Source: Phycisphaerae bacterium (GTDB taxonomy: Bacteria > Planctomycetota > Phycisphaerae > UBA1845). Taken from it: DNA of 64,000 nucleotides. The stretch lies in NCBI GenBank assembly GCA_963666835.2, contig CAXXGO010000001.1, forward strand, positions 224,001-288,000. The letters are read 5' to 3'. Below, piece by piece: positions 1 to 64,000 of this stretch. Positions within the stretch are counted from its first letter, which is position 1; every line of letters begins with the position of its first letter. The notes below the pieces were generated by a model. It saw nothing but the letters and a program-made list of their open reading frames with translations. It ran no database searches and was not told the DNA's origin. Made by a program: the position numbers and the translations under genes.

Positions 1-1
1 C

Positions 2-1954
2 GCCCGCCGAATGCGCGGCTGGGCGTTGCTCAGCCTGCACGCGGCGAGTTCGGGGCACTCCGGGGGCACGCTTTCGATCATGGACGTTGCGGCCGCTCTT
101 TACCTGCAGGTCATCCGTCACGACCCACAGAACCCGCAGTGGAGCGACCGCGATCGGGTGTACTGGTCGGTCGGACACAAGGCTCCGGCTCTGTACGTAG
201 CCCTGGCCTTCGCCGGGTACTTCGACCGGGCCGATTGTCTGAAACTCCGTCAATACGGCAGCGGACTCGAGGGCCATCCCAACCGTTTCGAGCTACCGGG
301 TGTCGAAGTGTCATCCGGATCGCTCGGGCAGGGTCTGAGCATATCCGTGGGCTCGGCGCTTAGCGCCCGACTGAACGGGCAGGCGTACCGCGTCTATTGC
401 ATCATGGGCGACGGTGAACAGCAGGAGGGGCAGGTTTGGGAAGCCGCCATGGCCGCCGCCCACTACAAACTCGACAACCTGACCGCCATTATCGACCAGA
501 ACCACCTGCAGATCGACGGACGGGTCGAGCAGGTAATGAACGTCTTCCCCTTAGCCGAAAAATACGCGGCCTTCGGCTGGAACGTGATCGAAACGGACGG
601 GCACGACCCGGATGAGCTGCTGTCCGCGTTCGAAAGTGCCGCCGCCGAAGTGGGCAAACCGACCCTTGTCATCGCCCAAACGATCAAAGGCAAAGGCGTG
701 TCATTCATGGAGGACGTTGCCGGGTGGCACGGAAAGGCCCCGAACCGCGCAGAGTTGGAAACCGCGCTGGCGGAGCTGCAATGCTCGTGGGATATTGACA
801 CTGAGCTGTCACAAACGCTTGAAGACCAAAAGCGGATCAGCGCTGAACTGCGCGCTGCGACCCCGTCTTTCAAAAACGACTATTGGTGGAACGCCGGAGG
901 CGAAATGCAGGTCGATCTGGAGCCCACCCGGCTCGGGTTCGGCAGATGCCTGCAAGAACATGGGGACGATCCGCGAGTTTGCTGCTTGGGCGCCGACATC
1001 TCCGACTCCATAGCCATGAGCGGCTTCTATAAGAACCACCCCGAGCGGCGGAACCGCTGGCTCTCCATGGGAATCGCGGAACAGTCCGGAACGTGCGTGG
1101 CCGCCGGGCTCGCCCTGGAGGGTAAGATCCCGGTCTTTGGAACGTACGGCGTGTTCGCGGCCGGGCGAGCCCTCGACCAGCTCCGCACCACGGTGTGCTA
1201 CAACAACCTGAACGTCAAGATCGCCGGGGCCCACGGCGGCGTGTCCGTCGGCCCGGACGGGGCTACCCACCAAGCCCTGGAGGAGTTCTTTCAGGTCTGC
1301 GGGCTGCCGAACATGCACGTCGTCGCCGGAGCCGACGACATTGAAACCGAACGACTGACCAGAACCTGCCTGTTCGACATTGACGGACCCTGCTACGTCC
1401 GCTTCGCCCGCGAGGCTACCCCGACCGTCACCACGGTGGATACCCCCCTGGTGTTCGGCAAAGCCAACGTGATTCGGTTCCGCGGAGTACAACCCCGGTT
1501 CGCAGACGCGTTCGAGACCGTCCCGGCCGACCAATACACTTGTGAAAATGAGGATGTCGCCATCATTTCCAACGGTCCGGAGCTGGCGGAAGCCATGCGG
1601 GCGGCCTGGATCCTCAAACAGGAATTCAGGCTCGAAACGCGGGTGATCAACGCCCATACTATGAAGCCGTTCGATGAGCAAGCGGTCGTACGCGCCGCGC
1701 GCGAATGCCCGGTGGTGCTCACTGCGGAAGAGCATCAGACCGGCGGCTTGGGCAACATCGTGGCCGGGGCGATTCTTCGGGCGGGGCTCGATCGCGGTGC
1801 CGACACTCCGTCACCGATCTTCGATATGATCGGCATCCCCGACAAGTTTGGCTGCTCGGGCAAACCCTGGGAACTTATTCGGGCGTTCGGGCTCTCCGCC
1901 GAGCACCTCGCCGCCCGAGCCCGCGATCTGATCGATAGACAATCGTCCACCTGA
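2..1954 (+). CDS. tkt: Transketolase, fused N-terminal TPP-binding and pyrimidine-binding/C-terminal halves; probably 5'-truncated by the window edge
   Basis: Motifs SGHSGG, GSLGQG, GDGEQQEG, MGIAEQ, GPDGATHQ and EEH. The frame is open from position 2. Confidence 0.9.
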   Translation, partial: ARRMRGWALLSLHAASSGHSGGTLSIMDVAAALYLQVIRHDPQNPQWSDRDRVYWSVGHKAPALYVALAFAGYFDRADCLKLRQYGSGLEGHPNRFELPGVEVSSGSLGQGLSISVGSALSARLNGQAYRVYCIMGDGEQQEGQVWEAAMAAAHYKLDNLTAIIDQNHLQIDGRVEQVMNVFPLAEKYAAFGWNVIETDGHDPDELLSAFESAAAEVGKPTLVIAQTIKGKGVSFMEDVAGWHGKAPNRAELETALAELQCSWDIDTELSQTLEDQKRISAELRAATPSFKNDYWWNAGGEMQVDLEPTRLGFGRCLQEHGDDPRVCCLGADISDSIAMSGFYKNHPERRNRWLSMGIAEQSGTCVAAGLALEGKIPVFGTYGVFAAGRALDQLRTTVCYNNLNVKIAGAHGGVSVGPDGATHQALEEFFQVCGLPNMHVVAGADDIETERLTRTCLFDIDGPCYVRFAREATPTVTTVDTPLVFGKANVIRFRGVQPRFADAFETVPADQYTCENEDVAIISNGPELAEAMRAAWILKQEFRLETRVINAHTMKPFDEQAVVRAARECPVVLTAEEHQTGGLGNIVAGAILRAGLDRGADTPSPIFDMIGIPDKFGCSGKPWELIRAFGLSAEHLAARARDLIDRQSST

Positions 1955-2138
1955 CCCGGGTTATTCACCCAAGTAGGTTGGGCTCTGCCCAACACCAAAC
2001 CAGCGTGAACAAGTAAGCCGCGCCGACCTCACGCCATCGAAAATGATTCGGTATACAAGAAGCATACTCCGCCCGTGGAAACAAACCGAGCCCACAAGGC
2101 GTCGGGCAAAGCCCGACCTACTTGCCTGACCGCGCCAA

Positions 2139-3752
2139 TCAGCCGGTTCGGGGCCTGATCAGAATTAACGAACCCACAACGAAGACAAGTAATGACATAT
2201 TTAAGACACCCCATTCAGAAACTGCCGGGACCGCGTCATCGCCGGGATCCGCCATTTCGAAGTCGTCCAGAATGGCCTTCGCCAAGTTGGACAGGGTGAC
2301 CGTGCTCACGTCTGCGTCGGCGAATACACTGACGGCCAAGTTGGCTTGCGGCCGGAGGACGAAACCGCTGGCAAACCCCGGTCGACTTCCTCCATGCCCC
2401 ACCTGAGCAACAGGTTCACCGGGCAAGGTATCGGTGAAGAAGCCAATACCGTAATAGGGCTCGTACGGACAACCGGGGGCACAGCCCAGATCGCTCGTCC
2501 GCTCCCAGAGGTCTCGGATCCCCTCTTGCGAAACCAACCCCCCAGGGCCGTGATACGCGGCCAGCAGAGCCTCGGCGAAATGGGCCAGGTCGACAACCGA
2601 GGCGATCACGCCGCCTGCCGGGTCGCGGGCTTCGGCATCCGCCTCATCCAGATGGTAGTATTGATACGAATACGGGTCGCCGGGCATGTCGTCACTACTG
2701 TAGAAGTTGTCTTCGCACCGTTCATCCACGGGGCTTACCTGGTTGATGTACGGACCAACGTGCATGGAGGACGCCTGCGCGACCGCGGCACCATCGCCGA
2801 TCGGCGTATTTCGCGCCCGAGCCCCATCAAGAGTCGCGGTGCACATACCCGCAGCGTCGAAGACGCGAGTCTGGAGAATGTGCTCGAAGCTCTGGCCGGT
2901 TCGACTGGCCAGGTAGGCGCCGGCGAGCGAGTAGTTGAACGCCGAGTACGCAAAGCCGCCTCCCAGGTTGCCGTACGTCGGACTATCGTAGTGAGGGGAG
3001 ACAAGATCGTCGGGTTCAAGCCAGAAGGCCGCCAAGTCATGCGGATAGCAGAACAAATGCAGAGCGCTGTCATCCAGACTGAACGCCCCCCGGTGACTGA
3101 GAAGCTGGCCCAGGGTCACCTCGCCATCAACGACGACCTGAGTCGCGTCGTCGTCATTAACATAATCCCCAAAGGAGAGCTCGCCGCTCTCTTCCAAGAC
3201 CTTCGCGGCGAGGGCCGCAACGGATTTACTGGTCGAACCCACACGATAGAGCCGGTTGACTCCGTCCGGATCATGTTCGTATTGACCTTGCCCCGTGTAC
3301 GTAAACGCATCGGCAAAATGCACGACACCGGACTTGACCACCGCAAACGCCACGTGGACGACGAACACCCCGTCGTTAGGATCCAGGAGCACCTGCACAA
3401 CTCTCTCCCGCGCCTTACATTCCGGTCGCGCGTCGTTGTCCGGGTCTTGATCCATCGGATCACAGGCACTCCAGTCGAATCCCGGATCGTAGATCACCGT
3501 CGGGCAGGTATCGTCGAGGTCGGGAATGCCATCTTCGTCGGTGTCGCTCTTGCCACCCCCCTCGGCGATCCGCGCGGCAGGACTCGCAATGTGTGGAATC
3601 GCAGTGCCCGGCGAGGGCTCCTCACTCCCGCCTGGCAGACGATCGCCCCGCCCGGAACGCACCACCACCGTAATTAGCAGAGCCGCGAGCACCGCTGACA
3701 GACGACTTTCACGTACAATCGCGGCCGATCTCGCCCTGAACACGCCCCGCAT
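2139..3752 (-). CDS. Secreted serine hydrolase (beta-lactamase/PBP-like family) with an IPTL-CTERM-like C-terminal sorting signal
   Basis: SxxK (GSTSKS), LLSHRG, YxN-like (YSAFNY) and GHGGS motifs; N-terminal hydrophobic segment; C-terminus VPAVSEWG + TM + basic residues. Start placed at ATG 3752 (ORF track starts at 3887). Confidence 0.8.
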   Translation of the reverse strand: MRGVFRARSAAIVRESRLSAVLAALLITVVVRSGRGDRLPGGSEEPSPGTAIPHIASPAARIAEGGGKSDTDEDGIPDLDDTCPTVIYDPGFDWSACDPMDQDPDNDARPECKARERVVQVLLDPNDGVFVVHVAFAVVKSGVVHFADAFTYTGQGQYEHDPDGVNRLYRVGSTSKSVAALAAKVLEESGELSFGDYVNDDDATQVVVDGEVTLGQLLSHRGAFSLDDSALHLFCYPHDLAAFWLEPDDLVSPHYDSPTYGNLGGGFAYSAFNYSLAGAYLASRTGQSFEHILQTRVFDAAGMCTATLDGARARNTPIGDGAAVAQASSMHVGPYINQVSPVDERCEDNFYSSDDMPGDPYSYQYYHLDEADAEARDPAGGVIASVVDLAHFAEALLAAYHGPGGLVSQEGIRDLWERTSDLGCAPGCPYEPYYGIGFFTDTLPGEPVAQVGHGGSRPGFASGFVLRPQANLAVSVFADADVSTVTLSNLAKAILDDFEMADPGDDAVPAVSEWGVLNMSLLVFVVGSLILIRPRTG

Positions 3753-3955
3753 CTTCACCTTCCTCAGAGATTGCCCACCACCCAAGTGCGAAACCCGGAT
3801 TATACCCGAGGTGCCACCCTTAACTCCAGCCGGAACCTCGAGCCCTGGCCAGGAAGGGTGGCCGCACAATCGCCCACCCGGGAACAACGCCGGTTGGGTC
3901 TATGATCCGCGAGATTATAGGACTACGCGGCGAGTACGGCGCTATCGCCAGCGTC

Positions 3956-5407
3956 TCAATCACCGGAACCGCCGCCAAACCTCTGCCCGGCGGCATTGTT
4001 CGGTAGGACGGCAACGCGGGCAGCGTCCTTTTCCACGAGGATCATCCCGACCAGCATGCCATCGCGGCGCGCCAGCACACTCGCCCCGTGCCACGCGGGG
4101 TCTATCGATATGGCCGAATCGATCTGCCACCATTGGCCTTCAGGTGTCAATCTTGTGTCAGTCAAAGGCAACACGGCCCCCGCCGGGTCGGCTACGGCGA
4201 GGCAATCCTCCGGCTCGATGGGAAACCGCCGCGACGAAGCCGGCCACGAAACCGGCGTCACCCGCACGTCCAGCAGCGCTAGCCTGCCGTCGGTCCAAGC
4301 CGGACCGGACGTCAGCGGGACCGCACGGCCGGCAACTTCAAGCACTACGGAATCGGGATCGACCTTGTCTGACGGATTCAACAGATCCGCCGGACCGAGC
4401 AAGCCCCCCTCCGTTTGCAGCACCCAGCCCCGGCGAGATTGCTCGGATTTTATCCAACGACCTTGCTCCCAGCCGATTACCGCCCGCATCGGCGCCGGCA
4501 TGACCGCCCCGGCCGGAAGGAAGGAACTGCCGATTGCCGCCAGCGGCTCCCACTCCAACCAATCCTCCGGAGGATCCTCCGCTAAACGAAAGCGATGCCC
4601 GGTACGAACCACTTCTCCCGCGGCGCCCGGGGTCGCCAGGGCAATGCCCCCGGCCAGAAGCGCTTCGAGTGATTCAAACCCCAGCGAGACTCCACCGATC
4701 CCTAAGCGTGCTTCGAGCCCTCCAACACTCCAGAACTGCGTATCGGAACGAATCAGCTGGGAATAAGCCTTCTTGATATGCACCCGAGATTCCACCCCAC
4801 TGCCGTCTCCCGTCAAGCCGACAGATAGAACCGTTCCGACCGGCACTTGCCGGTATAACACTGGCACTCCGGGACGCACGCTACCGCGTTGCGCCGTCTC
4901 CAAAACAACCTCCAGATCTCCGGGATCAACAGGCTCGACAATCGGAGCACAATCCAATCCGATGAAATGCCGGCGCGGCGAACCCTCCCCCGGAAGCAAA
5001 GCCAAGTACCGCGGACCGATGAGAGTCTCCAGACCGGCAACTCCGGTGATGTCGAACTGCGGGCGGACGACCCAGATTCGAGTGCCCGCCCGGGCGAGCC
5101 GGTCGGCCTGCCCTTGCAGCGCGGCCGTCACGACAATCCCCGCAGAGTCTTCAGTCAGTTCGATCGCGCGCACCTGCCCTACCACGATCCCGCGATAGCG
5201 CACCTCGTCACCCGGACCAAGCCCATGCCCCTGCTCAAACTGAACGGTAATCAGCACCCCGCGCAACAGCCACGAATGATAACCCAGCCACCCAGCGAGA
5301 ATCACCGCTAATAACGGTATCAGCCAGGCGCGCGACAGACGCCGCTCCGGCCGAAGCACGGCCTGCGGCATGCTCTCGGTTTCTGCGGTCGGTTCCATAG
5401 GTCTCAC
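3956..5407 (-). CDS. pqiB: PqiB-like MCE/MlaD-domain intermembrane transport protein
   Basis: N-terminal TM (WLIPLLAVILAGWL), two MCE repeats (GL.PG.EVRYRGIVVGQV; G.PVLYRQVPVGTV), GLETLIGPRY; adjacent to pqiA. Confidence 0.85.
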   Translation of the reverse strand: MRPMEPTAETESMPQAVLRPERRLSRAWLIPLLAVILAGWLGYHSWLLRGVLITVQFEQGHGLGPGDEVRYRGIVVGQVRAIELTEDSAGIVVTAALQGQADRLARAGTRIWVVRPQFDITGVAGLETLIGPRYLALLPGEGSPRRHFIGLDCAPIVEPVDPGDLEVVLETAQRGSVRPGVPVLYRQVPVGTVLSVGLTGDGSGVESRVHIKKAYSQLIRSDTQFWSVGGLEARLGIGGVSLGFESLEALLAGGIALATPGAAGEVVRTGHRFRLAEDPPEDWLEWEPLAAIGSSFLPAGAVMPAPMRAVIGWEQGRWIKSEQSRRGWVLQTEGGLLGPADLLNPSDKVDPDSVVLEVAGRAVPLTSGPAWTDGRLALLDVRVTPVSWPASSRRFPIEPEDCLAVADPAGAVLPLTDTRLTPEGQWWQIDSAISIDPAWHGASVLARRDGMLVGMILVEKDAARVAVLPNNAAGQRFGGGSGD

Positions 5408-5510
5408 CTGATGGGCCTATATCCAGAATTCATCCCTTCTGCGCCGCAACGGACTCGGCCCCGCCGCGCCCCACTCCAACGGCCCGGATACGCCGTCGGT
5501 CAGTGTATCT

Positions 5511-6227
5511 CTACACCCTCTTATTCTGTTCTCCACCTGAGTCGGAAACTTGCGGCGAAGCGAAAGCTGCCACCTCCCAAAGACTGTGCGGGTCGAACGT
5601 CGCCGTCGCCAGCAGGCTCAATACTACGCAGCACGTAAACGCCAACGCGGCCGGGCCCGCGCCCACTTCCACCAAGTCGCCGATCTTCAAAACGGCCACG
5701 AGAATAGCTACCAACAGCACATCCAACATGCCCCAGCGTCCGGCCCACTCGACAACGTGGTAGGTCATTGCGCGGTGCGCATGTCTCAACCGCAGTCCCC
5801 CGGCCGACAGAACAAACAGCGCAATCAACTTCCCAAGCGGCAGCACAATCGAGCAGAGTAATACTACTACTCCAACAACGATGTGCCCGGACCCCAGCAA
5901 GGTGGCCGTGCCCTCGATAATACTCGCATCGTTATGGTGCCCGAACCTCTCAACGCGGATCATCGGAAGCGCCACGGCCAGCGGATAGAGGATCAGTGCC
6001 GCCAACGCGATCGCCGCGGTACGGTTGTTGCTGCGAAGAGCGGTCGACCGTTTGTGCAGGCTCGTGCCGCACCGGGCACAGCACGCCCGCATCCGCTGCG
6101 GTACCGGCGGGACCTTCTGGGTCAGCCCGCAGCACGGGCACGCCCGGATTGCAGCGGCAGACATTTCCATGACATCAGATTCAGGCATGACCATTTCAGT
6201 CAAGGCTACTCTCGTACCAGACCGCAC
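5511..6227 (-). CDS. pqiA: Paraquat-inducible protein A (single PqiA domain)
   Basis: CxxC...CxxC N-terminus, TM helices, GRWGMLDV motif. Start codon uncertain. Confidence 0.85.
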   Translation of the reverse strand: MRSGTRVALTEMVMPESDVMEMSAAAIRACPCCGLTQKVPPVPQRMRACCARCGTSLHKRSTALRSNNRTAAIALAALILYPLAVALPMIRVERFGHHNDASIIEGTATLLGSGHIVVGVVVLLCSIVLPLGKLIALFVLSAGGLRLRHAHRAMTYHVVEWAGRWGMLDVLLVAILVAVLKIGDLVEVGAGPAALAFTCCVVLSLLATATFDPHSLWEVAAFASPQVSDSGGEQNKRV

Positions 6228-6638
6228 AGTCGGCGCAAGCGCTACCGGCTGCGACTGTTCAGATTGTCCGTGTACCCGCCCGACCCTGCTCCGTCAAATG
6301 CCGGGTAGCCGCCGGATAGCGCGGAAGCTCAGAAAGCCGCTCTTCCGCAAGAGCAATGAATGGACCCGCGATCCGCTCCCGCAATATGGGACCTTCACAC
6401 CCGGGGGCGCGGCGCGGTAGCGATAAAACCCGGGGAAGCCCTGGCAGCAAAGGGGCCACCGGCCTCAAGCCTAGTTAATCTACTTAGTTGTCGATGTAGC
6501 GGTACGTGCAGACCGTCAGTTCCGCCTCGTCAGGCTGGTGGGCATCTAAGGTGCGCTTGGGCGTCGAAGAACGCGCACACACCGAATCGGGGCGGTCCGC
6601 GCGAATGCCAAGATGGTCCGTTCCGGCAAGGTGATTCG

Positions 6639-8531
6639 ATGTCGCTAAGATCGAAGGTGCTTGCGATCGTCATGGTCGTCGTTGTCTTATACGGCGGCAT
6701 GAGCCTCGCGATCCAACGGTTGATTGTCTATCCCAGCTTCGTCGCCCTGGAAAAGGCGGAGGCGGAAAAAGACATGATGCGCTGCGTGGAAGCCCTGGAT
6801 CGTGAGGTCCATCACCTCGACGCCTTCGTCCACGATTGGGCCGCGTGGGATGCGACGTACGAATTCATCGTGGAGCCGAACGAGGAATACCAGCAGGGAA
6901 ACTTGATCCAGTCAGCGTTCGTCGACAACTCCATCAATCTCATCTTTCTGGTGAATTCGGACCGAAAGGTCGTGTGGGGGCAGACTCTCGATCTGGACAC
7001 CGAGCAGCATATCGATCTTGGGGGCTTCCCGCCGGATCACTGGCCGGAGAACCACCCCCTGCTGCTCCGTGATTTCGCTGAAGATTCCCTTGCAGACACG
7101 AACATCGCCGGCATATTGCTCACCGAGCGAGCGCCGATGCTGGTCTCTTCCCGGCCGATCCTCACCTCGGAAAACACCGGACCTGTCCGCGGGCATTTAG
7201 TAATGGGGCGGTTCCTGGACGAGCCGCGTATCGCCGCGTTGGCCGAGCAGACTCGCGTGGACCTGGAGGTTCTAAGGATTGCAGATACCTCGCTGACGCC
7301 GGCCGAACATGAGGTCCTTGGAAGAGCATCGTCAGCGGGCTTTCCGCAGCTTCGCGAGGCGGGCGACGATACACTTTTCGTCTACGCCGCCCAGGCGGAC
7401 ATCCTCGGGGTCCCCGCGTTGCTTCTGCGGGCGCAGATTCCCAAGGAAATAACCGCCCGAGGGCGCGCGGCCGTGTGGTTCGCGATGATCTCCGTTTCCG
7501 TGATCGGTTTGGCGATCCTGTTGACCTTGGTTTGGCTGCTGCAGCGAATCGTGGTCGGACCGATCATCAGGCTGACCGATCACGCCATCCGTATCGGGCA
7601 AAACGACGATCTGACCACAAAGCTGCCGCTGCATACGGGTGACGAAATCGGGACACTGGCAACCGAGTTCAACCGGATGGTGGACCGGTTGGCGGATGCG
7701 CGGCAGCGACTCTCGGAACAGTCGTATCGTTCCGGGCTCGCGGAGATGGCCTCCGGGACCCTGCACCACGTACGCAACGCCCTGACACCGATGCTCGGCG
7801 ATCTCGAGAAACTCCGTCTGGAGTTCAAGAAGACCCCACTGGACCAGATTGAGAGGGCCAAACAGGAGCTGGCCGACGAGACTCTTTCTCCGGAACGTCG
7901 GGGCGATCTGTCGCGTTTCCTGGACTTAGCCGGGAACCAGTTGGTCTCCGTGGCCCGCCGCACCCAGCAGGACCTTGCGGACGCAACGGGACGGGCGCGT
8001 GACGTGGAGAAGATCCTCGCCGAGCAAGAGTCCGTCAGTCGCGCCGAGCGCCCTTTGGAAACAGTGCAATTGGACCGCTTGGTAGAACAAGCGGCAGCGT
8101 CATTCCCCGCCGACCTGCGGGAGGTTATCGAGGTGAAAGCCAGCGCATCCGTGGCGGAGACCGGCTCGATCCGCACGCATCGCGTGGTTTTCGCTCAAGT
8201 CGTCGCCGGTCTACTCACCAACGCCGCGGAATCGGCGCTTCGAAGCGAGAAGCCACACGGATGCGTTGGCATCGAAGCAGCTCCAGAAACGATCGACGGG
8301 GTAGACATGGTGCATCTGCAGGTACGGGACAACGGCGACGGCGCCACCCGGGAGCAACTCAACCGCATCTTCGAACGCGACCACGCACCGGAGAAGAGCA
8401 CTCGGACTCTCGGGCTGCATTGGTGTGCCAACACAGTAAACGCAATGGGCGGACGGATCTTCGCGGAAAGTGACGGACTGGGAAAAGGAACTTGTCTGCA
8501 CCTTCTGATCCCCCGGACGCTATCAGGATGA
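6639..8531 (+). CDS. Membrane sensor histidine kinase (CHASE4-HAMP-HisKA-HATPase)
   Basis: TM, CHASE4-type [11 protein letters not shown], second TM, HAMP ([14 protein letters not shown]), H-box LHHVRN, N-box NAAES, DNGDG. Start at ATG 6639. Confidence 0.85.
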
Positions 8532-8544
8532 GAGGACTGCACGG

Positions 8545-10890
8545 TTGACGGGTAGGACGAACATCAACGAATACGGCCCGACTCGGATTCTCGTCGCCGA
8601 AGACGAACCGAGCATTCTGCGCATGTATGAGCAAGTGCTGGGCGAACCACAGACTTCGCCATCCGAATCGGAAATGGCGGACCTTGCCGGCAAGTTGTTC
8701 GGGGACACGCCGACGCCGTCACCGAGACCCTCTTTGTTTGACGTGGTCGCCTGTTCTCAGGGGGATGAAGCGGTGGACGCGGCGCGGGCGGCGATAGCGG
8801 AGGGCCGACCCTTTGCCGTCGCTTTTCTCGACATTCGGATGCCGCCGGGACCTGACGGGGTGTGGGCCGCGGAACATCTGCGGAGCATGGACGAAGATCT
8901 GCATATCGTCATCGTTACGGGATACTCCGACCTCGATCCAATGGAAATCGCCGAACGGATCCCGCCGGTGGATCGACTCCTGTACCTCCAAAAGCCGTTC
9001 AGCGATCACGAAATCCGCCAGTGTGCATACGCGCTCAGCGCCAAATGGCACCTGGAGCGGAACCTGCGCAAAGCCAATTCAGCTCTCGAAGCCCGTGTGC
9101 GCGAACGCACCGCCGAACTGGCCTCGGCGAACCGGCAGATGCTCCAAGAGATTGAACAGCGAAAGCGAATAGACGCCGAACTGCGGCAACATGCTGAGTT
9201 GCTCGAAAGCAAGAATGCGGAGCTGGAATCACAGAGCGAACGCCTTCAAAGGGAAGAGCAGAAACTCCGGGAGATCGAGGAGCATCAGCGGATTATTCTC
9301 GACTCCATCCACGCCGGGGTCGTGCTGATCGATGCGGAAACGCACCGGATAGTCGACGCCAACCAGGCCGCTCTGCGGATGTTCGAGGCCGACTCCGAGC
9401 AAGTCATCGGCAACATCTGTCACAAACACATCTGCCCGGCTGAACGGGGAAGCTGCCCGATTACCGATCTGCACGCGGAAGTAGACAACTCCGAGCGAGT
9501 CTTGCTCACCAGCGTGGGACAGTCGGTGCCGATCCTCAAGACCATTATCCCGGTTACTTTGGGCGGGCGGGCTATGCTGCTCGAGAGTTTCGTGGACATC
9601 ACTAAACGTAAGCGCCAGGAGCGCGAGCTGCAGCAGGCCAAAGAAGCCGCCGAGGCCGCCAGCCGAGCGAAAACGGAGTTCCTGGCCAATATGAGTCACG
9701 AAATCCGCACGCCCATGACCGCGATCCTGGGCTTCGCGGATGTGCTCATGGATCAGGCGGAATCCACGAAAGCCCCGCCGGATCACATCCAGGCCGTGAG
9801 CACCATCAAGCTCAACGGAGCCCACCTGCTGCGCATTATCGACGACATCCTCGACCTTTCGAGAATCGAAGCCGGCGAGATGCCGATCGAGCGGATTAGT
9901 TGCTCACCGTGTCGCCTCATTGCCGAGGTCGTGTCCTTAATGCAGGTCCGCGCTGATGCCAAGAACTTGGCATTTAATATCGAGTTCGGGGAAGGCGGAA
10001 TCCCCGAGACCATCCGGACGGACCCGACCCGCCTCCGCCAGATTCTGATCAACCTGATCGGCAATGCCATCAAGTTCACGACGCACGGCGGCGTGCGCTT
10101 GCTGGTTCGCCTGCTCAACGAGCGAAAGCCTCGCATGCAGTTCGATGTGGTGGACACGGGAATCGGGCTGACCGGCGCTGAAACCGCCCGGCTCTTCAAG
10201 CCGTTCTCCCAGGCTGATAGCTCGACGACCCGGCAGTACGGTGGGACCGGGCTCGGGCTTACCATCAGCAAACGAATGGCTGAGGCGTTGGGTGGAGACA
10301 TCGAAATCATCGATACCAAACCGGGGCTGGGAACGCGCTTCCGCGCCACCGTAACCACAGGACCGCTGGACGGAATCAAGTTCGTACAAGACCCCCTTTC
10401 AGTGACAATGGCCCCGGTCGACTTCTCCCCGGCGCCCAAACCGACAGAAGACAGCCTAACCGGCTGCCGGATCCTGGTCGCCGAGGACAACCCCACGAAC
10501 CAGATTGTCGTAAAAGGGATTCTGGAGAAGGCCGGGGCGGATGTCGCCGTGGTGGGAAACGGCAAACTCGCGGTAGAGACGGTGCTCGCAGCTATGCCGC
10601 CCAACTCCGAAACGCCGCCCTTCGATGTCGTCCTAATGGACATTCAGATGCCCGTGATGGATGGGTACGAGGCCACCACGCGCTTACGCCAAAGAGGATA
10701 CGCCGGACCAATCATCGCGTTGACGGCTCATGCCATGGAAATGGACCGGAAAGCGTGCCTCGACGCCGGGTGCGATGACCACGCGACCAAACCCATCAAA
10801 CGCCGGCAACTCCTCGGCAAAATCCGCGCGCTAGTGGATGCAAAAAACGCCGATGGTCAACCGAGACCGGCGGCCACCGGGGTTTCATAA
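8545..10890 (+). CDS. Hybrid sensor kinase/response regulator (REC-PAS-HisKA-HATPase-REC)
   Basis: [50 protein letters not shown]. Confidence 0.92.
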
Positions 10891-11063
10891 CGCTCGTCCA
10901 AATCCTCAAGGCCCTGCCGGTGGAGAATCCACCGGCCAAGAGCCGATTATTCTGAATGGGGCTCGGGTGTGCGGATTGACCGATAGCCCCTCGCGGGAGG
11001 GTGGTTCGCCCCCAGGGCTCGTGAAGACAACTCCATGTGGCCAAGTGCAAGGAGGCGTGAATA

Positions 11064-12032
11064 ATGGCAAGAACTACAAGCCTGTTGCTCGTGCTGATTC
11101 TGGCGGCCTCCCTGGCGAACGCCGGGACCGTAACGCTTGAACCTGCGGTCGTCACCGTGGACCCGGGACAGCCGGCCGAGTATACGGTTACGGTGACCGC
11201 TGCCGAACAGGCCGAGTTTACCACCCTGGACTTGCTCTTTAGCTCCGATCGGGCGGACTTGGTCCTGTCCTTCACGTACAACGACGATTTCGCCGACGGC
11301 CTCACCCTTCCCGATCCGGTTTCGCTGGGGACTTTCGCGAGCGACCTCTATGTCGGAGGAGTGAATCCCGATTCCTGGCAGACCGGCGCGATCGTCGGAG
11401 TATTACGTATCGACACCACCGGGTTGGCTTCGGGTACCTACGATGACGTAATCGGAGCCCGGCCGGACGCCGAGGAGACCGCCTTGGGGGGCGCCGTCAG
11501 CCAGATCAGCGCCGGCACGACCGAAACCACGGAACAACTCGCCGGCACTGCCGGTCTGGTGATTACAGGAACGGTCTTGGACACGGACGGTGACGGAGTT
11601 GAGGACATCAACGATGCCTTCCCCGAAGATGCCTCGGAGACGACGGACACCGACGGCGATTCGATCGGCGATAACAGCGACGCGTTCCCCGAAGACGCCT
11701 CGGAGGATACCGACACGGACGACGACGGCATCGGCGATAATGCCGACGACAACGACGACAACGACGAGGCCTTGGATGTCGACGACGACTTCCCGCTCGA
11801 CCCGGCCGAGACCACCGACACCGACGGCGACGGAGTGGGCGATAACGCGGACGCCTTCCCGGAAGACTCCACCGAGACCGTGGACTCCGACAGGGACGGC
11901 ATCGGCGACAACGCCGATGTTGATGATACCGTCAGCGTCGTCACGCCCCCATGCGCCGCGGGCATGCTGGGCTGTTTTTTAGCCACCCTTGCGGGTCTGT
12001 CCACCCTGCGACTGCGCCGCCGAAAAGCGTAG
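11064..12032 (+). CDS. Secreted surface protein: cohesin-like beta domain, Asp-rich TSP3-like Ca-binding repeats and a Cys-TM-basic C-terminal anchor
   Basis: Signal peptide (ANA|G), RBS ggagg, ~23-aa DTDGDGxGDNxDAFP repeats, C-terminus PPCAAGMLG...RLRRRKA. Confidence 0.75.
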   Translation: MARTTSLLLVLILAASLANAGTVTLEPAVVTVDPGQPAEYTVTVTAAEQAEFTTLDLLFSSDRADLVLSFTYNDDFADGLTLPDPVSLGTFASDLYVGGVNPDSWQTGAIVGVLRIDTTGLASGTYDDVIGARPDAEETALGGAVSQISAGTTETTEQLAGTAGLVITGTVLDTDGDGVEDINDAFPEDASETTDTDGDSIGDNSDAFPEDASEDTDTDDDGIGDNADDNDDNDEALDVDDDFPLDPAETTDTDGDGVGDNADAFPEDSTETVDSDRDGIGDNADVDDTVSVVTPPCAAGMLGCFLATLAGLSTLRLRRRKA

Positions 12033-12058
12033 GGCACGGTCGAGGAACGAGACCTGCC
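12029..12058 (+). repeat. GTAG-type REP element (family A); overlaps the stop codon of the upstream gene
   Basis: gtagggcacggtcgaggaacgagacctgcc, which recurs at least 8 more times in the window. Confidence 0.75.
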
Positions 12059-12169
12059 ACGAACTGCCCGCGAGCCCGGTTCTTCGCACGACCCGCGCCC
12101 TTGTGGGCACACCATGGCCACGCAAGCGTGCCACCCGTCGGTGCAGTTGCGTTGTCACATAGCGCCCCG

Positions 12170-15100
12170 TTAGTAGATCGGCGTGATCTCCCAGATAGAG
12201 CCCTCGAACCGGGAGGTCGGCTGGGCGCAGATCTCCTCGTCACTCTTGTCGTTATTCTCAGGGTTGCCCGAAGCTGATCCACCGGTAAGAGCGACCTTAA
12301 AGACGCTCTCCGTTTCCTCGCAGGAGGCGTCTTCCGCCCAAGGAGGTCCGGTGTCGGAATGTGACGTCCCGTACCAGAGAGTGTCATTAAATCCGTACCC
12401 TTCCAGTTGGTATTGCGTTGGCGCCGGCTCCGTCGTGACCTTATCAAACTCCACGTACACTCGGTAACGGTAGTGATACGTGTCGTAGTCGCGTGCTATC
12501 ACCTCACAAACGAGGGTGCCGAAGTAGGTGGAGGCGTCGCGTTCTCTGAACGTCACGGAGGCACTGCCACTCTCGCCGCTCTCGATCTCGGTCGCAGTGA
12601 CCGTGGCCACGCCGCCTTCGGACACCGTTACGGTAACGCTAGCCGTGCCCGATGAATCCGTGGTGACCGGATCCGTACTCCCCAGCGTTCCCATGGTTGT
12701 CGCGAACTGGATCTCTCGGTCGGCGACGACATCGCCGGTAGGCTCGGTCTCGTCGTCGTCCTGCCAGTATCTCACGGTAGCCGTGATCTCCGCACTGCCC
12801 TCTTGACCCGCGTCGAGAGAAACCGTTTCGGCACTCGCTTCGACGACTACACCGACCGGGGGCACGCCGAAACGAACACTCGCAGCGTTCGACTCGACCA
12901 AGTCTTCACTCACGAAAGCCATCAAACCGGCAACGCCCTCAGCCGTGCTGGCTAGCTCGACCGTGGCAATACCATCAGCGTCGCTTACTGCCCGGCTGAA
13001 ACCAACAAACGCGCCCAGGCTTGTGTCGAAATCAACCCGCTTGTCGGGCACCGGATCGCCCGTCGGCTCCAGCAGATCGTCCGCCGTGAGCCTCTTAAGC
13101 GTTGCCGTCACGACGGCAGTGGATGTGCCGTCGGCCAGCACAATGGAAGGGCTGACCTCGAGGATAATCCCGTAGTCGAAGAAGTCGAGGGCTACATCGT
13201 TCTCGCCGCACTCGATCGTGCGTACTACCGTCTTTGTGCCCTGTTCCTGCCCCACGCCGTTCTCGGCCGTGGCGGTAAACGTAACTTCAGTCCCGACGCG
13301 GAAGCCCACAATCGTCGCCGTCGAGCCCGGAGCATACTCCACAACAGCCGGTACGGTGAGGTCCGAATCCTCAAACTCCGTCTCCACCAGTACGTTGGTA
13401 CTGTCGACCGGAACCTCATCGGAGTGCACCGTCACCCAGCCGAAGCACAGAGCCACATCGTTGTCGCCGCAATCCAGGGATGCAGTCTGCTCGGACAAAC
13501 CGATGATCTCACCATCCGCATCCTGGGCTCGGGCCGTGAACGTCAAGTCGGAAGCCGGCAGATCATCAAGAACCACCGTCTGGTCGGGAGCCGTAGTGAA
13601 GGGCTCCGGCGCGACGGCACCGCTGATTGCATCGGAATACTCCAGGTCGACAAGAACCTCACTCACGGTTACGCCGGTCTGCGGATACTCGTCGACCGTC
13701 ACACTCGCCGAAGCCTGGCAAAACTCCATCGAGACCTCGTTCAGGCCCGCCAGCAGTTGCACGGTCTCCCGCCCGGTGGCCAAGGTATCGCCCGCTTCGT
13801 TAACGGCGATCAGATCGAACTGAACCTCGTCGGGCACCAGATCGTCGAACTGCACGGTTCCACCGGACGACGAGACGGTTTCGCTATGACTGTCATTCGA
13901 ATCGTAGCTATCTGCGGTGTAGCTCAGTTCGAGGGTAATCTCGGCCGTACCTTCCGGAGCCCCAGAGGTGTCCACAGTAACCTCCGCCCACGCCGGCATG
14001 TACAGCGGCCTGCGGGGATATAGGTCCAAACCGCAGGTACCGTCGGGGCAGGACGGCAGCGCGGCGAAGGCATCGGAATCGGAATGTGCCGGGTCGGAGG
14101 CCAGCATAAGCTGTAGCACCTCGAGCAACGCCGTATCGACCTGGGCCCAGGTGGGCTGTCCTTCCCAGCCGAAGAAATCGCCGCTGTTATTCTGCACGAA
14201 CGCGTATCTCGCGGCCCAGCTATAGGCGCCGCCCACATAGACAATGCCATCTTTGACGCTGCTCATCTCCTCGGCGAGCAGGTCCTGCCGCATGTACAGA
14301 TCGGAGCGATCTTGCAGATCCTCCTGCGTGTATATGACGGAGATGAGCTTGCCCTGATAGTACCAGTGATCGTAAATGGGGTCGTAGTCGACTGCGTCCG
14401 CCAGCTGGGTCTGTATCTTCTCCTCACCGACGCCGGCCTTCCAAAACGCATCGCCGGAAAGCGGAGGGGGAGGCCCCTCATAAGCATGCGACAGGATGTC
14501 CGAGCCACACAGGATGTAGTAATACTCATCAGTTGTCGTCGCCTGTCGGGTATCCGAACTCGTCTTCCATCTCGCATCAGAGTTGAGGACCGGTGGGGGG
14601 ATCACCGGCGGCAGGTCGGAAACATCCCCAAGAGGAACACCGTACAGGCCATGAGCCAGGATGATGATGATGCCGTACTCCTCCAAGTCCAGCAGGTGGT
14701 TCGGCTCCGGTTCCCAACTCGTGACCTTGGCCTGCAGCGCTTGCCCGGCAAGGACCGCCGATTGCTTCGACGAAGTATCATTGCCGGTAAATATCGCTAT
14801 CGGATCGTCGCCTTCGAACAGCGCAGGAGGATTGTACATGGAGTTGTGACGCATCACCTCGTCGAGTTTGGTGTCCGTGTCCCAACCCCTGCGGGCAAAG
14901 AGTATCTCTGCCGCAGTCATATGACCAATCGTGTCCGCGGCCAGCGAGGAGGCAGGATTGAGCAACAGAATCCGCGTCTCGTCCGGAATCCTCGCCGAGC
15001 TAATGGTATGGGATCTCGGCATTGTCTTCGCTGGTGACGGATCGGCGACGCTCTTGGCCGAGGCCGATTCGAGCAGCCCTTCCAGGTCGATGTCACCCGC

Positions 15101-15451
15101 CCCTTCCGCCAGAGCGCCGAAATCCGCCGTCACCAGCGCGCCGAAGGTGCCCCGCTCGAACTGGATGAAGATGGTCGAGCCATCCTCAAAGAGCCTCGCG
15201 GCCGCGATGCCGGGCGTGTCGTCGTTCAAAGCGTTGACCAGCGTGGTTCGCGCTTCCTCGGCAGATAGCGTTTCCTTCAGGGAGTTGTACTCCGTGCGGG
15301 CGTCAACCAAAACCGCGTACTCCGCCTCCGTCAGGCCCGCACCACCATCCGTGCCCCCCGTACCGGGATCGACAGCGCAACCGGTCATCACCGCGGCCGC
15401 CACGGCTACCGACAATACCAACAAGAACAACCTGCTTACATACGGGTGCAT
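12170..15451 (-). CDS. Large lipoprotein with C-terminal invasin/Big_1-like Ig domains
   Basis: Lipobox-like MTG|C after a hydrophobic stretch; ADGTSTAVVTATL...V.F.TSLG...TD..G.A.V repeats; RBS aggat. Start at ATG 15451. Confidence 0.75.
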   Translation of the reverse strand: MHPYVSRLFLLVLSVAVAAAVMTGCAVDPGTGGTDGGAGLTEAEYAVLVDARTEYNSLKETLSAEEARTTLVNALNDDTPGIAAARLFEDGSTIFIQFERGTFGALVTADFGALAEGAGDIDLEGLLESASAKSVADPSPAKTMPRSHTISSARIPDETRILLLNPASSLAADTIGHMTAAEILFARRGWDTDTKLDEVMRHNSMYNPPALFEGDDPIAIFTGNDTSSKQSAVLAGQALQAKVTSWEPEPNHLLDLEEYGIIIILAHGLYGVPLGDVSDLPPVIPPPVLNSDARWKTSSDTRQATTTDEYYYILCGSDILSHAYEGPPPPLSGDAFWKAGVGEEKIQTQLADAVDYDPIYDHWYYQGKLISVIYTQEDLQDRSDLYMRQDLLAEEMSSVKDGIVYVGGAYSWAARYAFVQNNSGDFFGWEGQPTWAQVDTALLEVLQLMLASDPAHSDSDAFAALPSCPDGTCGLDLYPRRPLYMPAWAEVTVDTSGAPEGTAEITLELSYTADSYDSNDSHSETVSSSGGTVQFDDLVPDEVQFDLIAVNEAGDTLATGRETVQLLAGLNEVSMEFCQASASVTVDEYPQTGVTVSEVLVDLEYSDAISGAVAPEPFTTAPDQTVVLDDLPASDLTFTARAQDADGEIIGLSEQTASLDCGDNDVALCFGWVTVHSDEVPVDSTNVLVETEFEDSDLTVPAVVEYAPGSTATIVGFRVGTEVTFTATAENGVGQEQGTKTVVRTIECGENDVALDFFDYGIILEVSPSIVLADGTSTAVVTATLKRLTADDLLEPTGDPVPDKRVDFDTSLGAFVGFSRAVSDADGIATVELASTAEGVAGLMAFVSEDLVESNAASVRFGVPPVGVVVEASAETVSLDAGQEGSAEITATVRYWQDDDETEPTGDVVADREIQFATTMGTLGSTDPVTTDSSGTASVTVTVSEGGVATVTATEIESGESGSASVTFRERDASTYFGTLVCEVIARDYDTYHYRYRVYVEFDKVTTEPAPTQYQLEGYGFNDTLWYGTSHSDTGPPWAEDASCEETESVFKVALTGGSASGNPENNDKSDEEICAQPTSRFEGSIWEITPIY

Positions 15452-15789
15452 AGTAATCCTCCGATGGTCACATTCGTCTACGGGGAAACGGGACCGGTTC
15501 ATACGCCGTGCTCTGGCGGTCTACGCGTCGATAAGATGCTAAATGCCGACCGATTGTCGGATGAGGCCGCACCCCGAATGCCGCCTCTGCTCTGACACTG
15601 TACGATCTTCCACTCCGTCTGCAAGCCTGCCGTGCCGACTCGTGCCTCGACCGACCTCCAGACCTCGGAAGAAAGACGCAATCCCGCCATCATTCGCCCC
15701 GGCGCAGCCCAACGCCCCGCGCGCGAAGCCACTGGGCACCAGCCTGACTTCGTAACGGTCGCAGCGCAGAGTAGTGCCGGCGTGTGTTG

Positions 15790-16490
15790 ACCAGCATGGA
15801 GGAACGAGACCCGCCACGACTTCTGCCCAACCCGCCCCTCCGTAGGGCACAGCTTTGTAAGGCACGGTCGAGGAACGAGACCTGCCGCAACGGCGCGCAT
15901 TGTCCAAAGCCATGTCAAGGGAGCAACGTCGTTCCGTGCGTTGCGCCAGCTGCTGCAAGATGCCTGCGCTACGTGAAGGCGGCCTCCACGGCTGAAGCCT
16001 TGGGCCACCCGTCCGTCAAGGCAGCAGTGGTTCGAGTTGCACGAATATGTGCCACCCCTGTGGCTCGCGTTGCACGTCGGCCCCAGCCCCGTCGGGCGAA
16101 ACTCAAATGCCCCAAGAGGTCCCGGTGGTCGCCAACGTGCTTCCCGTATGATGTTGAATCACCGGTGTCCGATCCAAACCTCGACGCTCTCTGCCGCCCC
16201 CGAGGGGGCTTGGCGCGAACCGCATGATCAATCCCCCAGGCTTACGCCGTGGGGCTACATGCCTGCGTCCCTTCGGGACGATACGCCGGCAACGGCGGAG
16301 CGCGCAATCAGTACCGCAAGCGTCAGCGCCCGGCTTTCGCCAGCGGAGTGCCGAAGATCCGGCACACTACAGCCACTCCCTGACGGTCGCGGTACTGATG
16401 CGAGGCGACTCGTTGTCACACCGTGGAGTGGGCGATGCCCACGGGTTCCAATGCGCTCCACCCGCGGCTACATGCCTTGGTCCCCCTGAG
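15790..16490. repeat. Mosaic of REP-like palindromic elements (BIME-like intergenic region)
   Basis: Family A copy at 15857-15886, ccccaggcttacgccgtgggg at ~16233, and the inverted pair atcagtaccgcaagcgtcag / ctgacggtcgcggtactgat at ~16307-16399. All recur at 36.6-40.8 kb. Confidence 0.65.
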
Positions 16491-16554
16491 GCGATACCGG
16501 CAGACCTGCCACGAGTGACGACATGAGCGCGACACTGCACGCAACGACGTGCCG

Positions 16555-17604
16555 TTACGGTGTCGCGCCGGCGGCGATCAGGTTGCCGTGGTCCGGGCGG
16601 CGGGTGACGTCAGGCCAGGCGACGTTGGGGTCGTACCACTTGTCCACCACCGCCTCGAACCCCTCGGGACCGACCGCGGCCACGAAGGCGTCGCGAACCT
16701 GCAGAGCGCAGGGGTGGTGCTCGGCGTATTTGATTCCAAACTTACGCATCATCCGAGCCGCGTGCCGGCCGCCGTAGGCCTCGACCGCAGCCGCCCAATG
16801 CATCGTGAGAGCCTCGCGCTGCTGCGCAATCGACGGCGGCGCCGGCAACGGATCACCCTTGAGAAGTGCCCGGCATTCTTGAAAAATCCACGGGTTACCG
16901 ATACACCCGCGGGCGATACTGACCCCGTCCACCCCCGTCTCTTGCATCATTCGCAGGCAGGCCGTCGCACTGAACAGATCCCCACTCCCGAGGATGACCC
17001 GATCGCCGACATGCCGCTTCACCTTCGACAAGAACAACCACTCGCTCGGCCCGACGTAGCGCTGGCGAACCGTACGCCCGTGTACCGTCGCGGCCGCGAT
17101 GCCGAGTTCAAAAGCCCCGTCGAGAATCTGAAAAAACGCCCGTTCGCTCTCGGCCGTGTCGTCGAGTCCGCGGCGCATCTTCACGGTAACCGGGTGTGTG
17201 GTACCCACCGCATCGATTACCCGGCGAACGATCTCCAAGGCCGTGTTCGGTTGAGACAGAAGGAACCCGCCGCGGCAGCGCCCGAGCACTTTGCGCACCG
17301 GGCAGCCGAAGTTCAGGTCGAGCAGATCGTACCCGGCTTGGGCGAGGTCACGGGCGGCCGGTCCGAAGTCTTCGGGGTGGGCACCCATCAACTGCACGCC
17401 GATGGGATGATCGTCGTCGGCTACTTCTAAGATCTTGCGCCGGGTCTTACCGCGTTGCAGAACGAGCTTATCGAGTACGACTTCGCTCAGGGTGAGCGCC
17501 GCCCCGAACCTCCGGGCAAGACGGCGCATGGGCAAATCGCTATAGCCGCTTAGAGCCGCCTGGACAAAGGGTACTTCGAGCTGGATCGGGCCGATCCGCA
17601 GCAT
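16555..17604 (-). CDS. dusB: tRNA-dihydrouridine synthase (DusB family)
   Basis: DLNFGCP, VTVKMRRG, TVHGRT, ARGCIGNPWIF. Confidence 0.9.
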   Translation of the reverse strand: MLRIGPIQLEVPFVQAALSGYSDLPMRRLARRFGAALTLSEVVLDKLVLQRGKTRRKILEVADDDHPIGVQLMGAHPEDFGPAARDLAQAGYDLLDLNFGCPVRKVLGRCRGGFLLSQPNTALEIVRRVIDAVGTTHPVTVKMRRGLDDTAESERAFFQILDGAFELGIAAATVHGRTVRQRYVGPSEWLFLSKVKRHVGDRVILGSGDLFSATACLRMMQETGVDGVSIARGCIGNPWIFQECRALLKGDPLPAPPSIAQQREALTMHWAAAVEAYGGRHAARMMRKFGIKYAEHHPCALQVRDAFVAAVGPEGFEAVVDKWYDPNVAWPDVTRRPDHGNLIAAGATP

Positions 17605-17625
17605 GACCTCGACCGTGTATTCCGG

Positions 17626-19071
17626 TTAGAAAGAGCGCCGCTGGCGGGCGTTCAAAATTCCTAATTGCTGGCGATACTTCGCAACCGTGCGGCGGGAGAT
17701 CTCGATGCCCTCTTTTTTCAACAGCGCGGCAATCTGATCGTCATTGAACGGGCTCTTGGGGTCCTCGCCGTCGACCAACTCCCGCACGCGCACCTTGACT
17801 CGATCCCAACCCATGCTCTCGCCTTCTTCGTTTTCCGTACCGCCGGTGAAGAAGTAACGCAGCGGGAAGATCCCGCGCGGAGTCTGCATGTATTTCTCGG
17901 CGACCGTCCGGCTTACGGTGGAGGGATCGCACCCGAGTTCCACGGCCAGGTCACTCATGCGAAACACCTTCAGCCCCCGCGGTCCGACGTCGAAGAAGGC
18001 CCGCTGCCGCTCGACAATCGCCTTGGACACCTCGAGCAGCCGGCTTCGGCGGAAGTTGACCGCATCGATAAGCGCCGTAGCATCTTCGACCTGCTTGCGG
18101 GCGAAATCACGAGCTTCCTTCCCGTTGGCTTTCGATTTCGCGATCGTCATTACGTCCTTGCGAATGCACAGTTCCGGCATGTTCCCACGCGTCAAACGCA
18201 CGGTAAGCCCGCCGCCCGTCTCGGCATAGTCGATCACCACGTCGGGTCGAATCGTGGGCACGGTGCGGTCGCCCACCAAGAACCCCGGATGGAGGCACAA
18301 CATGGAACGCATCGCCCGGATCGCTTCGCTGATCTCCTCTACGGTATATCCCGTAGCTCTCGCCACAGCCGGTAGCCGGTTGTGCGTGATGTCGCTTAGA
18401 TGATGCTCGATCAATACGCGTTCGACTTCGTTATCTCCCGGTTGGGCGTCCAACTGCAAAAGCAGTGACTCGACCACGTCACGCGCACCGATACCGCGGG
18501 GCTCCAACCGATGCACCTCGGCCAAAGCGCGGTCCAGGCTCTCCAGCGTGAGCGGCGGACGGACGCGCTCTGCGAGATCCTGCATCGATACTCGCAGATA
18601 GCCGTCCGGATCGATGTTCGCGATTATCGTCTCTCCGGCTCGCTGGGTCTCTTCGTCCAAGTCGAGCAGAGCCCATTGCGCCAAGAGGTGATCGTGGAGA
18701 TTCGTCTCCCGTCCGGGCGTGTTGGCGATTGCGGCCATCTTCGGGTCACGCTCATCGCTCGAGACCGCGCGGCGCGCGGGAAACGGCCGGGCGTCGTTCA
18801 TGTCCAGATCGTAGTCACCGGAGAACCGATCCAGACGGGCAAAACTGTCCTCAACTTCGTTGGGGGGGCGTTGCTCCTCGTGGGCTTCGCTCTCGACCGG
18901 CTGCGGTTCTACGATCTCCAAAGCCGCGTTGCCCTCTAAGGCCTCGTTGATGCACGCCTCAAGATCCGCCACCGGTTTCTGCAGAATCGCCATGGACTGG
19001 ATGAGCTGCGGAGTGAGCCTCTGCTCCATCCGCATACCCTGCATCAGCGATTGTGACAGAAACTGGGACAT
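17626..19071 (-). CDS. rpoN: RNA polymerase sigma-54 factor
   Basis: Q-rich N-terminus, STVSR HTH, RpoN box SRRTVAKYR. Confidence 0.97.
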   Translation of the reverse strand: MSQFLSQSLMQGMRMEQRLTPQLIQSMAILQKPVADLEACINEALEGNAALEIVEPQPVESEAHEEQRPPNEVEDSFARLDRFSGDYDLDMNDARPFPARRAVSSDERDPKMAAIANTPGRETNLHDHLLAQWALLDLDEETQRAGETIIANIDPDGYLRVSMQDLAERVRPPLTLESLDRALAEVHRLEPRGIGARDVVESLLLQLDAQPGDNEVERVLIEHHLSDITHNRLPAVARATGYTVEEISEAIRAMRSMLCLHPGFLVGDRTVPTIRPDVVIDYAETGGGLTVRLTRGNMPELCIRKDVMTIAKSKANGKEARDFARKQVEDATALIDAVNFRRSRLLEVSKAIVERQRAFFDVGPRGLKVFRMSDLAVELGCDPSTVSRTVAEKYMQTPRGIFPLRYFFTGGTENEEGESMGWDRVKVRVRELVDGEDPKSPFNDDQIAALLKKEGIEISRRTVAKYRQQLGILNARQRRSF

Positions 19072-19293
19072 CGAATCCGATCTTCCCCTACCGGGTCGAA
19101 CAACTAATCCGCCGCGCTAGTCCGGGAAACCTCACCCCGGCTGCCGGCGCAGCCACCTTCACGACGATGGTTATAGGGCCCAGAACCACCTTGGCCTCCG
19201 TTCCATTATAGCATTACGCCGGTGATGTCACCCTGCGGAAAGCGCAATACCCCATATTACGGGCAGGTGTGTTTGCTGCAGGTGGGCCGTGCG

Positions 19294-19911
19294 TTACAGG
19301 GCGGACCGGCCGCGAATGGCCGACTCGAGCATCGCTACGGTGGCGTACTCGAGCTGCGAGCCGACGGCGAGTCCGCGCGCCGGTCGAGTAACAGTGACTC
19401 CGACTTCCCCCAGCATGCTGTGCAAATGCAGGGCGGTGCCGTCGCCGTCCAGGGTCGGATTGAGCGCCAGCACAACCTCGCGAACTTCCCCTTCCCGAAC
19501 CCGAGCGATCAGCGCGTCAATAGTCAGGTCCTCCGGCTCCACCCCGTCCAGCGGGGCGATGTGCCCCATCAGCACGTGATACACTCCACGGATAAGACCG
19601 GTTGCTTCCAGGGCGATTACGTCCTTGGGCTGTTCGACCACCCAGATCTCTCCGTGGTCGCGGCGCGGGTCGGCGCAGATCTCGCACGGATTCGTCTCCG
19701 TCAGGTTGAAACAGGTGCGACAATGAACGATCTTGTCTTTGACGTCGAGGATGGCCTGGGCCAAGCCGGCCGCATAATCTCGCGGCTCGCGCATGACGTG
19801 GAATGCCAGACGTTCGGCACTACGGGGACCGATCCCCGGCAGTTTCTGGAACTGCGCCTTGAGACGTCCCAGTGATTCGATCGGTTCGCCGCTCATCGTC
19901 TTCGAATCCAC
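19294..19911 (-). CDS. recR: Recombination mediator RecR
   Basis: LPGIGPRSAERLA, C4 zinc finger, Toprim domain with YHVLMG. Confidence 0.97.
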   Translation of the reverse strand: MDSKTMSGEPIESLGRLKAQFQKLPGIGPRSAERLAFHVMREPRDYAAGLAQAILDVKDKIVHCRTCFNLTETNPCEICADPRRDHGEIWVVEQPKDVIALEATGLIRGVYHVLMGHIAPLDGVEPEDLTIDALIARVREGEVREVVLALNPTLDGDGTALHLHSMLGEVGVTVTRPARGLAVGSQLEYATVAMLESAIRGRSAL

Positions 19912-19928
19912 TAAACTCCGTTACCGGC

Positions 19929-20267
19929 TCACTGTCCCCCGCCCATCATGTCAGTCAGCCCGGGGATGTTCATCCCCCCGGTCAGTGCAGCCATCTCCTG
20001 CTTCATTGCTTCCTGCGATTTCGCGGTCGCGGCGCCGACGGACGCCTTGACCAGATCTTCCAACAGCTCGACGTCCTTCACGGCCTCGGGGGCGATCTTG
20101 ACATCCACCAGCGTTCCTTTGCCATCCACCGTTGCGAGGACCATCCCGCCGCCGGCGTCGCCTTCATAACGCCGCTCGGCCAACTCCGCCTGGAGCTTCG
20201 CCATGTTGCCCTGCAGCTCCTTCGCCGATTTCATAAGCCCTGCCAAGTTGCCCAAACCGCCCAGCAT
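19929..20267 (-). CDS. ybaB: YbaB/EbfC nucleoid-associated protein
   Basis: AGGGMV and LLEDLV motifs; lies between dnaX and recR. Confidence 0.95.
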   Translation of the reverse strand: MLGGLGNLAGLMKSAKELQGNMAKLQAELAERRYEGDAGGGMVLATVDGKGTLVDVKIAPEAVKDVELLEDLVKASVGAATAKSQEAMKQEMAALTGGMNIPGLTDMMGGGQ

Positions 20268-20346
20268 GAGTTCTTCTCCATTTGCGGGTCCTTACTCTCG
20301 GCGGTCTCTTTCGCCGGGAACCAAGCTCCCGCGGTCAGATTAGTTC

Positions 20347-21801
20347 CTAGTCGTCTTCCTCTTGCCCGTCACTTTGGTCCGGAGCAGGCTGATCCGCCGA
20401 CTTCACCGGTCGAACATCGAACAGAGTTCCATCGACCGCCTCGCGGACTCGCTCGACCGTAGGGTCCCGCGCTGCCCGTTGCCAGTCTTTTGAACTGACG
20501 CCGGCCGCCGGAGCCTTGGACGTCGTCGGCTTCTTCGTAGCCTTGGTCTTCGCCGCCGGGGTCTCCTTCGCGAGAGTCGTTGCGGCCTCGAGGTTCTTCA
20601 CGGCACCCGTGGCGGCGGGTTCACCGGTGGCCTTGGGCGCCGGCGGCGCGCTTACCTCGCCCTCCGGATCATCAAGTTGTCGGAGCAGCTCGTTGATGTC
20701 GGTGAACTGCCGACTCATCGCCAGACGGACAACCGCCGCATCCGCCAGCGGTCGCGCCGCCCCGCTGAACTTGACGTTGCGCCGCAGTTCCTCGAGCAGC
20801 GTGATCATGTACACGTAAGTCGGAGCGTCAAACCGCTGAGCCTGGGCTGCGAGAAGCGGACGAAGCTGCGCGGACACATCCACCAAGTCCGTATCCTCCC
20901 CGCATACCTGCAACAACAGCAACGCCCGAATGTGCTCGATCAGATGATCGCAGAATCGCTCCACGGTCCGCCCGGTCTGCAACGCGGTGTCCAGCGCTCG
21001 CAGGGCGCCGGCCGCGTCTTGCCCGGCGATGCACTCCACCACAGCGGCCGCCAGTTCGTCGTGCGGAGGCGGGATCACCTCATCCGCCACCGCGCTGGTT
21101 ATGTTCTTAGACTCGTACGACAGGACCTTGTCCAATAGAGACAGGGCATCGCGCATCGAACCGTTGGCCAGCCGGGCAAGCCGCTTGAGAACCGAATCCT
21201 CCGCCTCAATCCCCTCGGTGTCGACGATCTTCCGCAGATGTTGGGCGATCGCTTCGGCATCGATCGCCCTAAAGTCAAACCTCTGACACCGGCTTTGGAT
21301 TGTGGCCGGGACCTTCTCGGCCTCCGTCGTTGCCAAGATGAACTTCACATGGGCGGGGGGCTCCTCCAGGGTCTTGAGCAAAGCATTGAACGCACCCGTG
21401 CTCAACATGTGAACTTCGTCGATGATGTAGACTTTGAACCGGGAGCGCGCCGGCCGCAGAGTGGCGTTGTTACGCAGCTCGCGGATGTTGTCGACCCCGG
21501 TATTGCTGGCCGCGTCGATCTCAACCACGTCCACGTCTTCGCCTTCGGCAATCGCCCGGCATGACTCGCAGGTTCCGCACGGAGTAGGAGTGGCGGCCTC
21601 AGCCGACAGGCAATTCAGCGCCTTGGCGAGAATCCGAGCCATCGAGGTCTTCCCGACCCCGCGCGTTCCCGTCATTAGATACCCGTGGTGGACCCGACCG
21701 GTGTTGATCGCGTTCGTTAACGTGGTCGCGATGGCCTCTTGACCCACAACCTCGTCAAACGTGCGGCTACGGTAGGTGCGGGCAAGAACGCGGTACGACA
21801 T
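20347..21801 (-). CDS. dnaX: DNA polymerase III subunit gamma/tau
   Basis: MSYRVLARTYRS, GTRGVGKT, IIDEVHML, LKTLEEPP, SRC. Start at ATG 21801. Confidence 0.97.
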   Translation of the reverse strand: MSYRVLARTYRSRTFDEVVGQEAIATTLTNAINTGRVHHGYLMTGTRGVGKTSMARILAKALNCLSAEAATPTPCGTCESCRAIAEGEDVDVVEIDAASNTGVDNIRELRNNATLRPARSRFKVYIIDEVHMLSTGAFNALLKTLEEPPAHVKFILATTEAEKVPATIQSRCQRFDFRAIDAEAIAQHLRKIVDTEGIEAEDSVLKRLARLANGSMRDALSLLDKVLSYESKNITSAVADEVIPPPHDELAAAVVECIAGQDAAGALRALDTALQTGRTVERFCDHLIEHIRALLLLQVCGEDTDLVDVSAQLRPLLAAQAQRFDAPTYVYMITLLEELRRNVKFSGAARPLADAAVVRLAMSRQFTDINELLRQLDDPEGEVSAPPAPKATGEPAATGAVKNLEAATTLAKETPAAKTKATKKPTTSKAPAAGVSSKDWQRAARDPTVERVREAVDGTLFDVRPVKSADQPAPDQSDGQEEDD

Positions 21802-21993
21802 CCGAATCCTGTTCTCCTGGGGCGGGTCGAGGCCAAACAACGCAATCTCCGCGCGCCTGGCACAGCCTCTCGCCCCCAAAAGGCGCCTCCCGGAGGTCTG
21901 GGGGGGGGATAAATTCCTCCCCGGCCTTCCTGTTCGTCCGGGCAATCGCCCGGCAGGTTCTGCGGTTGCAGGAATCCCCTCCAAGCGGGGCGT

Positions 21994-22116
21994 CGGCCGT
22001 CGCTGACGGCCAGGTTGACCACGGCACCTGAATGAACCAGATGGGCTGCTCTGTCTCCAGCCTGACCCGTTGCCTGATTCAGCCACTGCATGGGACCTGG
22101 CCGTCAACGACGGCCG
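21994..22116 (-). ncRNA. ffs: Signal recognition particle RNA (4.5S)
   Basis: Minus strand reads gggtcaggctg-GAGA-cagagcagccc (helix 8 with a GNRA loop and the conserved CAGG/AGCA symmetric loop) inside a long hairpin; typical position upstream of dnaX. Confidence 0.88.
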
Positions 22117-22167
22117 CGCTGCTCGCTTGTTGCGCAAAGCGCACTCGAAGAGACGCCGCGCGGCGGC

Positions 22168-22196
22168 ATGATAACCGCAATCGGCAAGGATTTGAA
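22168..22196 (-). promoter_or_regulatory. Putative sigma70 promoter for ffs/dnaX
   Basis: Minus strand TTCAAA-17 bp-TATCAT. Confidence 0.45.
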
Positions 22197-22733
22197 CCGG
22201 GTTGCCACAGTGAAATATCCGGGGCACCGCACCGGGCCGGTCGGATGGGAGTGGTGGGCAGATGGGGACGCCCTGAGTGGTAGTCCTGGGGGTATCCCGT
22301 ACGGTTAACGACCAGAATTTCGCCCGAAAATGGGGGATATTCCCTACGGCCGCAGTCCGGCAAATGTAGTATATTATAATAGCGGCAGCGCAGGTGTTTC
22401 TGACCTACCCCGACCGCGCCTGCGCTGCCGCGTTACCTTCTTACGCACTCCTCGGTCTCTTCCGTTGGGCAGTTGCAGGTTTCTTCTTCAACAAAACCGG
22501 GGACAGCCACCGTTTTCTTGACACCACTTACCGGTCGAGCCAAGACACCGCACAGGGTGCGTTAGCCTTCACAGGCGGAATACGCTTCCTGTATGCTGAA
22601 TCATGGTCGATGGCGCGAGGACGGTGCGTCCTACTTCACGGTAGTCTGACCTCGGGCAGAGCCCGGCCTGCCGGGCTGAATGCCAACGGTGCTCACGTTG
22701 CCTCGCTCAGGGTCCACGGTTTCACGCGAGAAT

Positions 22734-23159
22734 CTACCGGCGGGCAAGAAGCTCCATGACCCGGTCGTTTGTCTCGATGGCCGGGGTGATTGCTCGGATT
22801 TGCTCGGGAGTGAGCCAGCGGGCTTCAGCGACCTCCGCCTCGGTCGGCCGGATGGGCTGCCGGTCGTACTTCACCGTCCACACGTCCAGCAGGTAATCGG
22901 TGCCGGGCACGGGTATTCTCCCGAGCAACTTGTTGGCCGGCACGTCAATACCAAGCTCCTCGGCAAGTTCACGCTGGATAGCCTGGCGAGAGGTCTCTCC
23001 CGCTTCAACGTGCCCGCCCGGAAAACACCAACAACCGGCCCGGGCAAGCCCGGCCGCGCGGCGAATGAGGAGATACCGTTCGTTGTCCTGGAGCACTCCA
23101 ATCGCTCCGATCCGGTGACCGTCCGGAGGCGCTTCAGATGAGCCGTTGTTCATGGGCAT
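22734..23159 (-). CDS. NUDIX hydrolase
   Basis: Nudix box GGHVEAGETSRQAIQRELAEELG. Confidence 0.92.
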   Translation of the reverse strand: MPMNNGSSEAPPDGHRIGAIGVLQDNERYLLIRRAAGLARAGCWCFPGGHVEAGETSRQAIQRELAEELGIDVPANKLLGRIPVPGTDYLLDVWTVKYDRQPIRPTEAEVAEARWLTPEQIRAITPAIETNDRVMELLARR

Positions 23160-23218
23160 GAATGCCGGGCGGCGTGGTCGGCCACGGTCCTGCAGGGCGT
23201 AGCATAGCGCGATTCCCG

Positions 23219-23257
23219 AAAAAGAAAACGGCGGGTGGGATCGAAACCCACCCGCCG
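23219..23257 (-). terminator. Rho-independent terminator of the prepilin-type gene
   Basis: 11-bp stem cggcgggtggg/cccacccgccg followed by TTTTCTTTTT on the minus strand. Confidence 0.8.
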
Positions 23258-23283
23258 CTGTTCTCTACTATCGAGCAGTTGGA

Positions 23284-24213
23284 CTACGGATAGATGAGCG
23301 AGTCCGTTCCTGCGTAGTCAGTGTTCTCGGAGCCGAAAGCCTCTTGCCCCGGATATGGCGGTGGATCCCACTCGAGCGGGAGGTCGCCGTGAATCAGGTT
23401 CGTGTGATCCTGTGAAGTCCAGTCGTCGGTCATGAGCGTGTAGATGTTATCGTTGTCGATACCGGCACACGGGGTCCGAGCGAACTCGGCGTGGCCGTCG
23501 GCAACGAGGATGTTCTGGCCTTCACCATTATTGCGACCACCGTGGTTCGGGGAGTTGTACATCCTCCAGGCCTTGGGCGAATCCTCGATGGTCAGTTCCT
23601 CGTCTTCCGGATTCTTCCACTCAGGAGCGCTCTCTACCATATAGAACGGGCCCTTATCCGCTGCGACGACCTGGCGGTTATCCATGCCCTCGCGCGGCTG
23701 AGTGTCGCGGGGACCGAACGGAACCTGATAACCGTAGCTGATGTTCTCGTACCCCGTGAAGTCGTAGTACAGCTCAAGGTTCTCGGTCGGGTCCTGATCG
23801 TCACTTCCACTCGGGCATACAAACCCCTTCGCGGTGACGTTACCGGCCCGGACCAGCATCCAATAAGCCCGCGTCGTGGATACCTGCGTACTGGCGTTCG
23901 GGTCGATCGAGTAACTCGGCTTGTCCCGGTCCTCGCCCACGATACCGTCGCCCGAGCTGATCGCGTACGTGGCGGACTCGCCATCCGACATCATTTCCTT
24001 GTCGTACGGCGGGATCGGCCAACGGTCGTTATTGTCGTTGGCGTAGATCTTGCACGAAGTACCGATACCCTTCAAGTTCGACTGGCAGACCAGCCTCTTA
24101 CTCAGCTCCCGAGCACGGGACAAACTCGGCAGCAAGATCGAGATCAGCAATGCGATGATCGCGATCACGACCAACAGCTCAATCAGTGTAAAACCTCGAA
24201 TTCTTCTTATCAT
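23284..24213 (-). CDS. Prepilin-type N-terminal cleavage/methylation protein (planctomycete DUF1559-like, H-X9-DG-type C-terminal motif)
   Basis: [25 protein letters not shown]...C.SNLK and a C-terminal H...[11 protein letters not shown]. Confidence 0.9.
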
Positions 24214-24808
24214 GGCACCTTCTCCAAACTTCTGAACTAACACCCCGCTTGCCCAGCCGCTTGTCCCGCGAATGACGTCTAAGACCTATCCACCGGAACC
24301 GGCATCGGGTCAACCGGGCGGCGCCGCCACACACATCCCCCATGCGACACGCCGACCAAACCCAGCCACCAAAACTGCACGGAAAAAGCACGCTGCAGCC
24401 TGCTGACGAGCATTACGCACTTAAAAACAGCAGACACAAAAGCCACGGCCCTCGAGAACGCCCCGAGAGAACCTACGCGTTAACGCACGGCCTGCAATCT
24501 AGATACCACCAGCAAAGAAAACCGCGCCGGTTGGATCCTAACAGAACAGGAAACTCACGGCGCAAAACACTTTCGGTGGCAGTGGTGGGCTGGGACGGAA
24601 GGAGTAGTAATTCTTATGTAAGATAGCAAATACACGCTCGAAACCCGAGCGGATGAAACAGATAACCCCAACCGGGAATAAAACCCGGTGCGTATCTCCC
24701 TGCCACTACAACCTATAAGGAGTCTACCCGAGCCTAACTGCACTGTCAACATCGCGCGAAGTGTTTTTCGCAAGTTTGGGGTTATTCACCCAGCCGCCAC
24801 CCCGATCG

Positions 24809-25807
24809 TCACGGCATAAGCCGGATCACGTCGATTCCGTGGGGAATCGCAATACCGAGATTCGATCGGTGAGCTTCCGCCAAATAACCCAAATTAGCGG
24901 GCGCGGACGCGATCATCGGGAGCGAACGCCGCTTCCGTACATCGTTCAGCAACGCCAGGCCAACTGAGTCGATGGCCACGGGATCCGCAGAGACCAAAAG
25001 AGCGCCTTCGTCGCTGATTGTCTCCACCGACGCCTCCGGACCGCCTGCATACACAACGCGGAGGGCATCCACGATGCACAAGCGGAGCCGCGTCCGGATC
25101 GGAGGCGCGGACACTATGTCAGGAATGAACGGGCTGCACCTATTTCCGTGATACCGCGCCGGGTGCTTAACCAAACCGTGCGACAAGTTCTTAAGAGCGC
25201 ACGTTATTCCTGCGATATTGTGAGTTTTCAAGTAAGGTACATCGATCAGCGCGGAAACCTGCCCGAGCACCGCCGCGAATTGGTCCGCCCCGCTGCCGAA
25301 ATCAGTAACGGTTGTAGAGAAACCGCCGACGGCGGCGGTGGTCGAGTGCTTCGCGGTTGTCTCAGGTGGGGCCTCAATGAGGACGATTCGCTTACTAGCC
25401 CAACCCGCCGCTACCAAAGACTCGACAATCGCCCCCGCAATCGCATCCGTGGTAGAGATAACTTCCTGCGCGGAGCGGTTGAACTTGATCCCGATGACAT
25501 CGTCCGGTTTTAGTACTCTCTTCCACGCCAGGGAGGCATCCGCCACGTCGGGAACAAGCCCGGCCACGGCCTTGTCGAGCATCTCGCGCAACAGGACGCG
25601 ATGCACTACAGGTCCGTCTACCACGTACGGGGATTGCACGTGAATGACTCTCGAATTCGGCACTCCCGGAGGCATCAGGAGTTCAGAGCTCGGTTCCGCC
25701 GCCCGGACGCGCCCTAGGACTGACAGCCCGGCAGCGGCCGTGATCTCGAGGAACTTCCTCCGCGACAGCTCCCCGTCAGGGTCTGAATCGGTTCTTCGGT
25801 CGGACAT
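24809..25807 (-). CDS. Tat-exported DUF362 domain protein
   Basis: SRRKFL Tat motif; IGIK.N, P.LKTH, LKNLSHG and DPVAID motifs. Confidence 0.8.
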   Translation of the reverse strand: MSDRRTDSDPDGELSRRKFLEITAAAGLSVLGRVRAAEPSSELLMPPGVPNSRVIHVQSPYVVDGPVVHRVLLREMLDKAVAGLVPDVADASLAWKRVLKPDDVIGIKFNRSAQEVISTTDAIAGAIVESLVAAGWASKRIVLIEAPPETTAKHSTTAAVGGFSTTVTDFGSGADQFAAVLGQVSALIDVPYLKTHNIAGITCALKNLSHGLVKHPARYHGNRCSPFIPDIVSAPPIRTRLRLCIVDALRVVYAGGPEASVETISDEGALLVSADPVAIDSVGLALLNDVRKRRSLPMIASAPANLGYLAEAHRSNLGIAIPHGIDVIRLMP

Positions 25808-25936
25808 AGTGCGGGGGTCTCACTAGTAACGAGCAATCCTCACCGCGGTGATTATCGGCCTTAGCCTTTGGGTCTGCTCAGGTTTTCCGGATGTGGATCG
25901 TCCGCGGACGCGGTGTTCCAGGAGCCCGGCAACGCT

Positions 25937-26515
25937 CTACCAGCGAGGTGTCAGGATCGGCTTGCCGACCTCGAAGATCGATTGCGTCTTGAGCAGGGTG
26001 AGTTCCTCGGGGAACGCGTGAAAGGCATGCACATGAAACTCGTGATCACGGGCGTCGAAGTCAATGAACGTGAACGGGGCCAGCCCTTCGTAGCTCCACT
26101 CCGCGAACGGAACATAGAGCCCCCGGTTTTGCGCATAATGCACATAGTCGCGGTGCGTGGCGGGGAATAGTTGAGGCGTCATCCGCTCCACTTGTGTGGA
26201 GAGGATGTACTTCAGGTCATCGCTAAACGACTGGGAGTGATCCCGCTCTCCTCGGAACCTAAACGACGTAGCCAAGCCCGTCTTGGGCAACATATCCGTG
26301 TTTTCGGTTATCAGCTCGGTCATCACCTGATCCCCGGTCTGCACCGTGACCACGTGAGTCAGACCAACGACCCAGATCTCCGCATGATAGCGAGACTGCT
26401 CGATCCGCTTCACCCTCTGAATATGAAACAACTCCGGGTGAATCGCTCGCTGGTAGAGGCAGAAATGTAGGTCGTCGACGTGTTGCTGCTGCGGTTTTGT
26501 CTGTCCTTGTTCCAC
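25937..26515 (-). CDS. DUF2617-like conserved protein
   Basis: LY.R.IHPELF and H.FPEE...KTQS.FE pattern; GTG start with RBS gagga. Confidence 0.7.
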   Translation of the reverse strand: MEQGQTKPQQQHVDDLHFCLYQRAIHPELFHIQRVKRIEQSRYHAEIWVVGLTHVVTVQTGDQVMTELITENTDMLPKTGLATSFRFRGERDHSQSFSDDLKYILSTQVERMTPQLFPATHRDYVHYAQNRGLYVPFAEWSYEGLAPFTFIDFDARDHEFHVHAFHAFPEELTLLKTQSIFEVGKPILTPRW

Positions 26516-26809
26516 GAAGCATCCTCAAACGAGAGAGAGCCCTAGCCAAAGCCATCTTCAGAATTATACGGTCGGTCAATAGTAAATCCATGAATTTATC
26601 CTGCAAAGGCAACTAATTCCCACCATCCTCCGGTTGAAGTTGCAGTTCTGTTACAATCGCAAGACCAGCATAATACTCCGGATTTCGAGACATGCATCGA
26701 CTAAGGGTGTATTTTTAGGGCTGAAGATTGGCAAGTTGCCGGACTGCCTGCGGCTGCCCGTCGGTTCGGTTTGTTCCAATGGCAGGTTCCATCTACAATG
26801 CCCCTTGTT

Positions 26810-27259
26810 ATGACCGGTGAACGACCAGGCATTCTGTTCATAGTGCTCCTCCTCTCGGCGTTGGTTATGCCCGACTCCGGCCTGAGGTTGGTTTACGAGC
26901 CGATGACGGATGCCGCGGTGCGGCAGAAAATCCCTGGCGACGATCTGCCAGATAGGACCCCGCCCGGTGATAAGGAGCAAGAGGATGGCGAGGAGAAGCC
27001 CAATCCGCTTGGCCAGATTGCCCCGCAGCCGGCCCCGTTGGAGCAGTTTCAGCGGTCCGTGCGTATCTCACCCGCCTTCAAGACCGTCGTTCGTCCGGTT
27101 CGTCGGCATGCCTTTAGGGTCTTGTGGGCGGTTCCCGGGCCCACGCGCATTGATCGCGTGGTTACCGAATCGCGGTGCGACACAGTGTCGTTCACGGCCG
27201 TCGCTACGAGCATCCGCTCTCATGCACCACCCCTGCTTGCTTCGATCCTGTATTGCTGA
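26810..27259 (+). CDS. secDF upstream ORF; candidate translation-arrest (monitoring) peptide
   Basis: N-terminal hydrophobic segment GILFIVLLLSALV; C-terminal IRSHAPP; 115 nt upstream of secDF on the same strand. Alternative start at 26798. Confidence 0.6.
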   Translation: MTGERPGILFIVLLLSALVMPDSGLRLVYEPMTDAAVRQKIPGDDLPDRTPPGDKEQEDGEEKPNPLGQIAPQPAPLEQFQRSVRISPAFKTVVRPVRRHAFRVLWAVPGPTRIDRVVTESRCDTVSFTAVATSIRSHAPPLLASILYC

Positions 27260-27374
27260 TCGCCGCAGCGCAAGAGCGCTGGGCTTTTGATGGGATTGCA
27301 GGGGGCGCTCCCACTAGAAACCGACATACAACCACGAACTAAGGCGGCATGCCGCCTCAAAGGAGATACAACTT

Positions 27375-30300
27375 ATGCATGATCCGAACCGGATGATGAA
27401 GTGGCTTCTGGTCATCGGCCTCGTCGTGTTATCACTGGTGATCCTCTATCCGCCCAGTCAGAAGCTCAAGGGCGGAATCGATCTCGTCGGAGGAACCAGT
27501 CTCATGTTTGAGATCGATACGACGGGGTTGGAGAAGGCGGGCCAGCGCGGTCTTTCCTCAAGAGTGATGGATATCTTGAAGAACCGGGTTGACCCTAAAG
27601 GCCAATTGAACCTCGAATGGCGACCGGCCGGCAACACCCGACTGGAAATTCGCATGCCGCGTCCGCCGAAGGCGGCTTTGGAGCGTCGCGCAGCTTACAA
27701 CGCCGCGGTCGACCGACTGAAAGCAAGAAACCTCTCTCGGTTTGAGGTCGAGTCGGCGTTGAATGCGCCGCCGGCCGACCGGCCCAATGTCCTGGCAGGA
27801 TTGGTCCGGAACGCGCCCGAGCGAACGCCGCTGTTCGAGACGCTGGTTGCGGCCTTCGATGAGTACCAAGCGGCTCAGGGCTCTGATGACCTGGCAGTCG
27901 CGGAAGCGGCGGGGGCGGCGTATGAAGAAGCTATGGCCGCGGTGCTTGCCACCTCGATGCCCATCAACCGGCTGACGGACGTGCTGGCCTTGCCGCAGGG
28001 CGACAAGCGCAGAGAAGAGATCGACAAGCTCCGCGACGAGTTCCGTTCCTGCGATGCCGGCGAGATGGGCCAGGAAAACGGCAAGCTTTTGACCAAGGCC
28101 GTATACGCCTATGACGCGTGGGCGCAGGATAAGGCCGATCTCGAAGATCCATCGGACCTGAAGCGACTCATCCGCGGCGCCGGCGTGTTGGAGTTCAGGA
28201 TTCTAGCGGAGCGTGACGCCGCCAGCCCGACGCATACGATTGGCCCGAATGCGCAGGAGATCAGCAAGTACACCGAGCAGCTTGCCAAGTATGGAGCCCG
28301 TCCTCGGGCGGGCGACGTTTTCGAGTGGTTCCCGATTGAGAACGTAGTTCGTTTCCTGCACGCCGATGACCTGGCTTCGGTTGATGAGATTAAGGACCTG
28401 CCGGGTCGCCCGGTTGTGGAGGAATACGCCGGGCGCTATTACGTGCTGGCACACTCGGGCTCTCAGTATGGTCTGCTGCGTTCGTCCGGGAAGGGCGAAG
28501 GCAAGTGGAAGCTGCGGTACGCACGCCCGGATCGGGATCCGTTGACCGGAGAGAATGCGGTCATTTTCCAGTTGGATCCGCGGGGCGGGCAGATGTTCGG
28601 CAACCTCACCGGTCCGAATGTGGGGCGGCAACTGTGCATTTTTCTCGACGGCACGGCCATGTCGCACGCCAACATCCGGACTCGAATCACCGATCGGTGC
28701 CAGATTAGTGGCGGCTTTACGTTCGAGCGCATGCAGGAACTGGTGAAGACCCTGGAAGCGGGTTCGCTGCCCGCCCGGTTGAAAGAGACTCCTCTGTCCG
28801 AGAAGACCGTAGGGCCGAGCCTGGGTGAGACCAACCGGCGACACGGCGTCCAAGCCGCGGTTCTGGGTGGCATCGCAGTGGCAGTCTTTGTGTTGCTCTA
28901 CTACGGGCTTGCTGCCGGGGGCATGGCGGATGTTGCCTTGGCGTTGAACCTGCTGTTCGTACTCAGTGCGATGGCGTTGATGCAGGCGACCTTCACGCTA
29001 CCGGGTATTGCGGCGTTGATCTTGACCGTGGGTATGGCAATCGATGCGAACGTCCTGATCTTCGAGCGAATTCGCGAGGAACGAGACCGCGGTATCGTTT
29101 TCAAAAAAGCGCTGAATACGGGTTACGACAAGGCCTTCTCGACCATCATGGACGCCAACCTGACCACGTTGATCACCTGTGTGATTCTCGGGTTCGTCGG
29201 CAGTGAGGAAGTCAAGGGCTTTGCCATCGTGCTCGGCATCGGCATTGTCACCAGTATGTTCACGGCGCTGTTCGTGACTCGTTTGGTGTTCAACACCGGG
29301 ATTGCGCAGGGAGTGCTCAAGGACTTCTCGATGCGCCGCATCATTAGCCGGCCGTCAATCGACTGGCTGTCGTTGCGGAAGACATTCTGGCCGGTTTCGT
29401 TGATTGCGGTCGTGCTGGGCATGGGGATTTTCGTCACTATGAGTTCGGTGGATCCCGAGGCGGTCTACGACATTGAGTTCCTCGGCGGCACCAGTGTGCA
29501 GATCGATTTCAAACCGGGCGTGGAGATGACGGACGAGCAAGCCCACGATATCGTCGCGTCCAATCATGAGGATTCGGCGGGAGCGTGGCTCAGGCAGGCA
29601 GCCGATCGCCTGGAAGAAGCCGAGGCGTCCATTGGGGAGACCCCCGGGGAATTCACCTTGACGGCTGCCGGATTGACCGGAGAGCAGACCGGCGTGCTGA
29701 TGCGGGCGACTATCGAGGATCTCGTGGAGCGCAACGGCATTTACGCGACCGGTGGCGTGGCGACGTTTGTAGGCAAGTCCGGTGAACTCACTTTGGAGAA
29801 GTTCAAGGACAAGATCGTGGTCGCGGCCGAGGCGGCGCGGGAGGCGGCGAACCGCCTGCGCGGCGCGCGGGTGCAGAGCGTCGGGGAGGCGGAGCCGGAT
29901 ACCGAGGTCGGCCCGTCCTACGAAGTCGTCACCGTCGAGACCAACACGGCTCTGGTGCAGGCGGCCCTCCTGGCGGTGCTGGGAGATCGCCTGGTTGTCC
30001 AGCGGGCTCTGAACTTCGCGACGGTTGTCGACGACAACCTGACGAGGGAGCCTTTCTTCGTTGTCGAAGAGGCGGACCATTATCTCTCCGACGTGATCGG
30101 GGGCGACGCTAACTTCGACATCCGCCGGTTCCGCGGCGGGGTTGCGATCGAAGTCGTCCTGGACGAACGGGAGGAGCCGGTAACCGTGGCCGAGCTGGAA
30201 ACCCGCCTACGCGAGATCGGGCTCCAGCCGGAGTTCGAGCAATACCGCACGCGCGATTCATCCGTGTTCCCGGCCGGGGAAGTTGTGACCCGAAAGGGCG

Positions 30301-31190
30301 GCGAGGACTTCTACAAGCACTTTGCGGTGTTAGCGGTTGACGAGACTCTTCTCTACGAGGACGACGCTGCCCAATGGACCGATGGACTGGCGACGAAGCA
30401 GCTCGAACAAGTGGAAGCAGCGTTGGGTAGCGAGAAATCGCTATCGAAGGTCGTGAAATTCGCCCCGCAGATTGCCGGGCAGACAAAGAACCGAGCGATC
30501 TTCGCAGTAGTTCTGGCCTTGGGTGCGATCGTCTCGTACCTGTGGCTGCGGTTCGGAACGAAGGAATACGGCTTGGCCGCCATCGTGGCTCTGGTGCATG
30601 ACGTTGGAATCACGCTGGGGCTGGTCACCGTGGGCCACTTCGTATACGCGAGCTTCATCGGGAAGGCGCTGGCCATCACCGATTTCAAGATCGACTTGCC
30701 GATGATCGCAGCGATTCTGACGGTCATTGGATACAGCCTCAACGATACGATCGTCGTGTTCGACCGGATCAGGGAGAATCGCGGTCGGATGGGCTCGCTG
30801 ACTCCGGCGCTAATCAACGACAGCCTCAATCAAACCCTGTCGAGGACGTTGCTGACGTCGATCACGACCTTCCTGGTCGTGATCATTCTCTATATCTTCG
30901 GGGGTAAGGGCGTACATGGGTTCAGCTTCGCCTTGCTCATCGGAGTTGTAGTCGGAACATACAGCTCGCTGGGGATCGCGACCCCGCTGCTGTACCGCCC
31001 GGTGTTGCTCCGGGCGGTGGTGGCCGTAATCGCCGCGAGCGTGCTGATCGGCATCGTTGTTGTCGAGACGGATGACATGACGGCACGGTTGGTGTTGACG
31101 GCTATCGTGGCGGTGGGCGCTATCGCCTATCTAATCCGAAACGCGGCCACAAATAAGTACGCGAACCCGCGTTCTGCGGGGCGCGGCTAG
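27375..31190 (+). CDS. secDF: Protein translocase subunit SecDF (fused)
   Basis: GIDLVGG, VGPSLG, GMAIDANVLIFERIREE, IEFLGG, GYSLNDTIVVFDRIRE; RBS aaggag. Confidence 0.97.
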   Translation: MHDPNRMMKWLLVIGLVVLSLVILYPPSQKLKGGIDLVGGTSLMFEIDTTGLEKAGQRGLSSRVMDILKNRVDPKGQLNLEWRPAGNTRLEIRMPRPPKAALERRAAYNAAVDRLKARNLSRFEVESALNAPPADRPNVLAGLVRNAPERTPLFETLVAAFDEYQAAQGSDDLAVAEAAGAAYEEAMAAVLATSMPINRLTDVLALPQGDKRREEIDKLRDEFRSCDAGEMGQENGKLLTKAVYAYDAWAQDKADLEDPSDLKRLIRGAGVLEFRILAERDAASPTHTIGPNAQEISKYTEQLAKYGARPRAGDVFEWFPIENVVRFLHADDLASVDEIKDLPGRPVVEEYAGRYYVLAHSGSQYGLLRSSGKGEGKWKLRYARPDRDPLTGENAVIFQLDPRGGQMFGNLTGPNVGRQLCIFLDGTAMSHANIRTRITDRCQISGGFTFERMQELVKTLEAGSLPARLKETPLSEKTVGPSLGETNRRHGVQAAVLGGIAVAVFVLLYYGLAAGGMADVALALNLLFVLSAMALMQATFTLPGIAALILTVGMAIDANVLIFERIREERDRGIVFKKALNTGYDKAFSTIMDANLTTLITCVILGFVGSEEVKGFAIVLGIGIVTSMFTALFVTRLVFNTGIAQGVLKDFSMRRIISRPSIDWLSLRKTFWPVSLIAVVLGMGIFVTMSSVDPEAVYDIEFLGGTSVQIDFKPGVEMTDEQAHDIVASNHEDSAGAWLRQAADRLEEAEASIGETPGEFTLTAAGLTGEQTGVLMRATIEDLVERNGIYATGGVATFVGKSGELTLEKFKDKIVVAAEAAREAANRLRGARVQSVGEAEPDTEVGPSYEVVTVETNTALVQAALLAVLGDRLVVQRALNFATVVDDNLTREPFFVVEEADHYLSDVIGGDANFDIRRFRGGVAIEVVLDEREEPVTVAELETRLREIGLQPEFEQYRTRDSSVFPAGEVVTRKGGEDFYKHFAVLAVDETLLYEDDAAQWTDGLATKQLEQVEAALGSEKSLSKVVKFAPQIAGQTKNRAIFAVVLALGAIVSYLWLRFGTKEYGLAAIVALVHDVGITLGLVTVGHFVYASFIGKALAITDFKIDLPMIAAILTVIGYSLNDTIVVFDRIRENRGRMGSLTPALINDSLNQTLSRTLLTSITTFLVVIILYIFGGKGVHGFSFALLIGVVVGTYSSLGIATPLLYRPVLLRAVVAVIAASVLIGIVVVETDDMTARLVLTAIVAVGAIAYLIRNAATNKYANPRSAGRG

Positions 31191-31258
31191 CCGGATCGCT
31201 CCGGCCTGCCGCGCGATTGCTCGGCATCCGGAGCGAGTATTGATTGAATGCGACCAGG

Positions 31259-31302
31259 CAAGGGTCGGCGGTTCGATGAGCCGCCGACCCTTGTTGTTTT
31301 TT
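31259..31302 (+). terminator. Rho-independent terminator after secDF
   Basis: caagggtcggcggttc / gagccgccgacccttg stem followed by a T-rich tail. Confidence 0.85.
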
Positions 31303-31524
31303 GTGTCGGCGTAGCCGTTTTTTTTGCCTTTGCTACCCAATCTACGGCGTTGACCGCGCTGCAGACGGTGCGTATACTGCGCACGTAAGTGCCGGTGTGT
31401 CTTAGTCGGCGCGGTGTCCTGTTCCACACGGTGGCTGGCTGGATGATGTTACCTGTGGATTAGAGACGCACCGGAGCAAGGGTGATTCCTACCTGTCGGT
31501 TGGTGCTACAAAAGGGAGTTTGTC

Positions 31525-32619
31525 ATGCGCCCAGACGTCAAGCTCGGGGTTGTCATTTCGCTGGTCATCGTTCTGGTAGCGGGCGGCTACTATCTCTATC
31601 GCGGAACGGATGAGGCCTCGATTCCGGTGGCTGGAAACCCGTCCGCCGGATCCGGTTCTCAGGCCGATTCGAGCCCGCCGGGGTCGACCAAGATTGCATC
31701 AGCAGACTCCCGTAAGAGTGCGGCCGGTCGTCCGAAGACCACGCCCGGTAGCGCAAAATCGCGAAAGAGCCCAGGGCGGGGCAATCCGGCTCCGAATGCC
31801 AAGCCGAAATCGACGGAATCGCCCGAAAGGCAGGTGAATCCGGCGTCAGAACGAGTGGCGGAGAAGCCGGCGGACGAGCCGGTGGTCACGCCACGGAGGG
31901 CGCGGCAATCCGGGAAAGCCGGCCAGACCGGGGCGAACAAGCCAGCAGCGGACAAGCATCCGAGGTCTCGTCGTACCGCTGCCGCTCCGAAGAATGACCC
32001 GCTTGAAGCTGGCGAAGGAGTCGGCGCAAACAAGGAGACCAGTCCGCCGGCGGCGAAGAATCCAAGGGTAGCCGCGACCCGGCCGGAGACGAACTCACTG
32101 TCGCCCAAACCCGGGGTGGGTGGATCGAATAACAGGCCCACCGCCAACAGCGGGGCGCCGAGCACGGCCGGGCGGCAGGCCAATCGGTCGACCTCAAGGA
32201 CCAAGCAACCACCATCGGATGCGGTTGACACTCATAAGGTGCAGCCGGGTGATACGATCTCAGGGCTGGCCAAGGCATACTACGGACACGAGAAGTACAT
32301 TGATTTCCTCGCGAAGGCCAACCCGCAACTGGCGGATCCGGGAAGGCTGTCGGTAGGTTCCGTTGTGAGGATCCCACCCGCCCCGGCGGATGGCGATCTT
32401 ACCACGACAACAAGCCCGGGGACGAGGCTGGCGGCCGCCACCCGCCCGCACCAGCAGAGAACCTACACGGTTGAATCGGGGGATAGCTTCTACTCGATCG
32501 CCGGCAAGGTTCTGGGAGACTCGACCCGCTGGAAAGAGCTGTTCGATCTGAACAGTGATCTGGTCCGCGGGAACCCCAAACGCCTGCAGATCGGCCAGGT
32601 CTTGGTTCTGCCCAACTGA
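31525..32619 (+). CDS. Membrane-anchored LysM peptidoglycan-binding protein
   Basis: N-terminal TM, long Pro/Ser/Lys-rich linker, two LysM domains (HKVQPGDTISGLA; YTVESGDSFYSIA). Confidence 0.9.
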   Translation: MRPDVKLGVVISLVIVLVAGGYYLYRGTDEASIPVAGNPSAGSGSQADSSPPGSTKIASADSRKSAAGRPKTTPGSAKSRKSPGRGNPAPNAKPKSTESPERQVNPASERVAEKPADEPVVTPRRARQSGKAGQTGANKPAADKHPRSRRTAAAPKNDPLEAGEGVGANKETSPPAAKNPRVAATRPETNSLSPKPGVGGSNNRPTANSGAPSTAGRQANRSTSRTKQPPSDAVDTHKVQPGDTISGLAKAYYGHEKYIDFLAKANPQLADPGRLSVGSVVRIPPAPADGDLTTTTSPGTRLAAATRPHQQRTYTVESGDSFYSIAGKVLGDSTRWKELFDLNSDLVRGNPKRLQIGQVLVLPN

Positions 32620-32726
32620 CATACTGATAACGAGATGCCCAACAGGCTGCTCCGGCACCGTCAGGCGTCGCCGGCTCCGATCGCGTGAACGTCAACCGGG
32701 CCACCCGATAGTGTCCCCGCTATTCC

Positions 32727-32814
32727 GTAGGGCATGGTCGAGGCACGAGACCTGCCGTGGTCGTTGAGCGATGTGCGACTCCGTGGCAGGTCTCATGCCT
32801 CGACCATGCCCTAC
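32727..32814. repeat. Inverted REP doublet (REPIN) of family A
   Basis: gtagggcatggtcgaggcacgagacctgcc at 32727-32756 and a near-perfect reverse complement at 32785-32814. Confidence 0.8.
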
Positions 32815-33070
32815 GAGACTGCGGATCCCAACACGTGCGGGCGCGCGAGCACTCTCTCGATCCCCCGTGCTCGACGATCTTCAAACTCGGAATCGGCAGT
32901 TTTCGCGTTCGAGTGGCGCGCGGAAGCGGGTCACGAAAGCACAGTCTCCCTGCCCAGTTGCCGATGAACCCGTAACCGAGGATTGGGGTATTTGCCGTGT
33001 CTGCCGGTTTCCTCCCCATCCACCTGAAACTGCGGGTTTATCCGGATGCCCGCCAGGCTGAGTGACAAAG

Positions 33071-33658
33071 ATGACTCCTCGTAAGACAGTCTTCACAACG
33101 GGCGAAGTGGCCAAGATCTGTAACGTGGCTCCGCGCACGGTCTCCAAGTGGTTTGACTCCGGCCACCTGCGGGGATACCGCATTCCCGGGAGCAAAGACC
33201 GGCGGATCCCGCTGGATCAACTGATCCACTTCATGCGTGCTCACGGACTTCCGCTGAACGGGCTGGGCGAGACCGGGGTCCGTGTACTTGTACTCGACCG
33301 GGACATGGAGTTGTGGGATACGGTTCGCCAGGCCATGCCCGCGGAGCCCGCCTGCGATATTTCGGTCGCAACGACCGCCTTCGAGGCGGGGGCGGCCGCG
33401 AATGAGATGAAGCCCGGCGTGGTGATCGTCGATGTCACGCTGCCCGATGTCGAAACGAAAGGGCTTGTGCGTTCGGTCCGCTCCCTGGCCGACCTGCAGG
33501 AGACCCGGTTGATCGCCATTGCGACCGGCTTGACCGAGGCGCAGGGGCACGCCCTGCTACAGGACGGGTTCGACGGGTACCTGAGCAAACCGTTTGAGCT
33601 TAGCGAGCTTATGGACCAACTCGAAAAGCTCGTGTTTGCCCCCGTTGGCAGCCGATAG
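33071..33658 (+). CDS. Response regulator with an N-terminal excisionase-type HTH
   Basis: FTTGEVAKICNVAPRTVSKWFDSG.LRGYRIPGS.DRRIP plus a REC domain (VIVD, KPF). Confidence 0.88.
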   Translation: MTPRKTVFTTGEVAKICNVAPRTVSKWFDSGHLRGYRIPGSKDRRIPLDQLIHFMRAHGLPLNGLGETGVRVLVLDRDMELWDTVRQAMPAEPACDISVATTAFEAGAAANEMKPGVVIVDVTLPDVETKGLVRSVRSLADLQETRLIAIATGLTEAQGHALLQDGFDGYLSKPFELSELMDQLEKLVFAPVGSR

Positions 33659-34186
33659 TCTGCCGCCCCCTCCGCCGGCATAGCGACACCTGGTTGTCAT
33701 AAAGACCTGATCCGCCTACGTCACACCTGGGTTCTCCGGTGCGCCACTGCTCTTGAGCAGTGCAGGAACGGCGCCAGGCGTGGATCGAACCAGGACGGAC
33801 GGCATGGGCCCACTTGTTAGCCCGTGCAGTGACAGATTAGAGGCATCAACAACGAGACAGGCCTCGTTCCTCGACCATGCCCTACCAAGCTCTGGCAGCG
33901 GTTCAATCCCCCATCGCCAAAGCGATGAGCCACCCGACCGAGCATCAGTACCTTGACCGGCAGGGATTGGCTGTACGATGTATTCGCCTGGGGCGGGTCG
34001 CTCACGCTCACCGTACTGATGTCGGGTCCCCCACCGCCAAAGCGATGAGCCATTCGACCGCTGGGAAAAAGAACGAGAACCCTGGAACCGAGGCCTGCCG
34101 TCCGGCGTCCAACAGGGAGATTGGCTCGCGGGGCGCCTCCCGAATTAGGATCGGGAGGTCTCTCCCGCACTCGTTCACTAGGGAGG

Positions 34187-35401
34187 ATGTTCGTCATGAT
34201 CGCATTTCAGATTGCCCTGCTTCACCTCGCCACAGGGGTCTTCCTGCTCCACAATGCCGACCCAACGGCACCGGTCGACGTTGGGGTCCGTGATCTCGTA
34301 GCGGGAAACAACGCTTTTGCCTTCGACCTTTATGAACAACTGGCTTCGAAGGAAGGTAACCTCTTTATCGCCCCCCAGAGCGTCTCGATCGCGCTGGGTA
34401 TGACGTATGCCGGAGCCCACGGCGATACCGCCGACCAGATGGCGGCCGTCATGCACTTTCCGTCGGAGCGGGATCAACTTAACCGGGCGTTTGCGGCCTT
34501 GCTTGCCCAGCTCGGGACGGAGTCGGGTGACGCTGCGCAGCAGCTCAATATTGTCAATGCGTTATGGGGACAGCGGGGTTACGGGTTCCTTGACGAGTTT
34601 CTCGCGCAGACTCGCCTGAGCTACGGTGCGGGGTTTCGCGAGGTGGATTTCCGACGCGCGTCAGAACAGGCTCGAGACGAAATCAACCGCTGGGTGGCCG
34701 GGCAAACTCAGCAGAAGATCCAAGAGCTGCTGCAGGCCGGCGATGTGGACGCCGCCACCGCTCTCGTGCTCACCAACGCGGTCTACTTCAAAGGCGCGTG
34801 GGCCAAGCAGTTCGACCGCGGCGACACGAGGAGCGAGCCCTTTCATTTCGGCCATCTTCGCGAGCTGAATGTGCCGCTGATGCATCAACTCGGGCAGTTT
34901 GCCTTCGCGAGTGAGCCGGACGTCGATATCCTGGAACTGCCGTTCGACGGTGGCGGCCTGGCCATGGTCGTCGTACTGCCGAAAGACATCGACGGACTGT
35001 CGAGCCTGGAAGCGGGCCTCTGTCCGGAAGCTCTGAATCGATGGGTCGGCAGCCTTCGGCGGCAGCCGGTTCGGGTGACGATCCCGCGCTTCACCGTGGC
35101 GACGAGGGTGGATCTTGCCGACGAGCTGGCCGGTATGGGGATGCCGGACGCCTTCGGCGCCGAGGCCGACTTCTCCGGCATGACCACGGCTCACAAGCTG
35201 TTCATTTCCAACGTGTTTCACGAAGCTCGCATGGAAGCGAATGAAGAAGGCGCCGAGGCCACCGCCGCCACGGCCGTGGTGATGACTAAGGGACCTCAAC
35301 CTGCGGCTTTCCTCGCGGATCACCCGTTCGTGTTCGTAATCCGTGACCGGCTCAGCGGGAGTATTCTGTTCATGGGCCGCGTTGTGGACCCCTCCGCGTA
35401 A
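34187..35401 (+). CDS. Serpin (serine protease inhibitor), probably secreted
   Basis: NNAFAFDLY, NAVYFKGAW, hinge EEGAEATAAT, FLADHPF, ILFMGRV.DP. Confidence 0.95.
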   Translation: MFVMIAFQIALLHLATGVFLLHNADPTAPVDVGVRDLVAGNNAFAFDLYEQLASKEGNLFIAPQSVSIALGMTYAGAHGDTADQMAAVMHFPSERDQLNRAFAALLAQLGTESGDAAQQLNIVNALWGQRGYGFLDEFLAQTRLSYGAGFREVDFRRASEQARDEINRWVAGQTQQKIQELLQAGDVDAATALVLTNAVYFKGAWAKQFDRGDTRSEPFHFGHLRELNVPLMHQLGQFAFASEPDVDILELPFDGGGLAMVVVLPKDIDGLSSLEAGLCPEALNRWVGSLRRQPVRVTIPRFTVATRVDLADELAGMGMPDAFGAEADFSGMTTAHKLFISNVFHEARMEANEEGAEATAATAVVMTKGPQPAAFLADHPFVFVIRDRLSGSILFMGRVVDPSA

Positions 35402-35669
35402 CGGGAGCCAATGGTGCGTCACACCCAGTGTCGCTTCCGCGAAGTAGTGGGGTTTCTTCATCCCCTCCTCACCAAGGAGGGGCCGGGGGAGGTTCTTCTC
35501 CGTCGGAACAGCCCACCCTCGATCCCCCTAAGCACGGGGGGAGGATCTTGAACGACCTCCCTGGAAACGGCCCCAGGTTTTCGGGTGTGCCACTGCTCTT
35601 GAGCAGTGCAGGAACAGACGCGGTGGGGAATGAACACGAGCCTCTACAAGTGGTGATGCGCTAGTGATG

Positions 35670-36035
35670 CTAGTCGGTCGCCGCCGGACGATTGCCGTGC
35701 TCGGCGCGAATGACGCTGCAGATACCGCCGCGTACGGTCCAGCTCGACTCGACCTGCATCCACCGGGGACTGCAGCAGGCCAGCAGGTCATCGAGGATCG
35801 CATTGGTAACGTCTTCGTAGAAGATCCCCTCGGCGCGATAGCCTTGAAGATATAGCTTGAGACTCTTGAGTTCCACGCAATCGGCGTCGGCGACATACGT
35901 GATTCGGATAGTGCCGAAGTCCGGCTGTCCGGTTTTCGGGCAAACGCTCGTGAACTCCTGAACAGTGTGCTCGATCACGAAGTTGCGCGCCGGTTTCGGG
36001 TTGGGGAACACCTCCAGGACAGTTCGATCAGCCAT
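35670..36035 (-). CDS. queF: 7-cyano-7-deazaguanine (preQ0) reductase
   Basis: EFTSVCPKTGQPDF, ELKSLKLY, RGGI. Confidence 0.95.
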   Translation of the reverse strand: MADRTVLEVFPNPKPARNFVIEHTVQEFTSVCPKTGQPDFGTIRITYVADADCVELKSLKLYLQGYRAEGIFYEDVTNAILDDLLACCSPRWMQVESSWTVRGGICSVIRAEHGNRPAATD

Positions 36036-36581
36036 CGCGTAACCTCATAGCCTGCCGGACGCGGCCCACGCACGCCATCGACCCGTAACAACCCCTGCTA
36101 TCGGTGAGCCGGAGCAATGTAGTAGGTGGATTCCGTCTTGGCAAGCGAGGGAGGTAACAGGGGCAGGCTCCGCTTGGACGGGCGGGGGCGATTATACGCA
36201 CGAGAGACGCGCGTCTTCGTGATAGGTGGGTGGCCCACCTCCTCCGGAGGTGGGGGAGCCGATGATACGCGAGAGAGACGACAATACGTACGAGGGTCGC
36301 AGTTTGCCGCGATAGCAGGTCGTGTTTTCAACGGCTGAAGCGATGGGACGCCTGAATCGGATGGCATAGGCTAACCTGTTAGCCCGTGGAGTGACAGGCG
36401 CGAGGCACTCGCAGTGATGCGTATCTTCCACCGCTAGATGGGGCGTCGATTTAATCAATCTCGCGAGGTTCAGCTTGCTGGCTCGGAGCCAGAGCATGGG
36501 GTTTCATTCTTGACAGCCAACTCGTACGCTCGGTTTCGATCAAACCGACAGGCCCAAAAGCCATGGGACGCCCGTCGATCC

Positions 36582-37161
36582 AGGTGCGGTTGGCAGATCG
36601 TAGGGCGGCAGCGAGCCCCTTGGGGCGACAGATCCTTCTAGCCCCACGGCGTAAGCCTGGGGAACCATTCGGGCGTTCCGCGCCAAGCCCCTTGTGGGCG
36701 GCAGATCGCCTCGGTGTTCGAGTGCGCCGCCGGTGATTCGACATCACACAGGGAGATGTTGGCGCCGGCCGGGTGCATAAGCCTATTCGAAGTGCCGCCC
36801 TGCCGGGCTGAAGACGCCTGAGCCGCACGTCCCCAGGGCTGACGCCCTGGGCTGGAATCGGTGCCGCCCTTGCGGGCTGGTTTCGCGAAGCACACGATGA
36901 TCGCCTCTTCGCGCGATATGCGCCTTTGCGGCAGGTCTCGTACCTCGACCGTGCCCTACAGAGACACGAACGTGGCATAGGACTTCGTGTGCCTCGCCGC
37001 TAAAGCGATGGGCCACCCGTTCAGTACCACGACCGTCAGGGAGTGGCCGTATCGTGGCATATAGTTGGCACGAAGCGCGTAAAGGCCGGTCGCTGACGCT
37101 TGCGGTACTGATTGCGATACACGCCTTTACGGCAGATGTCGTGCCTCGACCGTGCCCTACG
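36582..37161. repeat. ~580-bp direct repeat, copy 1 (REP mosaic)
   Basis: Aligns by eye to 39923-40500; ~36730-37116 appears identical to ~40069-40455. Confidence 0.9.
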
Positions 37162-37213
37162 AAGGTTTGAGTCCATTCCGCGACCTGTTCGAGAGGCGAG
37201 ATCGTCCTGCGAA

Positions 37214-37774
37214 TCACGGCGCGATCTCCCTCCCACATTCCGGGCAAACGCCGGACTCGTTGCCGGTGAGGTCGTAGCCGCAGCCACCACAAAGCCCGCG
37301 CTTACGGCGACATCGCCGACGAAGCGGGCCGCGGATGAACACTATGGTCGGGTAGGCGGCAAAGAGGACGAAGAAGAACCCTCGGGGCACAACAAGCGCC
37401 CGCAGGAAGACGTGGCTCGGGAAGACATCATCCATGCTAGCGAAGTTCACTATTTTCCCTTTGTCGAGGTATAATGTGCCGACACAGATCGCGTGAAACC
37501 AGGCCTCGGACTCCTCATCCCAAGCATCGCTATCCGCCTGCCCGGCAAACAGGCGTAGGTAGCCGATGGTAGAGTGCCAAGAATGGGACACGGAAAAGAG
37601 GAACCTATCCGGCCCGCTATCCGACCGTCCGAGATACAAGCGTGCAGGACATGGTTTTCGCACCGGACAGACTCCGGAAACGCCCCACACTTCGACGGCG
37701 GCCATCGCCAGCGCTCCCAACGTCAACCCGACGATGATGGCCACGCGGAGCATTCTAAGCATCTTGCGAATCAC
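37214..37774 (-). CDS. Membrane protein with C-terminal CxxCGYDL-CPECG zinc ribbon (array member C)
   Basis: GTG start overlaps the upstream TGA (GTGA); TM-variable loop-TM-RRR-CGGCGYDLTGNESGVCPECG. Confidence 0.75.
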   Translation of the reverse strand: MIRKMLRMLRVAIIVGLTLGALAMAAVEVWGVSGVCPVRKPCPARLYLGRSDSGPDRFLFSVSHSWHSTIGYLRLFAGQADSDAWDEESEAWFHAICVGTLYLDKGKIVNFASMDDVFPSHVFLRALVVPRGFFFVLFAAYPTIVFIRGPLRRRCRRKRGLCGGCGYDLTGNESGVCPECGREIAP

Positions 37775-38880
37775 GGCGCGATCGCCCTCCCACATTCGGG
37801 GCAAACACCGGACTCGTTGCTGGTGAGGTCGTAACCACAGCCGAGACACAACCCGCGCTTGCGGCGACGGCGCCGACGTCGGTGACGAAGCGGGCCGCGG
37901 ATGAAGGCGAGAGCGGGGTAGGCCGCCAATATGACAAACGGAAACCAGCTTGGCACCTCAATAGTCTGATGCACGTATTGCCGACTACGGCGTCCGCCCT
38001 TCTTGTCTTGCGACCACCCGAAGGGTCCGAGTTGAATCGTCCGGGGTATGATACCACTTGGATCCGCTACGTAGTCCCGATAGGACACGCGCACTTGACT
38101 CGGCAGACACTCGAACTCCAGGGCGTGGTCGCAACGCGGGTATGGCTCCCCGAATCTTAGGGTGAACCGACTACCTTCGCTCGCCCGCCGGGAGAAACTC
38201 ACTCTCTGGGCCCAAGACGTCCAGTGGGCTGTCTCCCCGGGGAAGGCCAACACCGCCCACGCGGCGCCGTATACAACAGCTCCGAGCATGCATCCGAGCA
38301 GAGTGACTTTGCGAATCACCGAGTAATTCGCCCGCCCGCAATCGGGGCAAACGCCGGAGACGTTGCCCATCAGGTCGTAGCCGCAGGCGATACAGAAGCG
38401 ACGCATCCGCCGGCGCCAGCGACGAAGCGGACCTCGGGCGAAGGCCAGTGCCGGGTACGCGGCCAGAAGGACAAACGGAAACCAGCTTGGCACCCTGATC
38501 GTCCGCCACTCCTTCTCGCCGATACGGTCGCAGCCCTTATCTTGCCCCCAACTGAAGCCCCCCCAGCCTATCCACTTCGAAATGACGCTGCTGGGGCCCT
38601 CCGTGAAATCATACAGGGACGCGGAGACGCGATGTGGCAGAACACGAAACCACAGCTCGTAGTTCCATTGTTTCTTCCTTCGCGGTTCGCCGGGGATCCA
38701 CTGCGCATCGCCAACGCCCAGTGTGAGCATGCTTCCAGCGCTCGCCCGGCTCCAGAAATACACTCTGCGGCCTTGGGACTCCCAGTCGGTCATTTCCTCC
38801 GGGAAGGCCAGGACCACCCATGCGGCCACATAAGCAATCGCCCCGAACGTGCATCCGAACAAGATGATCTTGCGAATCAC
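37771..38880 (-). CDS. Two-unit membrane zinc-ribbon protein (array member B)
   Basis: Two homologous VIRK...VPSWFPF...CxxCGYDL.GN.SGVCP.CG units; GTGA overlap with member A. Confidence 0.75.
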   Translation of the reverse strand: MIRKIILFGCTFGAIAYVAAWVVLAFPEEMTDWESQGRRVYFWSRASAGSMLTLGVGDAQWIPGEPRRKKQWNYELWFRVLPHRVSASLYDFTEGPSSVISKWIGWGGFSWGQDKGCDRIGEKEWRTIRVPSWFPFVLLAAYPALAFARGPLRRWRRRMRRFCIACGYDLMGNVSGVCPDCGRANYSVIRKVTLLGCMLGAVVYGAAWAVLAFPGETAHWTSWAQRVSFSRRASEGSRFTLRFGEPYPRCDHALEFECLPSQVRVSYRDYVADPSGIIPRTIQLGPFGWSQDKKGGRRSRQYVHQTIEVPSWFPFVILAAYPALAFIRGPLRHRRRRRRRKRGLCLGCGYDLTSNESGVCPECGRAIAP

Positions 38881-39842
38881 GGCGCGACCTCCGTACCGCA
38901 TTCCGGGCAAACTCCGGACTCGTTGCCGGTGAGGTCGTAGCCGCAACCGAGACATAGTCCGTGTTTGCGGAGACGGCGTCGACGTCGATGACGAAGCGGG
39001 CCGCGGATGAAGGCGAGAGTGGGGTAGATTGCCAGGAGAATCGCAACGCCCCAAACGAACCGCGCACCGATCAGGCCGCGGACACGTTCGTTGCCCAGGT
39101 CGTTTGTCGTCGACCGGACAGCTAGACCGATGAGACGCTCACGACGTGATTGGACGTGCCCGATCCACTTGGGGTGGGTCTTCGTCCGTCGCCGTCCGGA
39201 CTGCTCTCCGTATTTGAAGGCGGAGAAGTATAGATGCCCGCGACCGACAGAGACACTTACGACGTGGCCAGAAGGGAGACGATATCCACTGATTCCCCGA
39301 ATTCTCCATGGGTTAGACCGCAGCGGCCCGACGGTTATTGTCGCAGCGAGGCTACCCGTTACGATCGCCCCCAGCGTTAAGACGACGATGACGGCCACGT
39401 GGATTGTCCTGACGGTTCTGCGGATCCACACTACTTGGGCCGTTCTGCGAAACGTGGCGACGACCCGGTTGTAGCCGCGCATCAGGGGGTGGTTCGCTGG
39501 AAGCGGATAATCGCGCCGCCACGCCAGGAAGGTTGGGATGCCGATGATCGCCAGCGGCAGCCAGAGCGGTATGACGAGGGTCGGATCGGCAGGTTTGTTA
39601 CAGGTGTAGCGGGGAAGCCAACGGTATAGAGCAGGTCCGTCCTTTCGAATCATCCAACTGAACTCGTTCAGTTGCTGATCTTTGGCGACCAGAACCCCAC
39701 CGCCATGAACGTCACCATAGTAGTGTCCGCAGCACCAAAGAAAGCCCCACCGTGCGGACAGAACGATCATCGCCGCGAGTAGCCCGCACCCCACAAGCCC
39801 CGCCCGTATGAGGATTCGTCGGTTCCGAGGATTGGTCGGCAT
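38877..39842 (-). CDS. Membrane zinc-ribbon protein (array member A)
   Basis: Several TM segments; C-terminus AFIRGPLRHRRRR...CLGCGYDLTGNESGVCPECG. Confidence 0.75.
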   Translation of the reverse strand: MPTNPRNRRILIRAGLVGCGLLAAMIVLSARWGFLWCCGHYYGDVHGGGVLVAKDQQLNEFSWMIRKDGPALYRWLPRYTCNKPADPTLVIPLWLPLAIIGIPTFLAWRRDYPLPANHPLMRGYNRVVATFRRTAQVVWIRRTVRTIHVAVIVVLTLGAIVTGSLAATITVGPLRSNPWRIRGISGYRLPSGHVVSVSVGRGHLYFSAFKYGEQSGRRRTKTHPKWIGHVQSRRERLIGLAVRSTTNDLGNERVRGLIGARFVWGVAILLAIYPTLAFIRGPLRHRRRRRLRKHGLCLGCGYDLTGNESGVCPECGTEVAP

Positions 39843-39922
39843 GTGCCAATGGTAGTGCCCCCGACCGGTGAGGCAAGAAAACAGGTAGGGGCCGCTCTGC
39901 GGACCAACTCGCTCGCCGACGT

Positions 39923-40770
39923 AGGTGTGGTTGGCAGATCGTAGGGTGGCATCAAGCCCCTTGGGGCGACACGCCCTTCTAGCCCCAGGCGTGAGCCTGG
40001 GGGACCGTCCGGGCGTTTCGCATCAAGCCCTTGTGGGCGGCAGATCGCCTCGGTGTTCAAGTGCGTCACCGGTGATTCGACATCACACAGGGAGATGTTG
40101 GCGCCGGCCGGGTGCATAAGCCTATTCGAAGTGCCGCCCTGCCGGGCTGAAGACGCCTGAGCCGCACGTCCCCAGGGCTGACGCCCTGGGCTGGAATCGG
40201 TGCCGCCCTTGCGGGCTGGTTTCGCGAAGCACACGATGATCGCCTCTTCGCGCGATATGCGCCTTTGCGGCAGGTCTCGTACCTCGACCGTGCCCTACAG
40301 AGACACGAACGTGGCATAGGACTTCGTGTGCCTCGCCGCTAAAGCGATGGGCCACCCGTTCAGTACCACGACCGTCAGGGAGTGGCCGTATCGTGGCATA
40401 TAGTTGGCACGAAGCGCGTAAAGGCCGGTCGCTGACGCTTGCGGTACTGATTGCGTTCCGCGCCTTTGCGGCAGGTCTCGTACCTCGACCGTGCCCTACG
40501 GGGACACGAACGTGGCATAACAACGCGTGTTGCCCACCGCTGAAGCAGTGGGCCACCCGTTCAGTACCACGACCGTCAGGGAGTGGGCCGGCACTGTACT
40601 CGCCAAGGGCGGGTCGCTTACGCTCGCCGTACCGATGGTGGCCGGTCGCTGACGCTTGCGGTGCCGCGCCTTTGCGGCAGGTCTCGTGCCTCGACCTGCC
40701 CTACAGAGACACGAACGTGGCATAGGGCTTAATGTCCCCCACCGCTAAAGCGATGGGCCACCCGACGCTA
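39923..40770. repeat. ~580-bp direct repeat, copy 2, plus further tandem ~200-bp REP subunits
   Basis: 39923-40500 matches 36582-37161; family A REP at 40269, 40470 and 40676 with ~200-bp spacing. Confidence 0.9.
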
Positions 40771-40799
40771 GAGCAATGAGCCACCCGACTCGACCTGCC

Positions 40800-41735
40800 C
40801 TACGGTCTGGGGTGGAACTTGGTGTGGATGTGCTTGAGTTGCTCTTCGTCGACGTGGGTGTATATCTGGGTGGTGGTGACATCGGCGTGGCCCAGTAACT
40901 CCTGCACGACACGCAGATCGGCTCCGCCGCCGAGCAGATGCGTGGCGAAGCAATGCCGGAGAGTATGCGGGGATAGTCGACCCTCGATCCCCGCCCGCCG
41001 GGCATACTTGCGGACCAAACGCCAGATGTTCGTGCGGTCCAGCGGACGCCCTGTTCGGGAAAGGAAGATCACCGCGGAGTGGCCGGTGCCGAGGAGGCGC
41101 GAACGAAGCGTATCGACGTAGTCGGATACGGCCTCGATGGCCATGCGCCCCACCGGGATGATCCGCTCCTTCCGCCCTTTGCCGATGCACCGGACGTAGC
41201 CGAGCTTCAGGTTGATCTGGTCGAGCGTCAAACCGGCCACTTCACTCACGCGCATGCCGGTCGCATAGAGCAGCTCCAGCAAGGCGACGTCGCGAAGATA
41301 GAACTCCTCCGCAGGGTCCGGAGCGCGGAGCAAGTTCTCGACCTGATCGTAGTGGATGGTATCGGGAATCGTTCGCCAGCGCCGCGGCGACTCCAGCAGG
41401 GCCGTCACATCCCGCCGCAGCACGCGCTCGGCGTGCAGATGCCGCAGGAACACCTTGATGCACGCGAAATGACGCGCGATCGAGGATATTGCCAGCCCGC
41501 GGCGTTGCAGTCCGATCAGGTGACGTTGCACGTCCTCGACGGAAATCTCCTCGGGCTCAACGTCGGCCGCGACGAGATCGTCCCAGAATTCCCGCAGGTC
41601 GCGCTGGTACGCGGTAACCGTCTCACCGGCTAAGCCGCACTCGAGGAAGATGTAGTCGAGGAAACGTTTGACTACCGGTGCCGGCCGGGGGTCATGCCTA
41701 ACCGACCGTTTCGCTACAAGAGTCGCCGTATTCAT
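40800..41735 (-). CDS. xerD: Tyrosine recombinase XerD
   Basis: LLYATGMRVSE, GKGRKERIIP, SPHTLRHCFATHLL.GGADLRVVQELLGHADVTTTQIYTHV...HPR. Confidence 0.92.
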   Translation of the reverse strand: MNTATLVAKRSVRHDPRPAPVVKRFLDYIFLECGLAGETVTAYQRDLREFWDDLVAADVEPEEISVEDVQRHLIGLQRRGLAISSIARHFACIKVFLRHLHAERVLRRDVTALLESPRRWRTIPDTIHYDQVENLLRAPDPAEEFYLRDVALLELLYATGMRVSEVAGLTLDQINLKLGYVRCIGKGRKERIIPVGRMAIEAVSDYVDTLRSRLLGTGHSAVIFLSRTGRPLDRTNIWRLVRKYARRAGIEGRLSPHTLRHCFATHLLGGGADLRVVQELLGHADVTTTQIYTHVDEEQLKHIHTKFHPRP

Positions 41736-41987
41736 GAAGACCTGTCGCCGCAATGAAGGACGCTACCCACGCCGCGAGTGCCACGCTGGTGCGCACCCAA
41801 CCCCGAACCGCTCGGACTCATTGTATCCGCCCGGCCGACTTATTCCAAGTGCTACTGTCTAGTTATCGGCCAGAGCGGCGTTTTTTGAACACGCGCAATA
41901 TAGGACGAGCGCGGCGGGGCTCCCGGCAGCGTTGTGCAACTTATGCGCAGCGGGCTTTGGGTGGATGAAGGTTTTTCAGCAGAGGAG

Positions 41988-42016
41988 TTGCATCAACGCC
42001 CGTTTCTCCGCATAAT
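41988..42016 (+). promoter_or_regulatory. Sigma70 promoter of tRNA-Ala
   Basis: TTGCAT-17 bp-CATAAT, ending 9 nt before the tRNA. Confidence 0.7.
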
Positions 42017-42025
42017 TCAAGTCGC

Positions 42026-42098
42026 GGGGCCATGGCGCAGTTGGGAGCGCGTCTGCATGGCATGCAGAAGGTCGCGAGTTCGAGTCTCGCTGGCTCCA
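42026..42098 (+). tRNA. tRNA-Ala(GGC); CCA not encoded
   Basis: Cloverleaf with acceptor ggggcca/tggctcc (G3:U70), anticodon stem tctgc/gcaga around loop atGGCat, and T-loop GTTCGAG. Confidence 0.97.
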
Positions 42099-42320
42099 GT
42101 TGGCGGTATCACGTCGTACGGTTCGTAAACCGGTTCGCCTTCGGGGTATCGGTGCGCCCAGGCGGTGGCGAGTGTCCTTGAGGACGAGAAGCCCGCCTCT
42201 GAGGCAAGCTGCGGCACGCTGATCGCGTTTTCGGCATGCAGAAACGACCCCGCTCAGCCGCAGGCCAGGCGGGGTCGTTGTGTCGTTCTCCGATTCCGGC
42301 CGCGGCCGGATCGCGTGCGG

Positions 42321-44375
42321 TTATGGGCAGTTCTGAGGCACGGTTGCCCCGCTCCAGACGTCGTAATCGTGGGCTCCGTTCAGCAGGTCGATCAGCCGGA
42401 GCAGGTCCTGCGAGTCGGCCGATCCGCTACGGTTGATGTCGGCCTCGCGCAACGTGCATGCGGCTCCGTTCAGGCAATCGACAAGGTGACCGATATCGGA
42501 CGAATCGGTGACCATACTCCCATCGGCGTCGCCGGGAAGCGCGAACAAGTAATCAGAATAGGTGGCCGGAAGGTCGCTTGTGTAGGTAACGCGGGTCAGA
42601 GCGCCGGGGGTAATCGGCCGGTCCAGTTGGATGGTGTAGGCGTCCACGCCGTGGTCGATGATCCGGGCGAAGTCGTTCTCCATGCCAGTGTTATCCGTCT
42701 CGCAGAGTGACCAACAGACATCGCGTGCGCCGGAGGGGGCGTCGACCAGAACGGTCGCGATGCCCTGAGGGGTTGTAGCGTCGAAGATCGGGTGCGGTTG
42801 ACCCGGGTCTACGGTGCCGTCTTCCGGGCTCACCCAGGTGACGGAACCATCGAGGCAATCTCCGCAGATATTCGTGCAGAGCACCGCTGCTCCGCAACCG
42901 CTATCGTTGTAGCCCGTTCCGGCACAATACTCGTCCCATCCGTAGCCGGGGTCACAGCATGCCGGATCGCACGAGCACACCTTCGCGCAACACTCGTCGT
43001 CTCCGCAGGCCGGGCGATAGTCGCGTCCCGAGCCCGAATCCGGCTCACAGCAGGACCAATCCGCCGCGTCAGACGGGGGTGTTCCACAAGAATCGAACGC
43101 CATGCCAAGACAGAATGCCAGGTCGTTGACTTCGACGTCGTCCGTATCATAGCCATCCGGCGGAGTTGACGGGATCGGTGGAGTGGCTTCTGGATCGCCG
43201 ATAGTCCCGTCCTGCAGCGACGAGACGTCACCGCCCAAACCCCACCACCAATACCAGGCGTTCAGATTAATGCCGTTGTTGTTGACAATCTCGAGCCAGT
43301 AGCATTGTCCGGCCACTACGGGAACGGCCGCGTGCGTGGCGCAATACTCGAAGATTGGAAACGTGATTCCGGTTCCGGTGTTAACCGGGCCGTCGACCAA
43401 CAGGGTCGGGGTGGTCGCCTCCTGGATAAACGGACCCGCGAGCAGATCGCCGGGCAAACCGTTGTTGTCTTTGTAGTAGCGCACTTCGAACGCGTCGTCA
43501 CTGGGCGTGTCGAGGTGGTAGCCGCCCCACCAGCAGAGGTTCACGATCTCACCGTCGTCCGACGGACTGAAGTCGTCTGCCGCGATCAAGTTCGCAAAAT
43601 CGCTGCCGTTTCCATTGTAGAAGTAAGGCACTTGGCACTGTGGCGCGGCGGGGTACTGTTCGCCCAATGCGTCCCACGCAGAAATAGAGAAGGTCCCGGA
43701 ACCCGGGCTGGCCGGGGGACTCCCTGCGTACGTACCGATGCGCAGAAGATAGCTTCGACCTTCCTGGGCCAAGAACACGACGGTGGATTGGGCGTCGTTA
43801 TCGCTCACGCAAGCGAGGTCGTCGTCATCGCAACCGAGTGGAAAGAGCCTTCCGTCCGTGGGTGGGCAGGTGCAGCCGTTATAGACGGCGATCTTCGTGT
43901 CGATTGTGGTTCCGCCGCAAGTCGATACCTGGACCGCCCCCGTATGATCGGAATCCCAGCAGAACCAAACGTCGTTAGCGATCGCCCCGCTTGTGTCGTA
44001 GTCCACTTGGCAACGGGCGTGCTCCGGGCCGTCTTCCGTGGCACCTATGTTATTGAACGGAAACGCTCCGAGACCAGCGATCGGCGTCGCGTTCGCGCAA
44101 TCATCGTTGACCGGTGCTTCGGTTATCCCGCGGGTTGCCGCAATTGCGCCGCTGCCGGCCGGGCTGGTCTTCTGCCCGGTCGCGACGGTGCTCTTCGTGG
44201 TCGGCGCCACGCCGCGTTGGACGATGCTCCTCTTTGAGGCCGGGAAGTCTACAGTACGTCCGGCGACTACTTCGGAATCCCGGCTGCCGTCTTCGGCGGA
44301 CCACACGGCCGGCACGCTGACGGTAAGCACCAACACGCCGCAGAACCACCTATAACCTGAGAACATGTTTATCAC
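42321..44375 (-). CDS. Secreted Cys-rich protein with a PPC-like beta domain and a C-terminal dockerin-like domain
   Basis: Signal peptide; NDDCANA...DVWF...STCG...DTKIAVY module; CC..VC..DP.CC motif; paired loops GDADGS..DSSD and ADINRSG..DSQD. Confidence 0.75.
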   Translation of the reverse strand: MINMFSGYRWFCGVLVLTVSVPAVWSAEDGSRDSEVVAGRTVDFPASKRSIVQRGVAPTTKSTVATGQKTSPAGSGAIAATRGITEAPVNDDCANATPIAGLGAFPFNNIGATEDGPEHARCQVDYDTSGAIANDVWFCWDSDHTGAVQVSTCGGTTIDTKIAVYNGCTCPPTDGRLFPLGCDDDDLACVSDNDAQSTVVFLAQEGRSYLLRIGTYAGSPPASPGSGTFSISAWDALGEQYPAAPQCQVPYFYNGNGSDFANLIAADDFSPSDDGEIVNLCWWGGYHLDTPSDDAFEVRYYKDNNGLPGDLLAGPFIQEATTPTLLVDGPVNTGTGITFPIFEYCATHAAVPVVAGQCYWLEIVNNNGINLNAWYWWWGLGGDVSSLQDGTIGDPEATPPIPSTPPDGYDTDDVEVNDLAFCLGMAFDSCGTPPSDAADWSCCEPDSGSGRDYRPACGDDECCAKVCSCDPACCDPGYGWDEYCAGTGYNDSGCGAAVLCTNICGDCLDGSVTWVSPEDGTVDPGQPHPIFDATTPQGIATVLVDAPSGARDVCWSLCETDNTGMENDFARIIDHGVDAYTIQLDRPITPGALTRVTYTSDLPATYSDYLFALPGDADGSMVTDSSDIGHLVDCLNGAACTLREADINRSGSADSQDLLRLIDLLNGAHDYDVWSGATVPQNCP

Positions 44376-44887
44376 CTCACTGTGTAAGGGGGGACGGTTG
44401 CCGTGGATTCCGCACTACCGGCGCAGATTCTCCCCTTGGTGCCAGATGAACGCCCCTTCGCGACCCCGCTGCCCCCATGACAGCCCCTCCGAAACCGTCT
44501 GGGTTGATAATAGGTTGCGCATTTGCGCAGACCACATCACACCCAGCATGTAACCAGTATATAAAACGGGCAACCGCCCATCAAATTAGGCAAGAATCGC
44601 CTGCTTGGAGCGGCCCGATAGCGATTTCTAACGGATGTTTTCGCTGGACACCTTAATCGCGAGCGGTATGGCTACGTCATCATTATTAGGGCGTTGGCGC
44701 CGGAGTCGGGTGCGACGGGCGATCGGCGTGGGCCGGGGGGCGGAGGTCCGGTTGGACTGGCGACGATGTTCGCCTATGCTCCGCGTCGCAGGATGAACTT
44801 CGATATTCACGGGCGGTCTTTCGGTCGTCTCAGCGTTGGCGGTCAATCACAGTGACGGGGGCCATCCCCCAACCGAAAGGTGTTCGG

Positions 44888-45783
44888 TGAGTAACCAGGC
44901 AGGTGATCTTCTCAGCAATCGATCGACGTGGGGCGCCCGAGTCCAGATAGCCGTTGCGATTGCCCTGGCGAGCATCTACGCGGTGGTGTTCGTGGCGAGG
45001 CCGGTGAGCTGGTGGCCTGCCGGTTTGCGGCACGTCAACCTCAAAGTGGTCAGGTGGATCTATGAGCACATCAGGGCCGTCTTGGATGCGGTCGGGGTCA
45101 CGGAAGCCCGGCACGAGTGGGAGGCAGGGGCTTTTCTCGTTCTGGTTACCGGGGTCATACCGTTCGTGGTGATGGCGCTGCAGGGGCGGTGGCGTTTGTC
45201 GGAACTGGGTCTGCGTTGCCCCAACCGTGTGGGCTGGAGAGTGGTTTGCGTCGGCTATTTGCTATCGCTGCCGCTTCTGTGGTGGATGGTGCAAAGCCCG
45301 GGGTTTGCGGAATACTACCTGGACCCATTCCGGCAGACGACACCGGCGGCGTTCTTTTCGTTTTATGCGTCGAACATGCTCGGGGAGCATTTCCTTTTCC
45401 ACGGGGTGTTGTTGGCGGCTTGCCGGTATGGACGTCGCTGGCCTGCGCCGGTGCCGATTGCATGCGGTGCCTCCGGACGGATGGGCCGGATTCTGCAATG
45501 GGTTGGGCTTGCTCAACCGACGGGTCAAGCGCGGGGGTTGCCGCGCATCGTCAATTGGCTTGGCTTGGCGCCGGGTTGCCTGCCGGCGATCTGTACGTCT
45601 GCGATTCTGTTCGGCGTGATCCACATCGGGAAGGACCCGCGCGAGATGTTGCTTTCTTTGCCGGGCGGGTTCGCTTTGGCATACATGGCCTACCGCACAA
45701 ACAGTTGGCTGACGCCGCTGATTCTCCACCTGGCCACCGCCGGCACGGCATTTGCGGCGGTTGTGTTGATGCAACAGTCGTAG
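44888..45783 (+). CDS. CPBP (CAAX/Abi) family intramembrane protease-like protein
   Basis: Multiple TMs; GEHFLFHG (EExxxR-like), FGVIH and RTNS...ILH motifs. Start uncertain (44836-44888). Confidence 0.75.
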
Positions 45784-45812
45784 CGGGTCAAGGGCGGCGG
45801 ATTGCACACAAG

Positions 45813-47441
45813 TCAATGCGGGCCGGTGAATTCCGTCGGTGTTTCGCGCCGGCCGGACCCCCAGAGCCCGAGCCCGGCAAACACGACTGCCACCAGCACA
45901 TAGCCGATAGCGATATCATACGCCCGGTACGCCACTGCGTCCGGAGCCGCGGCGACCCAAACGAGCAGATAATCCGCGTTGTTGCCGACCAACTGATATG
46001 AGTGACACAGGCCCAGCACTGTGACCGCGGCACCGACGAGAGACCAAACCGCGGCGCCAATGAACCGCCGATCGATCAGGCATGCGCAGACGGCCGCCAG
46101 CACCATACAGGTGAAGATGTACCCCCGTTCGAGCACGATCAGTCCGTGCAGCAGGAACCCGTTCACTTCGGCTCCGGCTCCCGACTCCAGAAGGGCCTGG
46201 ATCGTCTCTCCCTTCGCGGCGTCGAACGCGCCCATCACCACCGTTGCCCCCCATGCCGCGATTGCGGGGAACAGACCCAGAGCAACGGCGGGAGCGTGCT
46301 TGAGCGGAGAGGCCTGGAACGCCTGCGCGGTGATGATGATGCCGATCCACAGGACGATGGCCATGCCTGCTTCGATGGGAACCATGGTGTCTACCAGGGC
46401 GACCGCGCCGGTCAGGCAGATCCCCGCTACGACCATGCCGTTCAGTGCGGAGTACCCGGTCCGAGCCCCGAGCCCTTTCCATCCGGGATGCCCGATGTAG
46501 ATAGTGGTGGGGAAGCAGCTTCCGAACAGAGCGGCGACTATCGTACCGATTCCGTTGGCGGATAGTGACGATCTTGCGTCATAGCTATCGCCGGCCGCCT
46601 CGGCGGATTCGATGTTCTGCAGGCTGCCGATGACGTTGAAGAGGCCCATTGGCACAATCACCGAGACGAAACGCAGCCACTGCTCGGCCGGGAGCCGAAA
46701 AACGGAAAAAAGAGCGTGGCCGGACCAGACAGGCCAGTGCCATCCGGCTTCACTCCAGGCTTGGCCGACGCTAGCCCAGGCCATGCCGCGCCCCGTCCAT
46801 TCCTGCGGAAGCAGCCACGCCAGCAGGGTACCGAGCAGGATTGCCAGGAAACCGCCGGGAATCCCGAGAGGAAAACGTACACCCGCGAAGTACGTAACCA
46901 GGACCACGGCCATGGGGACCAGGGCGATAAGTGGTCCGGACCAGATCTTGACCACGAAGACCATCGAGATGAACCCGATAGCGATCCCGGCCAGGGTCGA
47001 CAGCAGGGCCGCCCGCGGGGTGCGGCGTCGGATGCTCTCGGCGGCGAAGGCCCCGAGGAATTCGATCACTCCGCTTCCCAAGCAGGCGAGCAATCCCATT
47101 CGCCATGCCAGCTCGGCGTCACCGCTCTCGCGATACACCGGCGCGATTACGAAAAAGACGTACACGAGCAACGACGGCGTGTTGATCCCGTAAGGCAAGG
47201 CGGTAACGTCGGTCCGGCCGTTGCGTGCCGCCATGCGCCGAGCCTGCCAAGTGTAGAAGACGTTTCCTACCAGGATCGAGACGGCCGCTCCGGGCAGAAT
47301 CCGGGCGTACAACAGATATGCGGCATCCCCGCTCATCCCGCACAGCGCGCCACAGAGAGCCACGATGAGCAGGAGCTGAACGAGGTTGTCAACGAAGAGG
47401 CCGAAGAACCCGTCGAGATCTCGCCGAACGAAGAGTGGCAT
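45813..47441 (-). CDS. NCS2-family nucleobase permease-like protein
   Basis: [47 protein letters not shown]; many TMs. Confidence 0.82.
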
Positions 47442-47583
47442 AGTCCCTGGAGCCTAAGCGGCGAGGGCGTTCGTGTCCAGCCGGGGCAGAAAGAGAGAGG
47501 GGAGCGACTCCCCGCAACGCGGGACGCCGCCCCCCTCCTATTTTAATGCCCAGTCCCCAAGAACCGGACGAGGCTATGTGGGC

Positions 47584-50500
47584 TTAACGCGCTTTCTGCG
47601 CGATCAACTGCGAGACCCGCTGCCGGCTGAAGAGGATCTTGCCGGCCGTCAGCAGCAGCAATGCCAGGACCGCCAACCCCCACTCTGACGTCGTGGGAAT
47701 CGCATACACGCAATCCTCTTCGTCGATGACTCCGTCCTCGTTGAAGTCCGATTCAGGATCGCGATGCCCGCATCCGCAAATCCCCGGCACGACCTTGTGG
47801 CGGTCGAGCGGGCACTCCTCCAGGCAGTCGGCCATCCCGTCGAAGTCGCGGTCGATGTCCCAGACCCCACATCCGCAGATTCCCGCCACGATCTTGTTCT
47901 CATCGTTCGGGCAGAGCTCCTGACAGTTTGGAATACCATCACCGTCGGAATCGGCATCCGAGACGCCGCAGCCGCAGATACCCGGACTCGTCTTGTGCGG
48001 ATCGAAGATGCACAGTTCCGCACAGTCGGGCAGTGCATCGCCGTCGGTGTTCGTATCAGGCTGGCCGCACCCGCAGTACCCCGGTGAGGTCTTGTCGGGA
48101 TCGTCCGGGCAACCGTCATTGCAGTCAGCCCTTCCGTCACCGTCGGAATCGGTATCCAGGTTCCCACAGCCGCACTGCCCTGGCTCAACCTTGTCCGGGT
48201 CGTTCGGGCAGTTGTCATTGCAGTCGGCGACGCCATCGTTGTCGGTGTCCGTGTCCAGCACACCGCATCCGCAGATTCCCGGTTCAGTCTTGGCGGGATC
48301 GCTCGGGCAGCCGTCGTTGCAGTCGGCAACGCCGTCCTCGTCCGTATCGGTATCCGCCACACCACAGCCGCAGATGCCGGGATCGACCTTGTCCGGGTCT
48401 TCCAGGCAATTGTCGTTGCAGTCGGCAACGCCGTCCTCGTCGGTATCAGTGTCGGCGACTCCGCAGCCGCAGATTCCCGGCGCGGTCTTGTAGGGGTCAT
48501 CCGGGCAACCGTCGTTGCAGTCGGCAACGCCGTCCTCGTCGGTATCAGTGTCGGCAACCCCGCAGCCACAGATTCCCGGCGCGATCTTGTCAGGATCCTC
48601 CGGACAGCCGTCATTGCAGTCGGCGACGCCATCGCTATCGGTATCGGTGTCGGGAGTCCCGCAGCCGCACTGCCCCGGCTCGACCTTGTCCGGATCCTCC
48701 GGGCAGTTGTCGTTGCAGTCGGCAACGCCGTCATTGTCGGTATCCGTGTCGGCAACTCCGCAGCCACACTGCCCCGGCTCGATCTTATCCGGATCCTCCG
48801 GGCAGGCGTCGTTGCAGTCGGCAACACCGTCGTTGTCGGTGTCGGTATCAGCAACCCCGCAGCCACAGATACCCGGCTCGATCTTATCCGGATCCTCCGG
48901 GCAGCCGTCGTTGCAGTCGGCAACACCGTCGTTGTCGGTGTCCGTGTCGGCGACTCCGCACCCGCAGATTCCCGGTGCGATCTTGTACGGGTCGTCCGGG
49001 CAGCCGTCGTTGCAGTCGGCAGTTCCGTCGTTGTCCGAGTCGGTATCGGCAACTCCGCACCCGCAGATTCCCGGTGCGATCTTGTACGGGTCGTCCGGGC
49101 AGCCGTCGTTGCAGTCGGCAGTTCCGTCGTTGTCCGAGTCGGTATCGGCGACTCCGCAGCCGCAGATTCCCGGCGCGATCTTGTACGGGTCATCCGGGCA
49201 GCCGTCGTTGCAGTCGGCAGTTCCGTCGTTGTCCGAGTCGGTGTCGGCAACTCCGCAACCACAGATTCCCGGCGCGATCTTGTCCGGGTCATCCGGGCAG
49301 CCGTCGTTGCAGTCGGCGGTGCCGTCGTTGTCCGAGTCGGTGTCGGCAACCCCGCAACCACAGATTCCCGGTTCCGTCTTGTTCACGTCGTCCGGGCAGC
49401 CATCGTGGCAATCGGCGGTGCCATCGTTGTCAGAGTCGGTATCGGCAACCCCGCAACCACAGATTCCCGGTTCGGTCTTGTCTGGGTCGTCCGGGCAGCC
49501 ATCGTGGCAATCGGCGACACCGTCGTTGTCGGTGTCGGTATCGGCGACCCCGCAATCACAGATCCCCGGTTCGGTCTTGTTTGGATCGTCCGGGCAGTCG
49601 TCGTTGCAGTCGGCGACGCCGTCGTTGTCAGAGTCGGTGTCGGCAACTCCGCACCCGCAAATACCCGGCTCGGTCTTGTTCGGATCGGCCGGGCAGTTGT
49701 CGTTGCAGTCGGCGACGCCGTCGTTGTCGGAATCGGTATCGGCGACCCCGCAGCCACAGACGCCCGGCTCAGTCTTGTACGGATCGGTCGGGCAACCGTC
49801 ATTACAGTCGAGTGTGCCGTCGTTGTCTGTGTCGACGTCGGGAGTCCCGCAACCGCAGACGCCCGGCTCGGTCTTATTCGGGTCGGTCGGGCAATCGTCG
49901 TTGCAGTCCAACGTGCCGTCGTTGTCCGTATCGTCGTCCGGAGTCCCGCAACCGCAGACGCCCGGCTCGGTCTTATTCGGGTCGGTCGGGCAGTTGTCGT
50001 TGCAGTCGGCCGTGCCGTCGTTATCCGAATCCGTATCGGCGATCCCACAGCCGCACTGTCCCGGTTCGGTTTTGTCCGGATCGGTCGGGCAGTTGTCGTT
50101 GCAGTCCAACGTGCCGTCGTTGTCCGTATCGTCGTCCGGAGTTCCGCAACCGCAGACACCCGGCTCGATCTTGTTCGGGTCGTCCGGGCAATTGTCGTCG
50201 CAGTCCGGCGTACCATCGTTATCCGTATCGGTGTCGGCGACGCCGCAGCCGCACAGGCCCGGCTCGATCTTATTGGGATCGTTCGGGCAGTTGTCGTTGC
50301 AGTCCGGAGTGCCGTCGTTGTCCGTATCCGTATCCGCTACGCCACAACCGCAGATGCCCGGCTCAATCTTGTCCGGATCTTCTGGGCAGTTGTCGTTGCA
50401 GTCCAACGTTCCGTCGTTGTCCGTATCGTCGTCGGGAGTTCCGCAACCGCAGACACCCGGCTCGATCTTGTTCGGATCGTTCGGGCAGTTGTCATTGCAG

Positions 50501-53121
50501 TCCAAGGTCCCGTCGTTGTCCGTGTCGTCGTCCGGAGTTCCGCAACCGCAGACACCCGGCTCGATCTTGTTCGGATCGGTCGGGCAGTTGTCGTTGCAGT
50601 CCAGCGTCCCGTCGTTGTCCGTGTCGTCGTCCGGAGTTCCGCAACCGCAGACACCCGGCTCGGTCTTGTTCGGATCGTTCGGGCAGTTGTCGTTGCAGTC
50701 CAGCGTCCCGTCGTTGTCCGTGTCAGTGTCCGGAGTTCCGCAACCGCAGACGCCCGGCTCGGTCTTGTTCGGATCGTTCGGGCAGTTGTCGTTACAGTCG
50801 GCAGTGCCGTCGTTATCCGTATCAGTGTCGGGAGTTCCGCAACCGCAGACGCCCGGGGCGGTCTTGTTCGGATCGGTCGGGCACTCGTCGACACAGTCCG
50901 GTGTGCCGTCACCGTCATCGTCTTCGTCCGCCACGCCGCAACCGCAGACGCCCGGGGCGATCTTGTTCGGATCGTTAGGGCACAGGTCGTTGCAGTTAGG
51001 CACGCCGTCGTTATCCGTGTCGGTATCCAGGGTGCCACACCCGCAGATTCCCGGTTCGGTCTTGTTCGGATCGTTCGGGCAGTTGTCATTGCAGTCCGGA
51101 GTGCCGTCAGCATCCGTATCCGTATCCGCTACACCACAGCCGCAGATGCCCGGCTCGGTCTTGTCCGGATCGCTCGGGCAGTTGTCGTTGCAGTCGGCCG
51201 TACCGTCGCTGTCGGTGTCAGTGTCGGGCACACCACAACCGCACTGTCCCGGTTCGGTCTTGTCCGGATCGGTGGGGCACCCGTCATTGCAGTCGAGCAC
51301 GGTGTCGGCATCCGTATCCACATCGGCCACACCGCAGCCGCAGACTCCCGGCTCAGTCTTGTCCGGATCGTTCGGGCAGTTGTCGTCGCAGTCGGCCGTA
51401 CCGTCGCTGTCGGAGTCGGTATCGGCCACGCCGCAGCCGCAGATGCCCGGCTCGGTCTTGGCCGGATCGCTCGGGCAGCCGTCGTTGCAGTCGGCCGTGC
51501 CGTCGCTGTCGGAGTCAGTATCGGCCACCCCGCAGCCACAGATGCCCGGCTCGGTCTTGGCCGGATCGCCGGGGCAGTTGTCATTGCAGTCGGCGGTACC
51601 GTCCCCATCGGAGTCGTCGTCGGCCACGCCGCATCCGCAGATGCCCGGCTCGGTCTTGTACGGATCGGTGGGGCACCCGTCATTGCAGTCGAGCACGGTG
51701 TCGGCATCCGTATCCACATCGGCCACCCCGCAACCGCAAACACCCGGCTCGGTCTTGTCCGGATCGGTCGGGCAGTTGTCGTTACAGTCGGCAGTACCGT
51801 CGCTGTCGGTGTCGGTATCAGCCACACCGCAGCCGCAGATGCCTGGTTCCGTCTTGTCCGGGTCGTTCACGCAGCCGTCGTTGCAGTCGGCGGTGCCATC
51901 GCTGTCCGTGTCGGTGTCGGCGACGCCACAGCCACAGACGCCCGGTTCCGTCTTGTCCGGATCGGTCGGGCAGTTGTCGTTGCAGTCGGCAGTGCCATCG
52001 TTGTCTGTATCAGTGTCGGGGGTCCCGCATCCGCAGATGCCCGGCGCGGTCTTGGCCGGATCGCTCGGGCAGCCGTCGTTGCAGTCGGCGGTGCCGTCGC
52101 TGTCGGTGTCGGTGTCAGCTACACCACACCCGCAGATTCCCGGCTCCGTCTTGTCCGGGTCGGTCGGGCAGTTGTCGTTGCAGTCGGCGGTGCCGTCGCT
52201 GTCGGAATCGGTATCGGCTACGCCACATCCGCAGACGCCCGGAGCGGTCTTGTCAGGATCGGCCGGGCAGCCGTCGTTGCAGTCGGCGACGCCGTCGTCG
52301 TCGGAATCGGTATCGGCTACGCCACATCCGCAGACGCCCGGAGCGGTCTTGTCAGGATCGGCCGGGCAGCCGTCGTTGCAGTCGGCGACGCCGTCGTCGT
52401 CGGAATCGGTATCGGCTACGCCACATCCGCAGACGCCCGGAGCGGTCTTGTCAGGATCGGCCGGGCAGCCGTCGTTGCAGTCGGCAGTGCCGTCGCTGTC
52501 GGAATCAGTGTCCGCCACTCCACACCCGCAGACACCCGGTGCGATCTTGTCGGGGTCAGCCGGGCAACCGTCGTTACAGTCGGCGGTGCCGTCGCTATCG
52601 GAATCGGTATCCGCCACCCCGCATCCGCAGACACCCGGTGCGATTTTATATGGATCGTCCGGGCAGCCGTCGTTGCAGTCGGCAGTACCGTCGGTGTCGG
52701 AATCGGTATCCGCAATTCCGCATCCGCAGATACCCGGTTCGGTTTTGTTGGGATCATTCGGGCAACCGTCGTTGCAGTCCGCGGTGCCATCGGTATCGGT
52801 GTCGGTGTCTGCGATTCCGCATCCGCAGATGCCGGGCTCGATCTTATCCGGATCGTCCGGGCAGCCGTCGTTGCAGTCGGCGGTGCCATCGCTGTCGGAA
52901 TCGGTATCCGCCACCCCGCATCCGCAGACGCCCGGAGCGGTCTTGTCAGGATCAGCCGGGCAGCCGTCGTTGCAGTCGGCAGTGCCGTCGCTGTCGGAAT
53001 CGGTATCGGCAACGCCGCAACCGCAGATGCCCGGAGCGATCTTGTCGGGATCAGCCGGGCAGCCGTCGTTGCAGTCGGCGGTGCCGTCACTGTCGGAATC
53101 GGTATATCCCGGCCACCCCGC
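47584..53121 (-). CDS. Giant TSP3-like Cys/Asp repeat surface protein, C-terminal part with IPTL-CTERM signal
   Basis: 33-aa repeats DTDxDGxADCNDxCPxDPxKxxPGxCGCG; ends IPTTSEWG + TM + basic residues. Same frame as the 53122-54093 ORF. Confidence 0.8.
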   Translation of the reverse strand, partial: AGWPGYTDSDSDGTADCNDGCPADPDKIAPGICGCGVADTDSDSDGTADCNDGCPADPDKTAPGVCGCGVADTDSDSDGTADCNDGCPDDPDKIEPGICGCGIADTDTDTDGTADCNDGCPNDPNKTEPGICGCGIADTDSDTDGTADCNDGCPDDPYKIAPGVCGCGVADTDSDSDGTADCNDGCPADPDKIAPGVCGCGVADTDSDSDGTADCNDGCPADPDKTAPGVCGCGVADTDSDDDGVADCNDGCPADPDKTAPGVCGCGVADTDSDDDGVADCNDGCPADPDKTAPGVCGCGVADTDSDSDGTADCNDNCPTDPDKTEPGICGCGVADTDTDSDGTADCNDGCPSDPAKTAPGICGCGTPDTDTDNDGTADCNDNCPTDPDKTEPGVCGCGVADTDTDSDGTADCNDGCVNDPDKTEPGICGCGVADTDTDSDGTADCNDNCPTDPDKTEPGVCGCGVADVDTDADTVLDCNDGCPTDPYKTEPGICGCGVADDDSDGDGTADCNDNCPGDPAKTEPGICGCGVADTDSDSDGTADCNDGCPSDPAKTEPGICGCGVADTDSDSDGTADCDDNCPNDPDKTEPGVCGCGVADVDTDADTVLDCNDGCPTDPDKTEPGQCGCGVPDTDTDSDGTADCNDNCPSDPDKTEPGICGCGVADTDTDADGTPDCNDNCPNDPNKTEPGICGCGTLDTDTDNDGVPNCNDLCPNDPNKIAPGVCGCGVADEDDDGDGTPDCVDECPTDPNKTAPGVCGCGTPDTDTDNDGTADCNDNCPNDPNKTEPGVCGCGTPDTDTDNDGTLDCNDNCPNDPNKTEPGVCGCGTPDDDTDNDGTLDCNDNCPTDPNKIEPGVCGCGTPDDDTDNDGTLDCNDNCPNDPNKIEPGVCGCGTPDDDTDNDGTLDCNDNCPEDPDKIEPGICGCGVADTDTDNDGTPDCNDNCPNDPNKIEPGLCGCGVADTDTDNDGTPDCDDNCPDDPNKIEPGVCGCGTPDDDTDNDGTLDCNDNCPTDPDKTEPGQCGCGIADTDSDNDGTADCNDNCPTDPNKTEPGVCGCGTPDDDTDNDGTLDCNDDCPTDPNKTEPGVCGCGTPDVDTDNDGTLDCNDGCPTDPYKTEPGVCGCGVADTDSDNDGVADCNDNCPADPNKTEPGICGCGVADTDSDNDGVADCNDDCPDDPNKTEPGICDCGVADTDTDNDGVADCHDGCPDDPDKTEPGICGCGVADTDSDNDGTADCHDGCPDDVNKTEPGICGCGVADTDSDNDGTADCNDGCPDDPDKIAPGICGCGVADTDSDNDGTADCNDGCPDDPYKIAPGICGCGVADTDSDNDGTADCNDGCPDDPYKIAPGICGCGVADTDSDNDGTADCNDGCPDDPYKIAPGICGCGVADTDTDNDGVADCNDGCPEDPDKIEPGICGCGVADTDTDNDGVADCNDACPEDPDKIEPGQCGCGVADTDTDNDGVADCNDNCPEDPDKVEPGQCGCGTPDTDTDSDGVADCNDGCPEDPDKIAPGICGCGVADTDTDEDGVADCNDGCPDDPYKTAPGICGCGVADTDTDEDGVADCNDNCLEDPDKVDPGICGCGVADTDTDEDGVADCNDGCPSDPAKTEPGICGCGVLDTDTDNDGVADCNDNCPNDPDKVEPGQCGCGNLDTDSDGDGRADCNDGCPDDPDKTSPGYCGCGQPDTNTDGDALPDCAELCIFDPHKTSPGICGCGVSDADSDGDGIPNCQELCPNDENKIVAGICGCGVWDIDRDFDGMADCLEECPLDRHKVVPGICGCGHRDPESDFNEDGVIDEEDCVYAIPTTSEWGLAVLALLLLTAGKILFSRQRVSQLIAQKAR

Positions 53122-53470
53122 TTATATGGATCGTCCGGGCAGCCGTCGTTGCAGTCCCGGAGCGGTATCGGAATTATCCGCGTCGCAGTCGGCGGTGCCG
53201 TCTGTCGGGGTATCGGCCACCCCGCAACCGCACGCACCCGGAGCGGTTTTGTCGGGATCACTGGGACAACCATCCACGCAATCGGCGGTGCCGTCCTCAT
53301 CCGAGTCAGTGTCTGCGACTCCGCAGCCGCACTGCCCCGGGGCGGTCTTGTTCGGGTCATTCGGACACGTATCCAGGCAGTCGGCGACGGTATCTCCGTC
53401 GCTGTCATCATCGGGCACACCACAGCCGCACTGTCCTGGTGAGGTCTTGTTGGGGTCATCCGGGCAATCG
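47730..53470 (-). repeat. Coding tandem repeat, 99-bp period, roughly 55-58 units (estimated from length)
   Basis: Periodicity visible in the DNA; 52201-52486 holds about three identical units. Confidence 0.92.
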
Positions 53471-54093
53471 TCGATGATGACCTCGATGATCATATCGTTG
53501 AAGTCGCGGTCGCCGCCGCCGGCCTGATCGTCCCAGCAAAGCACCCAGGTGGTGCTTGTCGTGTTCCCTCCGGACACGAGATAGGTGATCATGTGGTCCT
53601 TGCCGTCGCTGTTGGCGGACACATCGGACGACCACACACCGGGATTGGTCTGGTCGATCCAACGGAAGACACCTCCGCTGACATCAACTGCGTCCGCGGA
53701 GCCGCTAACGTTGAAATCGGACCCGACGACGTTGAACAAAATGTCGTGGATGCCGTCGCGTTCCCAACCGAAGGCGTGGTTGAAGCCGGCGTACTTCACA
53801 CGCACATCGACGAAGACGACTCCGTCGGTCCAGGACTGATCCGTTCGGCCGGTTATCCCCGGCCCTTGGAGCAGGTCAATCACCAGCCCTTCGTCGGCCG
53901 GCGAAGCGCCGTCCGGAAAGTCGTCGACCCGAGTCAGCGTTTCCCCGTTGGGGTACAACTGAACGAGAATGCTGTTCAGCGTCGGGCTCCCCCCGACGAT
54001 CGGGGTGTTCGCGGCGAGTGCCGGCATTGCCGACACCACAACAAACAACATGCCGACCAAACCGTACGTGCAAAGCGTAGTACATTTCCGCAT
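53122..54093 (-). CDS. N-terminal part of the same giant protein (signal peptide, DUF4114-like domain, first repeats)
   Basis: Signal peptide, WDDQAGGGDRDFNDMII motif, then the same repeats until a garbled unit and TAA at 53122-53124; RBS ggaggtg. Confidence 0.75.
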   Translation of the reverse strand: MRKCTTLCTYGLVGMLFVVVSAMPALAANTPIVGGSPTLNSILVQLYPNGETLTRVDDFPDGASPADEGLVIDLLQGPGITGRTDQSWTDGVVFVDVRVKYAGFNHAFGWERDGIHDILFNVVGSDFNVSGSADAVDVSGGVFRWIDQTNPGVWSSDVSANSDGKDHMITYLVSGGNTTSTTWVLCWDDQAGGGDRDFNDMIIEVIIDDCPDDPNKTSPGQCGCGVPDDDSDGDTVADCLDTCPNDPNKTAPGQCGCGVADTDSDEDGTADCVDGCPSDPDKTAPGACGCGVADTPTDGTADCDADNSDTAPGLQRRLPGRSI

Positions 54094-54982
54094 GACTCGT
54101 TTTCACCTCCGTAAGCGTTTGCCCCGCTCGCTACTACGGCTCGACCCGGTGGGAAGCGATTCGCCCGGCGCGCCCCGGGTAAACCATCGCTCCGCGATCA
54201 ACCGCGCTTCCTCCCAGCCGTAGCAAGGGCTACTTCCAGCTCCTCTGTCCTACCAGACCTCCTGTGAACGTTCTTTCTGCGGCCACACCGCGTCCGCCAG
54301 AACGAGATCATTCATAGCTACCACTCTAACGGGATCATCGCCCATAATCCAGCAAAAAACCGCCCGAAATGCCGACAAAACCGGTATCGAATGCATTCCC
54401 AAAATGCCCTTCCCAGGCCCTCCAGTATCACAACAAGAACGTCCGGGAATTATCCCGTCACATGTTGTTGGCTGCCAACACTGGGACCGCGGGTTCTCGA
54501 GGATCCAGCCACGCAATCCGCCACACATAGTGCTGCGATAGCCATATTCCATGAACACTGAATTCTATGAGCGAACTTGGACGCAATCCCGCTGAATTCC
54601 GAGTCCGAGTTGTCATACAGTGAGACACAACGCTTGAAGATTGCGGATGGAACTGCTAGAGTCCACTGAATAGGGGAGTTAGGGGGCATGGGTCCAAGGG
54701 GGTGCCTGAGCAGCCTTGGCAGGAGGGATGGGAGCATCCCCCCCAACCGAAGACGCGCGGATCGCATTCCGTAAGCGCGCGTTGGTCATACCCTGACGCT
54801 GAGACGCGGAGTTGTAGGGTCTTTGGGCGAGGCCTGGTGTCAAGAAGGGCGCTTGGTCAATGTTCAAGAAGGCGGCAGCGAGAATCTCCGGAGGTTCGTG
54901 ATCTATGGGGGCGCCTGAGGGCATTTGTAAGTCAGAGGTTGCGCGGCCTGAAGAGGCCGGAGACGGAACACGAGGTAACGCG

Positions 54983-57484
54983 ATGAACGTAACGAAGTAT
55001 CGTCTCATCATTCCCGGGCTGTTAGTGATCGCAGCTCTGTTGGGTGCGGTCGTCAACTCGGCTGCTTCGCGGGCGGCAGAGGAGGTGGGCGTCTTGGCCG
55101 ACGTTCCGGTCTCGCCGCAAAGCTGCACTACAGACGAAGACTGCAACGACGGCAACGCGTGTACCGTAGACTCGTGCGAAGCGGACGTGTGCGTGAACGA
55201 AGCGATCGTGCCGTGCGTGCCCTGCGATGATCCCCCCGTATGCCCGCCGGTCGAGTTGGTCTTCGTGATGGACACTTCCGGATCGATGGGCGATGAAGCT
55301 GCAGCGTTGTGCAACAATATCGGCCAGATCACGGCCGAGCTCGAGGCGGTCGGTGTTTCGGTGAGTTCTCACCTTCTGGGTATAACGGAGACTCCGGGCG
55401 GGGTGTTCGATTGCCTGACTTCAGATGTGGTGACTATGCTCGGCGGGAACGTTCCGGGCGATGCTGCCGGCTGTCCCTTCCCGGGGACGTTTGCGGATCA
55501 CGAGTCGTGGGGGCCGGCGACGGCCATCATCGCCGAGCGGTTTCCCTGGGCGGCTGACGCGGTACGGGTGGTGGTTCCGCTCAGCGACGAGGGGCCGTGC
55601 AACGGCAGCCTGCCGGACGGATGTAACGCTACGGGTGACGACGGTGCTTCGATAGCCAATGCCATCACAGTGGCAACCGACAACGGAGTAACGGTCTCGC
55701 CGATTACCGGCACGGGTTCGGACAGTTGTGTTACGACGTTGGCAGAGAACCTCGCTGCCGGCACCGGCGGCGTCACGTTCCAGTCAAAGGACCCCGGCCT
55801 GGACTTGGCCGGCGCGGTTCATGCGATTGTTCTGGACCTTTGTGAGCCCGCTCCCTGCGACGACGGCAATGATTGCACGGTCAATGACCGCTGCATCGAC
55901 GGGGTGTGTCTGGGCGATACCCCCGACGATCTGCTGATCCCCTGCGACGAAGATTCGGACTGCGAGCCGTACGCAAGCAAGTTCGGCTGGTTCTGCGAGG
56001 AATCGCGTTTTGACAAGTTGGCCGGTTACTGCAACTGCGAATCGCCCACCCCGCTCTGCGTTGAGTTTGACAGGGCATGTTACGAGGAGGGGGGCGTGGT
56101 GGACGCGCGGATCGTCATGGGATACGGCACCGCGGAAGTGGCCGGCGGGCAGTTTCTGATGGAGTATGACCCGAGCTGCGTCGAGTTTGTCTCGATTGAG
56201 CCTTGTGACGACTCGATCTTCGTAACGGTTATCGCGGAAGGCGTGGACGAGACCGCCGGGCGAATCTGGTATGCCGCTCTTGCCTACGACCCAGTTACGC
56301 AGACCGCCTGGTCTACGCAAGGCCCGCACGATATTGCGTGTATGACGTTCAACAAGCTGCCGGGTTGTGATTCGTGCAACATTTGTTTGCTGAGCCAGAA
56401 CCCCCAGAATACGCTACTGACAGATAATCACGGGCAGAGCGTCTGGCTGGAGAACTGTGTGTGTAGCGAGGACATCACGGTTATTCGCGATACCGAGATC
56501 GTCTGCCCGGAGAGCATGTCCGTCGATACCGATGCGGGACAGTTGTCCGCAGTGGTCACCTGGGATGATATCCAGACTTCCTCGAATTGCGGCGAGGCGG
56601 TGGAGCTGGAATGTATGGCGACGCACAGTCTGGGGATCTCTATTGACCATCTGATTCAGAACGGAGGGACGTTTCCCGCCGGAGTAGCAACGTTCTACTG
56701 CATGGGGAAGGACTCCTCGGTGTGTTACGACGAGGATGAATGTTCCTGGACGATCGAAGTCAACGCGGTTAATACTGTGGAAGCTTCCATCCAACTCTCT
56801 CCCCCGGTGAGTGCGGGGATGACTGAGCGGTGTATTGAGTTCGAGTTCTTCGCAAACTGTGTCTCGCCTCCGACGGTGGTCCAGGAGCTGGTGGTCTTCG
56901 GCGGACCGTATAGTCTTCCGGGAGTCAGCGAGGATGTGATTCTGTCGATTCCGGCCAATTTGTACGAGTGCGCCACGGCCCGAGATCCACTTCACACGCT
57001 GCGGTCTACGACCAGGATGGTGGCCGAGGACGGGGTGTGGAAGGTCAAGTTTGCCGGCGACCCGATCTATGGGGGCAACTGGCTGGTCGGCGGGGATCTG
57101 ACCAACGACGGCCGGATCGACGCTCTTGACTTGGGCGCTTTCTTCGCCCATCCGCAGGGAGAACTCGCGGAAAACCCCGTTTGCCAATCGGAGGTGGTCC
57201 ATCCGGACATAGACGGTGACGGCATCGTCGGCGCCGTCGATCAAGGGATCATCGTGCAGAATTGGGGAGAGGTATCCATGGATAGTTGTTGCCCGACGGG
57301 CGGCACGTCCTCGGTGGATCCGCCCGTGGACGAGATCTCGGTTAAGGAACTTCGCAGACGTGGACTGGGCCATTACGGGGCTGCGGACCGCAACAATGAT
57401 GCGGTCGTCAACATCGACGACGGCACCGCCGCGGGGCCAGAGACATCGCCGACGGCAAAACGGACGAGCCTGCCCCGCAGGTAG
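54983..57484 (+). CDS. Secreted protein: Cys-rich repeats, vWA domain, cohesin-like and HYR-like domains, dockerin-like C-terminus
   Basis: Signal peptide, CxDGNxCT repeats, MIDAS FVMDTSGSM, loops GDLTNDGRIDALD and DIDGDGIVGAVD. Confidence 0.8.
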   Translation: MNVTKYRLIIPGLLVIAALLGAVVNSAASRAAEEVGVLADVPVSPQSCTTDEDCNDGNACTVDSCEADVCVNEAIVPCVPCDDPPVCPPVELVFVMDTSGSMGDEAAALCNNIGQITAELEAVGVSVSSHLLGITETPGGVFDCLTSDVVTMLGGNVPGDAAGCPFPGTFADHESWGPATAIIAERFPWAADAVRVVVPLSDEGPCNGSLPDGCNATGDDGASIANAITVATDNGVTVSPITGTGSDSCVTTLAENLAAGTGGVTFQSKDPGLDLAGAVHAIVLDLCEPAPCDDGNDCTVNDRCIDGVCLGDTPDDLLIPCDEDSDCEPYASKFGWFCEESRFDKLAGYCNCESPTPLCVEFDRACYEEGGVVDARIVMGYGTAEVAGGQFLMEYDPSCVEFVSIEPCDDSIFVTVIAEGVDETAGRIWYAALAYDPVTQTAWSTQGPHDIACMTFNKLPGCDSCNICLLSQNPQNTLLTDNHGQSVWLENCVCSEDITVIRDTEIVCPESMSVDTDAGQLSAVVTWDDIQTSSNCGEAVELECMATHSLGISIDHLIQNGGTFPAGVATFYCMGKDSSVCYDEDECSWTIEVNAVNTVEASIQLSPPVSAGMTERCIEFEFFANCVSPPTVVQELVVFGGPYSLPGVSEDVILSIPANLYECATARDPLHTLRSTTRMVAEDGVWKVKFAGDPIYGGNWLVGGDLTNDGRIDALDLGAFFAHPQGELAENPVCQSEVVHPDIDGDGIVGAVDQGIIVQNWGEVSMDSCCPTGGTSSVDPPVDEISVKELRRRGLGHYGAADRNNDAVVNIDDGTAAGPETSPTAKRTSLPRR

Positions 57485-57622
57485 GAGATGCCGGTAGCGG
57501 CTTTTCTGCTGCGGAATCTGCCGGACGATTGACCGTCTCGGGAATAACGCCCATGGATTGGGGCTCAACAACCGTTAATCGCAAGGACTGGGGCACTGGC
57601 CTTCTCTTAGGAGCGATGAGGG

Positions 57623-59386
57623 ATGGAGCGAAAGCGACTGATTGGGGTGGTCCTCGCACTCGCGCTGTTCACGGGTACATTCGTTACTGGGTCATCGGCG
57701 TATGCCGATGCGCCGCGGATTGTGGATGTCGACCCGCATCCCAGTGATTGGCTGGTCAGCCCGGATACGCCCCAGAGCATCACCATCACCTTCGATAACC
57801 CGGTTACCGTCGAGGCCGGAGCCGTGATAGGACGTACGACGGAGGGGACCGTACCCGTTTCCGCGTCCCCGTTGTTCACGCCGACAACCTCGCTTACGTT
57901 GGGGTTCGATGTGGAAAGTGGCAATACCGTCACCGTCGTCTTGAATCACTCCATCGTCGACGGCGAGGGGGTAGCCCTTGATGGTGAGATCGGCGAACCG
58001 GCCGACCCTGATCTTTCCGCGGGAAGCGGCGACGGTCAGCCGGGCGGACCGGCCGTCTTGCAGTTCTCGGTACTCTTCGGCGACGCGAATCGTGATGGAA
58101 AGGTCGATATGGTTGATGCCACGGCCATCGCTCAGGCTCTTAACGCCTGCGACGGGCTGGACCCCCGTTACGATGCTCTAGCCGACCTCGATCACAGCGG
58201 TTGTGTTGATGCGGCCGATTCCGATGCTTTGAATGCCGGTTGGGAGGATACGCTTCCGGTAACCGACGGCATCGCCCCCATGGTCGATACGATGGTGCCT
58301 GCCCCACCGGGGCCGCTGTCGCTTCCCAGCGACAAGTTGACGATAGTCTTTGACGAACCGATTGATCCCGACACCGTAACGAGCGGGGTAGTTTACGCGA
58401 TCGGTAGCGACGGAACCCTGGTGAATACGTCGGCGGTCCCCGAGATAATCGGTGACAGGACCCTTGAATGTCTGTTCGACGATCTGGGATGTGCACCGGG
58501 GTATTCGGTGCGAATCAGTAACTTGCTGGCCGATCTGACGGGTACGCCGGCGCTGGGGGCAACGTTCGAATTCCAGGGCGAGGACGCGATTGCCCCGGAG
58601 ATTGACTGCCCGGCGATGGTCTTTGTCAACAGTACGATCCCGTACGGTATCCCGGCAGAAGACCTGGCGGACTTGACGGTACTCGAGACGTTCCTGACCG
58701 GGGTCGATGCTACGGACAACTGCGGAGTGACCGCGGTCGAGAACTCGTTCGACTTCGCAACGGACCTTCCACTAGGTGCCACGACCGTGACTTTCTCGGC
58801 CGAGGACGAGGCGGGGAACGTTGCCCGTTGCGACGCGACGCTGATTGTGGTTCCGGCCGTGCCGTTGGCGTGCTGGGATTTGAATGAAAACGGCGTGGGT
58901 GACCCCGAAGAGGACATCGACGGTGACGGGAAGTACACCCCGATGGACTGCCAAGGCCCGATAGGACCCTCGGGTCCCAGCGGGGCGCAGGGCGTTGACG
59001 GGCAAGCGGGCGACGCAGGGATCTCTTGCTGGGATCTGAACGAAAATGGCGAGGCCGACGCTGAGGAGGACGTCAATGAGGACGGAGTCGTTGACGTCGA
59101 GGATTGTCGTGGCACCGACGGCGAGGATGGCCAAGACGGCGAGGACGGTGAAGACGGCGAGGACGGGGAGCAGGGACCTGTAGGTCCGGAAGGTCCCCAG
59201 GGGGTGACCGGGGCCGATGGCGCGGAGGGACCGCAGGGCGAACCGGGCGAATCCCCGGCCACTCAGGAGGTGCCCGCTGACGATGGATCCACTCCGAGCA
59301 GTCCGTGCGGAGCCTTCGGGATGATCAGTCTTACCTTCATGTTCCTGGGGCTTGGCGCCACCCGGACGGCGCTCCGGAGGTGGTAA
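57623..59386 (+). CDS. Secreted protein: Ig-like (Big_5-type) domains, dockerin-like, HYR, collagen-like repeats and a Cys-TM-basic anchor
   Basis: ITFDNPV and IVFDEPID, GDANRDGKVD..D, ATDNCG...GN..C, Gly-X-Y runs, C-terminus PCGAFGM...ALRRW. Confidence 0.8.
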   Translation: MERKRLIGVVLALALFTGTFVTGSSAYADAPRIVDVDPHPSDWLVSPDTPQSITITFDNPVTVEAGAVIGRTTEGTVPVSASPLFTPTTSLTLGFDVESGNTVTVVLNHSIVDGEGVALDGEIGEPADPDLSAGSGDGQPGGPAVLQFSVLFGDANRDGKVDMVDATAIAQALNACDGLDPRYDALADLDHSGCVDAADSDALNAGWEDTLPVTDGIAPMVDTMVPAPPGPLSLPSDKLTIVFDEPIDPDTVTSGVVYAIGSDGTLVNTSAVPEIIGDRTLECLFDDLGCAPGYSVRISNLLADLTGTPALGATFEFQGEDAIAPEIDCPAMVFVNSTIPYGIPAEDLADLTVLETFLTGVDATDNCGVTAVENSFDFATDLPLGATTVTFSAEDEAGNVARCDATLIVVPAVPLACWDLNENGVGDPEEDIDGDGKYTPMDCQGPIGPSGPSGAQGVDGQAGDAGISCWDLNENGEADAEEDVNEDGVVDVEDCRGTDGEDGQDGEDGEDGEDGEQGPVGPEGPQGVTGADGAEGPQGEPGESPATQEVPADDGSTPSSPCGAFGMISLTFMFLGLGATRTALRRW

Positions 59387-59532
59387 CGCCTGGGCGGAGG
59401 AGTTTCCAGGGGTCTGGAGTCAACCACTCTGACTGCGGGGAGATTCCGCGTCCATCCGGCACGGGTCTTGACTGATTCCCGCGTCTGCCATACTACAGGG
59501 TTCCAGGTGCTTCAACGAAAGGTACCCTGTTT

Positions 59533-61035
59533 ATGGCTAAGGACCCCGGTTCCTCGCAACGTGTCGAAGATCGCATCGTTTCCAGCGGCCTGACGTTCGA
59601 CGACGTTCTGCTGATTCCTCGCCGGTCGGCGATTCTGCCGTCCGAAATCAACACGAGCACCCTGCTGACCTCGAACATCCGGCTGAATATCCCTCTCGTG
59701 TCCGCGGCGATGGACACGGTTACGGAATCGCGCCTCGCCATCGCCCTTGCGCAGGAGGGCGGTATCGGCATTATCCACAAGAACCTCAGCGTGGAAGCCC
59801 AATGTCGAGACGTCCATAAGGTCAAACGGTCGGAGAGTGGAGTGATCTTAGACCCGGTAACGATGGGGCCCGACGATCCCGTCTCGCTGGCCAAAGAGGT
59901 CATGTCGCTGCAGAACATCTCGGGGGTGCCGATCGTCGGGAGCGATGGCCGGCTGGTTGGGATCATCACTCGCCGCGACATGAAGTTCCTCGAGAACGAA
60001 GAGCTTAGAATCCGCGACGTGATGACCTCAGATAACCTGGTCACGGGTCCGCCGGATACCAGTCTGGAAGACGCTTCCAAGATCCTAAATCACGCGAAGG
60101 TGGAGAAGCTGCTTCTCGTGGATAAGGACCGCCGGCTGGCGGGGCTGATCTCGATGCGCGACATCGAGCGCTCTCGCAAGTACCGCGGAAGCTGCAAAGA
60201 CGCGCGGGGACGCTTGCGGGTGGGCGCTGCCGTTGGGGTCCATGATTACGAACGGGTCGAGGGTTTGATTGCGGCCGACGTGGACGTCGTTGTGGTGGAT
60301 ACGGCTCACGGTCACAGCGACAACGTGATCAACACGGTCAAAGAGATCCGCAAACGCTATGACATTGAGATCATCGCCGGCAATATCGCCACGGAGCAGG
60401 CCGCCCGGGATCTGATCGACGCCGGAGCGAACGCTCTGAAAGTGGGGATCGGTCCGGGGAGCATCTGCACGACGCGGGTCGTATCCGGGGTGGGCGTACC
60501 CCAGTTGACGGCGATCATGAACGTCTGCCGGGCGGCGTCGGCCGAGGGCATTCCCGTTATCGCCGATGGGGGCATTCGCCAGTCCGGCGACATTGCCAAG
60601 GCACTGGCGGCCGGAGCGCATACCGTGATGTTGGGCTCGCTCTTTGCCGGACTCGAAGAGGCACCGGGCGAAACGGTCACGTGGCAGGGGCGGCGGTTCA
60701 AGGAGTACCGGGGTATGGGCTCTCTAGGCGCTATGGTCAGAGGCTCGGCCGATCGTTACGGGCAGCAGGCGTCCCAGGGTGTTCAGAAGCTCGTTCCCGA
60801 AGGTATCGAAGGACGGGTGCCGTACCGGGGGCCGCTTTCCGACTATGTGTACCAACTGGTCGGCGGGGTGCGATCGGGAATGGGCTATTGCGGCGCCCGA
60901 ACCATCGACGAGCTCCGCACCGAGACAAGTTTTTACCGGATTACCGCCGCCGGGATTACAGAATCGCATCCACACGATGTTACGATCACACGAGAGTCGC
61001 CGAACTATGCGATGGAGTACCGCAATGAACAGTAG
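59533..61035 (+). CDS. guaB: IMP dehydrogenase
   Basis: [11 protein letters not shown] pair, [26 protein letters not shown]. Confidence 0.98.
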
Positions 61036-61540
61036 CAGACGGGCTAAGGACGGCCGGGGAACGGGTGGATTGCACGGGCGGGCTTACCTGCGCCGTTTGG
61101 GCTTCGGGATGGCGCTGAGCGTCTGGATGATGATCCTCGGCGGGGGATGCCAACTCGCAGTCAGCCCCTATGCCGACGAGCTCGCGGATCAGCCGGCGGT
61201 TACCACGTTGTCCGCCGACGGTATTCGCGCGGCGAACGCGGCACCTCGCGAATCCGCTAGGAGGTTCGATCCGATCGAAATGCCACCCGGTTACGATGTT
61301 GGAGTTGATCATTTGCCTCTGTTCTTCGAGGATCCGTTCGAGGGGATGGGGAGCGAAGACGACCGGTTTGCCTGGACGGCTGAGGAGTATCTGTGTCTGG
61401 TGTACGGTCCCAGTCGTTTCCTGGTTAACGGCTTGTTTGCGCCGGTCAGCGCCGTGGTAACGCCTCCCTGGGTGACCATGAACAGTGACGGCATAATCGG
61501 CGAAAGGGATCGTGATCCGGTGCGGGCGGCCCGCAAGTAG
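61025..61540 (+). CDS. Hypothetical lipoprotein
   Basis: Basic N-region, hydrophobic stretch and GGG|C; HLPLFFEDPFE motif; start overlaps the end of guaB. Confidence 0.6.
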   Translation: MNSSRRAKDGRGTGGLHGRAYLRRLGFGMALSVWMMILGGGCQLAVSPYADELADQPAVTTLSADGIRAANAAPRESARRFDPIEMPPGYDVGVDHLPLFFEDPFEGMGSEDDRFAWTAEEYLCLVYGPSRFLVNGLFAPVSAVVTPPWVTMNSDGIIGERDRDPVRAARK

Positions 61541-61584
61541 GCCGGTTTGCGGCCGGGGGATCGTGCTCCGGCCCGCCTCGGCCG

Positions 61585-62616
61585 TTGAGGCGCAGTCTAC
61601 TTGGCGGATTGGCGGGTCGGGGTGATGCCGAAATCAAAGCTGGAGAACTCAATAGCGGAGCAGAAGCGATCATACCGGCACCGTCACAGCCCTTGACTCC
61701 GCGTTGCCCGGCTTGCGGCGAACCCGTCAATCTGCCGTCGCCGCCCGCTTGCCTGTTGTGCGGCTTCTCTTTCTGTCAGGGATCCAATACCGGCGTGGAC
61801 GTCACTCCGTACGCTCGGGCGCACGCTCGTGCTGAACCCGGCTGGAAGCGCATGGCCCAATGGGTGTGGTATTCCGGCCGCGAGCGGCAAAAGCACCTGG
61901 CGTTGATGCGTAGCTCGGCGGCGTCGCGACGCTTCGCCCGGCTGAGTCTGCTCCTGGTGTCGGTGGGGGTGGCGTTGCTGGAGACAAGCCGGACCGGATG
62001 GCGGTGGGTCTCGGCTATGGCGGAGATTGAACCGAGCAAGTCGACCGAACCGCGCGGCGTGGGTTGGCTGCACGTGGCCGGCATCCCCCCGACAGATTCG
62101 GAGCCGGGTGCCGTCGTGGACCTGTGGTGGAACCCGATTCAGACGGCGGTAACTCTGGCAGTGGCCTTGTTGCTGGGGTTTGTGGTCTGCTGCCTGGTCG
62201 TCAGGTTGCTGCGTGTCGGGGTAATGCAAGCTCACCGGCCGCCATACGCCGGCGACGAACGGATGACGGCCGCCGTGCATTACAGCACTGCGTGGGGCAT
62301 ACTGTTGTCTATCGCCGGGTTGATCGCGGCGTTTCGACCGGTCGGGTTCATCGGAGCGATGCAGCGGTGGCCCTGGTATCCGCCGGACGAGGGGTTTCTG
62401 CTCTCGGCGGCGGTCGTGGCCGGGTTCGGGGTGATGATGTGGTGGTTCTGGCTGATCCGGTTGGGAGCGACCGCCCCGGCGAAGACTCGCCGATCGGTGG
62501 TGGTCTTCTTCACGGTCACCACCCCTCTGATAGTGATCGCCACCGGAGTCGGCTGGTGGTTCGGTATTCCGGTGCTATTTAGCTTCCTCTTCGAGAGGAT
62601 GAAGCTGATGTTCTAG
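61585..62616 (+). CDS. Hypothetical membrane protein with an N-terminal zinc ribbon
   Basis: CPACG...CLLCG followed by about 5-6 TM segments. Start uncertain. Confidence 0.65.
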
Positions 62617-62632
62617 ATCTCCGAGAGATTCC

Positions 62633-64000
62633 ATGCATCCTTCGACAATCGCCATTCTGGATTTCGGCAGTCAATACGTACAACTCATCGCGCGCCGCGT
62701 GCGCGAGAATCACGTACACAGCGTGATCGTCCAGCCGGACATCTCATCGAAGGAACTCGAGGAGATGAACACGGTCGGTCTGATCTTCTCCGGGGGACCG
62801 TCCAGCGTCTACGGCGCGGGGGCGCCGCGTTGCCGAGAGGAGCTTCTGGCGATGGGCCTTCCCGTGCTGGGGATCTGTTACGGCATGCACGTGGCGTGCA
62901 ATATTCTCGGCGGCAATGTCGGCGAGACATCGTCGAAAGAGTACGGGCGTACCCCGATCGAGACCATCGGTACGAGCCGTCTGCTGGCCCATGTTCCGCC
63001 GCAGACTTCGGTGTGGATGAGCCACGGGGACGTCGTTGACCGGTTATCTGATGACTTCGTTCCGCTCGCTACGACGGAGAGTTGTCCGTATGCGGCGGTG
63101 CATCACCGGTCCAAACCGGTCTACGGGGTGCAGTTTCACCCCGAAGTTTCACATACACCGTACGGTAACCAGATCATCCGCAATTTCCTCTACGACATTT
63201 GCGGTTGCACGGGCGACTGGCAGGTCGGACACGTCATCGATACGTCGATCGCGGCGATTCGGGCGCAGGTCGGCGGATCTGCCCGAGTGATCTGCGGTTT
63301 GTCCGGCGGGGTGGACAGTAGTGTCACGGCCAAGCTACTGCACGAGGCGATCGGCGATCGACTCACCTGTATCTTCGTCGATAACGGCTTGATGCGCAAC
63401 GGCGAGGTCGATCTGGTGGAGGCCACTTTCTGCGAACATTTCAAGATCGATCTACGCGTGGCCGACGCCGTCGACCGGTTCCTCGACAAGCTTGAAGGAG
63501 TGGACGATCCCCAGCAAAAGCGGATCATCATCGGTCACGAGTTCATCGACGTTTTCAAGAGCGAAGCGCAAGACATCCCGAATGCCAGATTCCTGGCTCA
63601 AGGGACTCTCTACCCCGACGTGATCGAGTCGGGACACAGTGCGGCCGGGGAGGCGGCCAACATAAAACTGCACCACAACGTCGGAGGTTTGCCCGCGGAG
63701 CTGGGCTTCGAACTGGTCGAACCGTTACGCGACCTCTTCAAGGACGAGGTTCGCCGCGTGGGTGAGCATCTCGGCTTGCCCGAGGAGATTGTCTGGCGAC
63801 ATCCGTTCCCCGGGCCGGGCTTGGCCGTGCGAATCCTCGGACCGGTTACGCGGGAGCGGCTGGCCGTGCTCCGCGACGCGGACGAGATCATCATCGAGGA
63901 GATCCGCACGGCCGGCTGGTACAATAAGATCGCCCAGGCCTTCGGCGTTCTGCTGCCGGTCAGTGCCGTGGGCGTAATGGGCGACGGTCGGAGCTATTCG
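62633..64000 (+). CDS. guaA: GMP synthase (glutamine-hydrolysing), 3'-truncated by the window
   Basis: Read directly (missing from the ORF track): [52 protein letters not shown]. Confidence 0.97.

Follow-up and report, generated by a model that had tools for sequence, protein, structure and literature searches.

A conserved leader gene upstream of secDF in one Phycisphaerae order, probably encoding a His-type RAPP-like ribosome-arrest peptide

The stretch of DNA analyzed here, which we call the window, is 64,000 nt long and comes from a Phycisphaerae genome. It carries a fused secDF gene in whose product Pfam recognizes two SecD_SecF_C stretches and a SecDF_P1_head domain. A scan of the window's own genome (assembly 92% complete) returned strong SecD_SecF_C matches for this secDF only; the remaining six matches scored 21-43 bits and fell in ORFs of about 1000-1090 aa. 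Between secDF and a divergently oriented DUF2617 gene lies a further ORF, termed the leader. The intergenic region that separates the leader from the DUF2617 gene is likely to be the promoter region of a leader-secDF unit, and a sigma-70 consensus scan of 26400-27500 found no site. The features of the locus are as follows.

25937-26515, minus strand: DUF2617 gene (Pfam)
26516-26809, plus strand: intergenic region from which the DUF2617 gene and the leader diverge, where GC falls to 0.43-0.47
26810-27259, plus strand: leader ORF, 149 aa plus stop (codon-position GC; homologous ORFs at the matching place in relatives)
26831-26869, plus strand: N-terminal hydrophobic segment ILFIVLLLSALVM, residues 8-20, after Arg5 (hydropathy)
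26870-27145, plus strand: variable acidic Pro-rich linker, residues 21-112 (alignment A3, AF2)
27146-27232, plus strand: conserved C-terminal module of 29 residues, R113-P141, RIDRVVTESRCDTVSFTAVATSIRSHAPP (position-wise information profile)
27221-27232, plus strand: HAPP motif, CAT GCA CCA CCC (sequence)
27230-27304, plus strand: long predicted hairpin, its foot starting at the predicted A-site Pro codon (folding model)
27233-27259, plus strand: post-motif tail LLASILYC and TGA, unconserved (information profile)
27308-27311, plus strand: stretch predicted to pair with the secDF Shine-Dalgarno (SD) sequence in some 45% of free-RNA structures (model)
27343-27365, plus strand: small hairpin GGCGGCATGCCGCC (27343-27356) followed by the SD-like AAGGAG (27360-27365) (sequence, folding)
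27375-31190, plus strand: fused secDF, 1271 aa (Pfam)

The leader begins with ATG at 26810 and ends with TGA at 27257-27259, which leaves 115 nt before the secDF ATG at 27375. Two alternative starts are in frame, an ATG at 26798 that gives the 153-aa form present in the protein database and a TTG at 26771 that would give 162 aa. Its GC content by codon position (0.66/0.49/0.70) follows the same pattern as that of secDF (0.63/0.42/0.77). The preliminary description of this locus had reported a 149-aa ORF with a hydrophobic N-terminus, HAPP codons at 27221-27232, and the 115-nt distance to secDF, and the sequence bears out all of these. It had also placed HAPP at the C-terminus of the peptide. 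The motif is present near the end but is not terminal, because the eight residues LLASILYC come after it.

The peptide has no Pfam family, a word-indexed homologue search with all 149 residues recovered only the leader itself among 46 candidates, and a search of PDB chain sequences at E <= 10 gave no match. The AF2 model of the leader has a mean pLDDT of 60.8 and a pTM of 0.20, and by this model the leader is without a confident folded domain.

Contigs of relatives were scanned by using an alignment of SecDF proteins (A1), and the family set consists of 94 unique secDF loci, all within the Phycisphaerae order to which the window belongs; a contig scan with a single SecDF protein had given 51 pattern matches, 0 of which were confirmed. 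At 84 of the 94 loci, an upstream ORF on the same strand carries X[AG]PP within its last 25 aa and ends 74-426 nt before secDF. The motif lies equally close to the end in only 18 (1.6%) of the 1140 remaining ORFs of 45 aa or more that this DNA contains, and therefore the layout is found far beyond chance. HAPP is the most frequent form among the 84 (46 loci), followed by TGPP (10), HGPP (9), NAPP (4), QGPP (3), and QAPP (2), with 10 others. The first position of the motif is accordingly most often His (55), then Thr (11), Gln (5), Asn (5), and others (8); it is never Arg.

Two approaches that do not rely on the motif also recovered it. When the choice was made blind to the motif, by taking at each locus the closest upstream ORF that has 80 aa or more and contains a hydrophobic 13-mer, 79 of the 94 loci yielded such an ORF, and 72 of the 79 carry the motif. 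Six of the seven that do not carry it resemble YajC. Likewise, a profile built from 19 homologues, each cut 10 residues ahead of the motif, was searched against 1.84 billion proteins at E <= 0.001. It matched 37 proteins, and when the window's own is excluded, X[AG]PP lies near the end of 35 of the 36. The best relative of the leader is detected at E = 1.5e-13. The leader diverges fast, with about 27% identity to its best relatives versus about 63% for SecDF. The comparison proposed in the preliminary description thus came out as anticipated across the order: the upstream ORF, its hydrophobic start, and a [H/Q/N/T]-[A/G]-P-P motif are kept, and the middle diverges. As far as sequence can indicate, this order-wide pattern is what a Sec-monitoring arrest peptide would be expected to leave.

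The N-terminal segment of the leader has a mean Kyte-Doolittle hydropathy of 3.2 over its 13 residues, and AF2 predicts a helix at residues 6-18. A 13-mer with a mean of at least 1.7 is present in 79 of the 84 family ORFs, and the eight residues preceding this hydrophobic core carry a net positive charge in 58 of the 79 and a net negative charge in 2. Hydropathy, flanking charge, and the modeled helix together predict a Sec signal or an N-in signal-anchor. The linker that follows has 26% mean column identity and zero conserved columns in alignment A3, and AF2 assigns it a pLDDT of 53-61. Its length is held within limits: in the window, 120 aa separate the hydrophobic core from the putative P-site Pro, and the family median is 121 aa (interquartile range 113-134.5). 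The tail after the motif comprises 2-3 residues in 53 of the 84 family members, which is the mode, and 8 residues in the window.

The C-terminal module is sharply delimited. With the motif His set as position 0, conservation is confined to -25 through +3, and the flanks are at background; directly after the two prolines, the information falls to 0.5-0.9 bits. In the profiled family, Ala at -6 and both prolines occur in 36 of 36 members, and Cys at -15 and His at 0 each occur in 27 of 36. In alignment A3, only the columns of A132, P140, and P141 are invariant, and the module also includes Arg at -16, -22, and -25. Its 29 residues correspond to about the length of one exit tunnel, and the prediction is that at the stall the tunnel would be filled by this module of the nascent chain. 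Because toeprints and cryo-EM have established the corresponding positions for ApdA and ApdP (PMC7897499, PMC10951233), Pro140 (27227-27229) is predicted to occupy the P site and Pro141 (27230-27232) the A site.

Codon use at the motif and the distribution of the tetrapeptide in the proteome provide further clues. The family draws on every synonymous codon available for Pro (four), Ala (four), and His (two), and this variation at H, A, P, and P points to selection on the peptide. HAPP occurs 13 times in the long ORFs of this genome versus 11.9 expected, and so it is not avoided. RGPP occurs 4 times versus 16.7 expected and is avoided. The tolerance of the proteome for HAPP implies that any arrest must depend on the upstream module.

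We consider the leader to be a conserved secDF leader gene that probably functions as a His-type RAPP-like (“RQH”) ribosome-arrest peptide. In favor of this reading at the family level, the same layout precedes secDF throughout one Phycisphaerae order. The ribosome would stall at HAPP with the module in the exit tunnel, and SecYEG would be engaged through the N-terminal signal, which is exposed about 120 residues before the motif. Force from translocation, pulling on the chain, would then release the stall, which consequently would last longer when export is weak. A prolonged stall is proposed to raise the synthesis of SecDF from the same transcript. For the window only, folding models suggest that the stalled ribosome could melt the hairpin at its foot and thereby release a G-run in competition with the stretch opposing the SD. 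Weighing against the reading are the proteome's tolerance of HAPP alone, the weakness of the published HAPP member, a coupling to secDF that modeling does not support in general, and the window's 8-residue tail, which exceeds the family mode.

This arrangement fits a kind of system that has already been described. The preliminary description held that the leader could not be assigned to a named family, but a family of RAPP-like upstream ORFs (uORFs) of secA and secDF, called RQH, has been reported (Fujiwara 2024, PMC10987492). According to that report, the family is defined by motif rather than homology, and its query motifs include HAPP, HGPP, QAPP, and TGPP. Arrest at the motif was demonstrated for representatives through PURE translation, toeprinting, and reporters. 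One HAPP member, uDF_RQH_Lachnospirales, arrests translation by B. subtilis ribosomes in vitro, an effect that the H129A substitution weakens; in vivo it is among the weaker arresters, and it is a poor staller of E. coli ribosomes (PMC10987492). Like the secDF branch of RQH, the leader is a secDF uORF annotated without function that has an N-terminal signal, a spacer of more than 30 aa, and a RAPP-like C-terminal motif conserved within an order. It lies on the same strand as secDF, and its motif is on the query list and recurs at least three times in one order. With respect to the other families in the report, the PDB search at E <= 10 offered no link, and the host taxon falls outside their ranges.

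The leader also departs from the RQH secDF branch in that it comes from another phylum and order, has no detectable sequence relation to it, possesses the conserved 29-residue module, and has Arg at the first motif position in 0 of 84 family members. Because the leader fits a family that has an experimentally examined HAPP member, it is of a known kind rather than a new class. The text of PMC10987492 names no Planctomycetota uDF group, and the window's lineage may already be among the 11 uDF_RQH groups listed there.

ApdA of actinobacteria and ApdP of alpha-proteobacteria resemble the leader in their position before secDF, their N-terminal signal or anchor, and an X-A-P-P motif shortly before the stop codon. 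These peptides also need upstream sequence besides the tetrapeptide, and their Arg is essential because it stacks on Psi2504 and forms five hydrogen bonds (PMC7897499, PMC10951233). In the leader, His replaces this Arg. Moreover, the gene that follows ApdA and ApdP is presumed to be a secondary secDF2, and the leader precedes the only secDF found. ApdA and ApdP have no sequence homology to the leader, which matched no PDB chain. HGPP as well as RxPP emerged as stallers from a selection in E. coli, in work cited by PMC7897499. VemP of Vibrio and SecM of E. coli are built on the same overall plan as the leader, with about 120-130 residues between an export signal and a C-terminal arrest module and with a Sec component gene downstream; their arrest sequences are unrelated to that of the leader. 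The median spacer of 121 aa in the leader family resembles those of long SecM (131.5) and VemP (133; PMC10987492, section 12).

Stalling on SecM and VemP opens a hairpin that masks the downstream SD. Neither modeling nor complementarity supports the same device across the leader family. In the window, AAGGAG lies 9 nt before the secDF ATG, and when the stall footprint is held open in the model, the pairing of 27308-27311 is lost, with the unpaired probability rising from 0.45 to 0.55 for the SD and from 0.57 to 0.87 for the ATG. The modeled unmasking in the window is therefore modest, and it is not general in the family. Thermodynamic modeling of 82 loci gave a mean accessibility change of +0.003 (16 up, 17 down), which does not support family-wide SD unmasking by the stalled ribosome. 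Duplexes that the ribosome-binding site could form with the stall-site region were no more favorable in energy than those with control segments, and slightly less so. Thus, of the earlier proposal that the leader is a Sec monitor that up-regulates SecDF, the conservation signature stands, but up-regulation gains nothing from the modeled ribosome-binding site accessibility at the 82 loci.

Other RNA elements were also considered. The core of the long hairpin (27262-27285) is terminator-like and is followed by UUUUGAU. An intrinsic terminator was rejected as a general feature, as inspection by eye found a U-run behind the best hairpin in few relatives. Compared with shuffled sequences, the added stability of the 27230-27304 hairpin is not significant (z = -1.4). 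A Rho site was likewise rejected, given spacers without a bias of C over G (C>G in 48 of 84, p = 0.08), and an Rfam search of 26400-27500 at E <= 1 returned no match. The sole RNA signal in the family is a weak excess of structure (mean z = -0.54) that begins some 20 nt beyond the P site.

A broader but doubtful proposal is that this order uses a two-sensor circuit with two distinct chemistries of stalling, in which a His-type X-A-P-P elongation arrest monitors export for the sole secDF and a termination-type leader ending in R-x-G-G-L-Y-G-P-stop does so for secA. The secDF output would then rely on coupling other than SD unmasking, perhaps through a secDF message held at the membrane or a hairpin just beyond the stalled ribosome. 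Under such a circuit, the secDF leader would draw its power to arrest from the 29-residue module and not from the tetrapeptide, given that the proteome avoids RGPP but not HAPP.

Several explanations that involve no Sec-responsive arrest must be weighed against the RQH-type reading. It seems rather improbable that the leader instead works as a small protein that is exported or anchored in the membrane, such as a lineage-specific SecDF accessory subunit that replaces yajC upstream of secDF, with a tail that serves as a binding or sorting element and no programmed arrest. The neighborhood does invite this idea, because a YajC-like gene lies directly upstream of secDF in all 17 genomes sampled from other orders of the class (Pfam YajC was confirmed in 4 of 4 such genomes examined and also in one genome of the window's order that lacks the leader), yajC in the window's genome resides elsewhere, on contig C6, and the leader is a single-pass-type protein like YajC. 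However, a binding tail is not expected to end at the second Pro, which is exactly where conservation ends and later residues become free. The exit-tunnel length of the module, the low pTM, and the freely evolving linker also speak against a subunit, as does a motif belonging to a class for which stalling has been shown experimentally.

We give still less credence to the view that Pro-Pro causes an ordinary EF-P-dependent pause, such that the leader reports EF-P or translation capacity or merely slows ribosomes. X-P-P motifs do pause ribosomes that lack EF-P, HAPP is not depleted in the proteome, and an efp-like gene was seen (by eye only) upstream of secA in three relatives. In addition, some of the discrepancies between what RAPP, HAPP, and QAPP members do in vitro and what they do in vivo have been ascribed to PURE systems without EF-P (Fujiwara 2024, PMC10987492). 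Yet a plain pause would need no 29-residue module, export signal, or conserved spacer, and ApdA and ApdP arrest with EF-P present (PMC7897499). Finally, a chance open frame in GC-rich DNA, with the 5' region of secDF being a noncoding leader, is hardly credible. The self-only result of the word-indexed search and the missing Pfam family might have suggested it, as might the abundance of Pro/Ala/Arg/Gly-rich spurious ORFs at this GC, where the motif is near the end of 93 of 25,231 ORFs. This explanation is already contradicted by the frame, strand, position, hydrophobic start, and motif kept at 84 of 94 loci through synonymous codon changes, and by homology that is detectable in both the best relative and the 37 profile matches.

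If the stall is real, the RQH-type reading would make the leader a naturally occurring form of the RAPP mechanism in which His stands in for Arg and the conserved tunnel module is unusually long and has sharp boundaries. The leader would act on the sole secDF of a planctomycete lineage, in the position that yajC occupies in other orders. It would also offer structural and mutational studies a contrast case for how arrest is shared between the residue before Ala-Pro-Pro and distal tunnel contacts. Because this class of system has already been described, the gain would be incremental.

Sec-monitoring leaders of Planctomycetota would, if this reading is true, extend from secA to secDF. A known secA leader of the phylum, uA_LPPP, occurs in Phycisphaerales, UBA1161, and WQYP01 (Fujiwara 2024, PMC10987492). 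It shares with the leader its Planctomycetota origin, an export signal, a Pro-rich C-terminal motif, and a place upstream of a Sec gene, and differs in preceding secA rather than secDF and in having the motif LPPP. The secA leader in the window's genome ends in GGLYGP-stop and not in LPPP. Leaders ending in GGLYGP-stop precede secA in this order and are apparently undescribed, and they may be a more original lead than the secDF leader.

The DNA immediately upstream of secDF carries the following features, among which is a small ORF encoding a hydrophobic segment and a HAPP tetrapeptide.

26771 and 26798, plus strand: alternative in-frame starts of the leader ORF, the second giving the 153-aa form held in a public protein collection
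26810 (ATG) to 27257-27259 (TGA), plus strand: leader ORF, 149 aa
27146-27232, plus strand: conserved module R113-P141, from the information profile
27221-27232, plus strand: HAPP, codons CAT GCA CCA CCC
27230-27304, plus strand: predicted long hairpin, beginning at the predicted A-site codon
27375, plus strand: start of the fused secDF gene (1271 aa), 115 nt beyond the leader stop

The sequence confirms the preliminary description of a 149-aa ORF with a hydrophobic N-terminus ending 115 nt before secDF. HAPP was also correctly placed, but it lies near the C-terminus rather than at it, as eight residues separate it from the stop. At the other end of the peptide, Arg5 is followed by a 13-residue hydrophobic run, ILFIVLLLSALVM. 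GC content at codon positions 1/2/3 has the same shape in the leader (0.66/0.49/0.70) as in secDF (0.63/0.42/0.77). Upstream lie a divergent spacer, where GC is lowered to 0.43-0.47, and a minus-strand DUF2617 gene. Because a scan revealed no sigma-70-like site between the leader and secDF, the two are likely co-transcribed. The secDF product, whose Pfam domains are two SecD_SecF_C stretches and SecDF_P1_head, is encoded only once in the assembly.

These leader features are the ones used as search criteria for Sec-monitoring arrest peptides (Sakiyama 2021, PMC7897499; Fujiwara 2024, PMC10987492). The latter work defines an “RQH family” of RAPP-like secA and secDF uORFs other than SecM, ApcA, ApdA and ApdP, and its query motifs include HAPP, HGPP, QAPP and TGPP, all of which occur among leaders of the window's order. 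One HAPP representative, uDF_RQH_Lachnospirales, arrests B. subtilis ribosomes in vitro, an effect weakened by H129A, and causes weak arrest in the E. coli PURE system and in vivo (PMC10987492). Given this match and the demonstrated arrest by a HAPP member, the window peptide is most likely a His-type member of the RAPP-like arrest kind, judging from its sequence. Although the preliminary description assigned it to no named family, it fits the RQH family by motif, signal and position (PMC10987492). In ApdA and ApdP, the Arg of the RAPP motif lies buried within a pocket of the 23S rRNA (PMC10951233). By analogy, the window peptide would stall with Pro140 in the P site and Pro141 in the A site.

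The leader has no Pfam family, and among 5.8 billion proteins a word-indexed search recovered no homologue but the leader itself. Conservation by position was assessed with the secDF loci of 40 relatives and 79 loci from public MAGs titled Phycisphaerae, Phycisphaerales or Planctomycetota. Seven of the 79 were excluded for want of a secDF 5' end or upstream DNA (L061, L070, L086, L088, L098, L121 and L122), and removal of duplicates left 94 unique loci. A same-strand upstream ORF whose final 25 residues include X-[A/G]-P-P is present in 84, ending 74-426 nt before secDF (median about 148). The variants are HAPP (46), TGPP (10), HGPP (9), NAPP (4), QGPP (3), QAPP (2) and others (10). As background, the remaining ORFs of 45 aa or more in this DNA number 1140, of which 18 (1.6%) carry such a motif. 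The 10 remaining loci have a YajC-like gene (six) or nothing recognisable (four).

Because the motif was selected on in this count, two tests independent of it were made. The first took, regardless of its C-terminal end, the upstream ORF closest to secDF that is 80 aa or longer and has a hydrophobic 13-mer. One was found in 79 of the 94 loci, and 72 of these carried the motif; six of the seven others are YajC-like. For the second, a profile was built from 19 homologues that detect one another, each trimmed to end 10 residues short of the motif. It matched 37 of 1.84 billion representative proteins at E <= 0.001, including the window's leader. X[AG]PP stands near the C-terminus in 35 of the other 36, and the exception looks truncated. 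The leader shares about 27% identity with its best relatives (E = 1.5e-13, direct comparison), versus about 63% for the SecDF N-terminus in the same genomes. The comparison of secDF upstream ORFs proposed in the preliminary description thus yields a conserved signal and a conserved motif (the latter in 84/94 loci) flanking a linker that is free to vary, with a mean column identity of 26% in the full-length alignment.

Information content aligned on the motif, with its His at position 0, stays at background up to -26, rises sharply at -25, remains high through the second Pro and returns to background directly thereafter. The consensus of this 29-residue module is R-L-[E/D]-R-[V/L]-V-A-[E/Q]-[A/S]-R-C-V-[A/T]-T-S-L-A-V-V-A-P-P-V-[R/Q]-S-H-A-P-P. 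Ala at -6 and both Pro residues are present in 36/36 sequences and Cys at -15 and His at 0 in 27/36, and only A132, P140 and P141 are invariant in the full-length alignment. The exit tunnel accommodates about 29 residues. A boundary falling exactly at the would-be A-site residue is predicted for an elongation-arrest peptide and would be unexpected for a binding tail. No conservation is seen in the tail after the prolines, which is short: 53 of 84 members have 2-3 residues there, and the window's leader has 8. Since all four Pro, all four Ala and both His codons are used at the motif, selection acts on the peptide. Of 79 leaders, 58 have a net positive charge and two a net negative one in the flank N-terminal to the hydrophobic core, and the core lies a median of 121 residues from the predicted P-site Pro (interquartile range 113-134.5). 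AlphaFold2, run with the full-length alignment, predicted no fold (pLDDT 60.8, pTM 0.20) and helices only at residues 6-18 and 113-123.

The tetrapeptide by itself seems unlikely to stall the ribosome, because HAPP is not avoided in the proteome: in the window's own genome, a set of 3443 long ORFs contains 13 copies, against 11.9 expected from a second-order estimate. By the same measure, RGPP is strongly under-represented (4 versus 16.7), CGPP (1 versus 6.6) and FAPP (7 versus 22.1) are low, RAPP is mildly low (15 versus 22.5), and HGPP, QAPP and QGPP show no under-representation. That HAPP would not suffice is consistent with the length of the conserved module and with the published need of RAPP-like motifs for context (PMC7897499, PMC10987492).

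As for coupling through RNA structure, about 45% of the modelled ensemble has the Shine-Dalgarno AAGGAG paired to the stretch 27308-27311. With the stall footprint held open, a freed G-run takes over this stretch in the window model, and unpaired probability rises from 0.45 to 0.55 at the Shine-Dalgarno and from 0.57 to 0.87 at the ATG. The window's fold is not significantly more stable than those of shuffled sequences (z = -1.4), and across 82 loci the same manipulation changes ribosome-binding-site accessibility by a mean of +0.003 (16 up, 17 down). The stall region is no more complementary to the ribosome-binding site than control segments are, and the leader-secDF spacer has neither a C-over-G bias nor an Rfam match. 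Structure is weakly in excess from about 20 nt past the P site. Of the sequencing runs listed as containing this stretch, none is recorded as RNA.

Within the sampled genomes, the leader is found in one order only, where it occupies the place held by yajC elsewhere in the class (L031-L047). No motif ORF precedes secDF in any of the 17 genomes from other orders of the class; each has a YajC-like gene directly before secDF, most often with a tgt-like gene ahead of it. Pfam YajC was confirmed at this position in all four checked, and in one same-order genome lacking the leader. The window's genome carries yajC on another contig (G000:C6:36179-36412, minus strand; L127). Among 40 sampled Planctomycetota families of other classes, four have a signal-bearing uORF with canonical RGPP or RAPP 52-109 nt upstream of secDF, ending as follows.

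L129: RGPPAA-stop
L134: RAPPTAL-stop
L147: RGPPFILA-stop
L166: RGPPAA-stop

At this position, most other families carry a gene that by eye resembles yajC or a ribosomal-protein gene. Across the phylum, then, the distribution of RAPP-like secDF leaders is patchy, and their motif has Arg outside the window's order but His within it.

Sec-monitoring arrest peptides are an already known kind of system. Fujiwara 2024 reports 416 uDF_RQH entries, names Planctomycetota in its readable text for uA_LPPP only, and mentions RQH-like secA uORFs of order UBA2386 in a script comment (PMC10987492). Full-text literature searches found no Planctomycetota uDF_RQH group in article text. Because TGPP and HAPP, both frequent in these leaders, are on the authors' list and at least 94 Phycisphaerae are among their genomes (PMC10987492), some members of this leader family were likely already captured.

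A second leader was encountered upstream of secA in the window's own genome, outside the window.

G000:C1:1656793-1657191 (L128:965-1363), plus strand: 132-aa ORF with a hydrophobic segment, 80 nt upstream of secA, ending VSRIGGLYGP-stop

In same-order relatives (L169-L197), 16 of 24 secA loci have an upstream ORF ending in the pattern [R/K]-x-G-G-x-x-G-P-stop, with ends such as AQIGGLYGP, SRMGGLHGP, YRLGGLYGP, WRLGGLYGP and TRLGGRFGP. By its sequence, this leader looks like a candidate termination-stage (Pro-stop) arrest peptide, and it differs from uA_LPPP of Phycisphaerales. The readable secA table of Fujiwara 2024 (PMC10987492) does not list the GGLYGP-type motif, nor was it found as a secA leader in the literature text searched. 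A gene resembling elongation factor P, as judged by eye, lies directly upstream of secA in the same-order relatives L175, L177 and L194 and further upstream in L197, which is notable beside proline-based leader peptides.

Several other small ORFs of the same genome combine a hydrophobic segment with R[AG]PP or HAPP at 1-4 residues from the stop. Applied to 25231 ORFs of 70-300 aa, these filters retain 11, the secDF leader included. Such ORFs lie at the following strand-space coordinates.

Contig C6: ~908488, ~2268496, ~759581, ~1043997, ~2329196 and ~667236
Contig C5: ~303523

They may represent additional arrest-type leaders, or may have arisen by chance in DNA of high GC content. In some cases a gene whose product begins like a signal peptide follows at a distance of 90-290 nt.
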